Shown: positions 1 to 64,000 of the stretch, piece by piece | Layout: every line of letters starts with the position of its first letter | Position numbering within the stretch: the first letter of the stretch is position 1 | From: an uncultured Chloroflexia bacterium | Lineage (GTDB): Bacteria; Chloroflexota; Anaerolineae; B4-G1; SLSP01 | DNA: 64,000 nt | Direction: 5' to 3' | NCBI GenBank assembly: GCA_963751345.1 | Contig: CAVVUS010000010.1 | Coordinates: forward strand, 64,001-128,000 | Translations under genes and position numbers: made by a program | The notes under the pieces: generated by a model | The model's database searches: none | What the model was told of the DNA's origin: nothing | The model's input: only the letters and a program-made list of their open reading frames with translations

Positions 1-233
1 GCGATGCGATAGAGCCAGGCCTTGAACGGGGCCCCTGTCTCCTGATACCTATGAAGACTGCGAAGCGCACGATAGAACGTTCGTGACGTGAGATCTTCGG
101 CCTCCGTTTGATTCGACGTGTGCCTGTAGTGGTAGCCGTAGATCTGCTTGACGTATCTTTGATAGAGCTCGCCAAACTCCTCTGGTTCGGCCTTGGCTCT
201 AGCTATGAGGTCGCGCTCTTCACCGTTTGTCAT
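1..233 (-). CDS. ECF-type RNA polymerase sigma-70 factor (N-terminal part; runs off window)
   Basis: Manual translation from ATG at 233: MTNGEERDLIARAKAEPEEFGELYQRYVKQIYGYHYRHTSNQTEAEDLTSRTFYRALRSL...FKAWLYRIA, matching sigma region 2 motifs. Confidence 0.88.
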   Translation of the reverse strand, partial: MTNGEERDLIARAKAEPEEFGELYQRYVKQIYGYHYRHTSNQTEAEDLTSRTFYRALRSLHRYQETGAPFKAWLYRI

Positions 234-530
234 TAGATCCCCCAGGAAGAAGTATAGCATACCCATACCTTCCTGGACAATCTCGAATGATCCGGTGACG
301 TAAACTCACGCCCTCCTTTTTCAACCCTTACAACACGCTATGCTCTCGAAAGTTGCGCTCAGTTGGCGATTTTCTCTCGATGGCAGTCATACCAATGTCC
401 TGTCCCTCCGCTGTAGTTGCGTGGTTGTGGTAGGAGGTATAATAGGTTCTAACCTTGCCGTGACAGCCGCCGATTCTGCGCAGCAGTTCTGTCTGCAACC
501 CAACGCGGCAGGCCAACAAGGAGTCTCGCT

Positions 531-1376
531 ATGGAATACGTGCCCGGCATCGATGCGTCTCGCTGGCAAGGCGCGATGGATTGGCAGGAGATCGCGGCTG
601 GCGGCTACCGGTTCGCCATTATCCGTGCGACGATCGGCGATCAGTACACAGATCCTCAGTTCCAGGCTAACTGGGATGGCGCCCGCGAGGCCGGTTTGCT
701 CGTCACCGCCTACCACGTTGTGACCCCCAAGGTCCCGGCCGAAGTGCAGATGGCACGCTTCTACGAGGTGCTGGACGACCGCATCTCTGACATCCCGTTG
801 GTATTGGATGTCGAGCGCAGTGATGGTGCGAATCAGGATGAGATCTCGCGTTGTGTCAGAGACTGTCTTCGGGAGATCGAGGGGCGCGAGGCTCGAAAGC
901 CGATTGTCTACACAGCACGTTGGTACTGGAATCGTTACGTCCTATCGTCCCCCGAGTGGCAGACGTACGATCTTTGGGTGGCAAGTTACACGCCCGATCC
1001 CCTGCTGCCCAAGGATTGGACTTCGTGGCGCTTCTGGCAGCATTCGAACAGTGGCGAGGTGTCGGGGTCGGGTTCAAGGTCGACGGATCTGAATTGGTTT
1101 GCCGGAACCTATGAGGACCTGCTCGCCTATGCGGGCAAGGAACAGCAGCCTCCTCCCGAGCCCATCGCGCCCTGGCGCATGCGCGTGGTGATCCCCAAGC
1201 TCAATGTCCGCAGCGGACCGGGCCGGACTTACAAAGACTTGGGTGACCTGCACGAGGGAGACATGATCGAGGTCTTGGCCCTTGCAGGCAAGGACGCGTG
1301 GGTCGAGTTCGAACCGGGAAGGTGGGCAGCCTTCTCACTTGATGACGATGAGCCCTATCTGGAACCGGCGCCTTAG
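531..1376 (+). CDS. GH25 family lysozyme/muramidase with C-terminal SH3b domain
   Basis: GIDASRWQG, LVLDVE, WVASY, FWQHS and DLNWF GH25 motifs; LNVRSGPG SH3b motif; AAGGAG RBS. Confidence 0.9.
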   Translation: MEYVPGIDASRWQGAMDWQEIAAGGYRFAIIRATIGDQYTDPQFQANWDGAREAGLLVTAYHVVTPKVPAEVQMARFYEVLDDRISDIPLVLDVERSDGANQDEISRCVRDCLREIEGREARKPIVYTARWYWNRYVLSSPEWQTYDLWVASYTPDPLLPKDWTSWRFWQHSNSGEVSGSGSRSTDLNWFAGTYEDLLAYAGKEQQPPPEPIAPWRMRVVIPKLNVRSGPGRTYKDLGDLHEGDMIEVLALAGKDAWVEFEPGRWAAFSLDDDEPYLEPAP

Positions 1377-1475
1377 TCGGGGGAAAGCGAGTTGCGCAAG
1401 ATTGCCGCCGACGAATTCCCTAGTTTTGGATCTGCATGCTCTTGCGTTTTCTGAATATATTGTGTAGAATAGGGT

Positions 1476-2488
1476 ATGGCATTATCCACACTGAGATCTA
1501 CGACAACTCTGCAACGCGCGTCGGCTGTCATCTGGATAGCTTTTGTCTTGGCGCTCCTCGGCCTGACCCTCCCTATGCCGCTGATGGCGCGCCAATCTCC
1601 GGATGGCCCCTCACCTGATCCTGGTCGCAGGTATTTTGCAGGAGACCGAGTTCTGGGTCAGCGGCGATTTCCTGGATTTCTACGATACCCATGGCGGTCT
1701 GGAGATCTTCGGATACCCGATCTCTGCGCCCTACAATGAGCACGGCCTCCTCGTCCAGTATTTCCAGAACGCCCGGATGGAGTGGCATCCTCAGAACCCC
1801 GACCCCTACAAGGTGCAGTTGGGGCTGCTGGGCGATGAGTTGGGGGTTCGGCAGGACCCGGTCGCACAGCGCCCACTCTCTGCAGGCCGGGTGTACTTTC
1901 CCGAGACCGGTCACAGTGTGACGTACATGTTCCTGAAGTACTTCCGCTCTCACGGAGGCGTTGATCTCTTTGGTTATCCCCTCAGTGAGATGTTCGTCGA
2001 GAACCAGAAAGTCGTCCAGTATTACCAGCGGATGAAGCTGATCTGGACGCCTCAGACCGGTCGCATCACGGTGGGTAACCTTGGCGATCTCTACGTGAAC
2101 GCTCACAGAAGCAGCCTGCCCACCGAACGCGTTGGAGTCTCTCCCCTACCGGCTCAACAGCCAGGGCATGCCGGAGCTTCGCATGGCTCTTGGGTTGTCG
2201 CGCTCGGTTGCCAGGTCGGACAATAGCCAGATTGCGACCGTCGTTGTACTCGACGACCGCAATGATGAGCCGGTGGCCAATGCCCAGGTGAAACTCTCAC
2301 TGAGCCTGGAGAATGGCGGTCCGCTCCCCGACCGGACCCGTATCCTCGGCACGGATGCCCAGGGGCGGGCAAGATTCACGGTTCCGTTGGACGGCATCGA
2401 TCCGGGTACGTGGGTGGTGGTACAGGTTGAGGCTGCCTATGGGCCGGCTACGACGTCGCAGAGCCAGCTTTTCCTCGTGTGGTGGTAG
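1476..2488 (+). CDS. Secreted/surface protein with Chloroflexi-type FPETGH/GGxxxFGYP repeats and an Ig-like C-terminus (split over three frames)
   Basis: Signal peptide in ORF 1476; GGLEIFGYPIS, VQYFQNARME and YFPETGH in ORF 1603-2226; PVANAQVKL..TDAQGRARF in ORF 2132-2488; probably two indels. Confidence 0.7.
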
Positions 2489-2517
2489 GGCTCGCGTCCG
2501 GACACACTTGTCAAGCC

Positions 2518-2549
2518 AAAGCGGGCCGGTCGATCGACCGGCCCGCTTT
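2518..2549. terminator. Bidirectional intrinsic terminator (perfect 32-bp palindrome)
   Basis: AAAGCGGGCCGGTCGA|TCGACCGGCCCGCTTT between convergent genes. Confidence 0.8.
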
Positions 2550-2642
2550 TCTGTGGTATATCTCGCACGTCATAGGGCCTGAAATGGCGCGCCGGCGTGG
2601 GCCGGTCAGCCTGCCTCTCCCTATGGTTTGCGCCCGATCGTG

Positions 2643-3461
2643 TCAGTCGCCTGAGGGCTGAGGCTCCGACGAGAAGACGTATCCTACGCCCCGGACGTTG
2701 AGGATATAGCATGGGTTCTCCGGCGATGGCTCCAGCTTGCGTCTCAGCCGCCGGATGTGGACCCGCACGATCGATCGAGCGCCCCAAGAATCGGTCTCAT
2801 ACCCCTGCGCACACTTCACCAGCTCCTGCGGCGAACAGACCTCGTCGGCGTGGTTGACCAGGCACTCGAGCAGTCGGAACTCGGTGGGGGTCAGATCGAT
2901 GACCTCACCGTGTGAGGTGACGATGTGCTTGGCCTTGTCGATGATCACGTCGCCGACGGAGATCAGGTCATCGTCAGGGGGAGCGATGATCGCGACTTCC
3001 TCGATATTGTCGGTCTTGACCAGTTGCTGGAGCGTGGTTTGTAGTTGCTGAACCAGGGCACGGCGGTGTCTGCCCGCCTTGAGCTCCGACAATGCCCGCC
3101 TCACCGCGCTCAGTACCTCGTCCACAGGACACGGCTTGAGCAGGAAGTCGTAGGCTCCTTTGCGGAGGGCATGAATCGCCGTCTCCAGGGTGCCGTACCC
3201 CGTGATCAAGATGACCACCAACTCGTCCGACATCTGCCGAATACCATCCAGCACCTGCAGCCCGTCGATGCCCGGAAGACGCAAGTCCAGGATTGCAATG
3301 TCGAACGGGGGCGACTGCTGTCGGGCCAGGGTCAGCGCTTCCTCACCGGAGGCGGCCAACGTGACCTGGTATCCCTCCAGCCGTAGCACTTCGCCGAGGG
3401 TAATGCGTTCGGCTGCTTCATCGTCCACGATCAGAATCTTGGCGTAGCTCTCCATGATCAT
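2643..3461 (-). CDS. OmpR/PhoB-family response regulator
   Basis: REC domain (ILIVDDE, LLDLRLPG, KP) plus winged-helix (LTPTEFRLL, VHIRRLRRKLE, NVRGVGY). Confidence 0.93.
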   Translation of the reverse strand: MIMESYAKILIVDDEAAERITLGEVLRLEGYQVTLAASGEEALTLARQQSPPFDIAILDLRLPGIDGLQVLDGIRQMSDELVVILITGYGTLETAIHALRKGAYDFLLKPCPVDEVLSAVRRALSELKAGRHRRALVQQLQTTLQQLVKTDNIEEVAIIAPPDDDLISVGDVIIDKAKHIVTSHGEVIDLTPTEFRLLECLVNHADEVCSPQELVKCAQGYETDSWGARSIVRVHIRRLRRKLEPSPENPCYILNVRGVGYVFSSEPQPSGD

Positions 3462-3467
3462 AGTCTA

Positions 3468-5150
3468 TTAGTCCTCTGGGTTTGGATACTCAGGTAGACG
3501 GATGATAAACGTTGTTCCTCCGCCGGTAGGGCTCTCAACCTCAATCGTGCCGCTGTGTCGTTCGACGATCCCATAGCTGATCGCCAGGCCCAGTCCCGTG
3601 CCGGTCGGTTTGGATGTGTGAAAGGGTTCGAAAAGATGATCGCGAATCTCAGGAGAGATACCCGGTCCACTGTCGCGGAATGCTGCGACGACCTGTTTTG
3701 CCTCCGCATGGTGCGCCGTTCCAACCCATAGGGTGCCCCCCTCCGGCATTGCTTCGATCCCGTTGATCACCAGATTGAGAAAGACCTGGGTCAGCTGATT
3801 TGCAGTACCGCGCACCAATGGAAGGTTGGGGTTGAGACGGGATTCCACCTGGATGCGAGACTGCTGCAGCCGCTTGCTCGCAATGGCCAGGGCGTCCTGT
3901 ACCGGGCCGTTGATATCCAGGGCCTGCATTGCCGAGGAGGGTCGATAGAAGTCCAGCATGCGGTGCACGATCTGGACCAGCCGGTTTACCTCGTTTTGGG
4001 CCATCTCCAGGAAGCGCTGTTTCTGTTCCCCGTCAAGGCTCTTGTGCGACGCCAGATGCAGGCTGTTCTGAATCGCCTGGAGGGGATTGTTGATCTCGTG
4101 CGCCAACGATGCGGTGAGGCGTCCCACCGCTGCCATCTTTTCAGCCTGGATGAGCTGATTCTGGGATCGCTCGATCTCGTCGGCGAAGGCCTCCAGGTCG
4201 TGGAATAGCCAGGCTTTCTCGACAGCGATCACCACGGTCGCCGCGACGTGCTCCGTGAGCGTGATATCCTGTTCGCGCAATGTGTTATCGCGGCCAATGG
4301 CGACCAGGGCCCCTACCGCCTCATCGTTCTTCGCCAGCGGCACACACAGGATATCCAGGGGCGAGACCTCGAGAGCGTTGGCCCAGAAACCGGATGCCAC
4401 GCGCCGCTTGAAAATCGGGCATACGTCTGAGGCCATTTGCTGAAGCGACGGATCTTCCTGGGGAATCAGCCGCCCTTCCAGCCAGACCCCCACCGGACTC
4501 CGCGCCGCTCGGATCACCCAATCGTCGGACTCCTCATCGGTGAGCACGACCGCCAGGGCATCTGCCTCGATGAGGCGCGCGAGCCCGCTGAGCGCAGAGA
4601 CCAGAACCTCGTCCAGGTTCAGGCTTGATGAGATGGCCCGGTTGATCTCGTCCAGCGCCGCCAGCTCCTGGTTGCGCTGGCGCAACATGAGCTCTGTTCT
4701 TCGAATCCTGGCGACGACGCCAACCCTTGCCAGGAGCTCCTGGGGGTCGAAGGGCTTGATGATATAGTCGTCCGCGCCCATCTCGAGACCCCGGGTCTTG
4801 GCGGAAATGGAGTTCAGCCCCGTGATCAGGATGACGGGAATCTGTTGTAGCTCGGGGTCACTCTTCATCTTGGCCAGGATGTGGAAACCATCCTCGCCGG
4901 GCATCATAATGTCGAGCAGGACGATGTCCACCGGGGCTGCTTCGAGAACCTGTCGGTGGAGGAGGCGGAGTGCCGAGTCTCCATCGTGTTCGACGAGGAT
5001 CTCGCTGGGCAACAACTCCAGGACATTCTCGATTAGCTTGATCATCTCCGGTTCGTCGTCGACGATCAGAACGCGGGGCCGAGAGATATCCCCGCGATAT
5101 GCCAGTGTGGACCCTGGAGGTCGCGTTGTAGTCAGTGGCTGAAGCGACAT
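3468..5150 (-). CDS. Hybrid sensor histidine kinase (REC-GAF-HisKA-HATPase)
   Basis: N-terminal REC, GAF-like middle, AHEINNPL H-box, N box, DSGPG, GTGLGL. Confidence 0.93.
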   Translation of the reverse strand: MSLQPLTTTRPPGSTLAYRGDISRPRVLIVDDEPEMIKLIENVLELLPSEILVEHDGDSALRLLHRQVLEAAPVDIVLLDIMMPGEDGFHILAKMKSDPELQQIPVILITGLNSISAKTRGLEMGADDYIIKPFDPQELLARVGVVARIRRTELMLRQRNQELAALDEINRAISSSLNLDEVLVSALSGLARLIEADALAVVLTDEESDDWVIRAARSPVGVWLEGRLIPQEDPSLQQMASDVCPIFKRRVASGFWANALEVSPLDILCVPLAKNDEAVGALVAIGRDNTLREQDITLTEHVAATVVIAVEKAWLFHDLEAFADEIERSQNQLIQAEKMAAVGRLTASLAHEINNPLQAIQNSLHLASHKSLDGEQKQRFLEMAQNEVNRLVQIVHRMLDFYRPSSAMQALDINGPVQDALAIASKRLQQSRIQVESRLNPNLPLVRGTANQLTQVFLNLVINGIEAMPEGGTLWVGTAHHAEAKQVVAAFRDSGPGISPEIRDHLFEPFHTSKPTGTGLGLAISYGIVERHSGTIEVESPTGGGTTFIIRLPEYPNPED

Positions 5151-5281
5151 AATGGCTCGCTAGAACGAAATCCTCTCGCCTGCTACGTCCGTCTGACCGG
5201 ACACCATAGACAAAATCCGCCGTCCTGTGGGCAAGTGTGCCCCAGTCGTCGCGTTGATGGCTCTTCAGGGCGCTCGCTCAT

Positions 5282-5815
5282 CTAAGACGCTCTGCCATCG
5301 TCAAGGGCCAGGTTTACGGCCTCCTGCAAAGCCGTGAATCGTCCTGCGCTCATATCCAGCACACCAATGCGAGGTGTGTCATTCAGGCCGGCGAACACAC
5401 GCCGCCACGTCGCGTGAGTACCTGACAGCGGCACAAAGAAGACCCGCGCCTCCCTGAAGGCTTGGCGCGTATGGACGCGAACGGGCTCGTTATAGTGTAC
5501 TTCTAAGAGCCTGCCGGAATCGCGATAGAGCGCAAGGCTCTCATCTGACAGGCCGACGGCGCCTTCATATCCCGCCCAGTGGGCCACCCCATCGGAAAAG
5601 GCTGCCATGATTGCATCGTACTCCGGGTCTCCAGGGAAGAACATCACGGTCTCGCCATCCCAGTAGACGGTGATCCAGTCCGCGGGGGCATTGAATACCG
5701 TCAAGAACCATAGCGGATCCTCATTGGTGAGCGCGTTAACCCACCAGAATAGGAGGCCTCCTACTACGATCAAGATGCTGAATGCACTTAACAAACTGGG
5801 GCGTTTGCCTGGCAC
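5282..5815 (-). CDS. Hypothetical membrane-anchored protein
   Basis: ORF with one N-terminal TM helix; GTG at 5815 preceded by GGAGG and TATAAT (ATG 5830 is an alternative start). Confidence 0.7.
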   Translation of the reverse strand: MPGKRPSLLSAFSILIVVGGLLFWWVNALTNEDPLWFLTVFNAPADWITVYWDGETVMFFPGDPEYDAIMAAFSDGVAHWAGYEGAVGLSDESLALYRDSGRLLEVHYNEPVRVHTRQAFREARVFFVPLSGTHATWRRVFAGLNDTPRIGVLDMSAGRFTALQEAVNLALDDGRAS

Positions 5816-5861
5816 TGATGACCCTCCCATAAAGATTATAGTGTGGTTTATACAATTTGTG

Positions 5862-5913
5862 AAGCGCACACACGGGGCGGCGAGGAATTCCTCGCCGCCC
5901 CGTGTGTGCGCTT
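5862..5913 (-). terminator. Terminator-like perfect 52-bp palindrome downstream of the opp operon
   Basis: AAGCGCACACACGGGGCGGCGAGGAA|TTCCTCGCCGCCCCGTGTGTGCGCTT. Confidence 0.7.
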
Positions 5914-5952
5914 AGTCCGGGTGAGCACGTGCACGTGCTCGGCCGCTGTCTC

Positions 5953-6969
5953 TTAGCCGGCCTCTTTCTCGACAAGCCAACAGGCCACATAGTGGCCGTC
6001 GCCATAGTCCTTGAAGATCGGGATCTCTTTGTCGCAGAGACCCTTCATTGCGTAGCGACACCGCGGGTGGAAGTGGCAGCCCGGCGGAGGATTGATGGGG
6101 CTGGGCACGTCGCCCTCCAGAATGATGCGATCCCGCGAGCCGGCCTTCCGGGGGTCGGCGACCGGGATGGCCGACATCAGCGCCTGCGTATAGGGATGAA
6201 GTGGGTTCTCGAAGATCTTGTCGCGGGACGCGAGTTCGGCCATCTTCCCGAGGTACATAACTGCCACGCGAGTGCTGATGTGTTCCACAACGCTCAAGTT
6301 GTGGGCGATAAAGAGGTAGGTCAGTCCCAACTGCTCTTGCAGGTCCATCAGGATGTTCAGCACCTGGGCTTGGACTGAGACATCCAGGGCTGACACCGGC
6401 TCATCCGCCACGATGAACTTGGGATCGAGCGCCAACGCGCGGGCGATCCCGATTCGCTGTCGTTGCCCGCCCGAGAACTCGTGCGGATAACGTTTGGCGT
6501 GGAAATCCTCCATATTGACCAGGCGCAGGAGGTTGATCACGCGTTCCCAACGTTCCTGGGGTGTACCAACGCGGTGCACGACCAGCCCCTCCATGATACT
6601 CTCACCGATCGGCATCCGCGGATCGAGGGAGGAGAAGGGATCCTGGAAGACGATTTGCATTTCCCTACGGACATCCTTCATCTCCCGCCTGTTCAACTGG
6701 AAGATGTCACGCCCCTCGAAGAAGACCGATCCTTCTGTATGCGGGGTCAGGCGCAGCAGGGTTCTTCCGACCGTCGTCTTGCCGCACCCGGACTCGCCCA
6801 CAAGCCCGAGCGTCTCCCCTTGTTTGATGGAGAAACTCACATCGTCGACGGCCTTGACCTGGGCCGTTACCCGCTGCAGGAAGCCACTCCGCACAGGAAA
6901 GTACTTCACGAGGTTGTTGACGACGATGAGGTTGTCTTTCTCACGCTTGCTCGTCTTGACTTCAGCCAT
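5953..6969 (-). CDS. oppF: Oligopeptide/dipeptide ABC transporter ATP-binding subunit
   Basis: [29 protein letters not shown] and C-terminal CHFHPRC. Confidence 0.93.
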
Positions 6970-7985
6970 TATGCTTCCCCCTCGTCCTCATTGTCTTCGT
7001 AGAGCCAGCAGCGAACCTTGTGACCGGGCTCATATTCAATCAGGTGCGGCTCTTGTTCTGTGCAGATATGCAGATGATGCTCAATCCTGGCAAGACACCG
7101 CGGCGCGAATTTGCACCCCGGGGGCAGATCGATGAGGTTCGGCACAGAACCGGGAATCGTATCAAGACGCTCCTTGACGACGCCCATCACGGGGATGGAG
7201 GCCAGAAGTCCCCGGGTATAGGGGTGGTATGGCCGGTCGAAAAGCTCTTGCACCCTGGCCTGCTCGACGATACGTCCGGCATACATAACCGAGACCCGCG
7301 AGGCCATCTCGGCAACCACGCCCATGTCGTGCGTGATGAGGATAATCGAGGTGCCCAACTTGGCTTGCAGACCTCGCATGAGGTCGAGGATCTGGGCCTG
7401 GATGGTGACATCCAGCGCTGTGGTCGGTTCGTCCGCAATCAGCAGCTCGGGCTCGTTGGCCAGGGCCATAGCGATCATGACGCGTTGCGCCATGCCGCCG
7501 GAAAGCTCGTGCGGGAAGGCCTCTACCCGTTTCTCGGGCTCGGGGATACCCACCGTCCGCAGCAACTCCACGGCCTGTTGCCATCCCTGTCTCTTGTCGG
7601 TCCCTCGGTGGATCTCCAGCACCTCGGAGATCTGATCGCCGATCTTGAACACCGGATTGAGGCACGAGGTCGGCTGCTGGAAGATCATCGCGAGCTGGTC
7701 TCCCCGCATCTGGCGCATTTCTGACTCGGACAGGTCCAGAAGATCGCGCCCGTTAAACAGGACCTCACCATCGACGATCTTGCCCGGAATGCCCACCAAC
7801 TGCATGATTGAGAAGGATGTGACACTCTTGCCACAGCCCGATTCGCCGACCAGGGCCACGATCTCCCCCCGGCCCACATCGAAATCTACCCCGTCGACAG
7901 CCTTCACCACGCCATCTTCGGTGAAGAAATAAGTCTTGAGACCTCGTACATCCAGAATCGTCTCATTGTGCTTCAATGTTTCCAC
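6969..7985 (-). CDS. oppD: Oligopeptide/dipeptide ABC transporter ATP-binding subunit
   Basis: [35 protein letters not shown]. Confidence 0.93.
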
Positions 7986-8001
7986 GTCATCTCCTCCTAA
8001 A

Positions 8002-8937
8002 TCACAGCTTCAGGCGCGGGTCGAGCGCGTCACGCAGGCCGTCACCGACGTAGTTGAAGGCCAGCGATGTCAGGAAGATCGCCAGACCCGGATAGAAAAC
8101 CTTGGCCGGCTGGCCCAACAGGCCTGCTTGAGCTGCTTGCAGCATATTGCCCCATGTAGGAACCGGGGGCTGGACGCCAAACCCGAGGAAACTCAGGGCC
8201 GACTCCAGCACGATCACACCGCCCAACCCCAGTGTCGCGTGGACGATGATGGGAGCCATCGCATTCGGAATCATATGACGCAGAATAATCCGACCATTCG
8301 ACATTCCCAGCGCCCTTGCGGCCTCGGAGAAGTCGAGCCCTCGCAGGCTCAACACCATGCCACGCACAAGGCGGCAGGTGCCCATCCACCCAAAGGCGAT
8401 CAGGATGACCACGATCACGACCACGCTGGTGTATTCGTCGGGCACGAAGGGTAAGGTGAAGCCCCGCAGAATCGCGCCGAAGGCTAACAGCAGGGGAAGC
8501 AGGGGGATCGTCAGCAGGAAGTCAACGATACGTTGTGTCAGACTGTCCACCCATCCACCATAGTATCCTGAGATCCCTCCTAGAACGGCGCCAAAGACCT
8601 CACTCACGAGCGTCACCACAAACGCGACGGTGAGCGAGATCCGTGCGGCGTACAACAACCTGCTGAAGACGTCCCTTCCGACGTCATCGGTTCCGAGCAG
8701 GTGCTCAGGGCTGGGGGGCACATTCCTGCTGTACGGATCCTGGTAGGTGATGGGGTCATAGGGCGCCACAACGGGGGCAAAGATCCCCATCAAGAGAAAG
8801 GCACCCAGGACGATCATCCCCGCGACGGCCAATCTGTGGCGTCTGAACCGACGCCAGACCACGAGGAACTGGCTTTCCTTTTCAGGTGTCAACAGACCTT
8901 CTGCATCAAGTTGCTCGACCATTGGTTCTTCTGACAT
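8002..8937 (-). CDS. oppC: Oligopeptide ABC transporter permease
   Basis: HLLGTDDVGRDVFSR, EAARALG, ESALSFLGFG, GDGLRDALDPR; likely start ATG 8937. Confidence 0.92.
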   Translation of the reverse strand: MSEEPMVEQLDAEGLLTPEKESQFLVVWRRFRRHRLAVAGMIVLGAFLLMGIFAPVVAPYDPITYQDPYSRNVPPSPEHLLGTDDVGRDVFSRLLYAARISLTVAFVVTLVSEVFGAVLGGISGYYGGWVDSLTQRIVDFLLTIPLLPLLLAFGAILRGFTLPFVPDEYTSVVVIVVILIAFGWMGTCRLVRGMVLSLRGLDFSEAARALGMSNGRIILRHMIPNAMAPIIVHATLGLGGVIVLESALSFLGFGVQPPVPTWGNMLQAAQAGLLGQPAKVFYPGLAIFLTSLAFNYVGDGLRDALDPRLKL

Positions 8938-8956
8938 AAGTAAATACCTCGACAGG

Positions 8957-10413
8957 CTACCCGTAGCGGATCCTGGGATCCACGATGGTATAAAGAATAT
9001 CGCCCACAAGTGTGGCGATGACGGTCAGCGCGGCGCTGATGAAGAGGAAGACCATCACGATCGGCCAGTCATCCGACCCCAAGGCATCGTAATACAGGCG
9101 GCCCATACCTTGCCACGAGAAGATTGTTTCAGTGATGGTAGCACCGCTGAAGATACCCGGAATCGTGAAGACGACGATCGTCACCAGCGGAATCAGGGCG
9201 TTACGCATCGCGTGCTTGACGATGACGAGACGCTCCGCGAGCCCCTTGGCACGCGCCGTGCGGACGTAGTCTTGCCGCAGCACGTCCAGCATAGAGGCGC
9301 GCATAAAGCGGCTCCAACTGGCCATGTAGAGAAGGCTCAGCGTCACGGTGGGAAGCATCGAGGTGCACTCCCTTGTCGACGAAGCCCCCCGGGACGGCAT
9401 TGAGCGCCCTCAGCAGGCTCCCGGTCGGAGCCGTTCGCACCGAACTGATCCCGCCGGCAGGCATATAGGGAATGCCCCATTGACGGAACTTGATGGAGAA
9501 GATCAGGATAAGCATGATCGCCAGCCAGAAGACAGGCATCGCGGTGCCGAAGAACGTAAAGGTCGTCACGATGTAGTCCAGCCGCGAGTACTGCTTGACG
9601 GCTGAGTAGATACCGATCGGAATGGCAATAACGAGCGAAAACACCGTCGACGCGATCATCAGCGTGATCGTGTTACGGAGCCGGCTCTTCATAATATCAA
9701 TGATGGGTTGCCCACGCGCGACGGACCATGAAGTGCCGAAGTCGAGGCGCAGCACACCGTGGCCGGTGCCGTGAAAGTGGGCGTCCTTTCCAAGAAGTCC
9801 GTAGGGTCCAAAGAGCCAGGAGACGTTGACCCAGTTGCCCTTGGGCCAGGCCGGGGCAAGGGGCGTTACCCACTCGGTTTGCGGGGTCGTCCTGACCCAG
9901 ATGTCCTCTGTGCTGCCGGATTCATCGACCTTCACGCTGTGACCGTCGACCTCGAGGATGGTTCCATCGATCACGTTGGCGGGCTGTTCCTCGTCGGGAC
10001 GGATCCACACCTTCGTTGCCGTGTAGACGGGGAGGCCGTCGTGCGTCGTTGGTGCCGGTCTGTTGACCGGTGACCCAGATCGCATACCCCCCCTTAGCGT
10101 AGGCGATGCCCGGCGCGGCCCAAAAGCGTATGCCGTCCGGGGCGTTGAGCCCCACATACATATAGTTGGCGCCCAGCCAATCCTCACCGACCAGCCACAC
10201 CAGGTACCGCAGCACCAGGGGCTTGTCGAGGCCCAGGTACGTCTCGAGGCGCGCCTTGTCGGCCTCGCTGAACCGCGCCTTGCGGTCGCCCTGCTGGTTC
10301 AGCCCTGAAAGGGGGCCACCCGGCGCCAGGTTTAGCAGTGCGTAGATGGCCATGGTCGCGACAAGGACGACTGCCACCATCTGTATCAAGCGGCGAATAA
10401 GATAACTTGTCAT
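8957..10413 (-). CDS. oppB: Oligopeptide ABC transporter permease with large extracytoplasmic insertion (split by 2 frameshifts)
   Basis: MTSYLIRRL N-terminus (to 9922), middle in 9201-10187, C-terminal YVRTARAKGL..DPRIRY in 8957-9400. Confidence 0.85.
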
Positions 10414-10699
10414 GCACAAGCTCCTTCCAAAATCATGCTTTCACGCGGATAATACCACATTCCTACTATGCGCGCGGCCTCTCTTTACCTTCCGTCACTA
10501 TTCTACTTGCCGATTGACGGGAAGGTTCAATGCTGGAGTGACTTTCCCTGGGAGGACTTCGCACTCAAGAAAACTCGTGATCGTTTCCTTCACAATCACG
10601 AGTTTTCTTGAACGCGCTGCCAAAGATCGGGGCCGACTGACGCGCAAGTGCGGATGACTCAAACGACGAACGTGGGTGAGTGGCGTCACGGGTCTCCCC

Positions 10700-10735
10700 A
10701 AAAACGGGTGGCAGCGCTCAGGCGCTGCCACCCGT
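10700..10735 (-). terminator. Intrinsic terminator/stem-loop after oppA
   Basis: 14-bp stem ACGGGTGGCAGCGC/GCGCTGCCACCCGT with T-run on the minus strand. Confidence 0.75.
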
Positions 10736-10755
10736 CAGAAGTAGATCGAGACACC

Positions 10756-12713
10756 CTACTGGGTCAGGTCAAGCACCTCGATGTTCCACAGGTCCTCGTT
10801 CTGCGTAGGATCGATCACGACGCCCTTGACCTCGGGCCGTGAGGCCGCGAGCTTGAGGCGCAGGAAGAGCGGGACCACAGGAAGTTGATCAGAGAAGATC
10901 GCCTGGGCATCCTTGTGACCCTGGATGTAGTCGTCGGTGCCGGGCAGCGCGGTGAGTGCGCGCAGGCATGCCGCGTCATAGGTCGGGATCCATGAAGCCT
11001 GGATCGTTCTGGCCACCCCAGTTATTCTCCTCGGACGGGACATTGGTGTCCAGACCCAAGTAGAGGTCGCAGGGCGGCTCCACACCGGTTAGCCAGGCGA
11101 ACGAACCCACGTCGAAGTGGCGTCCGAAGAGCGGGCCCTCGGGGCCATCGGCGAACCACTCGGCGGAGGGATAGTTCTCCAGGTCGACCTTGATGCCGCA
11201 GTCGGCCAGGTTCTGCTGGAAGATCTGCATGTACTGAACGCGCAGGGTGGCGGTGGTGGAGCCCCAGGTGAACTCGAGTACCGTTCCATCGGGAACACCA
11301 TCGACGCCATGGGCCTCGCGGACGCCATCGTCGTTGGTATCGGTCCAGCCGATCTCCTCAAGCGTGGCCATTGCGGCCTCGGTGTCGTAGTCCCAGTGCG
11401 TGAGCATATCCCCGGCGTACAGCGGGTGTTCGGGCGGGACGTAGTCGTCGATCACGACCGAGCGACCGTAGAGCAAGCGTGTCGACAACGCTCTGGCGGT
11501 CGAGACACTGCGCAAAGGCCTGGCGGAAGCGGACATCACCGAAGAAGTCGGGGCGATCGTAGCTCGGGATCGAGTTGATGCCGAAGTCCACGTGCTCCCA
11601 GGTCGTGCCGGTGACGAAGTAAGGCTGAACCACACCCTCCTGCTCCAGCGTGAGCAGCAAGGGGGCCTGATCCTCGAGTGCCACATCCTGCGTGGCCATA
11701 TCGCACTCACCCGAGATCAACTGCGCCACGGCGGCGTTGGAGTCGGGGACGAAGCGGTAGATGACCTGATCAAGATAGGGAAGCCCCTCGCTGGCGCGGA
11801 AGTAGTTGGGGTTCTTCTCCACGGTGATGTGATCGCCTGCGACCCATTCGGTGATGACGAATGCGCCCCAGCCCATCGGCATGCGGGACGATTCGGGGGC
11901 CTCGATCAGATCAGCCGCCGTGTAACCAAGATCCTCCTGCCACAACTTGCGGGGCAGCGGCTGTTGGAAGTTGATGAAGTAGGTGCTGTCGATGTAGCCG
12001 GGGAGGCCCGTCCACACGTCGGTGACGTCGTCAGGAGCCTCATAGGTGGCGGTACGCTCGACGAGGTAGCGGGAGGTGGGCGTGTCAGGATCGGCCAGCA
12101 ACTCGTAGTTGTACACCGAGTCGTCGGCGGTCAGCGGATCACCATTGGACCACATCAAGCCGTCAACCAGCTTGAACGTGACCACCATCTGATCCAGGTC
12201 GACGGGCGTGCCGTCGAAGGCCACGGCGCAGTCAGAGCTGCGGCAGCCGGCGGGGCGGATCATCGTGCCCTCGGCAAGCTCCACGGGGTTGCCGGTGTCG
12301 TCGACGACCATATCGCCGGCTTGGACCGTCACAGCATTGATGACGGCGTCGCCATCATCGAGGCTGGGCAGCTTCTGCAGGATCACTGGCTGGTAGGCAT
12401 AGGTACGGTTGTCGTAGGGGCCATCGTAGACCGCTGCTTGGACGTTGGCGGCTGCCAGCATATCCGTGCCATAAAGATACAGCGAGTCGGGTTCCTGAGC
12501 CGTGCAGACGACGAGCGTCTTCGGCCCTGCCGGTGCTGCAGGCTCTGCCGTCGGGGTGACTTCCTTCACGACCTCGACGGTATTCTGGACCTCGACGGTC
12601 TGCTGGACCACCACGGTCTCCTGGACCACGGCGGGTGTGGGGGTGGCGCAAGCGCTCAGGAGCATCGTGAATACCACAAGCGCTCCGAGCATCACCATCA
12701 ATCGCTTGACCAT
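10756..12713 (-). CDS. oppA: Peptide ABC transporter substrate-binding lipoprotein, family 5 (split by 2 frameshifts)
   Basis: Lipobox LLSAC; WSNGDPLTADD; continues in ORFs 10976-11710 and 10756-11085; AGGAGG RBS. Confidence 0.87.
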
Positions 12714-12884
12714 GCGTTCTCCTCCTTACATAAGGATTGGGTTTGGGTTACTTCGTAGGACACAACAATATGGATCCGCAGCCACGACTTTGGATTCACT
12801 TCCTGAAGGCCATCACCTCCTTCCCGGGCTCAAATCAAAACGTGCGGGACTCACCGGGTTGGGCAAGGCCCACACGTCCCCCTC

Positions 12885-12912
12885 ATTCTAAGGACAAACA
12901 TCCAGATGTCAA
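12885..12912 (-). promoter_or_regulatory. Sigma70-type promoter for the opp operon
   Basis: TTGACA-N16-TAGAAT on the minus strand. Confidence 0.6.
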
Positions 12913-12939
12913 GGCCAATTGTCACAGGCCCGTACTCGC

Positions 12940-13590
12940 TCAATGCCGGCTCATCGCGCTCGGGATGGTGTACACCCTCGCCATACCCTCGATCACCTGC
13001 AGGTGCCGGCTGGTGATCAGCAACGCGCCACGCTCTCCCACCACTCTGTCGAGGTCCGTCAGCAGCGCCTGCCAACTCTCCGGTACCAGATGGTCGAAAA
13101 CGTCATCGACCAGGATCACTTGCGGCTGCCGCTTCTCGGCGTAAGCTAGCGCCAGTCGCACACGCTCCATTCCCGACAATGACCGAACCTGAAATGCCAG
13201 CACTCCGGGAGATAACCCACTCGCCATGATCTGCGCCGTCGCGGACGATTTCGCCCCGCGATTTCCAACCAAGGCACCGATCTCGGCATCTTCCGCGAAA
13301 ATCGCGTAGGGATTGGCCCATATCAACAGGATGTCGTCGCGCAGCCTTCGTGGCAATAGCCATCTGGGTCTGCGCGTAACATCCGTGCCCCGCCACGCCA
13401 GATGCCCCGCCACGGGTTGCCGCAGTCGCGCCAATACCTGCAACAGGCGGCTGGCCTCTTCTGCCTGGGTGGCCACCACGCCAACTCGATCACCCGCCCG
13501 CAAGGTCAAGTCGATCGGTCCGGATCTCTGCCCCCCTATCTGCAGCCCTTCGGCAGACAGGAGATCGTCTGTCCCTGCGCCGGTCGACAT
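12940..13590 (-). CDS. Degenerate ABC ATP-binding-domain protein (no Walker A)
   Basis: LSGMERVR signature-like, VILVDD Walker B-like, LITSRH H-loop region; Walker A position reads VVATQAEEAS. Confidence 0.65.
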   Translation of the reverse strand: MSTGAGTDDLLSAEGLQIGGQRSGPIDLTLRAGDRVGVVATQAEEASRLLQVLARLRQPVAGHLAWRGTDVTRRPRWLLPRRLRDDILLIWANPYAIFAEDAEIGALVGNRGAKSSATAQIMASGLSPGVLAFQVRSLSGMERVRLALAYAEKRQPQVILVDDVFDHLVPESWQALLTDLDRVVGERGALLITSRHLQVIEGMARVYTIPSAMSRH

Positions 13591-13596
13591 GAGTCG

Positions 13597-13974
13597 CTAA
13601 GAGGCGAGCCGCAGATCCAGGACCTGCTTAGCTGCCACACCGGCAAACGCAGACGGACGGCAGCGACCGCCGGGCTCCCTGCTGATCAATTCGTTAGTCG
13701 AGGGAGGATAGACGGTGTCCGCCCCGTGCACCCAGGAGCCCAACCTGCGCCAGTACGACGACCTGAAGACCGGTGCCCAGGATATCTGCGTGACCCACGC
13801 CTGCAGGCTGACCCTCAATGCCAGCCGAGCTGACGTCTGCTTCTCAGATGCCGGCATGGTTTGCGTTCGCTGGACGATGGACTGCCACACGGACTCGGGC
13901 GGTTCCGCTTCGGACGCCGGGAGCAGTGCTTGTCGAAAGAGCTCGTCGATCGTATGTGAGCTAGGTGAACTCAT
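13597..13974 (-). CDS. Hypothetical protein, possible anti-sigma factor
   Basis: Overlaps the sigma factor stop; IDELFRQAL..EPPESVWQSI resembles N-termini of proteins following ECF sigmas. Confidence 0.55.
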   Translation of the reverse strand: MSSPSSHTIDELFRQALLPASEAEPPESVWQSIVQRTQTMPASEKQTSARLALRVSLQAWVTQISWAPVFRSSYWRRLGSWVHGADTVYPPSTNELISREPGGRCRPSAFAGVAAKQVLDLRLAS

Positions 13975-14572
13975 ACGTCATCTCGGGAACTGGGCGTTGG
14001 CGCTGCACCAGCTGGTCGCGTAGGCGTCCGCGCGCATAGTGAAGCCGTGACTTGACCGTGCCCACGGGGAGGTCCAACGTCTGTGAGATCTCCTCAATGG
14101 ATAGGTTTTCCATATAGAACAGCACGATGACCGACCGGTGTAACGGAGACAACTCCGCGATTGCCTCGCGTACGACACGCATGGTCTCCTGCTCCTCGGC
14201 CTTACGGTCCGGTGCCGGAAACGCACTCGCCAGCCCCGACAGCCACTCCAGCACGTCATCGAGCGGTCGCATCACCCGTCTCTTTGTCCAATCGTAAGCT
14301 AGATTGACGGTCACCCTGTACAGCCAGGGACGCAAGGGGCGATTCGCGTCGATCGATGCCGCGTACGTGTGCAGGCGGACAAAGCACTCCTGAAGTATGT
14401 CCTCGGCGGCGCGCTCGTCCCGTATGATCGCCAGTGCCGTGCGGTAGACGAGCATCCTGTAACGATTGAACAGACCCCCAAGCGCCTTAAGGTCGCCTTC
14501 CTGGAGACGCAGCACGAGTGCGACGTCTTCAACGTCGCTATCGTCCTGTAGGGCTCCGTTGTGCTTCTCCAT
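13961..14572 (-). CDS. ECF RNA polymerase sigma-70 factor
   Basis: AEDILQECF, WLYRVTVN, EEISQTLDLPVGTVKSRLHYAR. Confidence 0.93.
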   Translation of the reverse strand: MEKHNGALQDDSDVEDVALVLRLQEGDLKALGGLFNRYRMLVYRTALAIIRDERAAEDILQECFVRLHTYAASIDANRPLRPWLYRVTVNLAYDWTKRRVMRPLDDVLEWLSGLASAFPAPDRKAEEQETMRVVREAIAELSPLHRSVIVLFYMENLSIEEISQTLDLPVGTVKSRLHYARGRLRDQLVQRQRPVPEMTYEFT

Positions 14573-14584
14573 ATATATACCCGG

Positions 14585-15354
14585 CTAGATCGGATCGGGT
14601 TCACTCGATTCGGCCTCGATCTCAGCCAGGAGACTCTGGTCCCCTGCCGAGAGTGCCGCATGTTGCACCAGATCGGGGCGTCTTTCCCATGTGCGCTTGA
14701 GCGCCATTCGCCGTTTCCACCGTGCGATAGCTGCGTGATCGCCTGATCGCAGTACCTCGGGGACCGCACACCCCTCGAACGTCGCCGGCCGTCGTGTACT
14801 GAGGGCCTTCGAGCAAACCCCTCGCATACGAATCGTCGTGCGCGCCTTCTGCGGCGCCCAGGACGCCGGGGATGAAGCGCGCCACCGCGTCGACCACGAC
14901 CATCGCCGCCAATTCTCCTCCGGTGAGTACATAATCGCCGATCGAGACTTCGTCGGTGACGAGATGCTCGCGGACGCGTTCGTCGATGCCCTCATAGTGG
15001 CCGCAGATCAACGCAATTCTCGGTTCCGTCGCCAATGTCTCTGCGACAGCTATGCGTGAACGGGCGTCCCTGGGGGGATAACAGGATGATGGGCAAGGAA
15101 GCCTTGCCTGCGGGCGCGGGTTCGTCGCGGAGCACGGCTCTCACCGCGCTGAAGATCGGCTCCGGCTTCATCACCATGCCTTGACCTCCCCCGTAGGGCA
15201 GGTCGTCGGTCATCTGGTGTCGATCGAATGCATAGTCGCGGATCTGGTGAAGGAAGATGGTCAGGACATCCCGCTCCTGGGCACGCTTCAGAATGCTCTC
15301 TTGGAAAGGTCCCAGGAACATTAGGGGGAACAGGGAAAAGATATCAATCCGCAT
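14585..15354 (-). CDS. trmD: tRNA (guanine37-N1)-methyltransferase (split by 2 frameshifts)
   Basis: [28 protein letters not shown]; [21 protein letters not shown]; [16 protein letters not shown] in successive frames. Confidence 0.92.
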
Positions 15355-15443
15355 GCCACCGTATTCTAATACTTCCTCTGTCGGGATCAAGCATGGGGAT
15401 GGCCCCGCCATAGCTTGCTTCTGCGACTGCGCGACACGGCGAT

Positions 15444-15471
15444 CGTGGGTTCGAATCCCGCCTCTCCGCCA
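15444..15471 (+). pseudogene. Isolated 3' fragment of a tRNA (tRNA-Ser-like T-arm, acceptor 3' strand and CCA)
   Basis: CGTGGGTTCGAATCCCGCCTCTCCGCCA with G discriminator; no matching 5' GGAGAG acceptor strand upstream. Confidence 0.65.
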
Positions 15472-15493
15472 AGTCATCACCCGGCAGTTGATG

Positions 15494-15528
15494 CAACAAA
15501 GCCCACTCAGACCGAGTGGGCTTTGTTG
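15494..15528. terminator. Intrinsic terminator (likely bidirectional)
   Basis: CAACAAAGCCCACTC-agacc-GAGTGGGCTTTGTTG, between the tRNA fragment and the GH4 gene end. Confidence 0.8.
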
Positions 15529-15543
15529 TGTCCTCGCAGCACC

Positions 15544-16863
15544 TTAGTCGAACTCCGTCAGCCACTTCTCCTCTGCCCTGAAGAGTTTGTCCACCATCTC
15601 CCTGATCTCTGCCATGGAAAGCAGCGCCGATGTGAGCGGGTCGTAGAGACAGGCGTGGTAGATCTTCTCGCGGTCGCCCTCCAGCGCGCCCTCCACAGCC
15701 AGCTCCTCGCATTGGGCGTTGATGCCGTTCAAGATGGCGAGTTGCGGGGGAAGCGGGCCCACGTGCATCGGCTTCAGGCCGCCCTGTGAGGCCAGCACCG
15801 GCACCTCGACGCAGCAGCCCGCGGGCAGGTTGTCGATCAGGCCCCAGTTGCGCACGTTGCCGTTGAACTCGAACATCGTGTGGTCGCCGAAGACAGCGTT
15901 GAAGATGTAGGCAGCGTATTCGCGCCCGCGCGTGAGGTCGATATCCCCGCTCATCCAGCGGTTGAACTCTGCCACGCGGCGTTCCTTATGACCGTAAGCG
16001 GGGTCATGGCGCTTCATCCAGTCTAGCCCCGGGTTCCAGCCGGTGCCGTGCGTGCAGTAGGTCTCGATGAGGTCCGGTCGCTTACGGAACCAGGCGTTGT
16101 ACTCGGAGTTATGCCCGCTCGATTCGGTGACGTAATAGCCCAGTTGTAGGAACATCTCATTGCGCACCTGTTCCTCGTTGTAGATCTCGGGGCGCTGGGT
16201 CACCGCTTCGTGGATGAGGGGATAGGCATCCTTCCCGTTCCACTTGTACTCCAGGTAGTGGGCCTGATGGTTGATGCCGGCACAGACGTAGGTCACCTCA
16301 TCCATCGGTGCGCCGATCCAGCGGGCCAGCATCTCCGCGGTGCCCTGTACGCTGTGGCACAGACCACTTGCGCGCACCTTCGAGACGCCCTGGATGGCGC
16401 GGCAGAGCATCGCCATAGGGTTGGTGTAGTTGAGGAAGATCGCGTCGGGGCAGTAGGTCTCGATGTCGCGCAGAATCTCGAGCATGGGAGGCCAGGTGCG
16501 CAGAAAACGGAAGATGGCCGAGGGGCCGCGGGTGTCTCCCACGCAGATCGAGATCCCGTATTCCTTGGGGATGGCGATATCGGTATAGATGTCCTGGTCG
16601 TCACCGGTGAGGATGGTGGTGAGGACGCCATCGGCGCCTTCCAGGGCCTTTGCGCGATCAAGGGTCGCGGTCACCTTCGCCGGGTAGTTGCCCGCCTCGA
16701 CGATGCGATCGACCACCTGTTTGGCCAGCGCGAGGTTATCCGCGTCAATGTCCATCAGGGCGATCTCACAGTCGCGGAAAGCGGGGAAGGTGAGGATGTC
16801 ACGCACCAGATTCCGCGTGAAGGTAACGCTGCCGGCACCGATAAAAGTGATCTTCCTGGGCAT
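15544..16863 (-). CDS. melA: Family 4 glycoside hydrolase (alpha-galactosidase/alpha-glucosidase, MelA-like)
   Basis: [38 protein letters not shown]. Confidence 0.88.
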
Positions 16864-16936
16864 AGTCAGTTCCTTTCGGTCATGGGGGCTGCGTGAATAG
16901 CAGCTATTTCACGGCTGGCTGCGCAAGGTCAGCGGC

Positions 16937-18286
16937 CTACGCAGCGCGGCGCCAAAGCTCCCGCGCAAGTTCGCGCGACTGCGCGGTGATGGCATCCTCG
17001 TCCAGCGTCAGGAGTTTCCGATCCCGCATCAGCACCTCGCCCCCGCTGATGGTCGTGGTCACCATGGAGGCCTCATAGCCGAAGATCATATGCCACGGCA
17101 GGTTGTCGGCTGTGAGGGGTGTCGTGGGGTGGTAGTCCACCAGGACGATGTCGGCGGCTGCGCCGGGCGTGAGTGCTCCCAATGGTTGGTCCGGCCAGAA
17201 AATCCTGGCCAGCGCTGCGTTAGCCTCATAGGCCAGGCGGAAAACGAGGTCGGCCGGCATCGCGCGTGGATCCCGACGGACCAGCTTATGCCCGAGGTAA
17301 GCCGCTTTCATCTCGGCAAACATATTGTTCGAGAATCCGTCGTTTCCCAGGGCCACGTGCACACCGTGGTCGAGCATGGCTTCCACCTGCGCGAAGCCGA
17401 CTGCATTGTTCATATTGGACCTCGGCTGGTGTGTCACCCAGGTGCCTGTATCCGCCAGCAGCGTCATCTCCTCCTCGTCGATGTGCACCGCGTGAGCCAC
17501 AATGGTGCGCGGCCCCAGGATCCCGGCGTCGTGCAGCCGCGAGATGACGCGCTTCCCTGATTTGGCCAGGCTGTCCTCGACGTCCTCGATGCCCTCGGCG
17601 CCGTGGATGTGGAACCCACACACCGCGCCGTCACGGTTCGCTCGATCGCGCGCCGCAACTGCGTCGGCCAACGTGGCATCGCTCAACGTCAGCGACGCGT
17701 GCAGTCCGAAGGATGCAGCCAGTTGCGGGTGAGGATCCTGCGCCAGCCGTCGCAGAAACCGCACGTTCTCCTCGATTCCTTCTCGGGCGCGGTCGCTTCC
17801 ATCCCGGTCGGTAACCTCATAGGCGAGTGCGGCCCGCACTCCCGACGCACATACGGCATCCGCGATAACGTCCAGCGATCCCTCAATGGCGTTGGGGCTT
17901 GCATGGTGATCGATGAGCGTGGTGGTTCCGTGGCGCACTGCGTCGGCGAGGCACACCAGCGCCGAGGCATGCACGTCCTCCAGGGTCAGGTGTTTGTCCA
18001 GACGCCACCACAGCCGCTCGAGCACCTGGCCAAATGAGGCCGCCGGTGGCCCGGGATATGCCCAACCCCGCGCAAACGCGCCGTAGAAGTGTGTGTGCCC
18101 GCAGAGACTTGCCGGCAGTGCGAGTTCTCCTCGAGCATCGATCTGCTCCTCGTCGGGATGTGCCCCCGCCAATTCCTGCGTTGTACCGGTGTCCACGATC
18201 TGCCGGTCTCGAATGAGGATTGCGCCGTCCTCGATCAGACGAGGTTCCGGCCCCAGCGTCGCGACGGTAGCGTGCGTGATCAGCAT
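16937..18286 (-). CDS. ssnA: Amidohydrolase, SsnA-like
   Basis: GHTHFYGAFARG, LWWRLD, DHHASP, PRSNMNNAVG, LGNDG; likely start ATG 18286. Confidence 0.85.
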   Translation of the reverse strand: MLITHATVATLGPEPRLIEDGAILIRDRQIVDTGTTQELAGAHPDEEQIDARGELALPASLCGHTHFYGAFARGWAYPGPPAASFGQVLERLWWRLDKHLTLEDVHASALVCLADAVRHGTTTLIDHHASPNAIEGSLDVIADAVCASGVRAALAYEVTDRDGSDRAREGIEENVRFLRRLAQDPHPQLAASFGLHASLTLSDATLADAVAARDRANRDGAVCGFHIHGAEGIEDVEDSLAKSGKRVISRLHDAGILGPRTIVAHAVHIDEEEMTLLADTGTWVTHQPRSNMNNAVGFAQVEAMLDHGVHVALGNDGFSNNMFAEMKAAYLGHKLVRRDPRAMPADLVFRLAYEANAALARIFWPDQPLGALTPGAAADIVLVDYHPTTPLTADNLPWHMIFGYEASMVTTTISGGEVLMRDRKLLTLDEDAITAQSRELARELWRRAA

Positions 18287-18302
18287 GCGGTCCCCCTTCC
18301 CG

Positions 18303-19226
18303 TCAATGGAATCGTGGATCCTCGCGCAGAATACGCCGGAGTCCGTCCCTGAGTTTGATCTGCGGCTTGTAGTGCAGGAGCTCTTTGGCGACGGTGAGGT
18401 CGGCCTGCAAACGTGACACGCCACCGTTGCCGACCGGGCTGTAGATGATATTACTGGTGGAGTGCGTCAGGTCGAGGATCTCCTGGGCCAACTGGTTGAC
18501 GGATACCTCAATACCGCTTCCCACGTTGATGGTAAGGTGTTCGGATCCTTCGATGCTCAGGGCACTAATGAGCGCCCGCACGATGTCGCTGACATAGACG
18601 AAGTCGCGGGTCTGCTTGCCATCCCCAAAGATCACCAACGAGCCTCCCCCGAGTGCCTGGCTGATGAACCGGGGGATGACCGAGGAGTGTGAGGGAAGCA
18701 GGGGCTGACCCGGTCCGTACGCATTGAAGATCCGCAGCACGATTGCGGTCGTCCCCCAGAGCGTGCTGATGGTCCGGACGTAGTGCTCGGCTGCCAGTTT
18801 GCTGACGGCATAGGGCGAAAGTGGGTTGGGGCGGGCGCTCTCTGTGACCGGCTGACTGGCCTGGTCCCCGTAAAGTGCCCCCGACGATGTGAAGACAATG
18901 CGTGGTATCCCTACGTCACGCATCGCTTCCAAGAGGGCGACCGTGCCGCTGACGTTCGCTTCATTATATTCTCTCGGGTACAGAATGGACTCCGCTACCA
19001 AAACGCGCGCCGCCAGATGATAGACGCAGTCGACGCCCTGCAGGAGCGACCAGAGTTTCGGACGGTCCGTGATGTTGCCGCGATGGAAGAGGACGCCGGG
19101 GCCCAAGCGAGCCGGATCACCCGCGCTCAGGTCGTCGATGACCAGGACCTCGTGTCCTTCTCCAGCAAGCGTGTTAGCTAGGGCGCTACCGAGAAAACCT
19201 GCGCCACCGGTGATTAGTATTCTCAC
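18303..19226 (-). CDS. NAD-dependent epimerase/dehydratase (extended SDR)
   Basis: TGGAGFLG, YAVSK, RIFNAYGP, RDFVYV. Confidence 0.92.
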   Translation of the reverse strand: MRILITGGAGFLGSALANTLAGEGHEVLVIDDLSAGDPARLGPGVLFHRGNITDRPKLWSLLQGVDCVYHLAARVLVAESILYPREYNEANVSGTVALLEAMRDVGIPRIVFTSSGALYGDQASQPVTESARPNPLSPYAVSKLAAEHYVRTISTLWGTTAIVLRIFNAYGPGQPLLPSHSSVIPRFISQALGGGSLVIFGDGKQTRDFVYVSDIVRALISALSIEGSEHLTINVGSGIEVSVNQLAQEILDLTHSTSNIIYSPVGNGGVSRLQADLTVAKELLHYKPQIKLRDGLRRILREDPRFH

Positions 19227-19360
19227 GATGCCTCCGAGGGCTGTAAATGAACGTCACCCATTGTAGCAGATCCCACGAGGGTGCCCAACCATGCAAAGGT
19301 TTCCGGCCCTTGCTGAGCCGCCTGTTTCGCGATATCATCTGGTCAACGACAAGGAGGGCC

Positions 19361-20713
19361 ATGAGCCTACGCAAGTCTATCAGGGAAACTATCGCTCCAC
19401 TGGAGAAAGCCTTTCTCGTGGGGGTCGAATGGAAAGCGAAGCCGGATGGCAAGTATGCGCCTGGTGACTGGCCCGTGGAGCAATCCCTGGTCGAGTTGGC
19501 GCGCCTGGCCGACACGGCGGGTCTGGAGGTTGTCGGTTCCACTTCCCAGAAATTGGACCGCCCACATTCGGCGACCTTCGTCGGCTCCGGAAAGGCCGAG
19601 GAGATTGCCTCCGAAGTGCATGACCTTGGGGCAGACGTCGTCATCTTCGACGATGAGTTAGCACCTCGCCATCAGCGCGGATTGGAGAAGGCCTTCGGGA
19701 CAGACATCAAGGTGATGGATCGCACCGCGCTGATCCTCGATATCTTCGCCCAGCACGCCAGCACGCGCGAGGGTGCGCTGCAGGTGGAGCTGGCGCAGTA
19801 CGTGTACCGGCTGCCGCGGCTCACGCAGGACTGGACGGACCGCTCGTATACCCGGCAGGCCGGTGGTCGTGCCGGTGGACGCACGGGTGGCGTCGGGCTC
19901 CGTGGTCCCGGCGAGACCCAGTTGGAGATGGATCGTTTTGTCATCCGTCGCCGCATTGCGCAGATCAAACGCGAGCTGGAAAGTGTGCGTGCCTCGCGGG
20001 CTCGTCAGCGCAATCAGCGCCGCCGCGACGGGTTGCCCACCGTGTCCCTGGTTGGCTATACCAATGCCGGAAAGTCAACGTTGCTCAACGCGCTGAGCGG
20101 CTCCACGATTTACGCAGCGAATCAGCTTTTCGCGACGCTGGATCCCACAACCCGTCGGGTCACGTTACCCGGAGGCGCAGTTGTCCTCTTCACCGATACC
20201 GTAGGGTTCATCCAGAAACTGCCCACCGATCTGATTGCGGCGTTCCGGGCCACGCTTGAGGAGGTCTTGGAGGCCGATCTTCTCGTCCACGTGATCGACG
20301 TGAGCCACCCCCAGGCGATGGATCAGGCCCGGGCCGTCTTTGCCACGCTCAAGAGTATCGGCGCTGAGGATCTTCCGATCGTCAACGCACTCAATAAAAT
20401 CGATCGCCTCGAAAACCCCGAGGCGGCGAGTGCCGCGCTTTGGGATCTCCCCGACAGTGTGGCCATCTCGGCGCTGGAGGGCCAGGGCCTGGGCGAGCTC
20501 CTTGCGGAGGTCGAGGAGGTCCTCGAATCTGCGATGATGCGCATCCGCGTCTTGCTGCCTTTCGACCGCGGCGATCTGGTCAACTTGATCCACGAGCGGG
20601 GGTTGATCGAAGAGGAATCCCACGGCGCCGACGGAACCCTGATTGTGGGCCAGGTGCCCGACACGCTGGCGGCTCAACTGGTCGATTTTTCGACGAAGCC
20701 TGCCGAAGGCTAG
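19361..20713 (+). CDS. hflX: Ribosome-splitting GTPase HflX
   Basis: LILDIFAQHA, RGPGETQLE, GYTNAGKS, LFATLDPT, DTVGFI, NKID; AAGGAGG RBS before ATG 19361. Confidence 0.95.
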   Translation: MSLRKSIRETIAPLEKAFLVGVEWKAKPDGKYAPGDWPVEQSLVELARLADTAGLEVVGSTSQKLDRPHSATFVGSGKAEEIASEVHDLGADVVIFDDELAPRHQRGLEKAFGTDIKVMDRTALILDIFAQHASTREGALQVELAQYVYRLPRLTQDWTDRSYTRQAGGRAGGRTGGVGLRGPGETQLEMDRFVIRRRIAQIKRELESVRASRARQRNQRRRDGLPTVSLVGYTNAGKSTLLNALSGSTIYAANQLFATLDPTTRRVTLPGGAVVLFTDTVGFIQKLPTDLIAAFRATLEEVLEADLLVHVIDVSHPQAMDQARAVFATLKSIGAEDLPIVNALNKIDRLENPEAASAALWDLPDSVAISALEGQGLGELLAEVEEVLESAMMRIRVLLPFDRGDLVNLIHERGLIEEESHGADGTLIVGQVPDTLAAQLVDFSTKPAEG

Positions 20714-20720
20714 GCCGGCC

Positions 20721-21326
20721 ATGGGGCATTGGCGCAAACAGCAACATCAGGAGCAGTATTTCCGCAAGGCGAAGCAGGAGGGCTATCGTGCCCGGTCGGC
20801 CTACAAGTTGATCCAGATCCAGGATAAGTTCCACATCATCCGCCGTGGGGACGTTGTGGTGGATCTGGGTGCCGCGCCGGGTTCGTGGTCTCAGGTGGTC
20901 TCGGGGTTGGTGGGAGATCGCGGGAAGGTGGTCGCTCTCGATCTCCAGGAGATCGAGCCGATCCCGGGCGTCACCACGATCCAGGGCGATATGACCGATC
21001 CTGACGTGCAGGCCCGGGTCATCGAGATCGTGGGGGGCAGGGCGAACGTCGTTCTCAGCGATGCGGCGCCTTCCACGACCGGGGTCAAGCTGCGCGATCA
21101 CGTGCTCTCCATCGAGTTGGCCCGTGCCGCCTTCACCGTCGCCAGGGAACTCCTCGTGCGCAACGGAAACATGGTGCTCAAGGTCTTCGAGGGAGAGGAT
21201 CTCCCCGACCTGATCCGCGAGGTCAAGCTGGCGTTTCACCCCGTCAAGGTGCATACCCCGGCCGCGACCCGGAACGAGAGTTGGGAGTCCTTTATCGTCG
21301 CCCGAGGTTTCAAGGGCGTGCGCTGA
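20721..21326 (+). CDS. rlmE: 23S rRNA Um2552 2'-O-methyltransferase (RlmE/FtsJ)
   Basis: GYRARSAYKL, DLGAAPGSWSQ, VLSDAAP, KVFEG. Confidence 0.93.
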   Translation: MGHWRKQQHQEQYFRKAKQEGYRARSAYKLIQIQDKFHIIRRGDVVVDLGAAPGSWSQVVSGLVGDRGKVVALDLQEIEPIPGVTTIQGDMTDPDVQARVIEIVGGRANVVLSDAAPSTTGVKLRDHVLSIELARAAFTVARELLVRNGNMVLKVFEGEDLPDLIREVKLAFHPVKVHTPAATRNESWESFIVARGFKGVR

Positions 21327-24053
21327 ATGATACCCGAGTCCCTTCGCCTCCGTAATTTCCTCTCACACCGCGAGACCGACCTCGATCTGCGCGGCGTGCA
21401 TCTGGCCAGCCTCGTCGGCCAAAACGGAGCGGGGAAATCCGCGCTGCTGGATGCCATCACCTGGGCGGTCTGGGGACGGTCGCGCGCGCCCTACGGGCAC
21501 GACGATGACCTGGTCTACCACGGAGAGTCGAGCCTGGAGGTTGAGTACGTCTTCCGTATGCCCTATCAGACCGGGGCCGAGCATCGCTGCCGCATTCTGA
21601 GGCGCCGTGAGGAACGTGGCCGCCGTGCGGTCAGTTCGCTTCTCGACTTCGAAGTCGAGACCGATGCCGGATGGCGCGTGCTGACGTCCGATAGTATCCG
21701 GGAGACCCAGCAATCCATTATCGATCACTTGGGCCTCGACTACGATACCTTCATCAATTCGGCCTATCTGCGGCAGGGGCACGCGGATGAGTTCACGGTT
21801 CAATCTCCAACCCAGCGGAAATCCGTATTGAGCACGGTGCTGGGGCTTGATCAATGGTCCGAGTATCAGGATCGGGCCAAGGTCAAGCTCTCTGCCGTGC
21901 AGGGGCAGATGCGCGAGCTCGATCGTCGCTTGACCGAGACCGAGGCGGAGTTGGCCCGCCGCGCTGAGTTTGAGGCTGCGCTGGCCCACGCCGAGGTCGA
22001 GGCTGCGGCTGCGGAGGCCGATCTGGCCGATGCCCAGCAGGCGATGGATGAGATGACGCGCGTCAGGGAGCAGGCTGTGGGTCTCCAGCGTCAGGTCGAG
22101 GATCTGACCCGCCGGCGCCGGGAGTTGGAGTCGGATCTCGCCAAGTTGCGCGACGAGATGGAGGCCAGACAGGATCGCCTGGCTCGCGATCAGGCGCTCG
22201 TCGCCCAGGCCGATGCGATCCAGGCCCGCTACACGGCCTATCAGGACGCGGTCGTCGAGGATCGAGGCTTCGGTCTCAAGCTGGCTGAAGCTGCGCGGCT
22301 GCAGGAGGACCGCGCTCGCCTTGAGACGGAGATTGCTGCGGCGCGTGAGGAGCTCAATGAGGCGCTGCGAGCCCTGGAGCGCGAGGAATCGCGCCTGGAT
22401 CGCGCCATAGCTGACGAGAAGGCTGCGGTCGAGCGTTCGCTCGGGGAGTTTCGGACGCAGGATGCACTTCTGGCAGAGCGGTTTGCGGACGAGAGCGTGC
22501 TCGCCGAATTCCGGACGGCGGAAGCTGCGGTCTCCGAACTGGTGTCAGTCGCGGAGGAGCTGGAGCATCAACGGGCCACCTTGCAGGAGAACGAGGTCGA
22601 GCAGAGCCGGTTGACCGAGCGAAACCGCCAACTGCGCGATCTGATGAACGAGACCAAGACCCGGCTGGACGCCCTGGCCGAAGCTGAGGCCGACTGTCCT
22701 CTCTGTGGACAGCCTCTCACGCCCGAGCACCATCAGCGACTGCTCTCCGACATCGAGGCGCAGGGCACCGAGATGGGAGATGAGTTCCGGGCCAACCGAC
22801 AGCGGCTTGCCGAACTCGATGAGGTGCAGGCTGCCCTGGGAGTGAGGCTCAAGGCGCTGGAGGCTCAGCTTCGCGCGAGGGCCGCGCGCGAGCAGGCGTT
22901 GGCACGTCTGCAGCAGCAGTTGGAACAGGGGGAGACGGCGCGTCATCGATCCGAAAAACTGCGGGACCGGATGGCAGCTCTCGAGCAGCGGATTGCCGAG
23001 CAGGATTTTGCCGGTCCCGAGCGTTTGGCCCTGGCCCACGTTATTGAGCAAAAGGCCCAGCTTCAGGCGAAACTGGCCTCGATTGACTTTGCTGCGCAGA
23101 CGCGCTCAGAGCTTGCCCGAGTACTGGCACAGCTTGCGGAGGTGGGCTACGATGCCGATGCTCATGCAGAGGTGCAGCGCCGCATCTCGGATCTCGAGGG
23201 GGCGGAAGCCGACTTCCGGGAGCTGGAGAAGGCGCGTATGGGTGTGGAGAGTGAGACCGGTGCGTTGGCGCACCTCGAGGTCCAGACCGGTATGCAGCAG
23301 GATCGTCTCGCAGGGATGGTGCAGGAGAGTGCGGACGCTGAGGCTGTGTTGGTTGGGCTCCGGAGTCACCTATCAGGGGCACCCGCGGTGGCCGAACATC
23401 TCAATGAGGTCCGGCAGGCGGCGACGGCGGCCCGTCAGCGCGTAGGAGCTGCCAGGCAGAACCTGGCGGCTCTGACCACCCTCGGGCAGCGGGTCGTGGG
23501 TATGCGGGAGCAGCGGGCCGAGTTGGGCGCGCGTATCGGAATCTATACCGAGTTGCGCGACGCTTTCGGCGTCAACGGCATCCCGGCCATGATCATAGAG
23601 CATACGTTGCCCGAGCTGGAGCGTGATGCGAACCGCATGCTGCAGCAACTCACCAGCGGGCGAATGCACGTACGCTTTGAGACGCAGCGCGAGACCAAGG
23701 CCGGCGACCTGCGGGAGACCCTCGATATCATCATCAGCGATGAGAAGGGAACCCGGCCCTACGAGGGGTTCTCAGGCGGGGAGCAGTTCCGCATCAACTT
23801 TGCGATCCGCGTGGCGCTCTCGCGGATGCTGGCCCAACGTGCCGGAGTACGACTGCGCTCGCTCTTCGTCGACGAGGGGTTTGGCGCCCTGGATGCCGAG
23901 GGACGTGAGCGCCTGGTGGAGGCCGTCAAAGCTGTTCAGGATGAGTTCGACATGATCCTCATCATCACGCACATCGACGAGCTGCGCGAGGCCTTCCCGA
24001 CCCAGATCCAGGTGACCAAGACCGACAGCGGGTCACAGGTGGAGATCCTGTAG
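21327..24053 (+). CDS. sbcC: SbcC/Rad50-like SMC ATPase
   Basis: GQNGAGKS, long coiled coil, CPLC zinc hook, FSGGE, FVDEGFGALD, IITH. Confidence 0.9.
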   Translation: MIPESLRLRNFLSHRETDLDLRGVHLASLVGQNGAGKSALLDAITWAVWGRSRAPYGHDDDLVYHGESSLEVEYVFRMPYQTGAEHRCRILRRREERGRRAVSSLLDFEVETDAGWRVLTSDSIRETQQSIIDHLGLDYDTFINSAYLRQGHADEFTVQSPTQRKSVLSTVLGLDQWSEYQDRAKVKLSAVQGQMRELDRRLTETEAELARRAEFEAALAHAEVEAAAAEADLADAQQAMDEMTRVREQAVGLQRQVEDLTRRRRELESDLAKLRDEMEARQDRLARDQALVAQADAIQARYTAYQDAVVEDRGFGLKLAEAARLQEDRARLETEIAAAREELNEALRALEREESRLDRAIADEKAAVERSLGEFRTQDALLAERFADESVLAEFRTAEAAVSELVSVAEELEHQRATLQENEVEQSRLTERNRQLRDLMNETKTRLDALAEAEADCPLCGQPLTPEHHQRLLSDIEAQGTEMGDEFRANRQRLAELDEVQAALGVRLKALEAQLRARAAREQALARLQQQLEQGETARHRSEKLRDRMAALEQRIAEQDFAGPERLALAHVIEQKAQLQAKLASIDFAAQTRSELARVLAQLAEVGYDADAHAEVQRRISDLEGAEADFRELEKARMGVESETGALAHLEVQTGMQQDRLAGMVQESADAEAVLVGLRSHLSGAPAVAEHLNEVRQAATAARQRVGAARQNLAALTTLGQRVVGMREQRAELGARIGIYTELRDAFGVNGIPAMIIEHTLPELERDANRMLQQLTSGRMHVRFETQRETKAGDLRETLDIIISDEKGTRPYEGFSGGEQFRINFAIRVALSRMLAQRAGVRLRSLFVDEGFGALDAEGRERLVEAVKAVQDEFDMILIITHIDELREAFPTQIQVTKTDSGSQVEIL

Positions 24054-24146
24054 CCTGCTTGCTCGAGCCCGCAGCTTCGTAAATAACCTCTCTCACCCAT
24101 GGCCCCGTCGGATCTACGTTTGGACCGTCCGGCACCAACACGTGGT

Positions 24147-25380
24147 CTATTTGGTGAACAGCGCCACATTCTCGATGTGATACGTCTGTGGGAAGAGGTC
24201 CACGGGCTGAACCCAATCCAGGTGATACCCGTGTCGCGTCAATCTGAGGCTGTCCCGCGCGAGCGTCGCCGGGTCGCACGAGACGTAGACCAGACGTTTC
24301 GGGCCGTGGCCGGCGATGGCATCGATGACCTCGGGCGCCAGGCCGGTTCGCGGGGGATCCACGACGATGGCATCCAGTGGATCCTGGATGTCGCCGATCA
24401 TGTCCTCTACAGATCCCTCCAGGAGATCCACGTTGTCGGCGCCCGCCATATTGTGATTGGCGTCGACGATGGCGGGCGGATTGGCCTCGATCCCGATCAC
24501 GTGGCAGGCTTCCTCGGCGATGAAACGCGGTGAAGAGCCCCACGCCGCAGTAGGCGTCCAACACGTATTCTGAGCCGGTGAGGTCCAACGCGCCCATCAC
24601 GATGTTCACGAGTTCCGCTGCCTGGGCAGAGTTGACCTGGAAGAAGCTTGTAGCGGAGATGCGGAATTCCCGGTCGTGGATGCGCTCCATAATGTAATCC
24701 AACCCGATGAGTGGAGCAACGGCGTCATCGTGGCGGATCTGCACGATAGACAGCGGGAAATCGACCTCCAGCAGAGGCGATTCCTCCTCCTTGGCCTGCA
24801 GGAGCAGCATCAAGTCACCGGTCGCGGTGCCCGCGCGGAGCTCGAGCCATTCCAGCTCCGGATAGGTCATATCGAGAGTCTTGAACAGCGTGCTGAGCAG
24901 CGGATGGATGATCAGGCAATCGTCGATGGGATAGACGTCGTGACTTCGCGCACCGAGAAACCCGAGCCTGCCCGCCGGATCGACGCGGAACAGGGCGTGG
25001 TTGCGATACTCCCAGCCGGTCTCATCCGGGATCGGCTCAAACACCGGTGGCTCTTTGATTTTTCCGATGCGTTCGAGCTGATCCAGCGTTACCAACCCTT
25101 TCATCCTGGGCTGTACGGCGGTGTCGATGTGCTGCCACTGGCAGCCCCCGCACTTGTCCTGTCCGAAGAAGGGACACGGGGGCGTCACCCTGACGGCTGA
25201 AGGGGTCAGAACGTCGAGGAGGGTTGCGCGAGCATAGCGCCCGTGATCCTCTACGATCTCCACTCGGACGCGCTCGCCGGGTATCGCATATGGGACGAAG
25301 ATCGCACGCCCCTCGTGGCGGCCAATCGCCTCGCCACCATGAGCCATCGCGTTCAATTCCAGGGTAATCGTCTCTGTCAT
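24147..25380 (-). CDS. rlmD: 23S rRNA m5U methyltransferase, RlmD/TrmA family (one frameshift)
   Basis: TRAM domain, CPFF..CGGCQWQH, SFFQVN, DAYCGVG; DPPRTG, YVSCDPATLARD, DLFPQTYHIE in second frame. Confidence 0.88.
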
Positions 25381-25484
25381 ATCAGCCTTCCCGACACTGC
25401 GTCGCCTATACCTGCACACTCTCTTCCCTACCATTATAACGTATACTTCTGTGTCTCTCCTCGTAACCCCGTTTGCGCTGTGGG

Positions 25485-25512
25485 TTGCTAAGAACACCTT
25501 CCGTGGTATACT
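25485..25512 (+). promoter_or_regulatory. Promoter of rpsO
   Basis: TTGCTA-N16-TATACT with extended TG. Confidence 0.55.
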
Positions 25513-25582
25513 GCCTTTCACGTTGACCACTGGCCGATGCGTATGAAACGGTTGGTCGGTTCCCTAAAAGGAGTGGGAAGTC

Positions 25583-25849
25583 GTGCTATCTAAGGAAGAA
25601 AAAGAACACATCATCAAGGAATATGCACAGGCGCCGGATGACACGGGGTCGTCAGAGGTTCAGATTGCGCTGCTAACGCGCCGGATCTCTGATCTGACCG
25701 AGCATCTCAAGGCGCACAAGAACGACACGCACTCACGGCGAGGCTTGCTTAAGCTCGTTGGACAGCGGCGTCGGCACCTTAGTTACTTGCAGAAGAAGAG
25801 TCCGCAGCGCTATCGAGATCTCATCCGGCGCCTCGGACTGCGCAGGTAA
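25583..25849 (+). CDS. rpsO: 30S ribosomal protein S15
   Basis: [33 protein letters not shown]. Confidence 0.97.
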
Positions 25850-25881
25850 ACCTGTATTAACGTTGTATCACGGAGTTCAAT

Positions 25882-25929
25882 GGCAGGCGAGTAGGTTTGG
25901 GGCTTGATCCCCTCTACTCGCCTGTCTTT
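25882..25929 (+). terminator. Terminator after rpsO
   Basis: GGCAGGCGAGTAG...CTACTCGCCTGTC-TTT hairpin. Confidence 0.65.
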
Positions 25930-26139
25930 GTGCTTACGCCCCGACACCGTCGGGGTACGTCTCGACGTCGTCGGGACGTGATGTCGGACGGAATTGGAAG
26001 AGGATAGGTAACGATCCGACCGCCCGTATGCTAGAGGGTGGGAATTGGGAAGTGGGGTGCACCGCGCTATGGGGGCGTTGTGTACAGCAGTTCCCAGTTT
26101 CTAGCCTTCTATCACCGGGAGCGTCGGCTATAGGAGGTT

Positions 26140-28362
26140 ATGATGTTAGAGGAACATGTTTTTGAGTTCGAGTTGGGTGGTCAGACGATCACCATTAAGA
26201 CGGGCAAGATTGCCCGTCTCGCCGGCGGCGCGGTCATCGTCCAGTCCGGCGATACCGTCCTCCTGGCGACGGCCACGATGGCGCACAGCCCCCGTGAGGG
26301 GATCGATTTCTTTCCCCTGACGGTTGACTTCGAGGAACGACTCTATGCCGCGGGACGGATTCCCGGTTCGTTCTTTAGGCGCGAGGGACGACCATCCGAG
26401 AAGGCGATCCTGACCAGCCGCCTGATCGATCGCGCGATGCGACCGCTTTTCCCCAAGGATATGCGCAATGACGTGCAGGTCATCGTCCAGCCGCTGTCCC
26501 AGGGCGAATTGGAGTATGCGGACACACTGGGCGTGATCGCAGCTTCTGCAGCGCTGACGATCTCCAACGCGCCCTTCGATGGGCCGGTCGCTGCGGTGCG
26601 CATCGGCTATATCGACGGTGAGTTCGTCGTCAACCCAAACATCACGCAGATGCAGACGAGCGATCTGGACTTGGTCGTGGCAGCTCGCACGGATGCGATC
26701 CTTATGGTGGAGGCTGGCGCCAACGTTATCACCGAGGAACTGATGCTCGATGCGATGGAGCTGGCTCACAGCGCCATCCAGGATGCCATTCGTGTTCAGA
26801 ACGACATGCAACGCAGCGTCGGCAAGCCCAAGACGCTCGATTACCCGATCTTCGAGACACCGGAGACCCTCTCCCGCCGCGTCCGCGATCTGATGCTGGA
26901 CCGTGTGCGTATGTTGGTGGATACGACTCTGCTCAAGGGGGAGCGCATCGAGGCTTTGGATGACCTGCAGAGCGAGCTCAAGACGGCTTTGGCAGAAGAA
27001 GCTGAGGCCAATGGCTGGTCCTCGCGACTCATCGGTGGTGCTTTCGACGATGTCCTCAAGGAGGTCGTGCGCGAGCGCATTCTGGATAAGGGCATTCGGC
27101 CCGATGGTCGGGATCAGAGCACGTTGCGTGCTTTGGACGCCGAGGTGCATCTCGTGCCCCGCCCTCATGGCTCAGGCCTTTTCACCCGCGGTGAGACCCA
27201 GGTGATGAGCCTTGCGACGCTGGGCATGCCTGGCGAGCGTCAAGAGTTGGATGACCTCTTCCCTGAGGAGACCAAGCGATACATTCACCACTATAACTTC
27301 CCGCCCTTCTCGACAGGCGAGACCTGGCCGTTGCGTGGCCCGCGGCGCCGCGAGATTGGTCATGGCGCGCTGGCCGAGCGTGCGATCGAACCTGTGTTGC
27401 CCTCCAAAGAGGCCTTCCCTTACACCGTCCGGGTGGTAAGCGAAGTGATGGCCTCCAACGGCAGCACATCGATGGCCTCGACCTGTGCCAGCACTTTGGC
27501 CCTGATGGACGCCGGCGTACCCATCGCGGCTCCCGTCGGGGGCATTGCGATGGGCTTGGTCTCCGATGGCCAACGCTATCGTGTTTTGACCGACATCCAG
27601 GGCCTCGAGGATCATCTTGGGGATATGGACTTCAAGGTCACCGGAACACGCGAAGGCATCACCGCGCTCCAGATGGACATCAAGATCAAAGGCGTGAGCC
27701 GCAAGATCCTCAGTGAAGCGCTTGAGCAGGCCCGCGTGGCCCGCGAGCAGATCATCGACGTCATCGAATCTGCTATTGCGGCACCCCGGTCCTCGCTTTC
27801 CTCCTACGCTCCCAAGATGCTGACCACGCAGATCGATCCCGAGAAGATCGGTACTCTGATTGGCCCGGGTGGCAAGATGATCCGGTCACTTCAGGCGGAA
27901 TATGAGGTCAAGATCGACGTCGAAGAGGACGGCACCGTCTTTATCGCTGCACCGGCCGGTGACGGCGCTCAGCGGGCACTGGCTTACGTCGAGTCGATGA
28001 TGCAGACACCCAAGCTGGGCAACGTCTACACCGGCAAGGTTGTTCGGGTGGCTGACTTCGGTGCCTTTGTCGAGATTCTGCCCGGCACGGATGGCCTGGT
28101 TCACATTTCCCAGCTTTCCGATACGCGCATCGAGAAGGTAACCGATGTCGTGAATGTGGGCGATGAGATTCTCGTGATGGTGACAGCCGTTACGGATGGT
28201 AAGGTCCGTCTTTCTCGCCAGGCCGTGCTGGAAGGGTGGTCTCTGGAGGAAGCTCAAGCTCAGGATTCGCCGCCCTCTGGTGGCGGTCGCCGTGGTGGTG
28301 GTGGTGGTGGTGGCGTTCGCGCCGCCGAAACTGAGCCTGTTCGCCCTATCATCATTGTCTGA
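26140..28362 (+). CDS. pnp: Polyribonucleotide nucleotidyltransferase (PNPase)
   Basis: FFPLTVD, RREIGHGALAE, SNGSTSMAS, GDMDFKV, KH and S1 domains; true stop may be TGA near 28334 if an indel lies in the GGT run. Confidence 0.96.
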   Translation: MMLEEHVFEFELGGQTITIKTGKIARLAGGAVIVQSGDTVLLATATMAHSPREGIDFFPLTVDFEERLYAAGRIPGSFFRREGRPSEKAILTSRLIDRAMRPLFPKDMRNDVQVIVQPLSQGELEYADTLGVIAASAALTISNAPFDGPVAAVRIGYIDGEFVVNPNITQMQTSDLDLVVAARTDAILMVEAGANVITEELMLDAMELAHSAIQDAIRVQNDMQRSVGKPKTLDYPIFETPETLSRRVRDLMLDRVRMLVDTTLLKGERIEALDDLQSELKTALAEEAEANGWSSRLIGGAFDDVLKEVVRERILDKGIRPDGRDQSTLRALDAEVHLVPRPHGSGLFTRGETQVMSLATLGMPGERQELDDLFPEETKRYIHHYNFPPFSTGETWPLRGPRRREIGHGALAERAIEPVLPSKEAFPYTVRVVSEVMASNGSTSMASTCASTLALMDAGVPIAAPVGGIAMGLVSDGQRYRVLTDIQGLEDHLGDMDFKVTGTREGITALQMDIKIKGVSRKILSEALEQARVAREQIIDVIESAIAAPRSSLSSYAPKMLTTQIDPEKIGTLIGPGGKMIRSLQAEYEVKIDVEEDGTVFIAAPAGDGAQRALAYVESMMQTPKLGNVYTGKVVRVADFGAFVEILPGTDGLVHISQLSDTRIEKVTDVVNVGDEILVMVTAVTDGKVRLSRQAVLEGWSLEEAQAQDSPPSGGGRRGGGGGGGVRAAETEPVRPIIIV

Positions 28363-28382
28363 CTCGATCACAAGGAGGATTT

Positions 28383-28562
28383 GTGGACAAGAAGCCCGAT
28401 GTCAAAACGCTGGGAGAATCTGAAAACTACACGATCTGGTCGTCTCATGAAGCTGAGACAGACGAAATGATCTATCACATTGAGTTCGAGACGGTCACCA
28501 TCCACCTCTTTGAGGATGAGTGGGAGGAATTCGTCAGTGTGATACTCCAATGCGTCCGTTGA
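28383..28562 (+). CDS. Small acidic hypothetical protein (59 aa; not in supplied ORF track)
   Basis: AAGGAGG RBS then GTG; MDKKPDVKTLGESENYTIWSSHEAETDEMIYHIEFETVTIHLFEDEWEEFVSVILQCVR. Confidence 0.75.
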   Translation: MDKKPDVKTLGESENYTIWSSHEAETDEMIYHIEFETVTIHLFEDEWEEFVSVILQCVR

Positions 28563-28644
28563 TCTAGCTTCGGTTCTGACCTCCGGTGGCGGCTTAGCCG
28601 CCCGTCCGGACTCCGAACGGATGCATCCAGACGCACGTGAATGT

Positions 28645-28673
28645 GGGCACGGGATTTGCTCCCGTGCCCTTTA
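28645..28673 (+). terminator. Intrinsic terminator
   Basis: GGGCACGGGA-tttgc-TCCCGTGCCC-TTT. Confidence 0.7.
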
Positions 28674-28868
28674 CGTTTCCGTTACCTACTTCGGCACCTG
28701 TTTTATGCTATAATGAGTTCAGTTGCGGAAGTGTGTTTGACGAAAATTGATCCTCGGTGGGGCGGAAGACGCACGTTTTGCCGCCTTGCCGGAACGTATA
28801 ACGGTATATATTGATGAGGTTGCCCGCAAGTGGGGTTTGACGATGTGGGGTAGACAGAGGGTACATAT

Positions 28869-31359
28869 ATGGCCGACCCGCTAGAGAGGTTCACACCATC
28901 AGCGCAGGAGGTGCTGCGCTTCGCCCAGATTGAGGCGAAACGGATGCATCATGCAACCATCGGCCCTGAGCATATCCTGCTGGGGCTGATGTTGGAAGGC
29001 GAGGGGATTGCCGGTCGGGTGTTGCGCGATATGGGGCTGCGTCCTCAGCAAGCACTGCAGACGGTGGCTCGGCTGTCGAGTGCCAAGCCTCTGATTGATC
29101 CGGAGCCGGAGCTCCGTCATTCCACAGAGATGCTCCTGCAGATGTCGCTGGAAGAGGCGAAGCGCCACAACAGTTCGGTAGTCGATACCCAGCACTTGCT
29201 CCTGGCATTGCTGCGCCAGCATGAGGGTGTGATCATTGCGGTGTTGACCCAGGCGGGGCTCTCTGCGGAGACGATTCGCCGGCGGATCGAGAGATTCATG
29301 CCGATGCGTCCCAAGACCTCGGCTGCGCCACAGCGCAGGACCGGAGGTGCGGCGCGATCGGAGCCACGGTCGGGAGGATCGTCCGACGCGCTGCTGGAAC
29401 AGGTGGCGGTTGATCTGACGGAAATGGCGACCGAGAATCGTCTGGATCCCGTGATCGGGCGCCAGGAAGAGATCGAGCGCGTGATTCAGATCCTTGCCCG
29501 CCGCACGAAGAACAATCCTGCCCTGATCGGTGAGCCCGGTGTGGGCAAGACTGCCATTGTAGAGGGATTGGCGCAGCGCATCGTCTCCGGTGGTGTGCCG
29601 GGTCCGATCCTTGGCAAGCGGTTGGTTCAACTGGATGTCGGCTCACTGGTTGCCGGTACAATGTACCGCGGTCAGTTTGAGGAGCGCCTCAAGAAGGTCT
29701 TGGCCGAGCTAAAGGATAGCAATACCATCGTATTCATCGACGAGGTGCACATGCTCGTCGGCGCCGGATCGGCGGGTTCGTCCATTGATGCCGCCAACAT
29801 CCTCAAACCTGCGTTGGCACGTGGTGAGCTCCAGTGTATCGGTGCTACCACGTTGGACGAGTACCGAAAGCATATTGAGTCGGATGCCGCGCTGGAGCGA
29901 CGTTTCCAGCCGGTAATGGTCAACGAGCCCACCGCCGAGCAGACCATCGCGATTCTGCGCGGGATCAAGCACGCTTACGAGCAGCACCATCGCTTGTTGA
30001 TCAGCGATGAGGCGTTGCAGGCCGCGACCCAACTCTCCTCGCGCTATGTTCCTGAGCGTTTCCTGCCCGACAAAGCCATCGATGTTATGGATGAGGCGGC
30101 GTCGCGGGTGAAGATGTACAAGTCCCCGCTTTCTATCCAGTTACGTGAGGTCTTCGAGCAGATTCAGGACCTCCGCCTCAAGCAGGCCCAGTTCAGGGTA
30201 GCCGGCAAGCGCAAGGAGCTGGCCGAGCTCAAGACGGAAGAGGGCACGCTTGAAGAGCCGGATGGAGATGTTGCGTCAGATGCGGTCTGAGGAGGATGAG
30301 GGTCTCACCGTTGGCCCCGACGACGTCGCCGAGATCATCGCGATGTGGACGGGCATCCCCATGACCCAGATCGCCGAGGAGGAGTCTCGCCGTCTCCTTG
30401 ATATGGAGAATGACCTGCGCCAGCATATTGTAGGTCAGAACGAGGCGATCGAGTTGGTGGCCCAGGCTGTTCGCCGGGCTCGGGCCGGTCTTAAGGATCC
30501 CCGCCGTCCCATTGGCTCCTTTATCTTCCTGGGGCCGACCGGCGTGGGTAAGACCGAGTTGTCCAAGGCCTTGGCTCGCTTCATGTTTGGCTCCGAGGAC
30601 GCGCTGATCCAGATCGATATGTCCGAGTTTATGGAGCGACACGCGGTGGCCCGCCTGGTGGGCGCCCCTCCAGGATACGTCGGCTACGATGACGCCGGGC
30701 AGTTGACCGAGGCAATCCGGCGGCGTCCTTACTCCATCGTCGTCTTTGACGAGATCGAGAAAGCCCACCCGGACACCTTCAACATGCTGTTGCAGATGAT
30801 GGAGGAAGGTGTCCTCTCGGACGCACGGGGTCACAAGGTCGACTTCCGCAATACCCTCCTGATTATGACCTCCAACGTGGGGGCCGATGACATCCTGCGA
30901 CAGGGATCGTTGGGCTTTACTCTGGAGTCGGCGGAGACGGGCGAGAGCCAGACCTACAAGGAGATGCGTCAGAAGCTGATGGGCCGGTTGCGCAAGCTCT
31001 TCCGCCCCGAGTTCCTGAACCGGGTCGATGCGGTCGTCGTCTTCCGGGCGCTCAATCACGAGGATATCCGCGAGATCGTCGGCCTGGAGGTCGCGAAACT
31101 GCGCGATCGTCTCCTGGAGAATGGCTTCGACATCCGGCTCACCGACGCGGCCCAGGATTGGCTGGCGATACACGGCTATAGCACCGAATACGGAGCTCGC
31201 CCGCTCCGCCGTCTGATTCAGCAAGAGGTCGAGACGCCGGTCTCTGATGCGTTGTTAGCCGGCAAATACCGTATGGGCGATGTGATCATTGTCGACCAGG
31301 GCGAGGATGGCATCGAGCTCAAACCTGCCGAAGAGCCTGAGCTCGCCATCGAGCTGTAG
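28869..31359 (+). CDS. clpC: ATP-dependent Clp protease ATP-binding subunit (one frameshift near 30250-30290)
   Basis: Clp-N repeats, [17 protein letters not shown]; [24 protein letters not shown] in second ORF. Confidence 0.92.
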
Positions 31360-31384
31360 TTCTCCTGATCCTCCTACAGTGAAT

Positions 31385-31416
31385 AAGAGGCGGGACCTGA
31401 AAGGTCCCGCCTCTTT
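31385..31416. terminator. Terminator between convergent clpC and xerC
   Basis: AAGAGGCGGGACC-tgaa-AGGTCCCGCCTCTTT. Confidence 0.8.
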
Positions 31417-31451
31417 GTCGTCTTCTCGCCCCTCCGCTGATTCTGCATTCT

Positions 31452-32360
31452 CTATTCTTGCTTTTCCTCCGACCGCGGGTGCGCCTTCAGATAGATCTCC
31501 CGCGCCCGCCGCTGCGTCACACTGGCGTAGATCTGTGTCGTCGCGATGTTCTCGTGTCCCAGCAGTTCTTGTACCACTCGAAGATCCGCTCCACCGTTCA
31601 GCATATGGGTGGCGAACGTGTGCCGCAGCAAGTGAGGGGTCACCGTCTGATCGATGCCCGCGGCGACCCCGGCCTGGCGAACGATCGTATCTACAGAGCG
31701 CGCTGAGAGACGCCCACCGAACCGGTTCAAGAAGATGGCGTTGGTGGTCTGGTCACCGATGAAGGACGAACGAGCACGGTCTATATAGGCGCGCAGCGCT
31801 TCTGCCCCCGGCACGCCGATCAGCACGATACGCTCCTTATTGCCCTTTCCGATCACCCGCAGTTCCTTGGCGCTAAGGTCGAGGTCCCCCAGGTCCAGGG
31901 CGGAGAGCTCGCTGACTCGCATCCCCGAGCCATAGAGCACTTCGAGGATCGCACGATCGCGAAGCCCTTTCGGCTCGGAGACATCGGGCACCGCCAGAAG
32001 CCGGTTCATCTCAATGGGGGTGAGATATCGCGGTAACCGCTCCGGAAGCCGGGGAGCATAGATCCGGCGGAAGAGGTTTTCGTCCCACGCATGTTGACGG
32101 ACGAGGAAATCGCCAAACGCCCGGAGCTCGAAGACTCGGCGCGCGATACTGGCGCGCACGATGCCGTCTTCGTCCAGCCCTGCCATGTAGGCGCGCACCA
32201 CGTCTCTATCCAGGCCGTCAAGCGTCGTGATGCCCTGTGTCGCGCAAGCATCCAGAAACTGCGCGATATCGGTTCCGTAGTTCTTTACCGTGTAGGGGGA
32301 AGCGTTGCCCCGATCAAGCGACCTGAGATAGCGGTCCAGCCAATCGTGTAGGGCCGACAT
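31452..32360 (-). CDS. xerC: Tyrosine recombinase, XerC/XerD family
   Basis: RDRAILEVLYGSGMRVSE, GKGNKER, HLLRHTFATH, LLGH, TTQIY. Confidence 0.88.
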   Translation of the reverse strand: MSALHDWLDRYLRSLDRGNASPYTVKNYGTDIAQFLDACATQGITTLDGLDRDVVRAYMAGLDEDGIVRASIARRVFELRAFGDFLVRQHAWDENLFRRIYAPRLPERLPRYLTPIEMNRLLAVPDVSEPKGLRDRAILEVLYGSGMRVSELSALDLGDLDLSAKELRVIGKGNKERIVLIGVPGAEALRAYIDRARSSFIGDQTTNAIFLNRFGGRLSARSVDTIVRQAGVAAGIDQTVTPHLLRHTFATHMLNGGADLRVVQELLGHENIATTQIYASVTQRRAREIYLKAHPRSEEKQE

Positions 32361-32375
32361 ATGCGAGGGAGCCTG

Positions 32376-33221
32376 CTAGTCGCTCTCTTGCTCCGCCTTG
32401 AGCCTGTCGTAGACACTCAGGATGTTGGCCACGTGTAGTTGGTGGCTGGCGATACCCAGGGGCACGCGTTCCAGGCCGCACGCTTCCAGCGGGATGTCGA
32501 AAATCTCCTTGCGGTCGCGTCTCTTCTTCAGGACCATCTCGGCCTGCCGGCGCACACATTCGAGGTAGTGTATGTATTCGTCCATCACCGTCTTGACCTC
32601 ACCGCGGAGGATGACTTCCCCGTGGCCCTGGACGACAGTGTCCGGCTCCATCTCTTTGATGAGCTTCAGCGTAGCGATCTCTTGCTCCCAATCGCCATCC
32701 GCGATGATTGGGATTGCCATCACGGCATCTCCGGCGATGAGGACCTCGTCCTGTTCGATGAAGATCCCGATATTGTCCGGCGTGTGGCCGGGCAGGGGAA
32801 AGAGCCTCAATGTCTTGTCGCCGGTATCCAGGAAAACGTCACCTGAGCCGAATGTCACGGTCGGCAGGCGAAGCGTGACTTCCTCAAACGCTGGGTCCCC
32901 CTCGCGCGCTTCGGCGAGTGAGGACTCGCCAACTTCCAGTAGCCGCTGGCGACACAACTCGGACCCGATCACATCCAATTGCTCGGGGAAGGCATACAGA
33001 CCGTAGACGTGATCCATATGGTGGTGGGTGAGGATCAGCGTGTGGAAATCCATACCGGAGCGGATCTCGAGAAAGCGGGCGATTTGCTTGGCCTCGTCTG
33101 GAAACGGAAGGCCGTCGACGACTATCGTCCCTTTCTCGGTGAGAATGGCAACGGAATTGACCATTGCGTAGCGATCACTTGTAAAAAGGAAGATCTCTTC
33201 AGAAACGCGTTCCCAGTACAT
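32376..33221 (-). CDS. MBL-fold metallo-hydrolase
   Basis: THHHMDH, PGHT, AGD, GHG. Confidence 0.88.
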   Translation of the reverse strand: MYWERVSEEIFLFTSDRYAMVNSVAILTEKGTIVVDGLPFPDEAKQIARFLEIRSGMDFHTLILTHHHMDHVYGLYAFPEQLDVIGSELCRQRLLEVGESSLAEAREGDPAFEEVTLRLPTVTFGSGDVFLDTGDKTLRLFPLPGHTPDNIGIFIEQDEVLIAGDAVMAIPIIADGDWEQEIATLKLIKEMEPDTVVQGHGEVILRGEVKTVMDEYIHYLECVRRQAEMVLKKRRDRKEIFDIPLEACGLERVPLGIASHQLHVANILSVYDRLKAEQESD

Positions 33222-33354
33222 GGACTCCTCAAGTGTACGTGCGGCGTTGAGCTAATTTCAGCCTTCTGAGGATAACATAGGCACCTGGCAAAGTCAAGCC
33301 TACTTTACATAATATTGTACCCGTGCGGGCCTGATGGTCGTCGCCTGGCACACA

Positions 33355-33388
33355 AAGAGCCGCGCTGGGAATTCCCAGCGCGGCTCTT
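33355..33388 (-). terminator. Terminator of 6S RNA (perfect 34-bp palindrome)
   Basis: AAGAGCCGCGCTGGGAA|TTCCCAGCGCGGCTCTT, followed by T-run on the minus strand. Confidence 0.75.
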
Positions 33389-33396
33389 ATAAGAGA

Positions 33397-33571
33397 GACA
33401 CCCGCCGTGCCGTGCACCGTTGGCTTTGACCCTGCTTGCGCAGGTGGGTACCAGCCGGGTGATTCGGCCTTGCCCGAAGGCTATCGCGTCCTCTCCCAAG
33501 ACTTGTGGTTCCCGTATTTGTAAGGTGTTGGCTCAAAACCCCATATCGGTTCCACGCACACGGCAGGATTG
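33397..33571 (-). ncRNA. ssrS: 6S RNA (SsrS)
   Basis: Minus strand reads CCTGCCGTGTGCGTGG..TTTGAGCCAACAC..GGGAAC..GGTACCCACCTG..CAGGGTCAAA..TGCACGGCACGGCGGG: ~175-nt rod with paired ends and central bubble; upstream TTGTCA..TGnTATATT promoter and downstream terminator. Confidence 0.85.
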
Positions 33572-33640
33572 ACGCTAATATACCATAAACCGTCTCTCTG
33601 ACAAGGTTTCACGTCCGACTTATCTTCAGGATCTCGGGGA

Positions 33641-34814
33641 CTAGAACGCCTCCAGCGCCTGCCGCATTACCCGGAGCCAGTTCCCACCCATGATGCCCTC
33701 GATGTCACCCTCGCTGTACCCTCGCTCGCGCAGCAGCGCTGCGACTTTGAACAGATCCGCCACAGACGTCAGCCCCGCCGGTGCTGATGCCTGGCCGAAC
33801 CCTCCGTCGAGGTCTGAGCCGAGCCCTGCGGCTTCCGCATGGCCGGCAAGCTGGCAGACGTAGTCGATGACCTCCACAAGGCGTGAGAGTGGGACGCGGG
33901 TCTGCCCGCGATGCCACCCCGGCACCAACATCCGATTGTAGGCCACCGCGCCGATCACACCCTCGCGCTCGACGATCCGCCGGATCATGTCATCGGATAA
34001 CATCCGCGGGGCATCCACAAAGGCGCGCGGATTCGCGTGGGTTGCCACGACCGGGCCGGGGTAACGGTCCAGTAGGGTGTGCGCGGCCTCATCCCATAGG
34101 TGGCTCAGATCGGCCACCAGGTTGTAGTCCGCCATCGCGTGGAGCAGGGCCTCGCCTGCGTCTGTCAGTGGACCGGGGCTGGCATTGCCTCCGGCATAGC
34201 GCGTGCCCGCCGACCACGTCAGCCCTATCCCGCGCAGACCGCGTTCGACCCACCATTCCAGCGAGTTGGGATCGAGAATGGGCTCGGCGCCCTCCATCAC
34301 CACAAAGACGCCCACGATCGGCGCCTCAGACGTCCAACTCTCGAGCACGCGGTCCAGGGTGCCCGCAGTTGTCGATGATCTCGACATCTTCACGCTCATC
34401 GGCGACGCGCCGGTAATAGTCCAATTGCTCCACGCCTTGATCGTGCGCCTCTTCCGGGGTGTGATACGTCGCGGTGGGGCGTGGGTGCGACTTCTTGCCC
34501 GGTTCTACGAAGATGCTCCCGCCGATCACGGCAACGCGTCCTTCCCGTAGGGTGGGCCAGCTCATCATAGGGATCCCTGCGTGAGGGTCGGCGACCGGGT
34601 GCATCTGCTCCGCCTCCCGGAGCTCACCGACCGTCCGGCTCAGGTCGCGTCCCAGCGTAACTGCGTTGTATGCTACGTCGATGTGGGCGTCCACGATGGG
34701 GAAGTGGAGAGCAGGGGCTCCCTGTTGGTCATCGGCGGCATGGGGTTGGACATCAGATGTCGGGTGTGGGTCACCGTAGGCCGGTAGTGGATCGTCGGTT
34801 CGCCGATTCTTCAT
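33641..34814 (-). CDS. Membrane dipeptidase (peptidase M19 family; one frameshift)
   Basis: IVDAHID, MEGA, LTW, DLSH, ATHAN, GLGSDLDGG, GGNWLR. Confidence 0.87.
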
Positions 34815-34872
34815 TCTCTCATTCTCCGTTCTCGATTCTGCGGTTCTTCCATTCTCTTCCTACTTCCGGCAT

Positions 34873-34902
34873 TTGACAATCGCCGCCACGTCGCAGTATA
34901 CT
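34873..34902 (+). promoter_or_regulatory. Sigma70-type promoter for the FHA gene
   Basis: TTGACA-N18-TATACT. Confidence 0.6.
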
Positions 34903-34942
34903 TTGACGCACGCGCAGGGTCCCAAAGCCCGAGTGGCAGGAG

Positions 34943-35684
34943 GTGGGGATGCAGAGACAGAGGGAACATACGTTGGTGGTCACGGAGGGACCGAACGTCG
35001 GTGAGCGTTATCCGCTCCTCGACATGGTATCCACATTGGGTCGGACGTCCGACAACACCATCGTGTTTGAGAGCTCACAGGTCTCGCGACATCACGCACA
35101 GATTCGTCTGCTGCCCGCTGGGGCCGTGATCGAGGATATGGGAAGCACCAACGGTACCTATATCAACAACCGCAGGCTCGTCGAGCCCCACACCCTCTCT
35201 CCTGGAGATCGAGTTCGAATTGCGGATTACGTCACTCTTGAGTACGTCGTGCGCGATGTGTCGAAAACGGAGAATATGGCGGGCACAGTTGTGGCGGGTT
35301 CGACCCAGGCGATGGATGAAGCCTGGCGGATATGAGTCGCCTCCCCCGCCCACACAGCGGCCCTACCGGCAGCCCGAGGATGTTGAGCTTCCATCCCCGT
35401 TCTATCCTCAGCAACCGGTCTACGAGCAACCCGTCCCGCCGGTGGCCTACAACGCGCCGGTTCACAGTGCTCCGGTGGAACCGCCCGACGCGGAGCCTCC
35501 CGCGCCCAGGCGATCCAGGGGGCTCTATGTCGTCATTGGCGTGCTTGTCGTCCTGATTTGCCTATGCATCGCGCTGGCGGTCTATCTGTGGTTCGCGCCA
35601 CTTTCGTTTTGGCAGAGGGTCTTCGACCTTTTGGGCATCCCCCTGCCCTCAGGCGCTCTGATCGAACTGATCCCCCACTTGTAG
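34943..35684 (+). CDS. FHA-domain protein with Pro-rich linker and C-terminal TM helix (one frameshift)
   Basis: LGR, VSRHHA, DMGSTNGT FHA motifs; Pro-rich region and TM in ORF 35220-35684. Confidence 0.85.
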
Positions 35685-35744
35685 ATGAGCCCTAGACTGG
35701 GGACGTGTCCCCAGCATTTTCCGCGCAGCCCTTTAGAGAAGCGC

Positions 35745-36203
35745 TCAGACCTCGATGACTTTCAATGCCAGATCCGCCGTCGAGAGCGGCTTCACCTTGA
35801 CCTCCGCATCGGCCAACCGTCCCGCTTCATCGATCACAAAGTGACTGCGAATCAGACCCATACGGGTCGTGCCGAACGTCTGCTTCTCACCCCAGGCCCC
35901 GTAGGCCTCCGCGACCTCGTGATCCGGGTCCGACAGGAGGACGAAAGGCAGATCGTGCTTCTCACGGAACTTAACCAGCTTCTCCGGGTCATCCGGGCTG
36001 ATGCCGACCACGACGGCATCCTTGGCCTCGATCTGAGGATAGACATCCCGCAGGGCGCACGCCTGCTGTGTGCAGCCTGGCGTGTCGGCTGCGGGGTAGA
36101 AGTACAACACCACCTTGTGTCCTTTGAAATCAGACAGTTTGACGCTCTCCCCTTTGTCGGACGTAAGTTCGAACTCCGGCGCCTTCTCACCTACCTGAAC
36201 CAT
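35745..36203 (-). CDS. bcp: Thioredoxin-dependent thiol peroxidase (Bcp/PrxQ)
   Basis: LYFYPAADTPGCTQQAC. Confidence 0.93.
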   Translation of the reverse strand: MVQVGEKAPEFELTSDKGESVKLSDFKGHKVVLYFYPAADTPGCTQQACALRDVYPQIEAKDAVVVGISPDDPEKLVKFREKHDLPFVLLSDPDHEVAEAYGAWGEKQTFGTTRMGLIRSHFVIDEAGRLADAEVKVKPLSTADLALKVIEV

Positions 36204-36369
36204 CGTTGCCTCCTCTCGTCGTTTCGCTATGAGCCCGCACCGATTAAGTAAACTGATATCTATTTTACTGCGGTTGCTTGAGAAATCAACTCCTGCTACA
36301 ATCGTTGCTCATCGTCCGATTATGGCGCGGTTTTCGTAGCTGGTATGTGTCGACGATGAGGGAGGAAGC

Positions 36370-36585
36370 GTGATCATCCTCAAATTCCTGCGAGCCGCAA
36401 GCGAGTTTCTCGCCCAACGCAAAGGACTCCCCGTCCTGGTGGGTGTGGGACTCGTCCTGCTCAATCTCGTCATCAGTTTCCTGCCTGCCTGGCCCATAGT
36501 GGGGTGGCTCGCCGAGACGGATCTGCTGCTTCAATTGGGCGTGATCATCGGCCTTCTCGGCGTCCTTGTCGGGGATGCCCTGTAG
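36370..36585 (+). CDS. Small two-TM membrane protein
   Basis: GGAGG RBS plus GTG; two hydrophobic helices; RKGLP motif. Confidence 0.72.
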   Translation: MIILKFLRAASEFLAQRKGLPVLVGVGLVLLNLVISFLPAWPIVGWLAETDLLLQLGVIIGLLGVLVGDAL

Positions 36586-36681
36586 GCAGACCGCCACCTC
36601 CGGGCCGGTACCGGTCGCACCTGTCCCACGTCACCGATCGTTACAGTTACGTTACGAGCACATTGGCACATGCATCACCCC

Positions 36682-36710
36682 TTGCGGCATGAGGCCGGAT
36701 CCTCTATAAT
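36682..36710 (+). promoter_or_regulatory. Sigma70-type promoter for the LysM gene
   Basis: TTGCGG-N17-TATAAT. Confidence 0.55.
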
Positions 36711-36745
36711 GGAATCATCGTGACACCATCATTGAAGGAGTCGAG

Positions 36746-37247
36746 ATGATCAAGGCCCTCTTGCGAATCTGCCTATTCTTGGTTGTGGTTGGCCTGTCGC
36801 TGGGATCAGCGCAGATAGTAGCCGCGAGCGGGGTCGCGGGTGCCGGTGGTTGGGAGATCCTCGGTCAGCATACGGTCAAGGTCGGCGAGAGCCTCTACTG
36901 CATTGGTCGTGCCTATGGCGTCGATCCGGCGGCGATCGCGACGCAGAACGATGTCGCCAACCCGAGCATCATTCACCCGGGCGATGTTCTCAGTATCCCC
37001 GACGTCTCCAAGACGCTGCCACCCGGTCCGGTCTGCACGCCCCAGTTCGGCGACATCCCCGAGCCGCCCCCCCGAACCGCGCCTGCGGGGGCTGCAACTG
37101 TCGCTGTGACCCACGGTCGTCCGGTGGGGCAATACGCTGAGTTGGCTCTCCCTCTATTACGGCACGGATATATGGTCGATTGCCCAGTGCAACTGCATCC
37201 GCGACCCCAACTTCATCCGCGCCGGCGAGACGCTCTGTATCCCATAG
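36746..37247 (+). CDS. Secreted tandem-LysM protein (frameshifted)
   Basis: Signal peptide; HTVKVGESLYCIGRAYGV..IHPGDVLSIP; second LysM VVRWGNTLSWLSLYYGTDIWSIAQCNCIRDPNFIRAGETLCIP in another frame ending TAG 37247. Confidence 0.8.
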
Positions 37248-37314
37248 CCTCTTGTCACAGACCTTGCGCAGGTGGTCCGAGTCTGCTTGGGCCACCTGCG
37301 CAAGGTGCGGAAGC

Positions 37315-38466
37315 TTACACCTTCTCCATCGGATCGAAGAGCTTGGCATACTCCTGCAGCGCGTAGCGATCCGTCATCCCTGCGATGTAGTCGCATACGA
37401 CGCGATGGAGTGACCGCGACTCCAGCTTGGCCTGTTCCTCGTAGGGCAGTTGCCGCGGTTCCGCTACGTAGGCCTCGAAGATCGCACCGATGATCCGCTC
37501 GGCTTTGATCTGCATCCGCATGACCCGCGGGTGCCGGTAGAGCCTCTCCAACAGGAAGCGCTTGAGTTCCGCCAGCTTGTCGAACATCGCCGGCGAGAGC
37601 GCGACGACGTTGTCGGGCAGCGCGCGTATGTCGTCGGGAGACGACGCACCGGCGGCCTCCAGGCGTCTTCCCGTCTCTCCGATGACATCGTGGATCAGGA
37701 GACCCAGCAGCCGTCGCACAATGCGGTGACGCCACATGCTATCATAATCGGTTTCGTCCCAGCCGACGCTTTCCTTGACTTCTTCCCACAGCCGGATCCC
37801 CGCGAGGTCGCGGGGTCGGATCAGGCCCGAGTAAAGCCCATCGTCCAGGTCGTGTGCGCTATAAGCGAGGTCGTCCGCCGGGTTGGCGAGCTGCGCCTCC
37901 AGCGTCCCACGCAGGTGCGGCGCGAACCGCGTGCCGTCGGCCACGTCATAGGACGTCTCGTGCTTGACGATGCCCTCCAGCGTTTCCCACGAGAGATTGA
38001 GCCCCGCGAAGGTCGGGTAGCGCTGCTCCAGCCTCTCCACGATGCGCAGTGACTGTTTGTTGTGGTCGAAGCCGCCGTGACCCTCCATCAGCCGGTTGAG
38101 GATATGTTCTCCGGCGTGGCCGAAGGTGGGGTGGCCCAGGTCGTGTGCCAGGCAGACGGCCTCGACGAGCACCTCGTTGGCGCCCAGCGCCGTCGCCAAT
38201 GAGCGACCGATCTGCGCGACCTCCAGCGTGTGCGTCAGCCGCGTCCGATAGTAGTCGCCCTCGGTATAGACGAAGACCTGGGTCTTGTACTCCAGCCGCC
38301 GAAAGGCGTTGGTATGCAGGATGCGGTCGCGGTCTCGCTGGAAGCACGTTCGATAGATGGCTTCCTCTTCCGGGTAGGCGCGTCCCCGCGAGTCACGGCT
38401 GTGAAAGCCGTACGGTGCCAAGGTCGTCATCTCACCGTCTTCGAGATCCCTACGTGTGAAGAACAT
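37315..38466 (-). CDS. dgt: Deoxyguanosinetriphosphate triphosphohydrolase
   Basis: FQRDRDRI, RRLEYKTQVF, RTRLTHTLEV, HDLGH, DYIAGMTD. Confidence 0.93.
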   Translation of the reverse strand: MFFTRRDLEDGEMTTLAPYGFHSRDSRGRAYPEEEAIYRTCFQRDRDRILHTNAFRRLEYKTQVFVYTEGDYYRTRLTHTLEVAQIGRSLATALGANEVLVEAVCLAHDLGHPTFGHAGEHILNRLMEGHGGFDHNKQSLRIVERLEQRYPTFAGLNLSWETLEGIVKHETSYDVADGTRFAPHLRGTLEAQLANPADDLAYSAHDLDDGLYSGLIRPRDLAGIRLWEEVKESVGWDETDYDSMWRHRIVRRLLGLLIHDVIGETGRRLEAAGASSPDDIRALPDNVVALSPAMFDKLAELKRFLLERLYRHPRVMRMQIKAERIIGAIFEAYVAEPRQLPYEEQAKLESRSLHRVVCDYIAGMTDRYALQEYAKLFDPMEKV

Positions 38467-38476
38467 AGCCCCATCC

Positions 38477-38887
38477 TTAGTGACTGATTTGCACCGCGAT
38501 CAAGCTGATGATCAAGGCGATGACCAAGGTGATGGCGATGAAGATGGCGAGTTTGCGCTCCAGCCCCGTGGGCCTCACGAGCCGTCCTGAGATCCACAGG
38601 AAGGTACCGCCTGCCAGGCCGAGCCCCATCAACACGCCGATGGTATAGACGACCGCCGTCGTCATGAGGCGCGGGAGGTCGATCGTGATGATCAGCCTGC
38701 CGAAGACCGCGATCGAGAAACGGCTGCCCAGGAAGGCGTATGCTCCGGCGATCAGCAGCGCAGAGACAATCATCAAGATCCCCAGCGTGCGCCGGCTGCC
38801 GCGGTCGACGAACCAGGTGATGGCACCCAGGCCGAGCAGCGCCAGGGCGAAGGTGAAGATCAGGATCGAGAGGAACTCGATGGCCAT
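38477..38887 (-). CDS. Hypothetical four-TM membrane protein
   Basis: Hydrophobic ORF with GGAGG RBS directly upstream of dgt. Confidence 0.75.
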   Translation of the reverse strand: MAIEFLSILIFTFALALLGLGAITWFVDRGSRRTLGILMIVSALLIAGAYAFLGSRFSIAVFGRLIITIDLPRLMTTAVVYTIGVLMGLGLAGGTFLWISGRLVRPTGLERKLAIFIAITLVIALIISLIAVQISH

Positions 38888-39079
38888 TGGAGCCTCCCCG
38901 TAGGTGCCCCGTTCGGGGCATCAGCAAGACGCAGAACAGCGGTCATCGATTGTATGATAGGCGAGAAGACGAGGGCCGTCAAAACCTTATGTCGGAAACG
39001 TTCTCAAGATGACCTTCGCAAGACGTCGAGAACCTGCCGGGACTCGCGAATGCGCTCACTTCCAGGTATAATGCTTTCC

Positions 39080-39990
39080 ATGGAAAAGGAACGTTTGCAG
39101 AAGATACTGGCACGGGCGGGCTATGGATCTCGCCGTGGATGCGAGGAGATGATCGAGGCCGGGCGCGTCAGCGTCGATGGGCGGGTGGCCAAGTTGGGCG
39201 ACCAGGCCGATCCCGAGACGCAGCGCATCACGGTGGATGGCACGCCGATCCCCAAGCTCGAACCGTTTGTCTACGTCATGCTCAACAAACCACGTGGTGT
39301 TGTGACCACGACCCAGGACCCCCACGGGCGCAAGACGGTCACGGATTTGGTCGCGCTTCCGAAGCCGAGGCGCGGGGATCCTCCCCGTCTCTATCCCGTC
39401 GGGCGCCTGGATTACGACAGCGAAGGCCTCCTGTTGATGACCAACGACGGCGTGCTTACCCAGCGGATGACCCATCCCAGCTACGAACACCCTCGGACCT
39501 ACCGGGTGCTGGTTGAGGGCGAGCCCGATGCTGCCGCCCTCGATCGCTGGCAGCGCGGCATCACCTTGGACGGACGCTTGACGCGTTTCGACAGTGTCGC
39601 CCTGGAGGAGCAGCGACGTGACGAGGCATGGCTGCGGGTCACCGTACATGAAGGGCGAAAACACCTGGTCCGCCGGATGGTCGCTGCCTTGGGTTACCCT
39701 CCCAAGCGTCTGATTCGTGTCTCGATGGGGCCGCTCCAACTCGGGTCGCTCGACTCCGGGAAATGGCGCTATCTCAGCGAATCCGAAGTGGGCCTCCTGC
39801 GCAAGGAGGGCATTGTAGATCGGGCGCGTCGCGGCAGCTCTCGACCCGCTGGACGCCGGGGCGGCGGCGCCCGCCGGTCCTCCGGATCTCGCCAGTCCTC
39901 TGGCGCCCGCCAGTCTCCTGGCGCTCGGCCCTCGCCGACCGCCGACGGTGCGGCCGCGGCCAGTCGAGGTCGCGGAGAGACCACAAGTGA
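39080..39990 (+). CDS. rluB: rRNA pseudouridine synthase, RsuA/RluB family
   Basis: S4 domain ERLQKILA, NKPRG, GRLD, EGRKH; likely start ATG 39080; an indel in the low-complexity tail likely hides the true stop at 39990 (ORF track runs to 40033). Confidence 0.87.
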
Positions 39991-40685
39991 TGCCGTCGAC
40001 GATTGCGATCGACGGGCCGGCTGCATCCGGTAAGAGCACGATTGGCTTTCATCTCGCAAAAGGCCTCGATTACTTGTTCCTTGATACCGGGGTGCTCTAC
40101 CGCGCTGCCACGTGGGCCGTGCAGGACCGGGGGATCGATATCGAGGATGAGGCAGCGGTCACTCGCCTGGTCCGCGAGGTCGACATCGAGGTTCTGCCGC
40201 CCACACTGTCCGACGGGCGCCAGTGCACGGTGCGGGTCGATGGGCACGACGTGAGTTGGGAGATCCGCTCCCCGCGCGTCGAGAGCGCGGTCTCGCCCGT
40301 GTCGGCCTATCCGGGTGTGCGGGAGGCGCTCACCTGCCGGATGCGTCAGATTGCCAAGGCCGGGCGCGTGGTCATGGTGGGGCGCGACATCGGCACCGTC
40401 GTGATCCCCGATGCCGATCTCAAGCTCTACGTGGTCGCGTCGGCGGAGGAGCGGGCGCATCGCCGCCATCTCGAACTGCAGGCCAAGGGCAAGGATGTCA
40501 CCTACGCCCAGGTGTTGGCCGGCATTCACGAGCGCGACCGGATCGACAGCCATCGCAAGACCGCTCCGTTGCGCGCGGCGCCCGATGCCATCCTGTTTGA
40601 CACAACCTCGCTCTCTATCGAGGCGATGTTTGATGAGACCCAAAAGCTTGTGGACAGATACAACAATCAAGGAGTAGAGGGATGA
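39990..40685 (+). CDS. cmk: Cytidylate kinase
   Basis: IAIDGPAASGKST, DTGVLYRA, GRDIGTVV, RDRIDSHR. Confidence 0.94.
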   Translation: MPSTIAIDGPAASGKSTIGFHLAKGLDYLFLDTGVLYRAATWAVQDRGIDIEDEAAVTRLVREVDIEVLPPTLSDGRQCTVRVDGHDVSWEIRSPRVESAVSPVSAYPGVREALTCRMRQIAKAGRVVMVGRDIGTVVIPDADLKLYVVASAEERAHRRHLELQAKGKDVTYAQVLAGIHERDRIDSHRKTAPLRAAPDAILFDTTSLSIEAMFDETQKLVDRYNNQGVEG

Positions 40686-42088
40686 CGGAATCGGCTTTCG
40701 ATGTCGTCGTGATAGGCGGGGGCCCCGGTGGATACGTGGCTGCGATTCGGGCGGCCCAGCTTGGCATGAGTGTCGGCCTCGTCGAACGCGAGAGACTGGG
40801 TGGCGTCTGCTTGAACTGGGGATGTATTCCCACCAAGGCGCTCTTGCGCAACGCTGAGGTGGCGCGCCTCGTCACGGGTGGCGGCAGGGAGTTTGGGTTC
40901 AAGGCTGATAACGTTGTGCTGGATTACGCTGCTGCCGTGGAGCGCAGTCGCAAGGTCTCCGCCCGTCTTGTCAAGGGCGTCGAGGCGCTGATGAAAGGGA
41001 ATAGCATCGTTGTGATTGAAGGAGAAGGACGCTTGAAGTCCGCGACGGAGGTTGAGGTCACGTCGTCTGATGGCACCACACAGACGCTCAAGACAGGTTC
41101 GATTATCCTGGCGACCGGTGCGCGTGCGCGCACGATCCCGGGGATGGAGGTGGATGGTGAGCGTGTCCTGACCTACCGCGAGGCGCTCGACCGGCGCGCG
41201 TTGCCCGCGTCCGCCGTGGTGATCGGCGCCGGGCCGATCGGGCTCGAGTTTGCCACCATCTGGAGTGCCTATGGCGCCGACGTCCGGGTAGTGGAGATGA
41301 TGGATCACCTGCTGCCCGCCGAGGACGAGCAGGCCGCCGCCGAGTTGGGCCGCTACCTGCGCCGGCAGAAGGTCAAGGTCATGCCCTCTACCCGCGTCCA
41401 GTCCATCGCCACCAACGAAGAGGGTGTGCGCGTGCACGTCTCGGGTCCTGAGGGTGACGACGACCTGGAGGCCGAGGTGGCCCTCGTGGCCATCGGCGTG
41501 CGCCCCAACAGTGAGAACCTTGGCCTTGACGACGTGGGTGTGACCACCGAGCGAGGGTGGATCGTGGTCGACGATATGATGCGGACCAGTGTCCCCGGTA
41601 TCTACGCCATCGGTGACGTCAATGGTCGCCTGCCTCTGGCCCACGTGGCATCGACCCAGGGCATCCTCGCGGTTGAGGCCATCGCGGAACGCGATCCCTC
41701 GCCCTTTGACGTACGTTTCGTCCCGAAGGGAACCTACACCTCGCCGCAGGTGGCTTCCTTCGGCATGACCGAGGCGGACGCGCGCGAGGCACTCCCCGAG
41801 GTTGCTGTGGGCACGTTCCCCTTCCTGCCGAACGGCAAGGCGTTGGCGCTCGGCGAGAACGCGGGCTTTGTCAAGATCATCTCCGACGCCACGACCCACG
41901 AGATCGTGGGGGCCGTGATTGTGGGCCCTGAAGCCACGGAGATCCTGCCGGAGCTGGTGCTTGCGGCCAGGTCGGAGCTGACCCCCGAGGAAGTCGCTTC
42001 TACCGTGCACGCACATCCCACCCTCAACGAGGCCGTGATGGAGGCTGCCCACGCCGTTTTCGGTGCGGCGATACACTACATTGACTAG
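40682..42088 (+). CDS. lpdA: Dihydrolipoyl dehydrogenase
   Basis: GGGPGGY, GGVCLNWGCIPTK, GAGPIG, HAHPTLNE. Confidence 0.94.
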   Translation: MTESAFDVVVIGGGPGGYVAAIRAAQLGMSVGLVERERLGGVCLNWGCIPTKALLRNAEVARLVTGGGREFGFKADNVVLDYAAAVERSRKVSARLVKGVEALMKGNSIVVIEGEGRLKSATEVEVTSSDGTTQTLKTGSIILATGARARTIPGMEVDGERVLTYREALDRRALPASAVVIGAGPIGLEFATIWSAYGADVRVVEMMDHLLPAEDEQAAAELGRYLRRQKVKVMPSTRVQSIATNEEGVRVHVSGPEGDDDLEAEVALVAIGVRPNSENLGLDDVGVTTERGWIVVDDMMRTSVPGIYAIGDVNGRLPLAHVASTQGILAVEAIAERDPSPFDVRFVPKGTYTSPQVASFGMTEADAREALPEVAVGTFPFLPNGKALALGENAGFVKIISDATTHEIVGAVIVGPEATEILPELVLAARSELTPEEVASTVHAHPTLNEAVMEAAHAVFGAAIHYID

Positions 42089-42857
42089 ACGTCAGACCGC
42101 AACCCTGCGCTATGCCCGTCCCTCGCCACCGTCCTGGGAGCTGCGCCTCGATCTCGACCAGGCGCCCGGGGCCGGCGAGTACGTGCTCGCCGATCTTGGC
42201 GGGCCGGTGCGCGAGCCCTTCTTCCCTGCCGGCTTCGACGATGGCGGGTTCGAGACGGTCGTCCCGCCGGGTCACGCGGCGACTCGGCTCCTGCCGGGTG
42301 CGCCGGTCGATGTGCTCGGCCCCCTGGGTCGCGGATTTCGTCTCGACGTCGCAGGTTATCCGCCTGCACGGCTCCTGCTGATTGCAGCGGTGGAGGCCCT
42401 GCCGCTGCTCAGGCCTCTCTATCAGGCGGCCCCGTCTGTCGTGCTCGTCCTGGAGGCGACGACTCGGGCGCAGCTTCCGCCGCCCACGCGGTTCCCTCCT
42501 ACGCTGGAGTTGGCCCTGGTCACCCGTGACGGATCTGCGGGCTACCTGGGTCCGCTGGATGCCGAGGGCGAGGTCCCTGCCGGCCTGGAGCGCGCCGGGA
42601 CGCGACTCCGCGAGCTGATTGCCTGGGCCGATCGGGTCTGCGTTGCCCACGATCCGGCAGCCTATCCCGGCCTGGCCCGGATGGTGAAGGAGGTGCGCCT
42701 GCAGCCCGTTCCTGACTTCGCCCAGGCGCTGGTCCGGGTGCCGATGCCGTGTGGCGTCGGTGTCTGCGATGTCTGCCGGGTCGCCACGCGCCAGGGCGAG
42801 GTGCGGGTGTGTGTCGACGGTCCGGTGCTCGACTTGCTGGACTTTCTGCCTCTCTGA
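42063..42857 (+). CDS. Divergent PyrK-like electron-transfer subunit ([2Fe-2S])
   Basis: GPLGRGF and C-terminal MPCGVGVCDVC..RVCVDGPV; start may be TTG 42081. Confidence 0.78.
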   Translation: MRRYTTLTRRQTATLRYARPSPPSWELRLDLDQAPGAGEYVLADLGGPVREPFFPAGFDDGGFETVVPPGHAATRLLPGAPVDVLGPLGRGFRLDVAGYPPARLLLIAAVEALPLLRPLYQAAPSVVLVLEATTRAQLPPPTRFPPTLELALVTRDGSAGYLGPLDAEGEVPAGLERAGTRLRELIAWADRVCVAHDPAAYPGLARMVKEVRLQPVPDFAQALVRVPMPCGVGVCDVCRVATRQGEVRVCVDGPVLDLLDFLPL

Positions 42858-42871
42858 GTGTGAGCCCAACC

Positions 42872-43735
42872 ATGATCGAGCTCGCGCCAAACCACAAATA
42901 CGGACTCTCCATCGATGTGCCGGTCATGCCCGCGAGCGGTACATTTGGCTTCGGCGACGCCTACAGGGACCTGGTCGATCTCTCGCTGCTGGGTGCGGTC
43001 GTCACCAACCCGGTCAGCCTTCGACCACGCAGGTCGGCGCACGGTCAGCGGATTGCCGTCCACGGCGATACCTTCGTCGTGCACACGGGATGGCCCAATC
43101 CGGGTCTTCAGAGGCTGATTCGTGATACCCGCGAGGCGTGGGAGCGGATGACCTGCCCCGTGGTCGTTCACCTTCTCGCTACTACCGCTGCTGAGGTGGC
43201 CACCGCTGCTTCGCTTCTCTCAACCGTTCCGGGGGTGCGCGGCATCGAGCTGGGCTTCACCGCCGGCGTCTCACACAGGAAGGCGCTGGACTTTGTGGAG
43301 GCGGCCTCGAGTGAGGGAGACCTACCCGTCATCGCCAAGATTCCCTTTGATCGCGCGGACGATCTGGCCCCGCGACTCGCCCGCGAGGGTGTGGACGCCC
43401 TGACGCTCACCGCGCCGCCGCGTGCCGTCCTGCCCCTACCGGAGGACGAGGCAGAGCCGGGTGTCGCCCGCTATCTGCGGGGCCGGCTCTACGGTCGGGC
43501 GCTCTTCCCGCTGCTGCTGAACACGCTCTCCCGGTGGGCCCATCGCCTGACGGTACCTGTGATTGCCTGTGGGGGCATTGCCTCGCCGGATGACGCCCTG
43601 GCTTGCCTGACCCTGGGGGCCGCTGCCGTCCAGATCGACGCTTTGCTCTGGCGTGATCCCTCGTTGCTGGATACGATTGCGCGTGCGTTGGTTCGGCCGG
43701 AGGAACCCCCCGGATCCCAGGCCTCCTCTAGGTGA
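42872..43735 (+). CDS. Divergent dihydroorotate dehydrogenase (PyrD)-like FMN protein
   Basis: PVMPASGTFGFG, GWPNPG, VIACGGI, GAAAVQI; canonical catalytic motifs altered. Confidence 0.75.
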   Translation: MIELAPNHKYGLSIDVPVMPASGTFGFGDAYRDLVDLSLLGAVVTNPVSLRPRRSAHGQRIAVHGDTFVVHTGWPNPGLQRLIRDTREAWERMTCPVVVHLLATTAAEVATAASLLSTVPGVRGIELGFTAGVSHRKALDFVEAASSEGDLPVIAKIPFDRADDLAPRLAREGVDALTLTAPPRAVLPLPEDEAEPGVARYLRGRLYGRALFPLLLNTLSRWAHRLTVPVIACGGIASPDDALACLTLGAAAVQIDALLWRDPSLLDTIARALVRPEEPPGSQASSR

Positions 43736-43881
43736 AACTCATCGTCACCGAAGGTGACACTTCCCACTACGGTCTCCGATACTGGAAGACTATAATGCCA
43801 ATGCCGCGGGGGTGTTCGGCTCTATGTTGCCGTGCCGGCGCGAGGTTGAGAGAATAATGTGGCTCATTAGGATGTTGAACT

Positions 43882-44583
43882 TTGCCAACTGAAGCCGACC
43901 GGCGCCAGAAGACGACCATTCGTGATCTGTTCACCCAGATCTCGGCGCATTACGATCTCATCAACCGTCTCATGTCGCTGGGCCAGGACCAGCGTTGGCG
44001 GCGGGTGGCCTTGGAGATGGCGCAGGTGCCACCCGGAGGGGCGCTCCTTGACGTCGCCAGCGGTACCGGAGATCTCGCGTTGATGGCGTTGCGTCGGCAC
44101 CCCTCTTCCCGGATCGTGGGTTCCGATCTGACCCCGGCGATGCTCCAACTGGCCCATGAGAAATCAAGGGGCCTCAAGTTGCCTTGGGTCGTCAGCGATG
44201 GCCTGGCACTCTCTTTCGCCGATGTGACCTTCGATGCCGTTACCTCTGCTTTTATGATGCGCAATGTGCCCGACGTCGGCCAGGCTCTCGCGGAGCAGGC
44301 CCGCGTGGTGCGCCCCGGTGGGCGTGTGGTCTGCCTCGAAATGACCTGGCCGCGACGATTCCCGATGCGCTGGCTCTTTGGCCTCTACTTCTACGGCCTT
44401 CCCCCCCTTTTGGGCGGGCTGATGGACGGGACGTGGGAGCCCTATCGCTACCTTCCTCGCTCGGTGAAGCGTTTCATCGAGCCTGCGGAGCTGGCAAAGA
44501 AGATGACGGAAGTTGGATTGCACGACGTCACTTGGCGGATGATGATGGGTGGCACGGTGGCGATCCACGTAGGTGTTAAGTAG
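43882..44583 (+). CDS. menG: Demethylmenaquinone methyltransferase (UbiE/MenG)
   Basis: YDLINRLMSLGQDQRWR, LDVASGTGD, MRNV, YRYLPRS. Confidence 0.88.
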   Translation: MPTEADRRQKTTIRDLFTQISAHYDLINRLMSLGQDQRWRRVALEMAQVPPGGALLDVASGTGDLALMALRRHPSSRIVGSDLTPAMLQLAHEKSRGLKLPWVVSDGLALSFADVTFDAVTSAFMMRNVPDVGQALAEQARVVRPGGRVVCLEMTWPRRFPMRWLFGLYFYGLPPLLGGLMDGTWEPYRYLPRSVKRFIEPAELAKKMTEVGLHDVTWRMMMGGTVAIHVGVK

Positions 44584-44593
44584 GAGGATAGGT

Positions 44594-46138
44594 GTGACTC
44601 AGTCTGAAGATCCGCGCCTCGAGGCGCTGAGGAAGAGTAAGGCCCAGGCCCAGTTGGGTGGGGGCCGCGAACGTATGGACCGGCAGCACGCCAAGGGCAA
44701 GATGACCGCCCGCGAACGCCTCGCCGAGCTCCTGGATGCCGGCTCGTTCCACGAGCTCCAGCCTTTCACCGTGGCTCACGCCGAGGATGAGAGTTCGATC
44801 CCGGGCGATGGCGTGGTCACGGGCTACGGTACCATAGACGGGCGCAGGGTCTGCGTCTACGCGCAGGACTTCACCGTCTACGGTGGCTCGGTCTCGCTGG
44901 CCCACGCCCGCAAGATCGTGCAGGTCCAGGAGATGGCGATGAACAACGGTCTTCCCGTGATCGGGCTCCTCGATTCCGGCGGCGCCCGCATCCAGGAGGG
45001 CGTGCTCTCGCTCCAGGGCTATGGTGAGGTCTTCAGACAGAATGCCCTGGCCTCGGGTGTGGTCCCCCAGATCTCGGTCATCCTCGGCCCCTGCGCGGGC
45101 GGTGCGTCCTACAGCCCCGCGCTGACCGATTTCATCGTGATGACCGACAAGAGCTCGATGATGTTCATCACCGGGCCCGACGTCGTGAAGAGTGTGACGG
45201 GTGAAGAAATCGATCACGAGGGGCTTGGCGGGGCGCGGGTGCATACCGGCGTGAGCGGGGTGGCGCACTTTATCGGCCGTGACGAGCATCACGCTCTGTC
45301 CCTGGTGCGTCAACTGCTCTCCTACCTGCCCTCCAATAACGTCGACTCGGCCCCCGCGGTCGCCCCGGCGGACGACCCGAACCGTGCCGACGAGAGCCTG
45401 AACTCGATCGTGCCCGCGGCACCCAATCTCCCCTATGATATGCTCGACGTGATCACCACCGTCATGGACCGGGGAAGTTGGTTCGAGGTCCAGGCCAATT
45501 GGGCGCAAAACGCCATCGTCGGCTTTGCCCGCCTCGACGGCATGCCCGTCGGCGTGGTGGCCCAGCAGCCTATGGTGCTGGCCGGGGCCATCGACATCAA
45601 TGCGTCGGACAAGATCTCGCGCTTTGTCCGTTTCTGCGACGCCTTCAATTTGCCCGTGATCACCTTTGCCGATTCACCCGGCTTCATGCCCGGTGTGGCC
45701 CAGGAGCACGGGGGGATCATCCGCCACGGCGCCAAGATCATCTACGCTTACGTCGAGGCGACGGTGCCCAAGATCTCGGTCGTGACCCGCAAGGGCTATG
45801 GCGGCGCATATATCGTGATGGGCAGCAAAAGCTTGGGGGCCGACGTCCACCTCGCCTGGCCGACGGCGGAGATCGCCGTGATGGGCCCCGAGGGCGCCGT
45901 GGCGGTCATCAACCGCCGCGAGTTGGCTGCGGCCGAAGATCCCGAGGCCCTGCGTGCCGAGCTCGTCGCCCAATACCGCGCGACCTATGCCAATCCCTAT
46001 TACTCGGCGCAGCGCGGTATCGTGGACAACATCATCGAGCCCGCCCAGACCCGCCCCGAGTTGATCGCTGCCCTGCGGACGCTGCAGGAGCAGATCCGCC
46101 CTGTGCCGCCCAAGAAGCACGGCGTGATGCCGGCGTAG
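44594..46138 (+). CDS. mmdA: Acyl-CoA carboxyltransferase (methylmalonyl-CoA decarboxylase alpha / PccB-like)
   Basis: GKMTARER, DSGGARIQEG, RFCDAFN, RKGYGGAY, KKHG; AGGAGG RBS. Confidence 0.85.
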   Translation: MTQSEDPRLEALRKSKAQAQLGGGRERMDRQHAKGKMTARERLAELLDAGSFHELQPFTVAHAEDESSIPGDGVVTGYGTIDGRRVCVYAQDFTVYGGSVSLAHARKIVQVQEMAMNNGLPVIGLLDSGGARIQEGVLSLQGYGEVFRQNALASGVVPQISVILGPCAGGASYSPALTDFIVMTDKSSMMFITGPDVVKSVTGEEIDHEGLGGARVHTGVSGVAHFIGRDEHHALSLVRQLLSYLPSNNVDSAPAVAPADDPNRADESLNSIVPAAPNLPYDMLDVITTVMDRGSWFEVQANWAQNAIVGFARLDGMPVGVVAQQPMVLAGAIDINASDKISRFVRFCDAFNLPVITFADSPGFMPGVAQEHGGIIRHGAKIIYAYVEATVPKISVVTRKGYGGAYIVMGSKSLGADVHLAWPTAEIAVMGPEGAVAVINRRELAAAEDPEALRAELVAQYRATYANPYYSAQRGIVDNIIEPAQTRPELIAALRTLQEQIRPVPPKKHGVMPA

Positions 46139-46146
46139 GAGCGAAG

Positions 46147-46600
46147 ATGTCACAGTCATTAGCTCAGTCGCTGCAGCTTACGATCCTCGGCATGGGGATG
46201 ACCTTTCTGAGCATCGGGGCGCTCGTCGCCGGGATGTTCCTGCTGACCCGGCTGACCGCTGTCAGGGTGGGTGGCGCGAGCCGGCGTATCCGCTGCCGGA
46301 CGAGTCGGGCCACCCGCCGCAGAGGCCGCCCTCACCGAGGGGGAGGCTTTGCTCACCACCCGCTCCGAGATCCGGGTCGAGCCCCAGGAGGGCGTGCCAT
46401 TCTCAGGCGACGACGATGCCACCGAGGCCCGCCGGCGTGCTGCGGCGGCTGCTGTAGCCGTCGCGCTGGCTCTGCAGGAGCGGTCGGCCCCGGCGCCCAA
46501 GGCGGCGCAGCCCGCCACGCCTGACGCCTGGAACATCTATGCCCGCAGCCTGCATCTATCGGGCCGTGCCCGTTACGAGTCGCTCCGAGGCCGTCGATGA
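46147..46600 (+). CDS. OadG/MmdD-family decarboxylase membrane anchor subunit (one frameshift)
   Basis: LTILGMGMTF TM helix, then AAAAAVAVALA..AW in the next frame; position in the decarboxylase cluster. Confidence 0.72.
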
Positions 46601-46850
46601 GAGACGTCAACCGTTTGTCCCACGCTGGGAGTGCGTTGGTTTCCACGCCGTTTTTCACGACTGTCGTAAAGGCGCGCCGGTGGCGCGTCTTCCGGCGTGC
46701 AGATACCCTCAGATGCCGGCATGATTCTCCGTCGTGAGGTCCCCGGCATCGGGGGTGACACTGCGTCCGGAGACGGGGTACCGCCCCGCTTCTACGGAAA
46801 ACCAATGTACGCCCGCGCGTCCTCCGTGTACCCGTTTGAGGTGTAATCCT

Positions 46851-47303
46851 ATGCCAACTTATCGTGTTACGATTGACGGTCAGCTCTATACCGTGGACAT
46901 CCCCGATCCTACCGCCCGCCCCGTCCAGGCGGTTGTGGACGGATATCTGTTCGAAGTCGCGGTCGAAGACGACAACCGATCGGTTAAAGTAGCCGCCGCT
47001 GCCGTTCAACCTGCGGCTGAGGTGCGGACCGCATCTGCGGCCCCCGCCTCTGCGGCCCCAGCGGCCCCGGCTGCCCCCGCGGCAGGCTTCAACGTCGTCG
47101 CTCCCTTGCCCGGCACCATTGTCAGCGTCAGTGTCAATGCAGGCGACTCGGTCGAGCGCGGGCAGGAGCTCTGCGTGCTCGAGGCGATGAAGATGAACAA
47201 CCCGATTCGTGCGACGCAATCCGGTGAGATCACGGAAGTGCTCATCAGTGTAGGGCAGCAAGTCCAGTACGGCGATCCCTTGATGGTGATAGCAGAGGCT
47301 TAG
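46851..47303 (+). CDS. mmdC: Biotin carboxyl carrier subunit
   Basis: YRVTIDG N-terminus, Ala/Pro linker, EAMKM biotinylation motif. Confidence 0.88.
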   Translation: MPTYRVTIDGQLYTVDIPDPTARPVQAVVDGYLFEVAVEDDNRSVKVAAAAVQPAAEVRTASAAPASAAPAAPAAPAAGFNVVAPLPGTIVSVSVNAGDSVERGQELCVLEAMKMNNPIRATQSGEITEVLISVGQQVQYGDPLMVIAEA

Positions 47304-47304
47304 G

Positions 47305-48093
47305 ATGGGCTTTCTCGGCATGGCAGACCGTCACTCGCCCTTGACCAGCCAGTTGGAGGCCAAGACCCGTGACCTGGATTGGACGTTGGCGCACTTCGCA
47401 TTCGTCGCGGACGTGACCGCGCTCGCCACCGAATGTGACGTCGCCCACTCCCCGACGATGTCGGTCGCCAGTTGTCGCGCGCTGCCCACCCTGGGGCTGG
47501 CTTTCGTCGGCGATTCCCCCGATCTGTTGGCGACCTACGCTGCCTTTCTCGCCGATCCCGGCAGCGAGGTATCGCTGGTGGTCGATGAGGCGCAGCGGTC
47601 CATCGCCGAGTGCGCCTTCACCGTGGAGTCGGTCGTGCCCAAGTGGCAGATGGTCTTTCAGGGGAATGCCGGTGCTTTGGACTCCCGACCGGCCACTCGA
47701 CTCACGGAGAATGATCTACCCGCGGTCCGGGCCCTCGCCAGGATGGAGCAGGTGTCGCTCTTCGGCTTCTCCGACGACCTTCTCCTGCGCGGTCCGGCCT
47801 TTGGCGTTTGGGATCGGCGCAAACTGGTCGCGATAGGCACTACGGTGGTCAGCCTGCCCGGTGTGGCGCAGATCGACAACGTTCTGACCCGCAAGGAGTA
47901 TCGCCGGCGGGGCCATGGTACCGCCGTGGTCGCTGCCTTACTTCGCGCCCACCACGCCGAGGATCGGGGCGTCTTTGCCGTCGTGGACCAGGGCAATGAT
48001 GCCATCCTCGGATTGCTTGAGAAGCTCGGTTTCGCGCGCGAGCGCCCCATGTACGCGATGACCTGCGTGCTCGGCGCGCCCGATGGTGAATGA
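47305..48093 (+). CDS. GNAT-family acetyltransferase
   Basis: VLTRKEYRRRGHG motif A, LEKLGF. Confidence 0.82.
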   Translation: MGFLGMADRHSPLTSQLEAKTRDLDWTLAHFAFVADVTALATECDVAHSPTMSVASCRALPTLGLAFVGDSPDLLATYAAFLADPGSEVSLVVDEAQRSIAECAFTVESVVPKWQMVFQGNAGALDSRPATRLTENDLPAVRALARMEQVSLFGFSDDLLLRGPAFGVWDRRKLVAIGTTVVSLPGVAQIDNVLTRKEYRRRGHGTAVVAALLRAHHAEDRGVFAVVDQGNDAILGLLEKLGFARERPMYAMTCVLGAPDGE

Positions 48094-48202
48094 TGGATGG
48101 TTGGTGTTGGACGCTGGATGCCAGATGTCTGCTGCAGCCGGTGACCTCTTCTCGATCGGGAGCTGACGACTGACGACTGGTAACTGAAAGCTGGGAGGGT
48201 GT

Positions 48203-49348
48203 ATGCCCGACGGCGTTGATCTCGGCGGCCTCTTCTCCGGTCTCGTGGACCTCGTCCACAACTGGCCCAGCCTCATTATGATGGCCGTGGGCGGCCTCTT
48301 GATCTACCTGGCCATCGCCCGCGAATACGAGCCGGTGCTCCTGCTCCCCATCGGCACCGGCTGCATCATCGGCAACCTGCCGCTCTCCGCGATGATCGAT
48401 CCCGCCGAAAACGGTATGCTGGCCGTTCTCAAGACGGCGACGGTCGACAATGAGCTCCTCCCGCTGCTGATCTTCATCGGCGTAGGGGCGATGATGGACT
48501 TTCGTCCGCTCCTGGCCCAACCTTTCTTTGCCCTGATGGGCGCCGCGGGACAGTTCGGCATCTTCGGCACGTTGATATTGGCGATCCTGCTGGGCTTCCC
48601 GATGAACGAGGCCGCGAGCATCGGCATCATCGGCGCCATCGATGGGCCCACCAGCATCTACGTCGCCAACCAGCTCGCGCCCAATCTGCTGGGCGTCATT
48701 TCGGTGGTGGCCTACTCCTATATGAGCCTGGTCCCCATCATCCAGCCTCCGATTATGCGCTTGCTCACCACCCGCGAGGAGCGTATGACGCGGATGGACT
48801 ATGCGCCCCGCCCGGTCTCGCCCCTGGCTATGGTGACCTTTCCTGTGGTGGTGACGATCGCCATCGGTATTCTCGTGCCGAAAGCCGCGCCGCTGATCGC
48901 GGCCCTGATGCTCGGCAATCTGTTGCGGGAGGCTCACGTCGTCCCGCGGCTGGCGCGGTCGGCCGAGAACGAGATCATCAACGTCGCCACGCTCTTCCTG
49001 GGCCTGGTGGTCGGCAGCACGATGACGGCCCGGACCTTTCTCACGTTCGACACGCTCAAGATCCTGCTGCTGGGGCTGCTCGCCTTTGGTCTCGACACCG
49101 CAGCCGGGCTGCTCTTCGGCAAGCTTCTCTATCTGCTCTCGGGCAAGAAGATTAACCCGCTCATCGGCGCCGCGGGGATCAGCGCCTTCCCCATGGCCGG
49201 TCGTATCGTCCAGCGCGTGGCCCAGGAGGAGGACTTCTCCAACTTCGTCCTGATGCACGCTATGGGCGCCAACACCGCCGGTCAACTCGGCTCCGTCATC
49301 GCGGGCGGCGTCCTGCTTACGCTGGTGCTTCCGATGGTCGGGGGATGA
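48203..49348 (+). CDS. mmdB: Na+-translocating decarboxylase beta subunit (OadB/MmdB)
   Basis: EPVLLLPIG, GIIGAIDGPT, AYSYMSLVP, NPLIGAAG, HAMGANTAG. Confidence 0.92.
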   Translation: MPDGVDLGGLFSGLVDLVHNWPSLIMMAVGGLLIYLAIAREYEPVLLLPIGTGCIIGNLPLSAMIDPAENGMLAVLKTATVDNELLPLLIFIGVGAMMDFRPLLAQPFFALMGAAGQFGIFGTLILAILLGFPMNEAASIGIIGAIDGPTSIYVANQLAPNLLGVISVVAYSYMSLVPIIQPPIMRLLTTREERMTRMDYAPRPVSPLAMVTFPVVVTIAIGILVPKAAPLIAALMLGNLLREAHVVPRLARSAENEIINVATLFLGLVVGSTMTARTFLTFDTLKILLLGLLAFGLDTAAGLLFGKLLYLLSGKKINPLIGAAGISAFPMAGRIVQRVAQEEDFSNFVLMHAMGANTAGQLGSVIAGGVLLTLVLPMVGG

Positions 49349-49498
49349 GGGTGGATGTTGGATGTTGGATTGCCGGAAGCCGGATACCTGAGGCAGGTCT
49401 CTATTCTCTGATTCTGGATTCTCTGATTCTTCATTCTTCCATTCTGGATTCTTGCACTCGCTTTCTCGCCTTTTCGTCTTTCGCTTTCTGGAGGTGCT

Positions 49499-49765
49499 AT
49501 GGCAAGAGGTATGATCGTTATCGATACCGACCGCTGTAAAGGTTGTGGCCTCTGCACTCACGTCTGCCCGCCCAACATCCTCGCCCTTTCCTCCGAGGCC
49601 TTCAACGCCAAGGGCTATCATCCTGTCGTCATGACCGATCCCGAAGCGTGCATCGGCTGTGGCGCCTGCGCCACGATTTGCCCCGACGTCGTCTTCACCG
49701 TCTACCGCCTCAAGCGGGAGCCGCGAGTGTCCACCGTACAGCCTGCGGCTGCCGCCACCGGTTAG
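49499..49765 (+). CDS. 2x[4Fe-4S] ferredoxin (delta subunit of 2-oxoacid oxidoreductase)
   Basis: CKGCGLCTHVCP and CIGCGACATICP. Confidence 0.9.
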   Translation: MARGMIVIDTDRCKGCGLCTHVCPPNILALSSEAFNAKGYHPVVMTDPEACIGCGACATICPDVVFTVYRLKREPRVSTVQPAAAATG

Positions 49766-49777
49766 GAGCAGCGTACG

Positions 49778-50851
49778 ATGACCAAACAATTGCTCAAGGG
49801 CAATATCGCTTTCGCCGAGGCCGCGCTGCGCAATGGTCTGGAGGCCTACTTCGGGTATCCCATCACGCCGCAGAGCGAGGCGCTCGAACACCTCTCGGGC
49901 CGGATGATCCAGGAGGGACGGGTCTTCCTCCAGGCCGAGAGTGAGGTGGCTGCGATCAACATGGTCTACGGCGCGGCCTGCAGCGGCGTGCGCGTTATGA
50001 CCTCGACGTCGGGTCCGGGCTTCGCGCTGATGGCCGAGGGGCTCTCTTACATCGCGGGCTCAGAGGTGCCGGTCGTCGTCGTCAATATGATGCGTGGGGG
50101 GCCCGGTCTGGGCAACATCCAGCCCTCGCAGGGTGACTATTTCTTCATGACCAAGAGCGCGGGCCACGGCGATTTCCATCCCATCGTGCTCGCCCCCGCC
50201 AACGTCCAGGAGCTCATCGACATGATAGGCCTGGCGTTTGACCTGGCCGAGACTTATCGCACGCTCGTGATCGTGGCCGGGGACGGGAGCATCGGCCAGA
50301 TGATGGAGTCGGCCGAGCTGCCGCCGATGAAACCCGTCCGCACCCGCAGGCCCGACTGGGCCGTGACCGGCGCCGCCGGGCGCGAGCCGAATGTCATCAC
50401 GTCGCTCTACCTGGGCGCGGACCACCTGGAGGCCCACAACCAGCGTCTGCAGGCCAAGTTGGCCCGGGTCAAAGCTCGCGAAGCGCGGTCCGTCGAGGTG
50501 CTCACCGAGGACGCCGACCTGCTGCTCGTAGCCTATGGCACCGCCGGCCGCATCTGCACCTCGGTGGTGCGCGAGGCCCGTAAGCTCGGATTTGCCGTCG
50601 GCTTGCTGCGGCCCCAGACGCTGTGGCCCTTCCCCGAGCCACGCCTGGCCGAACTTACCGGGCAAGTGAGCGGCGTGCTCGTCGTCGAGATGAGCGCCGG
50701 CCAGATGCTCGAGGACGTTCAGCGCGCCGTCAACGGCCGCGTCCCCGTGCGTTTCTACGGCCGTATGGGCGGGGCGATCCCGATGGTAGATGATATTCTC
50801 GGCGAAGTGCAGGCCCTGGCCGGCGCCACGCTGCAAGGCGTTTCTATCTGA
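49778..50851 (+). CDS. vorB: 2-oxoacid:ferredoxin oxidoreductase alpha subunit (VorB-like)
   Basis: [42 protein letters not shown]. Confidence 0.88.
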
Positions 50852-50863
50852 GGAGGTACGTTG

Positions 50864-51646
50864 ATGACGCAGATCATTCCCGACACGATGGAGCAGGTCT
50901 ACGCCTTCCCGGCATCCCTCACCCGCGCCAACACCCACTACTGCCCCGGCTGCGTCCACGGCATCGTCCACCGGCTCGTCGGTGAGGTCCTGGATGAGCT
51001 CGGCATCCGCGAGCGCACCATCGGCGTCGCGCCGGTCGGCTGCGCCGTCCTGGCCTACAACTACATCAACGTCGACTTCGTCGAGGCGGCCCACGGCCGC
51101 GCCCCCGCGATGGCTACCGGCGTCAAGCGCGTCAACCCCGACAAGATCGTCTTCACCTACCAGGGCGACGGCGACATCGCCGCCATCGGCACCGCCGAGA
51201 TCATCCACGCGGCCAACCGCGGCGAGCACATCACCACCGTCTTCATCAACAATGCGATCTACGGCATGACCGGCGGGCAGATGGCCCCTACCACGCTGGA
51301 GGGCATGGTCACCACCTCCACGCCCACGGGGCGTGACTGCCTGATCGCCGGGTATCCGATGAAAATGTCCGAGCTGCTCGCCCAGACCGCCGGTGCCGTC
51401 TACGTCGCCCGCGAGATGGCGCTCGACGTCGCCGGCATCCGCCGCACCAAGAGGGCCATCAAGCGTGCCTTCCTCGCCCAGATCCACGGGCTGGGCTTTG
51501 CCTCTGTCGAGGTCCTCGCGACCTGTCCCACCAACTGGAACATGGATCCCTGGGCGGCGATGCAGTGGGCCAAGGAGAACCTGGCGACCTTCTACCCGGT
51601 CGATACCTTCAGGATCACCGACGAGGTCAAGGCTCTGAAGGTCTAA
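50864..51646 (+). CDS. 2-oxoacid:ferredoxin oxidoreductase TPP-binding beta subunit
   Basis: HYCPGC, HGRAPA, YQGDGD, NNAIYGMTGGQ, CPTNW. Confidence 0.9.
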   Translation: MTQIIPDTMEQVYAFPASLTRANTHYCPGCVHGIVHRLVGEVLDELGIRERTIGVAPVGCAVLAYNYINVDFVEAAHGRAPAMATGVKRVNPDKIVFTYQGDGDIAAIGTAEIIHAANRGEHITTVFINNAIYGMTGGQMAPTTLEGMVTTSTPTGRDCLIAGYPMKMSELLAQTAGAVYVAREMALDVAGIRRTKRAIKRAFLAQIHGLGFASVEVLATCPTNWNMDPWAAMQWAKENLATFYPVDTFRITDEVKALKV

Positions 51647-51658
51647 AAGGAGCACGCC

Positions 51659-52219
51659 ATGCGACACGAAGAAACCATCTTCTGCGGATTCGGGGGCCAG
51701 GGCGTTCTCTTCGCCGGCCAACTTCTCTCCTACGCCGGCCTCGCCGAGGGTCTCTACGTCACCTGGATCCCCTCCTACGGCCCCGAAATGCGCGGCGGCA
51801 CCGCCAACTGCACCGTCATTCTCTCCGAGGAGGAGATCGGCGCACCCGTCGTCGCCCACCCAACCGCCGCCGTCGTCTTCAACAGCCCCGCGATGGCCAA
51901 ATACGAGCCCCTGGTCAAGCCGGGCGGCCTGCTTCTCGCCAACAGCTCGCTGATCGAGGCGCGGAGTGCGCGCACCGACCTGCGCGCCGTCTACGTACCC
52001 GCCACCGACATCGCCGCCGAGCTCGGTAACATCCGTATGGCCAATATGGTCCTCCTCGGCGCCTTCGTCACCCTCACCGGCCTCGTCGCCCTCGACACCG
52101 TCAAGGACCAGCTCGACGAACACCTCTCCGACCGCCAGCGCAAATGGCTGGAGCCCAACTACCTCGCCCTCGCCCGCGGCGCCGCCCTCATCGCAGCGCG
52201 ACAGCCTGCGCCCGCCTAG
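51659..52219 (+). CDS. 2-oxoacid:ferredoxin oxidoreductase gamma subunit
   Basis: GFGGQG, SYGPEMRGGTA, ANMVLLGA. Confidence 0.9.
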   Translation: MRHEETIFCGFGGQGVLFAGQLLSYAGLAEGLYVTWIPSYGPEMRGGTANCTVILSEEEIGAPVVAHPTAAVVFNSPAMAKYEPLVKPGGLLLANSSLIEARSARTDLRAVYVPATDIAAELGNIRMANMVLLGAFVTLTGLVALDTVKDQLDEHLSDRQRKWLEPNYLALARGAALIAARQPAPA

Positions 52220-52243
52220 TGGACAGTCAAGCTGATATTTGGC

Positions 52244-52354
52244 GTTCGTAGGTCGGCAGTCTGCTGCCGCTTCGACTTCAGTCGTTCCGGTGCCTCAGAA
52301 GGCGCGCCCAGCAGACTGGGCGGCGCCAGAACCGCTGAAGCGGTTACTACGAAC
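52244..52354. repeat. REP-like (GTAG-type) palindromic element between convergent genes
   Basis: Terminal inverted GTTCGTAG..CTACGAAC; internal CGACTTCAGTCG and AACCGCTGAAGCGGTT. Confidence 0.55.
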
Positions 52355-52430
52355 CAGGTTCACTGACCACCAGTCCCCTCGAAGTAGGTGAGACGTGGCG
52401 GCGCTACGGCTTCTGCTCGATTGCCCGCCG

Positions 52431-53630
52431 CTATCCCAGCGCGCCCGCTTCCTTCAGCCGCTCGATCTCCGCTTCCCCATACCCTAACTCCCGCAGCACC
52501 TCCACCGTGTGCTCACCTAACGCCGGCGGCGGCAGCCGGTGCGAGGCGGGCGTGTCCGAGAGCCGGATCGGCGTGCCGAGCACGCGCAACGAGCCCGCCT
52601 GCGCGTCGGCCATCTCCACCACCATCCGGTTGGCCTGCATCTGGGGGTCCTCTGCGGCCTCAGCATAGGTATGGATCGCGGCGCAAAGCACGCCCTGGGG
52701 TTCGAGGTGCGCGATCCATTCGCCGGTCGTCTTTTCCACGAACCGCGCATCCAGCAGCGCGTTGATCTCGTCTGCGTGCTCGGGACGCGTCGACTTGTCG
52801 GCGAACCGCGGATCCTCCGAGAGATCTCCCAGCTCCAACGCGACGGAGATGTCGCGCAGTGCATCGTCCGAGAAGACCGGCGAGACCTCAAGATAGCCGT
52901 CTCTTGTCCTGAACGAGCTGCGGATCGCCGCTTCCGACGCGGCTACCCCATCGTCCGAGTCGATCTTGTCGCGATTCAACTCGGTCGCTGCGTGCCATGT
53001 GTTGGTGTGATAGGCGGCACTCAGCAGGTCCGTGGAGACGCGCTGCCCCAGCCCTGTCTCTGTTCGGGCGTGGAGCGCCATCAGGATCGCGATGACCAAC
53101 AGCAGCCCCGCGGGATAGTCCGCGGAGATGCCCGCCGGCACCGGTAGCCCGCCGGGCCCCAGCGGCACGAAGAGTCCCGCGCCGGCCCGGGCCATCAGGT
53201 CGTGCCCCCCGCGCCCGCGCTCCACGTAGGGGCCCTCGTCGCCCCAGCCGCTGGAGTAGGCATAGATCAGGCCGGGGTTCAGCGCCTTGAGCGCGTCATA
53301 CCCCAACCCCAGACGCTCCATCACGCCGGGCCGGAAGTTGTGGACCACCACGTCGGCGCTCTTGATCAGGTCCAGCAGGACGCGCTTGCCGTCCGCGGTC
53401 TTCAGGTCCAGCGCCACACTCCGCTTGTTGCGGTTGAGGCTCAGGAAGGGCAGGCTCTGTCCCTTGACGTACGGCCCCCAACTCCGGCTCCAGTCGCCAC
53501 GATCGGGACGCTCGACCTTGATGACGTCCGCACCGAAATCCCCCAGGAGCTGCATGCCCATCGGTCCCTGAAAGACGTGGCTGAAATCGATGATCCGCAC
53601 GCCCTCGAGCGCGCCTCTTGGCTCGTTCAC
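52431..53630 (-). CDS. CoA transferase, family III (CaiB/BaiF)
   Basis: [29 protein letters not shown]; GTG 53630 with AGGAGG RBS. Confidence 0.92.
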
Positions 53631-53650
53631 CTCTCCTCCTTGGCTCAGCG

Positions 53651-54466
53651 CTAAGCCCGCTTCCGGCTCCGCAGGTAATCCGCGACCCGGGTCTGGGTCG
53701 CTGCGTCTCCCAGGCAGACCTGCGAGGCCCGGACCTCTGCCTCGCAACTGCCGTCCAGGGTATCGTCCGGGCTGCTGTCCAGGAGCCGCTTCATCTGCGC
53801 GACCGCCAGGTCGCTGCACGCCCGAACCCCTTCCATGAAGGCGTCCACATAGTTGCCCAGCTCGCCGCGGTCGCCGACGACGTCGACCAGTCCCATCGCC
53901 TGGGCGGTGGCCGCGTCGACGATTTTCCCTGTGAAGAAGAGCTCCTTCGCCCGGCTCATCCCGATCCGTCGCGGCAGCCGGTAGCTCCCGCCCCAGCCGG
54001 AGACCATGCCCAGCCGCGCCTCCGGTTGGCCAAGCTTAGCCTCGTGGGTCGCCAAGATGAGGTCGCAGGCCAGCGCCACCTCCAGGCCGCCGCCCAGCGC
54101 ATAGCCCTCGATGACCGCGATGACCGGCACCGGAAGGGCAGCCAGGCGGTTCAGGACGCGATGGCCGTGGCGCACCCAGGGGACGATCGTCTCCGCATCC
54201 AGCGTCTTGAGCACGTTGACGTTAGCGCCTACGAGGAAATACTTGGGCAGCGCGCTCCTGACAATGACCGCCCGCAGCTCTCCCCGCGGGCATTGGGTGA
54301 GCGTGTCCAGATGTGCGTCCAACGATGCCAACACCTGCTGATCCAGCGTCGTCGGCTTACCTACCTCATCGCACTCGAAGATCAGGATTCCGGTGTCGCC
54401 CTCTTGCTCCAATCTCACCGTCGTCTGCATCTCCCGGTTCGCCTCCTGCGGTGTCTCATCAGGCAC
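53651..54466 (-). CDS. Enoyl-CoA hydratase/isomerase family protein
   Basis: [28 protein letters not shown]. Confidence 0.9.
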
Positions 54467-54712
54467 TAAGCTTGGCTGCGGAAGAGCCAGAAAGTATCGG
54501 ATGCCTGATCAATGACCTTGGCGCTGACCGATTCCGGGTCCGATCTGTTCGTCATGAACCGCATCGCGATCGACTTCGAGTAGTTCTCGGCGTCTTCGAC
54601 AGTTTGCCACGCGTACACGCCTTGACACAAGCCGGTCTTATCATTCACACACCAGTATTTCTCGCGGAAGCCGTGAAACCCCAGAAGCTCCGTGTTGAAT
54701 GTATCGGGCACT
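54466..54712 (-). pseudogene. C-terminal fragment of a YdhR-like (dimeric alpha/beta barrel) protein
   Basis: GFREKYWCVNDKTGLCQGVYAWQTVEDAENY resembles YdhR family; no independent start/RBS and it abuts the permease stop. Confidence 0.5.
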
Positions 54713-55948
54713 TCACTCAAACCGAAAACGCCACACAGCCAGAATGAAGAACACGGCTGCGCAGGCCGCCAGGACGCCTGCCGGCATAAGAACAGAACCG
54801 AAGCCCAGGCCACGCATAATGATGTTCTGGAACCCATCCATCGCCCAGGCGGTCGGCATAATGTGGCCGATAGCGGCGAACGTCTTGCCGGCGACCTCCA
54901 GTGGGAACCAGGCGCCGCCCATCGCAGCAAAGACGAACATCGCGACCAGGGACAGGACGATCACCTGTTCCTCTCTCCGCGAGATAGCTCCGATCAGCAG
55001 GCCCAGACTGGCAGCCCACAGAGCCAGGGCCAGCATCATGAGGAGGATTGCCCAGGGCTGGCGCAGGTAGTTCACGCCGAAGACGACCTGCCCGAGCAAC
55101 ACCAGGATCACTTCCTGGATCAGCACGATCAGGAACATAGCGAGCGTGTGTCCCGCGATGACCTCTGTCGGCCGGATGGGGGTGGTCAAAAGGCGCTGCA
55201 GTGCCCCGCTCTTGCGCTCCAATACCAGGATCATGGCAGAGGTGGTGAGGCCAAAGACCGCGAACTGCACGATCATCCCCGATGAGGACTGCACAAATCC
55301 GCTCATCGTTCCTATGGCGCTATCCTCCGTGGCTGCCCCTGTCGCCTGTTCCATCCGAACCGTGAGGGGTGGGTCATTCCAGGCAGACACGGCCTGTGCC
55401 AGCCCCTGCTCCAGGTAGGAGGTTCGCGCGGCTTCGGTTTCGAATCCGACCTCCTGATCATACGTGGCCGCACTGAGCTGAGCCGTTTCGACCGCACCCA
55501 GTAACCGGTTGACCACCGTATCGAGGCCTGTGCCGGCTGTCTGTCCCACCTGAGTGGCTTGGTCGGCCACGACGTTCAGGCTTACCTCCTGCCCGCTCAA
55601 CAGCCGGTCGCTGTAGCCTTCGGGTATCTCCACCAGGGCTGCCAGCTCTCCCCCTGCTACCTGTTTCGTGGCCTGGGCGAGATCACCGCTTTCGAGCGCG
55701 ACCGGACGAATCACGTCCGATTCGCCCATCAAGCGCACTAACTGAGGACCAACGACCCCACCAGTATCCTCGTTGATGATCCCCACGGGCAAACGGGTAT
55801 CCTGGGCCGGGGCAGCATCGTATACCCCGCCGAGGATGAAGCCGAAGAAGAGGGTGAAGAGGATCGGCATAACCACCAAGAAGAGCGCCGACTTCCAGTC
55901 CCGCGTGACTTGCTTGATATCTTTGATTGTCAGATCGAGTACTCGCAT
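54713..55948 (-). CDS. ABC-2 type exporter permease
   Basis: N-terminal TM, large loop, ERKSGALQRLLTTP, GGAWFP, PTAWA. Confidence 0.9.
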   Translation of the reverse strand: MRVLDLTIKDIKQVTRDWKSALFLVVMPILFTLFFGFILGGVYDAAPAQDTRLPVGIINEDTGGVVGPQLVRLMGESDVIRPVALESGDLAQATKQVAGGELAALVEIPEGYSDRLLSGQEVSLNVVADQATQVGQTAGTGLDTVVNRLLGAVETAQLSAATYDQEVGFETEAARTSYLEQGLAQAVSAWNDPPLTVRMEQATGAATEDSAIGTMSGFVQSSSGMIVQFAVFGLTTSAMILVLERKSGALQRLLTTPIRPTEVIAGHTLAMFLIVLIQEVILVLLGQVVFGVNYLRQPWAILLMMLALALWAASLGLLIGAISRREEQVIVLSLVAMFVFAAMGGAWFPLEVAGKTFAAIGHIMPTAWAMDGFQNIIMRGLGFGSVLMPAGVLAACAAVFFILAVWRFRFE

Positions 55949-55969
55949 CGATAGTCTCCGTCCCTGTCG

Positions 55970-57250
55970 TCAGGCGAAGCGCCTGCGGAAGATCGCTACG
56001 CCGACTGTGAAAAACGCGATGCCCAAGAGGACCATCACACCTGCATAGAGGAGCACGTCGGGGGGATTGGCTCCTGATAGGGTCAACTTCCACGCCTGCA
56101 TCGCCCAGCCTTGGGGCGAGATAAGCATAATGGTGTTGAAAGATGAGGGCAGATTGGGAATGCCATTGGTGAAAAGGCCACCCAGCATGCCGGTGACGAC
56201 CAGCACGCCGCCGAGTACCGGTCCGGTCTGTCGGGTGGTCTTCACGAACGACATGACCATCACACCAAACCCCGTTGCCGCCACAATCATCGCCCCGGTG
56301 ACCAGAACGATCGTCAGCGGCTCTCCCCAGTCGATACGGAAGATGAGCATGGATGCAACCAGTAGCACGAGTGTCTGAAGGATCAGCGCCACCAACACGC
56401 CGAGGAACTTCCCACCCAGGATCATCGCCTGAGATGTGGGCGTAGTGGACAGCCGCGCCAGCGTGCCGTCCTCATCTTCGCGGACGATGCTCTCGGCGCC
56501 GTTGGCTCCCATGAAGTAGACAAAGAAGATCATCATGCCTGCCATGATGGTGCCGATCATGCCGGCTCCGGTGCCCTGTTCAGCACTCTGCCCATCTCCC
56601 TCAGGTGCAACGATCGTCATGCCGCTCGACGTATCCTCGCCCCCTCCGTGCTCGGACGTCTGCAACCAGGCCGCGTACTCTTGGGCTACAGCTGCGCCGA
56701 TTGCCTCGCCGGCGGTGGCGCCCTCGCTGGTCAACTGCGCGACGGTTACGTTGGCGGCGATCTTGGAGCCGGAGAATCCATCCAGAAAATGGTTGACCAG
56801 ATCCTTGACGATCCCCGGGCCAATGGTCAGGGTCGGGTCCTGGTAGAGGATGACGGATGCCTGGTGGTCTGGGGTGAGGACGGCTTGTGAGAAATCGGGA
56901 GGGATGATCACAGCCACGCCGGCATCCTGAGTTTTCACTGCGGCGCGCGCGCTGGCCTCGTCCGGTGCGACGGTCGTTTCGAGAACGTCTTTCAGATCGT
57001 CCCCTTGCAGGAAATCCACCAGCATCTGACCTGCAGCCAGTCCGTTTGCCTGGGCTGTAGGTTGATCCAGATTGACGACCTGCACGCGCGTCGTCGGTAT
57101 CGCCGTCCCTTCACCGCCGCCGGCCATACTGCCGAAGGCGAAGTACAGCAAGCCTGTGATAAGCAACGGCGCGCCGAACATCATCACCACGGAGAAGGGG
57201 CTGCGAAAGGTGTGCGACAGATCTTTGAGAGCGATCGCGATCGATTTCAT
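55970..57250 (-). CDS. ABC-2 type exporter permease
   Basis: EDEDGTLARLSTTP, ILGGKF, SPQGWA. Confidence 0.9.
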   Translation of the reverse strand: MKSIAIALKDLSHTFRSPFSVVMMFGAPLLITGLLYFAFGSMAGGGEGTAIPTTRVQVVNLDQPTAQANGLAAGQMLVDFLQGDDLKDVLETTVAPDEASARAAVKTQDAGVAVIIPPDFSQAVLTPDHQASVILYQDPTLTIGPGIVKDLVNHFLDGFSGSKIAANVTVAQLTSEGATAGEAIGAAVAQEYAAWLQTSEHGGGEDTSSGMTIVAPEGDGQSAEQGTGAGMIGTIMAGMMIFFVYFMGANGAESIVREDEDGTLARLSTTPTSQAMILGGKFLGVLVALILQTLVLLVASMLIFRIDWGEPLTIVLVTGAMIVAATGFGVMVMSFVKTTRQTGPVLGGVLVVTGMLGGLFTNGIPNLPSSFNTIMLISPQGWAMQAWKLTLSGANPPDVLLYAGVMVLLGIAFFTVGVAIFRRRFA

Positions 57251-57257
57251 TGCCGGT

Positions 57258-58202
57258 TCACTCCCTCAGCGCCCTTCCGGTAAGATGTAGGAAGACCGCT
57301 TCCAGGTTGGGTTCCTGGATATCCAGGGACGTGATCCGGACACCGACCGCCGTCGCGGACTCGAACAAGCGCGGCAACACCACGTTGCTGTCTTCCACCA
57401 GCAAGGTGAGTGTCCCATCCTCTGCCGAGATGTGATGCACCCCTTCGGTAGCTTGCCAGGACTCCAGGACTTTCCCGGAGTCGGCGTCAATCGTCAAGTT
57501 GATGCGATCCAGCTCCCCCACAATCTTGACCAGCTCGTCATGGGTCCCGTAGGCGATGATCTTCCCATGATCCATGATGGCAATATGGTCGGAGAGTTCC
57601 TGGGCCTCTTCCATATAGTGCGTGGTGTACAGCACCGTCATCCCTTCTTGGTTCAGCGCCTTGACGTTGTCCAGAATGTGGCGTCTGCTTTGGGGATCGA
57701 TGCCCACGGTCGGCTCGTCCATGATAATGACCTGGGGTTTGTGCAACAGGGCGATGCCGATGTTCAAGCGGCGTTTCATTCCCCCGGAGAACGTCCCCGC
57801 CCTATCGTTCTGGCGATCGACCAACTCGATGATTTCCAGCACTTGCGCCGCCCGTTGGTGCAGGACTTCGCCCCGCAGCCCGTACATCCTGCCCCAGAAG
57901 ACCAGGTTCTCCCGTGCCGAGAGATCCGGGTAGAGCGCGATCTCCTGTGGCACGACCCCGATCGACTGCTTCACCGCCTGCGGTTGGGTCCTGATGGAAT
58001 GCCCCATGACCCTGGCATCGCCTTGCGTGGGCTGAGCCAGACAGGCGAGCATCGAAATCGTCGTGCTCTTGCCTGCACCATTAGGCCCCAATAGGCTGAA
58101 TATCTCGCCGTCCGCTACCTCGAAATCGAGCCCGTCCACGGCGTGGAGTTCGCCGAAGTCCTTGTGCAGATCTTGAACTTGAATCGCTTTTCCCTTGTCC
58201 AC
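57258..58202 (-). CDS. ABC exporter ATP-binding protein (DrrA-like)
   Basis: GPNGAGKS, FSGGMKRR, DEPTVGIDP, TTHYMEEA; GTG 58202 with AAGGAG RBS. Confidence 0.92.
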   Translation of the reverse strand: MDKGKAIQVQDLHKDFGELHAVDGLDFEVADGEIFSLLGPNGAGKSTTISMLACLAQPTQGDARVMGHSIRTQPQAVKQSIGVVPQEIALYPDLSARENLVFWGRMYGLRGEVLHQRAAQVLEIIELVDRQNDRAGTFSGGMKRRLNIGIALLHKPQVIIMDEPTVGIDPQSRRHILDNVKALNQEGMTVLYTTHYMEEAQELSDHIAIMDHGKIIAYGTHDELVKIVGELDRINLTIDADSGKVLESWQATEGVHHISAEDGTLTLLVEDSNVVLPRLFESATAVGVRITSLDIQEPNLEAVFLHLTGRALRE

Positions 58203-58280
58203 CGTGTTTTGCTCCTTTGTGGAAATGCTTGGGACGCGGCCCATAGACTCTCTTGCCGCATCATAGAAGGGTCACTAACC

Positions 58281-59364
58281 CTACATCTCCTCCCCCACCT
58301 GGTGGGCCTTGACCCAGTCCCAGTCCACCTCGATCCCCAATCCCGGCGCATCCCAGGGCGCGGCATACCCCTCGCCGTCGATCTCCGTCGAGGCATCGCG
58401 GATGCCGGGTGGCGAATAGTAGGTCTCGGGCACAAGGCGCTCGAAGTATTTGGTGTTGTAGATCGCGCAGGCCGCGTGCAGATGCGGGATCGCGCCGCCG
58501 TGGATCGCCGCCATCATGCCGAAGCCCTCGCAGATGTGTGCCGTCTTCAGCACGCCGGTGAGGCCGCCTTTGTAGGCGTCGAGCGGGCCCGTGAGGATGA
58601 TGTCAGCGGCGCCCATCTGGATGTGCGTCAGCGCGTCCCAGGGACCTCCGTGGGTGGCCTCGGCCAGCGCCAGCGGGATGTCGAGGGTCTGCCGGAGCCG
58701 TGCCAGCGCCGTGATGTTGAAGTGGTCCATCGGCTCCTCGTACCAGGTAGAAGTCCTGCTCCTCCAGCCGCCGCCCAAACCAGACGGCGTCCTCGAAGAG
58801 GTTGAACATGCTGGAGGCATCGTACATCAGGACGACGTCCGGCCCGACCCGGTCACGTAGTGCTTTGCACAGCGCCGCATCTTCCTCCAGACGGCCCCAG
58901 GCGTGGAGCTTGATCGCCTTGTAGCCCTTTTCCAGGCACTCGTCGGCCAACGCCATGTACGCGTCGAGCGAGTCGAGGGTCACCGTACTGGCATAGGCCG
59001 GGACCTTGTCGCGCATCCCGCCGGCCAGCTTGTAGACGGGCTGGTTATGGACCTTGCCCGCCAGGTCCCAGAGCGCACAGTCCACCGCGCCCACCGCCAG
59101 GCCGAGCCGGCTGGTGCGCAGGTTGCGCCAGAACTTGTGCCAGATGCGCTCGCGGTTGAGCGGGTCCTCGCCGACGAGCTGGTACTTGATCTCCTCGATG
59201 CTTGCGCCACTGCTGTAGGGCGACCAGCCCTCGACGCCCTCATCGGTCAGGATGCGGAGCAGCGCGGTGTGCGCCATCGAGCCCGAGGGCATGATCCCGT
59301 CACGCCAGTGGTAGGGGCCCCGTTCCCATTCGATATGGTGGATGTGGATGCCGGTAATTCTCAT
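58281..59364 (-). CDS. Mandelate racemase/muconate lactonizing (enolase superfamily) enzyme (one frameshift)
   Basis: VDCALWDLAGK, KAIKLH, MYDA, WYEEP, PGLGIEVD. Confidence 0.88.
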
Positions 59365-59515
59365 CGATACCTCCCTTTGGTGCTAAGGGTTGGGCAGCTA
59401 AGCCTACGGAGTTAGCGTCGAGTGTACACCAGGCTGCGCGACTGTGCCATCTTCTATGCCGAATCGGGTGCCTATCAGGATAGGGGCGTAACGGCCGCGC
59501 CCGGCGATGAGGGCC

Positions 59516-59638
59516 GCCTGGCGATGAAGTCGCCAGGCTAGGAGGCAACGCCCCGTGAACGGGGCTGACCACGGTGCGAGGTATCTGAAGCCCGATTGAT
59601 CGGGCGCTACCTTGTAGCACGGGAATTGATTCCCGTGC
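59516..59638. repeat. Cluster of four short palindromes (REP/MITE-like)
   Basis: GCCTGGCGATGAAGTCGCCAGGC, GCCCCGTGAACGGGGC, GCCCGATTGATCGGGC, GCACGGGAATTGATTCCCGTGC. Confidence 0.55.
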
Positions 59639-59943
59639 GGCTTCGAGGCGAAACGCGCCTGGACCTGTCCCCCACCGCTCCCCACCCGCCGCCGCTCGGC
59701 ACGCCTGGCCCGCTGTCGCCGAGCCCACGCCACGTGTGAAATCGTCTCTCGTTCGCACCTTCGTGGCCACTTTCCCCCACCGCCGCCCACATCCCACAAC
59801 AAAGGACGGCGGCCACTCTGTAGCCGCCGTCGCCGTCGACTTGTCCCACGAAACACCTGGAGCTGTCCCGGCATCCCTAACCCCTTCCCCAGCTCGTCAT
59901 ATAGCTCGTCAAGCAGCCGGTCGCTTGTTTCCTGTTTGTCTCA

Positions 59944-59972
59944 ATGATAGATCATATGTTCTATCCAATCAA
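59944..59972 (-). promoter_or_regulatory. Leftward sigma70 promoter with LexA-type box in spacer
   Basis: Minus strand TTGATT-GGATAGAACATATGATC-TATCAT (17-bp spacer); GAAC-ATAT-GATC is a one-mismatch SOS box. Confidence 0.6.
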
Positions 59973-59998
59973 GTCTGGAGCCAGAGGGGGGTGGAGGG

Positions 59999-60027
59999 TT
60001 GATTGGGTAGAACATGTGTTCTATACT
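59999..60027 (+). promoter_or_regulatory. Rightward sigma70 promoter with perfect LexA-type (GAAC-N4-GTTC) box
   Basis: TTGATT-GGGTAGAACATGTGTTC-TATACT (17-bp spacer); TAGAACATGTGTTCTA at 60008-60023. Confidence 0.75.
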
Positions 60028-60104
60028 GAGACTATGAATACGCAGCACTGCCGCCGCAACCCGCATCCCGTGCAGCATAACCTGTCCCTGCGAAAGGAAC
60101 CCTA

Positions 60105-60605
60105 ATGGATATCCAAGCCCTCAAGCGAATCCTGAAACGCGTCGAGACCAAGACCACGACGCCCACCGACGCTGAAGCCCTGCGCGCCATCTTCCGCCCC
60201 TACCTCGACCCTGACCGCGCCACCCCTGCCGGCGAAGAGGCCCACCACGACGACAAGTTCAACCGCCGCGTCGGTTCCCGCGCCATCGTCGACCTCGGCT
60301 TCACCCGCGCCCGCTATCATCGTGGCGAATTCCGCGTCCAGGCCACTTATCACCACACCGACGGCGCCTCCAGCACCGACAGCAGCCACCGGGTCCCGAT
60401 CCGCGGCCCGCTCGCCGGCATCATCGTCGACCTCTGGGAGACCATCTTCGACGCCACCGCTGTGGCGGCCCAGAACGACCCCGCCACCCTCACGCTGCGC
60501 ATCGACGGCACCGGCCTCGAGTGCCCATGGTCCCACCTCCTTCGCGCCGCCGCCGAGATCGTCGCTCACGAACTCCACACCCTCCTCGAGGCCCCCGGGC
60601 CGTGA
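60105..60605 (+). CDS. Hypothetical protein (166 aa) downstream of SOS-type promoter
   Basis: AAAGGA RBS, ATG, C-ending codon bias like the next gene; no recognised motif. Confidence 0.7.
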   Translation: MDIQALKRILKRVETKTTTPTDAEALRAIFRPYLDPDRATPAGEEAHHDDKFNRRVGSRAIVDLGFTRARYHRGEFRVQATYHHTDGASSTDSSHRVPIRGPLAGIIVDLWETIFDATAVAAQNDPATLTLRIDGTGLECPWSHLLRAAAEIVAHELHTLLEAPGP

Positions 60606-60837
60606 CCGGCGCACCTCGGACCGCGCCGGTGCTCATCCCCACGGTGCCCCACCCGGCAGACCCACGCACGCCTGCCGTCGTCGCCCCTCGTCCACCGCGA
60701 CGCCCAAAAAGGCCGTCCCTGACGTGTTCCTGTCCACTTTCCCCCACTGCCGCCCACGCGCAGCGCACCCTGTGAAACACTGCAGGGCGGTCACACCCGT
60801 GACCGCCCTGCAGCCCCCGAACGACCAAGGAGGACCG

Positions 60838-61773
60838 ATGGCAACCCGCGACACCCTACTGATGATCCGCAACCTCAAAGGCGCCCCCGCCACCATCCTG
60901 CTGATGATGCTCGGCCTGGGCCGCCCCACCGGGCGTGACGAGCTCGTGCTCCTCACCACTTACAGCGAACATACCGTCCAGAAGGCCCTCGACCAACTCG
61001 CCTATCTCGGCCTGGCCCGGAACCACGGCCGCTACAACGCCTGGGCCCTCACCGCCCACGTCGCCCAATCCCTCCCTGTGGCGCTGCCCGCCGGGGAAGA
61101 GCAAAATCCGCACACCGACCCCGACGCCGGCGAGCCCGACCCTACCCGCGAGGTGCAAAAACCACACCTCGAATCACTCGACCCAGCCCGGGAAGTGCAG
61201 ATTGTGCACCTCGACCTCGACGCCGGCGACCCCGGTCCCGTCCGGGAGGTGCAAAAACCACACCTCGAATCGCTCGACACAGCCCGGGAGGTGCAAAAAA
61301 TACACCTCGGCAGTAGTAGTAGTTACTACACTCCCTCTTCAGAGAGACACCAATCTCTCCAAACCTCAGAAACTACAACTACCCCCGACCGCGAAAAGTG
61401 CACCTCGCCGCCGCCGGTGCCGGGCGCACCGGTATCCCTGGACCCCTGCGTCTTCGATGCTGACGCCGAAGCTGCCGTCGACCTTCTCCGCCCCACCGGC
61501 TGCCCTGAGGTCCATCCCGCCGGCAGGGGCATCCGCGGCGCCATCCGGGCAGCCCTCGCGGGCGGCTGGACCGGCGCCGACGTCCTAGACGCCACCCGGG
61601 GCTGGCTCGCCTACGCCGCCACCCCCGCCGGCAAAAGCATCGACCACGCCGGCTTCCTCGCCCTTGCCAGGATCCGTGCCTGCCGGTGGCCGCCCGAGCC
61701 CCTGCCCAAATCCGCCGCCGACATCACCCGCGCCTACATCGACGCCGCCTATGACCGCATCGTGCGCCGCTGA
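60838..61773 (+). CDS. wHTH protein with internal repeats; putative phage/plasmid-type replication initiator
   Basis: AAGGAGG RBS before ATG 60838; N-terminal HTH-like GRDELVLLTTYSEHTVQKALDQLAYLGL; central REVQKPHL repeats; Ser/Thr linker; helical C-terminal domain. Confidence 0.65.
   Translation: MATRDTLLMIRNLKGAPATILLMMLGLGRPTGRDELVLLTTYSEHTVQKALDQLAYLGLARNHGRYNAWALTAHVAQSLPVALPAGEEQNPHTDPDAGEPDPTREVQKPHLESLDPAREVQIVHLDLDAGDPGPVREVQKPHLESLDTAREVQKIHLGSSSSYYTPSSERHQSLQTSETTTTPDREKCTSPPPVPGAPVSLDPCVFDADAEAAVDLLRPTGCPEVHPAGRGIRGAIRAALAGGWTGADVLDATRGWLAYAATPAGKSIDHAGFLALARIRACRWPPEPLPKSAADITRAYIDAAYDRIVRR
61096..61308 (+). repeat. Five iteron-like 21-bp repeats (GAGGTG-N9-CACCTC consensus)
   Basis: Copies start at 61096 (degenerate), 61150, 61192, 61246 and 61288; spacings 54/42/54/42. 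Confidence 0.85.
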
Positions 61774-62050
61774 TGGCCGATGGCCGTCAACTCACAACCG
61801 GGGTAGCGTGTAGAATGCGTCCAACTCTCCATCAGGGCTAACCGAAGCGATGCCGAAGAACCCCTACTCCTCAAGATCTGCGTGGCCCTTGCCGAGGCCG
61901 GCTTCATCGACCTCGCCCCATCGATCGCCCAGTTCGTCTGCGACAACGCCCCCAGGGATCTCGATTCCCCGACGGGACGTGCCAACATCAACTGGACTAA
62001 CTCGTGCCAGATCAGGGAACGTCTGCGGGGAGGGCCACTGCTGCCGATGA

Positions 62051-62110
62051 AGACCTTTGGGGTTTCCCCGTCAAGCAGACGATTACTCGTGAAGAAAACC
62101 CCAGAGGTCT
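62051..62110. repeat. Inverted pair of REP-like 15-mers
   Basis: AGACCTTTGGGGTTT ... AAACCCCAGAGGTCT (one mismatch). Confidence 0.55.
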
Positions 62111-62427
62111 CAGCGCGGGCACACGGCGCGAATCGTGTCCGGCTCGAAGCATCTGAGTGCCCAGACCGGTTTCCCCGGCAAGCCTGCCCAATGGCGCCGC
62201 CTACTTCGTTGGCGGATCAGGTAGGCGCGGAGACAAGCTGTGGGTCCTACAAGTGGACGTTGGCAAGCGTGCGCAACACAGTAGACTGCGTCACGGCCAT
62301 GATCCGGCATGGTCGAGAGCGCCTCGATGTGTGCAAATAGTTCAAGAATCCTGAACTCTATGCACACGTCGTCGTTCAGAATCGGGATGTGTATAATGTC
62401 GTCATAGAGCTTCAACGAGGGGGCAGT

Positions 62428-62616
62428 ATGATAGATAGAATAACCGTTGATCCTGAGATTCACTTTGGAAAGCCTTGCGTAGCCGGGACGCGCATCACGG
62501 TGCAGAATGTTTTGGAGCTACTCGATGAGGATCTGTCCTTCGACGAGATCATTGGGGGCTACTATCCCGATCTGACGCCCGAAGACATTCGGGCCTGTAT
62601 GCAGTACGCTCTCTGA
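62428..62616 (+). CDS. DUF433-family antitoxin-like protein
   Basis: RITVDPEIHFGKPCVAGTRITV..YPDLTPEDIRACMQY; upstream TATAAT and GAGG. Confidence 0.88.
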   Translation: MIDRITVDPEIHFGKPCVAGTRITVQNVLELLDEDLSFDEIIGGYYPDLTPEDIRACMQYAL

Positions 62617-62728
62617 ATCCGATGGTGCAGGCGCGACCTCTCGGTGATCTTGGATAGAATCCTATTCACATGTTGATAAGTGAAGAGCTTTTTATCCAGT
62701 CTCGCCGTCACAACGGTGAGCAGCGACA

Positions 62729-63037
62729 ATGGCATCCGTCACCGATATACAGGAAGCCGAAGCGCTCGAGATCTTCCGCCGGCACGGTGGAACGCTGCGG
62801 ACCAAAGAGGCGCTGGCGCTGGGCATCCATCCGCGCACGCTCTACGCGCTGCGTGACGCCGGGGACCTCGAACGCCTGAGTCGCGGCCTCTATCGCCTGG
62901 CCGAGCTGCCGGCGCCGGCGGAACCCGATCTGGTCATCGTGGCCAAGCGCGCGCCCGGTGCGGTCCTCTGTCTCATCTCGGCCCTCGCCTATCATGGGCT
63001 GACGACACAGATCCCCCACGTGGTGGACCTTAGGTAG
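62729..63037 (+). pseudogene. Type IV TA AbiEi-family antitoxin, truncated
   Basis: HGGTLRTKEALALGI, LERLSRGLYRL, LISALAYHGLTTQIP, then stop at 102 aa. Confidence 0.75.
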
Positions 63038-63141
63038 TAGTCAGCTATCTGCCTAAAGGAGAACCAATCGTCACTTGTGAAGGACCTCTGAAACTGAGTC
63101 TTCACCTGGGCTCCAATGGAGTCTTCGTTCATATCACACCC

Positions 63142-64000
63142 CTAGAACCCGGAGAAGAACGGTATCAACAAAACCCTCCACTCGCCTTTTGGATTACCTC
63201 TGACCCAGCAGTGTCCGGAGGCATCCTCAAACAACATACGAACTGAGAACTGTTTGCTTAAGTCCTGATCGAATCTGGTGTATGAAATCCGAGTGCCAAT
63301 CACTGACACGGCTGGAGCAACATCCTCAATACTGGCCATCTCGAAACCTCGGAGCTGGACTTCTCCGAATAACTCTCTGAGCCAGCCCGCAGTCATCCCG
63401 ACTGTATCTTTTCTGTTCATCGCACAAAGTCGCTGAGCCATCTTGCCGTAATTGCCTACCATCCATAGCTCCAGAAATTCCGCAAGCGCCCTTTCTGGAG
63501 TAAGCTCTCCATACGCAGAAGATGGTCCAGACGTCGGGAAATCCGCTGGAGTTGAGAGATTCCGCGGCTTCCAGGCCTCGATCTTGGCGGTCTCCTCTTG
63601 GTTATCTCTGATAGATTCCAAGATCTCGATCCAGGAGCGTTCGTGCTCAGGTTCAGGCTTAGGCTTTCTGAGAGCAACCACCCAGTCTCGTAGCGCGAAT
63701 AAGGCCGCCCAGGACTTCGCAGCACAAGCCTTGTTATCGTAACCAAGATCCCTTCCATGCAGAATCCCATGTCGATAAGGAATAGTGATCACCTCTGAGG
63801 TAGTCACCGTGCGACTCCTGCCGAGGGTCTTTGCCAGCGTCTGGAGTCCGGTACTATGCGCTGCAATGGAGTCCCAAGCCGTCAGGTCCGTTCCTTCCGC
63901 AAAGAAGCCTTTCAGCGCAATATCATTGACGAGACCCTCGATATTTGCCAGGATCACGGGTACGCAGGCGTAGTATCGTTCCGCTATGTAATCCTCAAGT
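63142..64000 (-). CDS. Hypothetical protein with HEPN-like RxxxxH motif (5' end outside window)
   Basis: Frame open to the window edge (LEDYIAERYYACVPVILANIEG..); YRHGILHG motif; visibly lower GC than flanks. Confidence 0.7.
   Translation of the reverse strand, partial: LEDYIAERYYACVPVILANIEGLVNDIALKGFFAEGTDLTAWDSIAAHSTGLQTLAKTLGRSRTVTTSEVITIPYRHGILHGRDLGYDNKACAAKSWAALFALRDWVVALRKPKPEPEHERSWIEILESIRDNQEETAKIEAWKPRNLSTPADFPTSGPSSAYGELTPERALAEFLELWMVGNYGKMAQRLCAMNRKDTVGMTAGWLRELFGEVQLRGFEMASIEDVAPAVSVIGTRISYTRFDQDLSKQFSVRMLFEDASGHCWVRGNPKGEWRVLLIPFFSGF

Follow-up and report, generated by a model that had tools for sequence, protein, structure and literature searches.

A candidate LexA-wired initiator/origin cassette of phage descent in a Chloroflexia chromosome

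LexA-controlled prophage functions are known, an example being the tum-type antirepressor wiring of coliphage 186. In the lambdoid phages the origin lies in the middle of gene O, where iterons are combined with an AT-rich tract and extra iterons lengthen the O protein, as stated in PMC7466680; operon I of the SaPIs is under LexA control, according to PMC5052747. The operator of the cell-division regulator MraZ is defined as three or more GTGG(G) boxes at a spacing of 10 bp (PMC12957436).

The locus described here lies within a 64-kb stretch of chromosome from an uncultured Chloroflexia bacterium, hereafter called the window. Its rightward unit, on the plus strand, contains ORF166 followed by ORF311, and a remnant of a second unit points to the left (Table 1). 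We read the cassette as a phage-derived, LexA-wired initiator/origin unit, kept in the chromosome under selection, and give this statement as a whole a probability of about 0.55. Rated apart from it, the combination of LexA control and initiator/origin identity appears likely on the sequence data. Purifying selection acts on the cassette. That the origin fires is inferred; its actual occurrence in situ, again rated apart, we would put somewhat below even odds. All features listed in a preliminary description of this DNA were found to be present, and the interpretation offered there, of a damage-inducible replication or amplification module wired directly to the host LexA, is supported in part, as detailed below.

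Table 1. Positions in the window of the features of the cassette and its borders; a dot in the strand column is given for features without orientation.
Feature	Position	Strand	Remark
Hairpin-forming dispersed repeat cluster (REP/MITE-like)	59493..59650	.	outside module
MraZ-box cluster, copy 1 (putative)	59655..59800	-	A site GTGGGCGGCGGTGGGGGAAAGTGG 59767-59790; two-box B ~59670-59688
Terminator-like hairpin, 12 pairs, then CTTTGTTGTG	59805..59831	-	ends leftward unit
Remnant of leftward terS-like gene	59832..59936	-	last ~25 codons left (…DRLLDELYDELGKGLG…)
Leftward promoter TTGATT-17-TATCAT (predicted)	59944..59972	-	LexA box 1 in spacer/-10 region
Rightward promoter TTGATT-17-TATACT (predicted)	59999..60027	+	LexA box 2 in spacer/-10 region
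ORF166	60105..60605	+	AF2 mean pLDDT 76
MraZ-box cluster, copy 2 (putative)	60622..60760	-	A site GTGGGCGGCAGTGGGGGAAAGTGG 60734-60757; B ~60637-60655
Perfect 15-bp hairpin just 5' of ORF311 ribosome-binding site	60780..60813	.	inverted repeat
ORF311, initiator-like	60838..61773	+	AF2 model, fold matches, family alignment
Five palindromic iterons, consensus GAGGTGCAAAnTTTGCACCTC	61096..61308	.	in frame with ORF311
(AGT)4 run and A/T-richer tract	61309..61410	.	candidate DNA-unwinding element
Open segment 3' of ORF311	61808..62048	+	~90% identical to L029
Long palindromic dispersed repeat (REP/MITE-like)	62049..62120	.	inverted in L029

The LexA consensus of this genome is the 16-nt motif TAGAAC-N4-GTTCTA, found in seven perfect copies in 5.4 Mb and, with 0-2 mismatches, upstream of lexA (C10:27690), recA (C26:45882) and an imuB-like gene (C47:39838). 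LexA box 2 (TAGAACATGTGTTCTA, 60008-60023) matches it perfectly and box 1 (TAGATCATATGTTCTA, 59948-59963) with one mismatch, so that the mirror-image LexA-box promoters noticed earlier both fit the genome's own consensus. Of the inner motif GAAC-N4-GTTC the 64-kb window has a single copy, where 0.73 would be expected. A promoter scan returned four promoter-like sites in 3.1 kb, compared with 0.4 in shuffled sequences, and both operators overlap a predicted core promoter, covering its 17-nt spacer and -10 region. Aligned with each other, the promoter/operator arms make up an inverted repeat in which 31 of 39 columns are identical, and a 36-nt stretch of the rightward promoter is 92% identical to a LexA promoter at C17:9416-9451. 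The sister locus L029 preserves both boxes, each with one mismatch, despite a nucleotide identity of only about 84% over the module (90-95% in the flanks). For ORF166 and ORF311 the rightward LexA-box promoter is the only one predicted, and the two genes have no predicted terminator between them, which supports a direct LexA wiring of the winged-helix (wHTH) gene ORF311. This wiring is not universal: the same three genes all point one way in L030 and L035, and no LexA box separates them. A link between LexA and ORF166 is seen in 4 of 7 loci and is more widely conserved than that between LexA and ORF311; ORF311 may simply ride on the promoter of ORF166.

ORF311 is built like a lambda-O-type initiator: in the AF2 model a wHTH domain (residues 1-78) is followed by a disordered linker (80-198), whose coding sequence holds the iterons as well as the AT-rich tract, and by a helical C-domain (205-311). 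Block-mean pLDDT values are 86-92 for residues 11-70 and lower at both ends of the wHTH domain. Structure comparison of this domain produced matches with Z between 10 and 11.9 (7wze_A: Z 11.9, rmsd 1.6, 71 residues aligned), and Foldseek weaker ones, with a best E of 0.014; the only fold matches are generic wHTH regulators such as those of the MarR, ArsR and IclR types. ORF311 itself has no match in Pfam, PHROG or NCBIfam, Phage_rep_O and the O-like PHROGs included. A profile search with the ORF311 family collected 782 representatives. Among 100 remote family members, seven carry a C-terminal DnaA_N domain and two an N-domain of the PHROG 'replication initiation O-like'; one O-like chimera, P0100, shares the ORF311 C-domain (hhalign probability 99%, 45% identity). 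Architecture and domain-sharing relatives thus connect ORF311 with replication initiators, and favour the earlier assignment of the wHTH gene as an initiator, here of a phage-type family with an intragenic origin-like region.

The iterons, called by a match of at least 13 of 20 positions to the palindrome GAGGTGCAAAnTTTGCACCTC, are spaced 54/42/54/42 nt and are all in frame; their array includes a 96-nt tandem duplication, and the remaining 63,074 positions of the window contain only eight further matches. The GC content falls to 49% at 61306-61400, compared with about 70% around it, and a sixth, half-degenerate iteron closes the tract at about 61390-61410. Both the internal phased iterons and the adjacent lower-GC tract of the preliminary description are thus borne out. 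Codon usage changes in the iteron/AT part: GC3 is 0.64, against 0.87 in the flanking ORF311 domains, CAA provides 6 of 7 Gln codons (0.19 genome-wide) and AGT 4 of 11 Ser codons (0.09 genome-wide), a pattern suggesting constraint at the DNA level. The same consensus is found in L029 (3 iterons), L030 (5), L031 (12) and the viral contigs L067 and L068 (2 each). In all of these, the homologues examined, an AT-rich tract follows the iterons, and the two viral contigs have the iteron, AT tract, iteron order of the window. Dyad symmetry is upheld by compensatory changes among homologues, as in an L031 copy, GAGAGGCA…TGCCTCTC, which is 9/10 self-complementary and matches the consensus at only 15 of 20 positions. 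Several iterons of the window have a degenerate right half, ACCACACCTC instead of TTTGCACCTC, and a self-complementarity of 6-8/10; the origin may therefore be weakened.

Compared with lambda O and its origin, and with those of the Stx phages P27 and 933W, ORF311 similarly has a DNA-binding N-domain, a flexible middle part whose coding sequence is the origin, and a partner-binding C-domain, with several dyad-symmetric iterons and then an AT-rich tract inside the gene. In both cases the number of iterons differs between relatives and alters protein length (for O, see PMC7466680), and a member of the ORF311 family occupies an early-operon position in a temperate-phage-like contig. In contrast to lambda O, ORF311 is connected to the known families only through chimeric relatives, the sequence of its iterons differs, it is not followed by a P-like loader gene, and it stands behind a LexA-box promoter rather than a CI/Cro-controlled pR, with no prophage around it.

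ORF166 consists, in the AF2 model, of two N-terminal helices and an RNase-H-like (RuvC-like) domain, residues 55-166. This domain aligns with RuvC 4ld0_A (Z 9.1, rmsd 2.9, 96 residues aligned), with PPX 3mdq_A (Z 9.3) and with 6lw3_A (Z 9.0), and the best BFVD match of the protein is a phage RuvC (E 2.4e-4); no Pfam, PHROG or NCBIfam match reached threshold. The structure scores being middling, they support the fold class and not membership in the RuvC family. Invariant acidic residues include D2, D22, E75, D86, D92, D116 and E156; the first-strand Asp position, mapped on RuvC by eye, is not conserved in four of the five homologues aligned (D/D/H/A/A). ORF166 is a putative protein of the LexA regulon, found alone in some places, and its task is probably the processing of DNA structures and not a service specific to the initiator.

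The leftward LexA promoter would formerly have driven a terS-like gene. Positions 59832-59935 of the window (104 nt) correspond to 6472-7086 of L029 (615 nt), where the counterpart is an intact 193-aa ORF; about 510 nt are missing here. Weak TerS matches come from the L029 and L030 copies of the gene (phrog_1889, E 0.003; NF040601, E 1.8e-4 and 0.01) and are far below cut-off. On contig C17 a paralogue (28% identical, E 3e-8) sits behind a near-identical LexA promoter and is followed by genes for TerL, portal and capsid. A terS-like gene intact in the sister locus and deleted here points to an origin from a phage or satellite packaging/replication region.

As in the SaPIs and other PICIs, an initiator is combined with iterons placed around an AT-rich origin, a LexA-box promoter stands before a terS-like gene (in L029), and the whole is small, without capsid genes. 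Unlike them, the locus has no recognizable integrase, att sites, master repressor or capsid-redirection genes, its TerS similarity is weak and below cut-offs, the gene being deleted in the window, and LexA would govern the initiator too. With the tum-type wiring of coliphage 186 the cassette shares a host LexA box placed directly on a phage-derived promoter; here, however, the promoter leads to the initiator gene itself, and a repressor/antirepressor pair is absent. The lack of adjacent integrase, repressor, helicase and capsid genes, already remarked upon, holds from 56 kb to the window end and for 18 kb beyond, and domain searches found no helicase, loader or primase gene adjoining the module. 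The sole tRNA of the window is at 8318, not near the module. The same flanks and gene order in L029, hence in two genomes, suggest that the locus has descended vertically rather than moved.

Both ORFs are intact in genomes G000 and G002, with dN/dS values of 0.33-0.55 at a dS of about 0.3; in the comparison with L029, the values are 0.37 for ORF166 and, for ORF311, 0.33 in the N-domain and 0.55 in the C-domain. Six family genes of other genera still possess the N-domain, and for 4 of them a promoter-like site at most 130 nt upstream contains a LexA-type box; all 28,999 nt of the nine loci hold only five such boxes. Solitary LexA-boxed initiator genes recur in three other genomes, and the two family genes of G313, those with annotated surroundings, stand alone among housekeeping genes. 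The proposal that homologues would be found with SOS boxes and without phage genes was therefore answered positively. The family is found outside stand-alone cassettes too: two IMG/VR viral contigs of roughly 40 kb, L067 and L068, each carry an ORF311 homologue in a classical integrase/repressor/early-operon setting. In the interval from the integrase gene to the repressor gene, both have a TATAAT followed at once by a perfect LexA box, and in L068 the homologue lies between the integrase/CI-like repressor pair and ParB/methyltransferase genes.

The regions 59655-59840 and 60622-60820 are direct repeats, with a constant offset of 967, whose similarity is concentrated in MraZ boxes and is about 70% elsewhere. 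The pattern GTGGG-N5-GTGGG-N5-GTGG has three matches genome-wide, one in the mra promoter and two here, compared with 0.2 expected. The 24-nt A site of copy 2, which is located in the spacer between ORF166 and ORF311, is identical to the mraZ promoter's operator at C20:25087-25110, the BLAST match that includes it being 25/25; both A sites are letter-identical in L029, and a four-copy alignment shows further boxes in each copy, at a distance of about 90 nt. Searched in 31 genomes (G000 included), module sites of this pattern were found only in G000 and G002, and they are absent from 17 other loci holding ORF166 or ORF311 relatives. The two clusters most likely bind MraZ. They share with the operator of the dcw (mra) promoter the three GTGG(G) boxes and the 10-bp period; unlike it, both lie outside the dcw cluster, as two copies 967 bp apart which bracket the LexA promoters, or, more exactly, the segment from promoter to ORF166. 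In the mraZ promoters of 16 related genomes the box array follows TATAAT; the module copies are preceded by GCTGCGC and TGGGAT instead, and no promoter is predicted at them, a -10 element being absent upstream. A role as promoter-operators is therefore unlikely. The module sites follow terminator-like hairpins, and could act as a roadblock or a loop, adding control by the state of cell division, or as a decoy.

These repeats bear on the complementarity to the ORF311 leader that had been noticed in the leftward unit. Because the two copies share sequence on the same strand, a leftward transcript crossing copy 1 would be able to pair with the leader of the rightward unit, and the leftward LexA promoter might make an antisense or copy-control RNA. 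We find this hardly credible: a minus-strand hairpin with a T-tail (59831-59805), detected by the terminator scan, precedes the shared core, the leftward unit encodes a 193-aa protein in L029, the likeness of the copies is mostly that of their MraZ boxes, and Rfam yielded no match, just two sub-threshold hits of miRNA models over the promoter inverted repeat. The complementarity is accounted for by a direct repeat around a host MraZ operator, not by antisense pairing, and the ORF-poor leftward unit by the deletion of the terS-like gene, with a terminator ahead of the core. The same deletion suits another explanation, by which the whole locus is an inert fragment of a decaying prophage or satellite, its LexA boxes and iterons being leftovers. 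The REP cluster inserted on the left side, the degenerate right halves of the iterons, the lack of an integrase or of other phage genes nearby and the faster evolution of the module relative to its flanks all agree with decay. Nevertheless we hold it unlikely, since both ORFs have stayed intact at the dS and dN/dS values given above, the LexA boxes, the hairpin upstream of ORF311 (with one compensatory base-pair change in the L029 copy) and both 24-nt MraZ sites are conserved, and solitary LexA-boxed genes of the family occur in three other genomes.

ORF311 could also be an SOS-induced transcription factor that binds the repeats in its own gene, for autoregulation or roadblocking, with no part in replication. 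Its fold matches to generic wHTH regulators only, the failure of ORF311 itself to match any replication family and the absence of a helicase or loader gene nearby would fit; the AT-rich tract 3' of the iterons in all homologues examined, the rare codons that suggest DNA-level constraint, the DnaA_N fusions in 7 of 100 relatives, the C-domain common to ORF311 and O-like initiators, and the replication-module position of the gene in a temperate-phage-like viral contig make it improbable. In a defensive function, a domesticated initiator/origin fragment, switched on by SOS, would be a decoy that hinders the replication of related phages, incoming or induced, by titrating their initiator or the host helicase. 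Lambdoid phages are reported to be excluded from cells in which a portion of the lambda replication region is present (PMC3349717), family members in viral contigs share the iteron consensus, and DUF433 and AbiEi-type genes (abortive-infection, toxin-antitoxin) are located directly to the right of the module, with further AbiEi genes in a variable region of L029. The solitary G313 genes, however, are outside defence neighbourhoods, and we regard this function as quite improbable.

Under the preferred reading of a LexA-wired initiator/origin unit, DNA damage would lead to RecA-stimulated cleavage of LexA and open the rightward promoter. Dimers of ORF311 would load onto the iterons within their own gene and open the neighbouring AT tract, the C-domain would recruit the host helicase, and an origin independent of DnaA would fire in situ; as no integrase is present, the expected product is local amplification and not a free circle. 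A wider generalization, that Anaerolineae chromosomes hold a class of solitary LexA-gated origins, each enclosed in an initiator gene of phage descent, for DnaA-independent replication or local amplification on damage, coupled in this lineage to MraZ, strikes us as rather unlikely. Were it true, the two strictly conserved MraZ operator clusters could be a second gate, by roadblock or loop, or, alternatively, an amplifiable decoy changing the amount of free MraZ, and hence dcw expression, once the origin fires.

The REP-like palindromes reported at the flanks of the module are present, but belong to unrelated families of dispersed repeats and do not mark its ends. The left one (59493-59650) gave 18 HSPs, which fall at 16 places in the genome, on 11 contigs, and is absent from L029, where the matching gap measures 42 nt, compared with 218 nt here; the right one (62040-62125) gave 52 HSPs at 34 places on 18 contigs, and L029 9317-9376 matches window positions 62110-62051 in reverse. 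Between ORF311 and the right repeat, a frame is open (…EEPLLLKICVALAEAGFIDL…) that may be a gene remnant, as it has no canonical start codon. Among the sequencing runs listed, none held more than 16% of the words of this stretch, and none was RNA. The strong C-skew of the plus strand, also noted earlier, is confirmed over most of the module: GC skew is -0.18 to -0.31 for windows starting from 59600 to 61700, and is weaker in two windows over the promoter region, 59750-60199.

The source genome G000 is a 5.4-Mb draft in 49 contigs; its named close relatives are MAGs only, labelled Chloroflexia, Anaerolineales or Anaerolineae. The promoters of the module and the two genes read from its plus strand are listed in the table. 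Promoter-like sites numbered 4 in the 3.1 kb scanned, against 0.4 in shuffles, and both promoters of the module contain a 16-nt palindrome, TAGATCATATGTTCTA or TAGAACATGTGTTCTA, in the spacer/-10 region. Within the 64-kb window GAAC-N4-GTTC occurs only once. The 16-mer is found in 7 perfect copies genome-wide and, with 0 to 2 mismatches, just upstream of lexA, recA and an ImuB-like polymerase gene; as judged from sequence, it is G000's own LexA box. The mirror-image LexA-box promoters claimed by the preliminary description are thus borne out, as two back-to-back promoters, each with a box of the G000 type. The C-skew, the lower-GC tract and the iterons were all as described there, and annotation around the module agreed that no integrase, repressor, helicase or capsid gene is adjacent. 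The promoter/operator arms form an inverted duplication (identity in 31 of 39 aligned columns), which explains the only two matches, both sub-threshold and to miRNA models, that were obtained against Rfam for 58000-64000 (E up to 1) and fall over this inverted repeat.

Principal features of the module, with their location in the window
Feature	Position	Strand	Description
Leftward promoter	within 59944-60027	minus	sigma-70-type, TTGATT-17-TATCAT (promoter scan)
Rightward promoter	within 59944-60027	plus	sigma-70-type, TTGATT-17-TATACT (promoter scan)
ORF166	60105-60605	plus	RNase-H-like fold at residues 55-166
ORF311	60838-61773	plus	initiator-like protein

The rightward promoter is followed, 7 nt past its -10, by an ATG in the window, in the sister locus L029 of genome G002, and in L032, which contains an ORF166 relative. 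The ATG of the window begins a 23-codon ORF (60035-60105), whose TAATG end overlaps the start of ORF166 and whose peptide is conserved in the first three residues only; it may be a leaderless upstream ORF, translationally coupled to ORF166.

In the AF2 model of ORF311, residues 1-78 fold with confidence as a winged helix, residues 80-198 are disordered, and residues 205-311 make up a helical C-domain. The N-domain resembles many wHTH proteins, with Z up to 11.9, and a fold search with the model as one whole gave matches to this domain only. The DNA encoding the disordered stretch contains five in-frame copies of a palindrome, with consensus GAGGTGCAAAnTTTGCACCTC and spacing 54/42/54/42, followed by an (AGT)4 run, an A/T-richer tract with 49% GC and then another, half-degenerate copy. 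In the linker part GC3 falls from 0.87 to 0.64, CAA is used for 6 of 7 Gln codons (genome share 0.19) and AGT for 4 of 11 Ser codons (genome share 0.09). Iterons vary in number among homologues, being 3 in L029, 5 in L030 and 12 in L031, and a change in one half of a repeat is matched in the other half, so that dyad symmetry is kept: the L031 iteron, GAGAGGCA…TGCCTCTC, is self-complementary at 9 of 10 positions, with a match to the consensus of only 15/20. On sequence grounds, the constraint in the linker region is on the DNA and not on the protein. The hairpin ahead of the ORF311 ribosome-binding site also retains its pairing between G000 and G002, through one compensatory change.

Lambdoid origins are located mid-gene in O (PMC7466680) and consist of iterons and an AT-rich tract, additional iterons making O longer. 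The ORF311 gene shares this anatomy of intragenic iterons and AT-rich tract. As no Pfam, PHROG or NCBIfam family is matched by ORF311, it is classed as a putative lambda-O-type initiator by its predicted working and not by sequence family.

A word-indexed search identified only 10 relatives of ORF311, while a profile run against 1.84 billion representatives yielded 782 family representatives (E ≤ 0.001), of which 253 reach E ≤ 1e-10. Domains were scanned in 100 of the 150 listed family representatives, leaving out short fragments, members of alignment A1 and the last 27. An extra C-terminal DnaA_N domain was found in 7 of the 100, and in 2 an N-domain belonging to PHROG "replication initiation (O-like)" families; apart from these 2, neither ORF311 nor any of the 100 matched a curated replication family. 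P0100, one of the two O-like proteins, has a C-domain in common with ORF311 (hhalign probability 99%, 45% identity). P0097, another remote member, combines the family N-domain, a Ser/Thr tract, the C-domain and then DnaA_N.

Viral contigs were scanned with alignment A1, with no match, and with the narrower alignment A5, by which two IMG/VR contigs of about 40 kb, L067 and L068, were found to encode family members. In both, an intragenic AT-rich tract is flanked by two iterons of the ORF311 consensus. The order in L068 is integrase, divergent CI-like repressor, family gene, then ParB-like and methyltransferase genes. Both contigs also have a perfect LexA box directly after TATAAT (L068 6480-6640, L067 5950-6110), and ahead of a short conserved gene (M…LYRKLHAV…); the L068 copy of the box is located between integrase and CI-like repressor. 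This looks like a LexA-controlled antirepressor-type wiring.

The ORF311 family is rare and patchy: of 401 genomes sampled from the class 7 have it, G000 among them, and a phylum-wide sample has it in G000 only (1 of 401). In six genes from other genera (L081, L082, L083, L087, L088, L089) the N-domain is retained and the linker again encodes repeat arrays, whose sequences differ. The L082 repeats make up a palindromic array, with an AT-rich tract after it. This distant member (1790-2170, on G313:C38) has an iteron palindrome, GAACGGTCA-N5-TGACCGTTC, in about five copies; past the iterons come an AT-rich tract coding for His, Asp and Lys and, at the C-terminus, a zinc-ribbon-like CxxC…CxxC. 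Its different iteron points to co-evolution of the wHTH with its iterons. The C-terminal end of L081 and L089 has, by eye, the appearance of a DnaA_N-type segment.

When at most one mismatch in the core was allowed, a LexA-type box in promoter-like context was found no further than 130 nt upstream of 4 of the 6 other-genus genes (L082, L083, L087, L088), with only 5 such boxes in the 28,999 nt of nine loci; in L082 the box is 55 nt ahead of the likely ATG. In G313 the two family genes each stand singly in a housekeeping context, and phage genes are absent within a distance of about 8 kb. Co-occurrence of SOS boxes and intragenic iterons without phage genes, which the preliminary description had proposed as a check, was found in three further genomes. 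Besides such solitary chromosomal genes, the family is also present in ordinary temperate-phage contigs.

For ORF166, a word search gave only 4 relatives and the protein atlas no usable match. Its residues 55-166 gave middling structural scores with RuvC (4ld0_A, Z 9.1, 96 aligned) and PPX (3mdq_A, Z 9.3), and its top viral match was a phage RuvC (E 2.4e-4); the acidic position of the first strand is not conserved among the aligned homologues. A LexA box precedes ORF166 homologues in 4 of 7 loci (window, L029, L032, L034); the homologue is solitary in L032 and L034, once beside tRNA-Asn. Of the other three loci, L030 and L035 have a terS-like gene upstream and no box, and L033 is cut off upstream. 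Complex prediction of the ORF311 C-domain with ORF166 scored 0.01, which speaks neither for nor against binding. A 115-aa ORF behind a perfect LexA box (C19:133408-133876; L028 5409-5877) is weakly similar to the C-half of ORF166 (32% identity over 63 residues, E 4e-4), and may be a second SOS-regulated paralogue.

The sister locus L029 has the same flanks (90-95% identical) and a module about 84% identical. There the leftward LexA promoter stands in front of an intact 193-aa gene; 104 nt of the window (59832-59935) are the counterpart of 615 nt in L029, and only the last ~25 codons of the gene survive. The ORF-poor leftward unit of the preliminary description is therefore a deletion remnant of this gene. 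The 193-aa protein gave sub-threshold small-terminase matches only (phrog_1889, E 0.003; NF040601, E 1.8e-4 and 0.01). A paralogue on contig C17 of G000 (28% identical, E 3e-8) has terminase-large, portal and protease/capsid genes downstream. The gene order terS-like, ORF166, small reverse ORF, ORF311 in L030 and L035, together with the context of the C17 paralogue, indicates that these three genes represent a phage-type neighbourhood of long standing. Inversion and promoter duplication appear to have given rise to the divergent, mirror-image promoters seen in G000 and G002. In C17:9416-16000 (L025 5400-12000) a perfect LexA box is contained in a TTGATT-17-TAATAT promoter directly upstream of the terS-like gene; this promoter is 92% identical to the module promoter across 36 nt, and the C17 phage head-packaging operon appears to be wired directly to LexA. 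Two minus-strand ORFs of 156 aa (59404-59874) and 165 aa (59300-59797) were discarded as Arg-rich wrong-frame products with no family match.

The preliminary description had also reported complementarity between the leftward unit and the leader of the rep-like gene. The two regions, 59655-59840 and 60622-60820, are instead direct repeats around an MraZ operator core, whose conserved sequence on the minus strand is GTGGGCGGC(G/A)GTGGGGGAAAGTGG. The leftward transcript is predicted to stop at the hairpin 59831-59805, before the shared core, which makes an antisense-RNA role unlikely. The pattern GTGGG-N5-GTGGG-N5-GTGG occurs exactly 3 times in G000, against 0.2 expected: twice in the module and once at C20:25087, directly after TATAAT and upstream of mraZ-rsmH-ftsL-ftsI. 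Of 31 genomes, counting G000, 19 contain it; at the C20 site of G000 and in 16 relatives it comes after TATAAT and a short way ahead of mraZ, the latter located by tblastn. The reversed pattern, used as control, gave 2 matches versus 36. The two extra copies are restricted to G000 and G002, and are letter-identical though the surrounding DNA is 72-84% identical.

Each MraZ-box copy is part of a unit of ~150 nt, arranged on the minus strand as terminator-like hairpin, T-run, three-box site, more GTGG boxes and two-box site; hairpins were identified by repeat and terminator scans. Neither sequence comparison nor the promoter scan revealed a -10 element ahead of the copies in the module, and none of the 17 other loci with relatives of ORF166 or ORF311 has copies of this type. 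The sites of the module are statistically solid, and represent candidate MraZ operators. MraZ targets outside dcw are poorly known. In the limited literature consulted, no precedent was found for the duplicated operators. If MraZ binds the copies in the module, the SOS response, a replication origin and a cell-division regulator would be linked at one locus.

The frames of ORF166 and ORF311 are intact in both G000 and G002. At a dS of about 0.3, dN/dS is 0.37 for ORF166, and 0.33 and 0.55 for the N- and C-domain of ORF311. Decay is indicated by the terS deletion, a left REP insertion and degenerate right halves in several iterons of the window. Among the sequencing runs listed, four DNA runs contain small shares of the stretch (0.05-0.16); no RNA run was among them. 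The module is best read as an initiator/origin cassette of phage descent, wired to LexA and kept under selection. Its predicted repression by LexA and the putative identity of ORF311 as an initiator are well supported at the sequence level; firing of an origin at ORF311 would result in in-situ amplification. The layout of the ORF311 gene is the known one of lambda-O/ori, and its predicted wiring to LexA resembles that of LexA-controlled phage or satellite modules such as operon I of SaPI (PMC5052747). With this hallmark lambda-O layout, the family provides a handle on Chloroflexota phage replication modules and on origin prediction in metagenomes. The solitary chromosomal members directly behind LexA boxes raise the question whether some bacteria have domesticated damage-inducible secondary origins from phages.

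As to the surroundings, no racemase orthologue in six other genus members has ORF166, ORF311 or a terS-like gene within 1.5 kb, and the neighbouring genes differ. An integration site marked by direct repeats or a tRNA was sought and rejected, with no convincing flanking repeats and no nearby tRNA. The mandelate-racemase/enolase-type gene of the window (58281-59364, minus) is split into overlapping ORFs, 58281-58820 and 58603-59364, while its L029 orthologue is a single 360-aa ORF; a frameshift or an error in assembly accounts for the split. The right flank (window 62389-63037; L029 9630-13317) is variable and contains DUF433 and AbiEi-type antitoxin genes, with extra insertions in L029, among them another AbiEi gene; it resembles a small islet of defence or toxin-antitoxin genes adjoining the cassette. 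Elsewhere in G000, perfect LexA boxes are found directly upstream of FtsK/SpoIIIE-family genes of 221 and 366 aa (C14:37207 and C27:62985; L002 and L004), which may encode SOS-controlled DNA translocases of other mobile elements.
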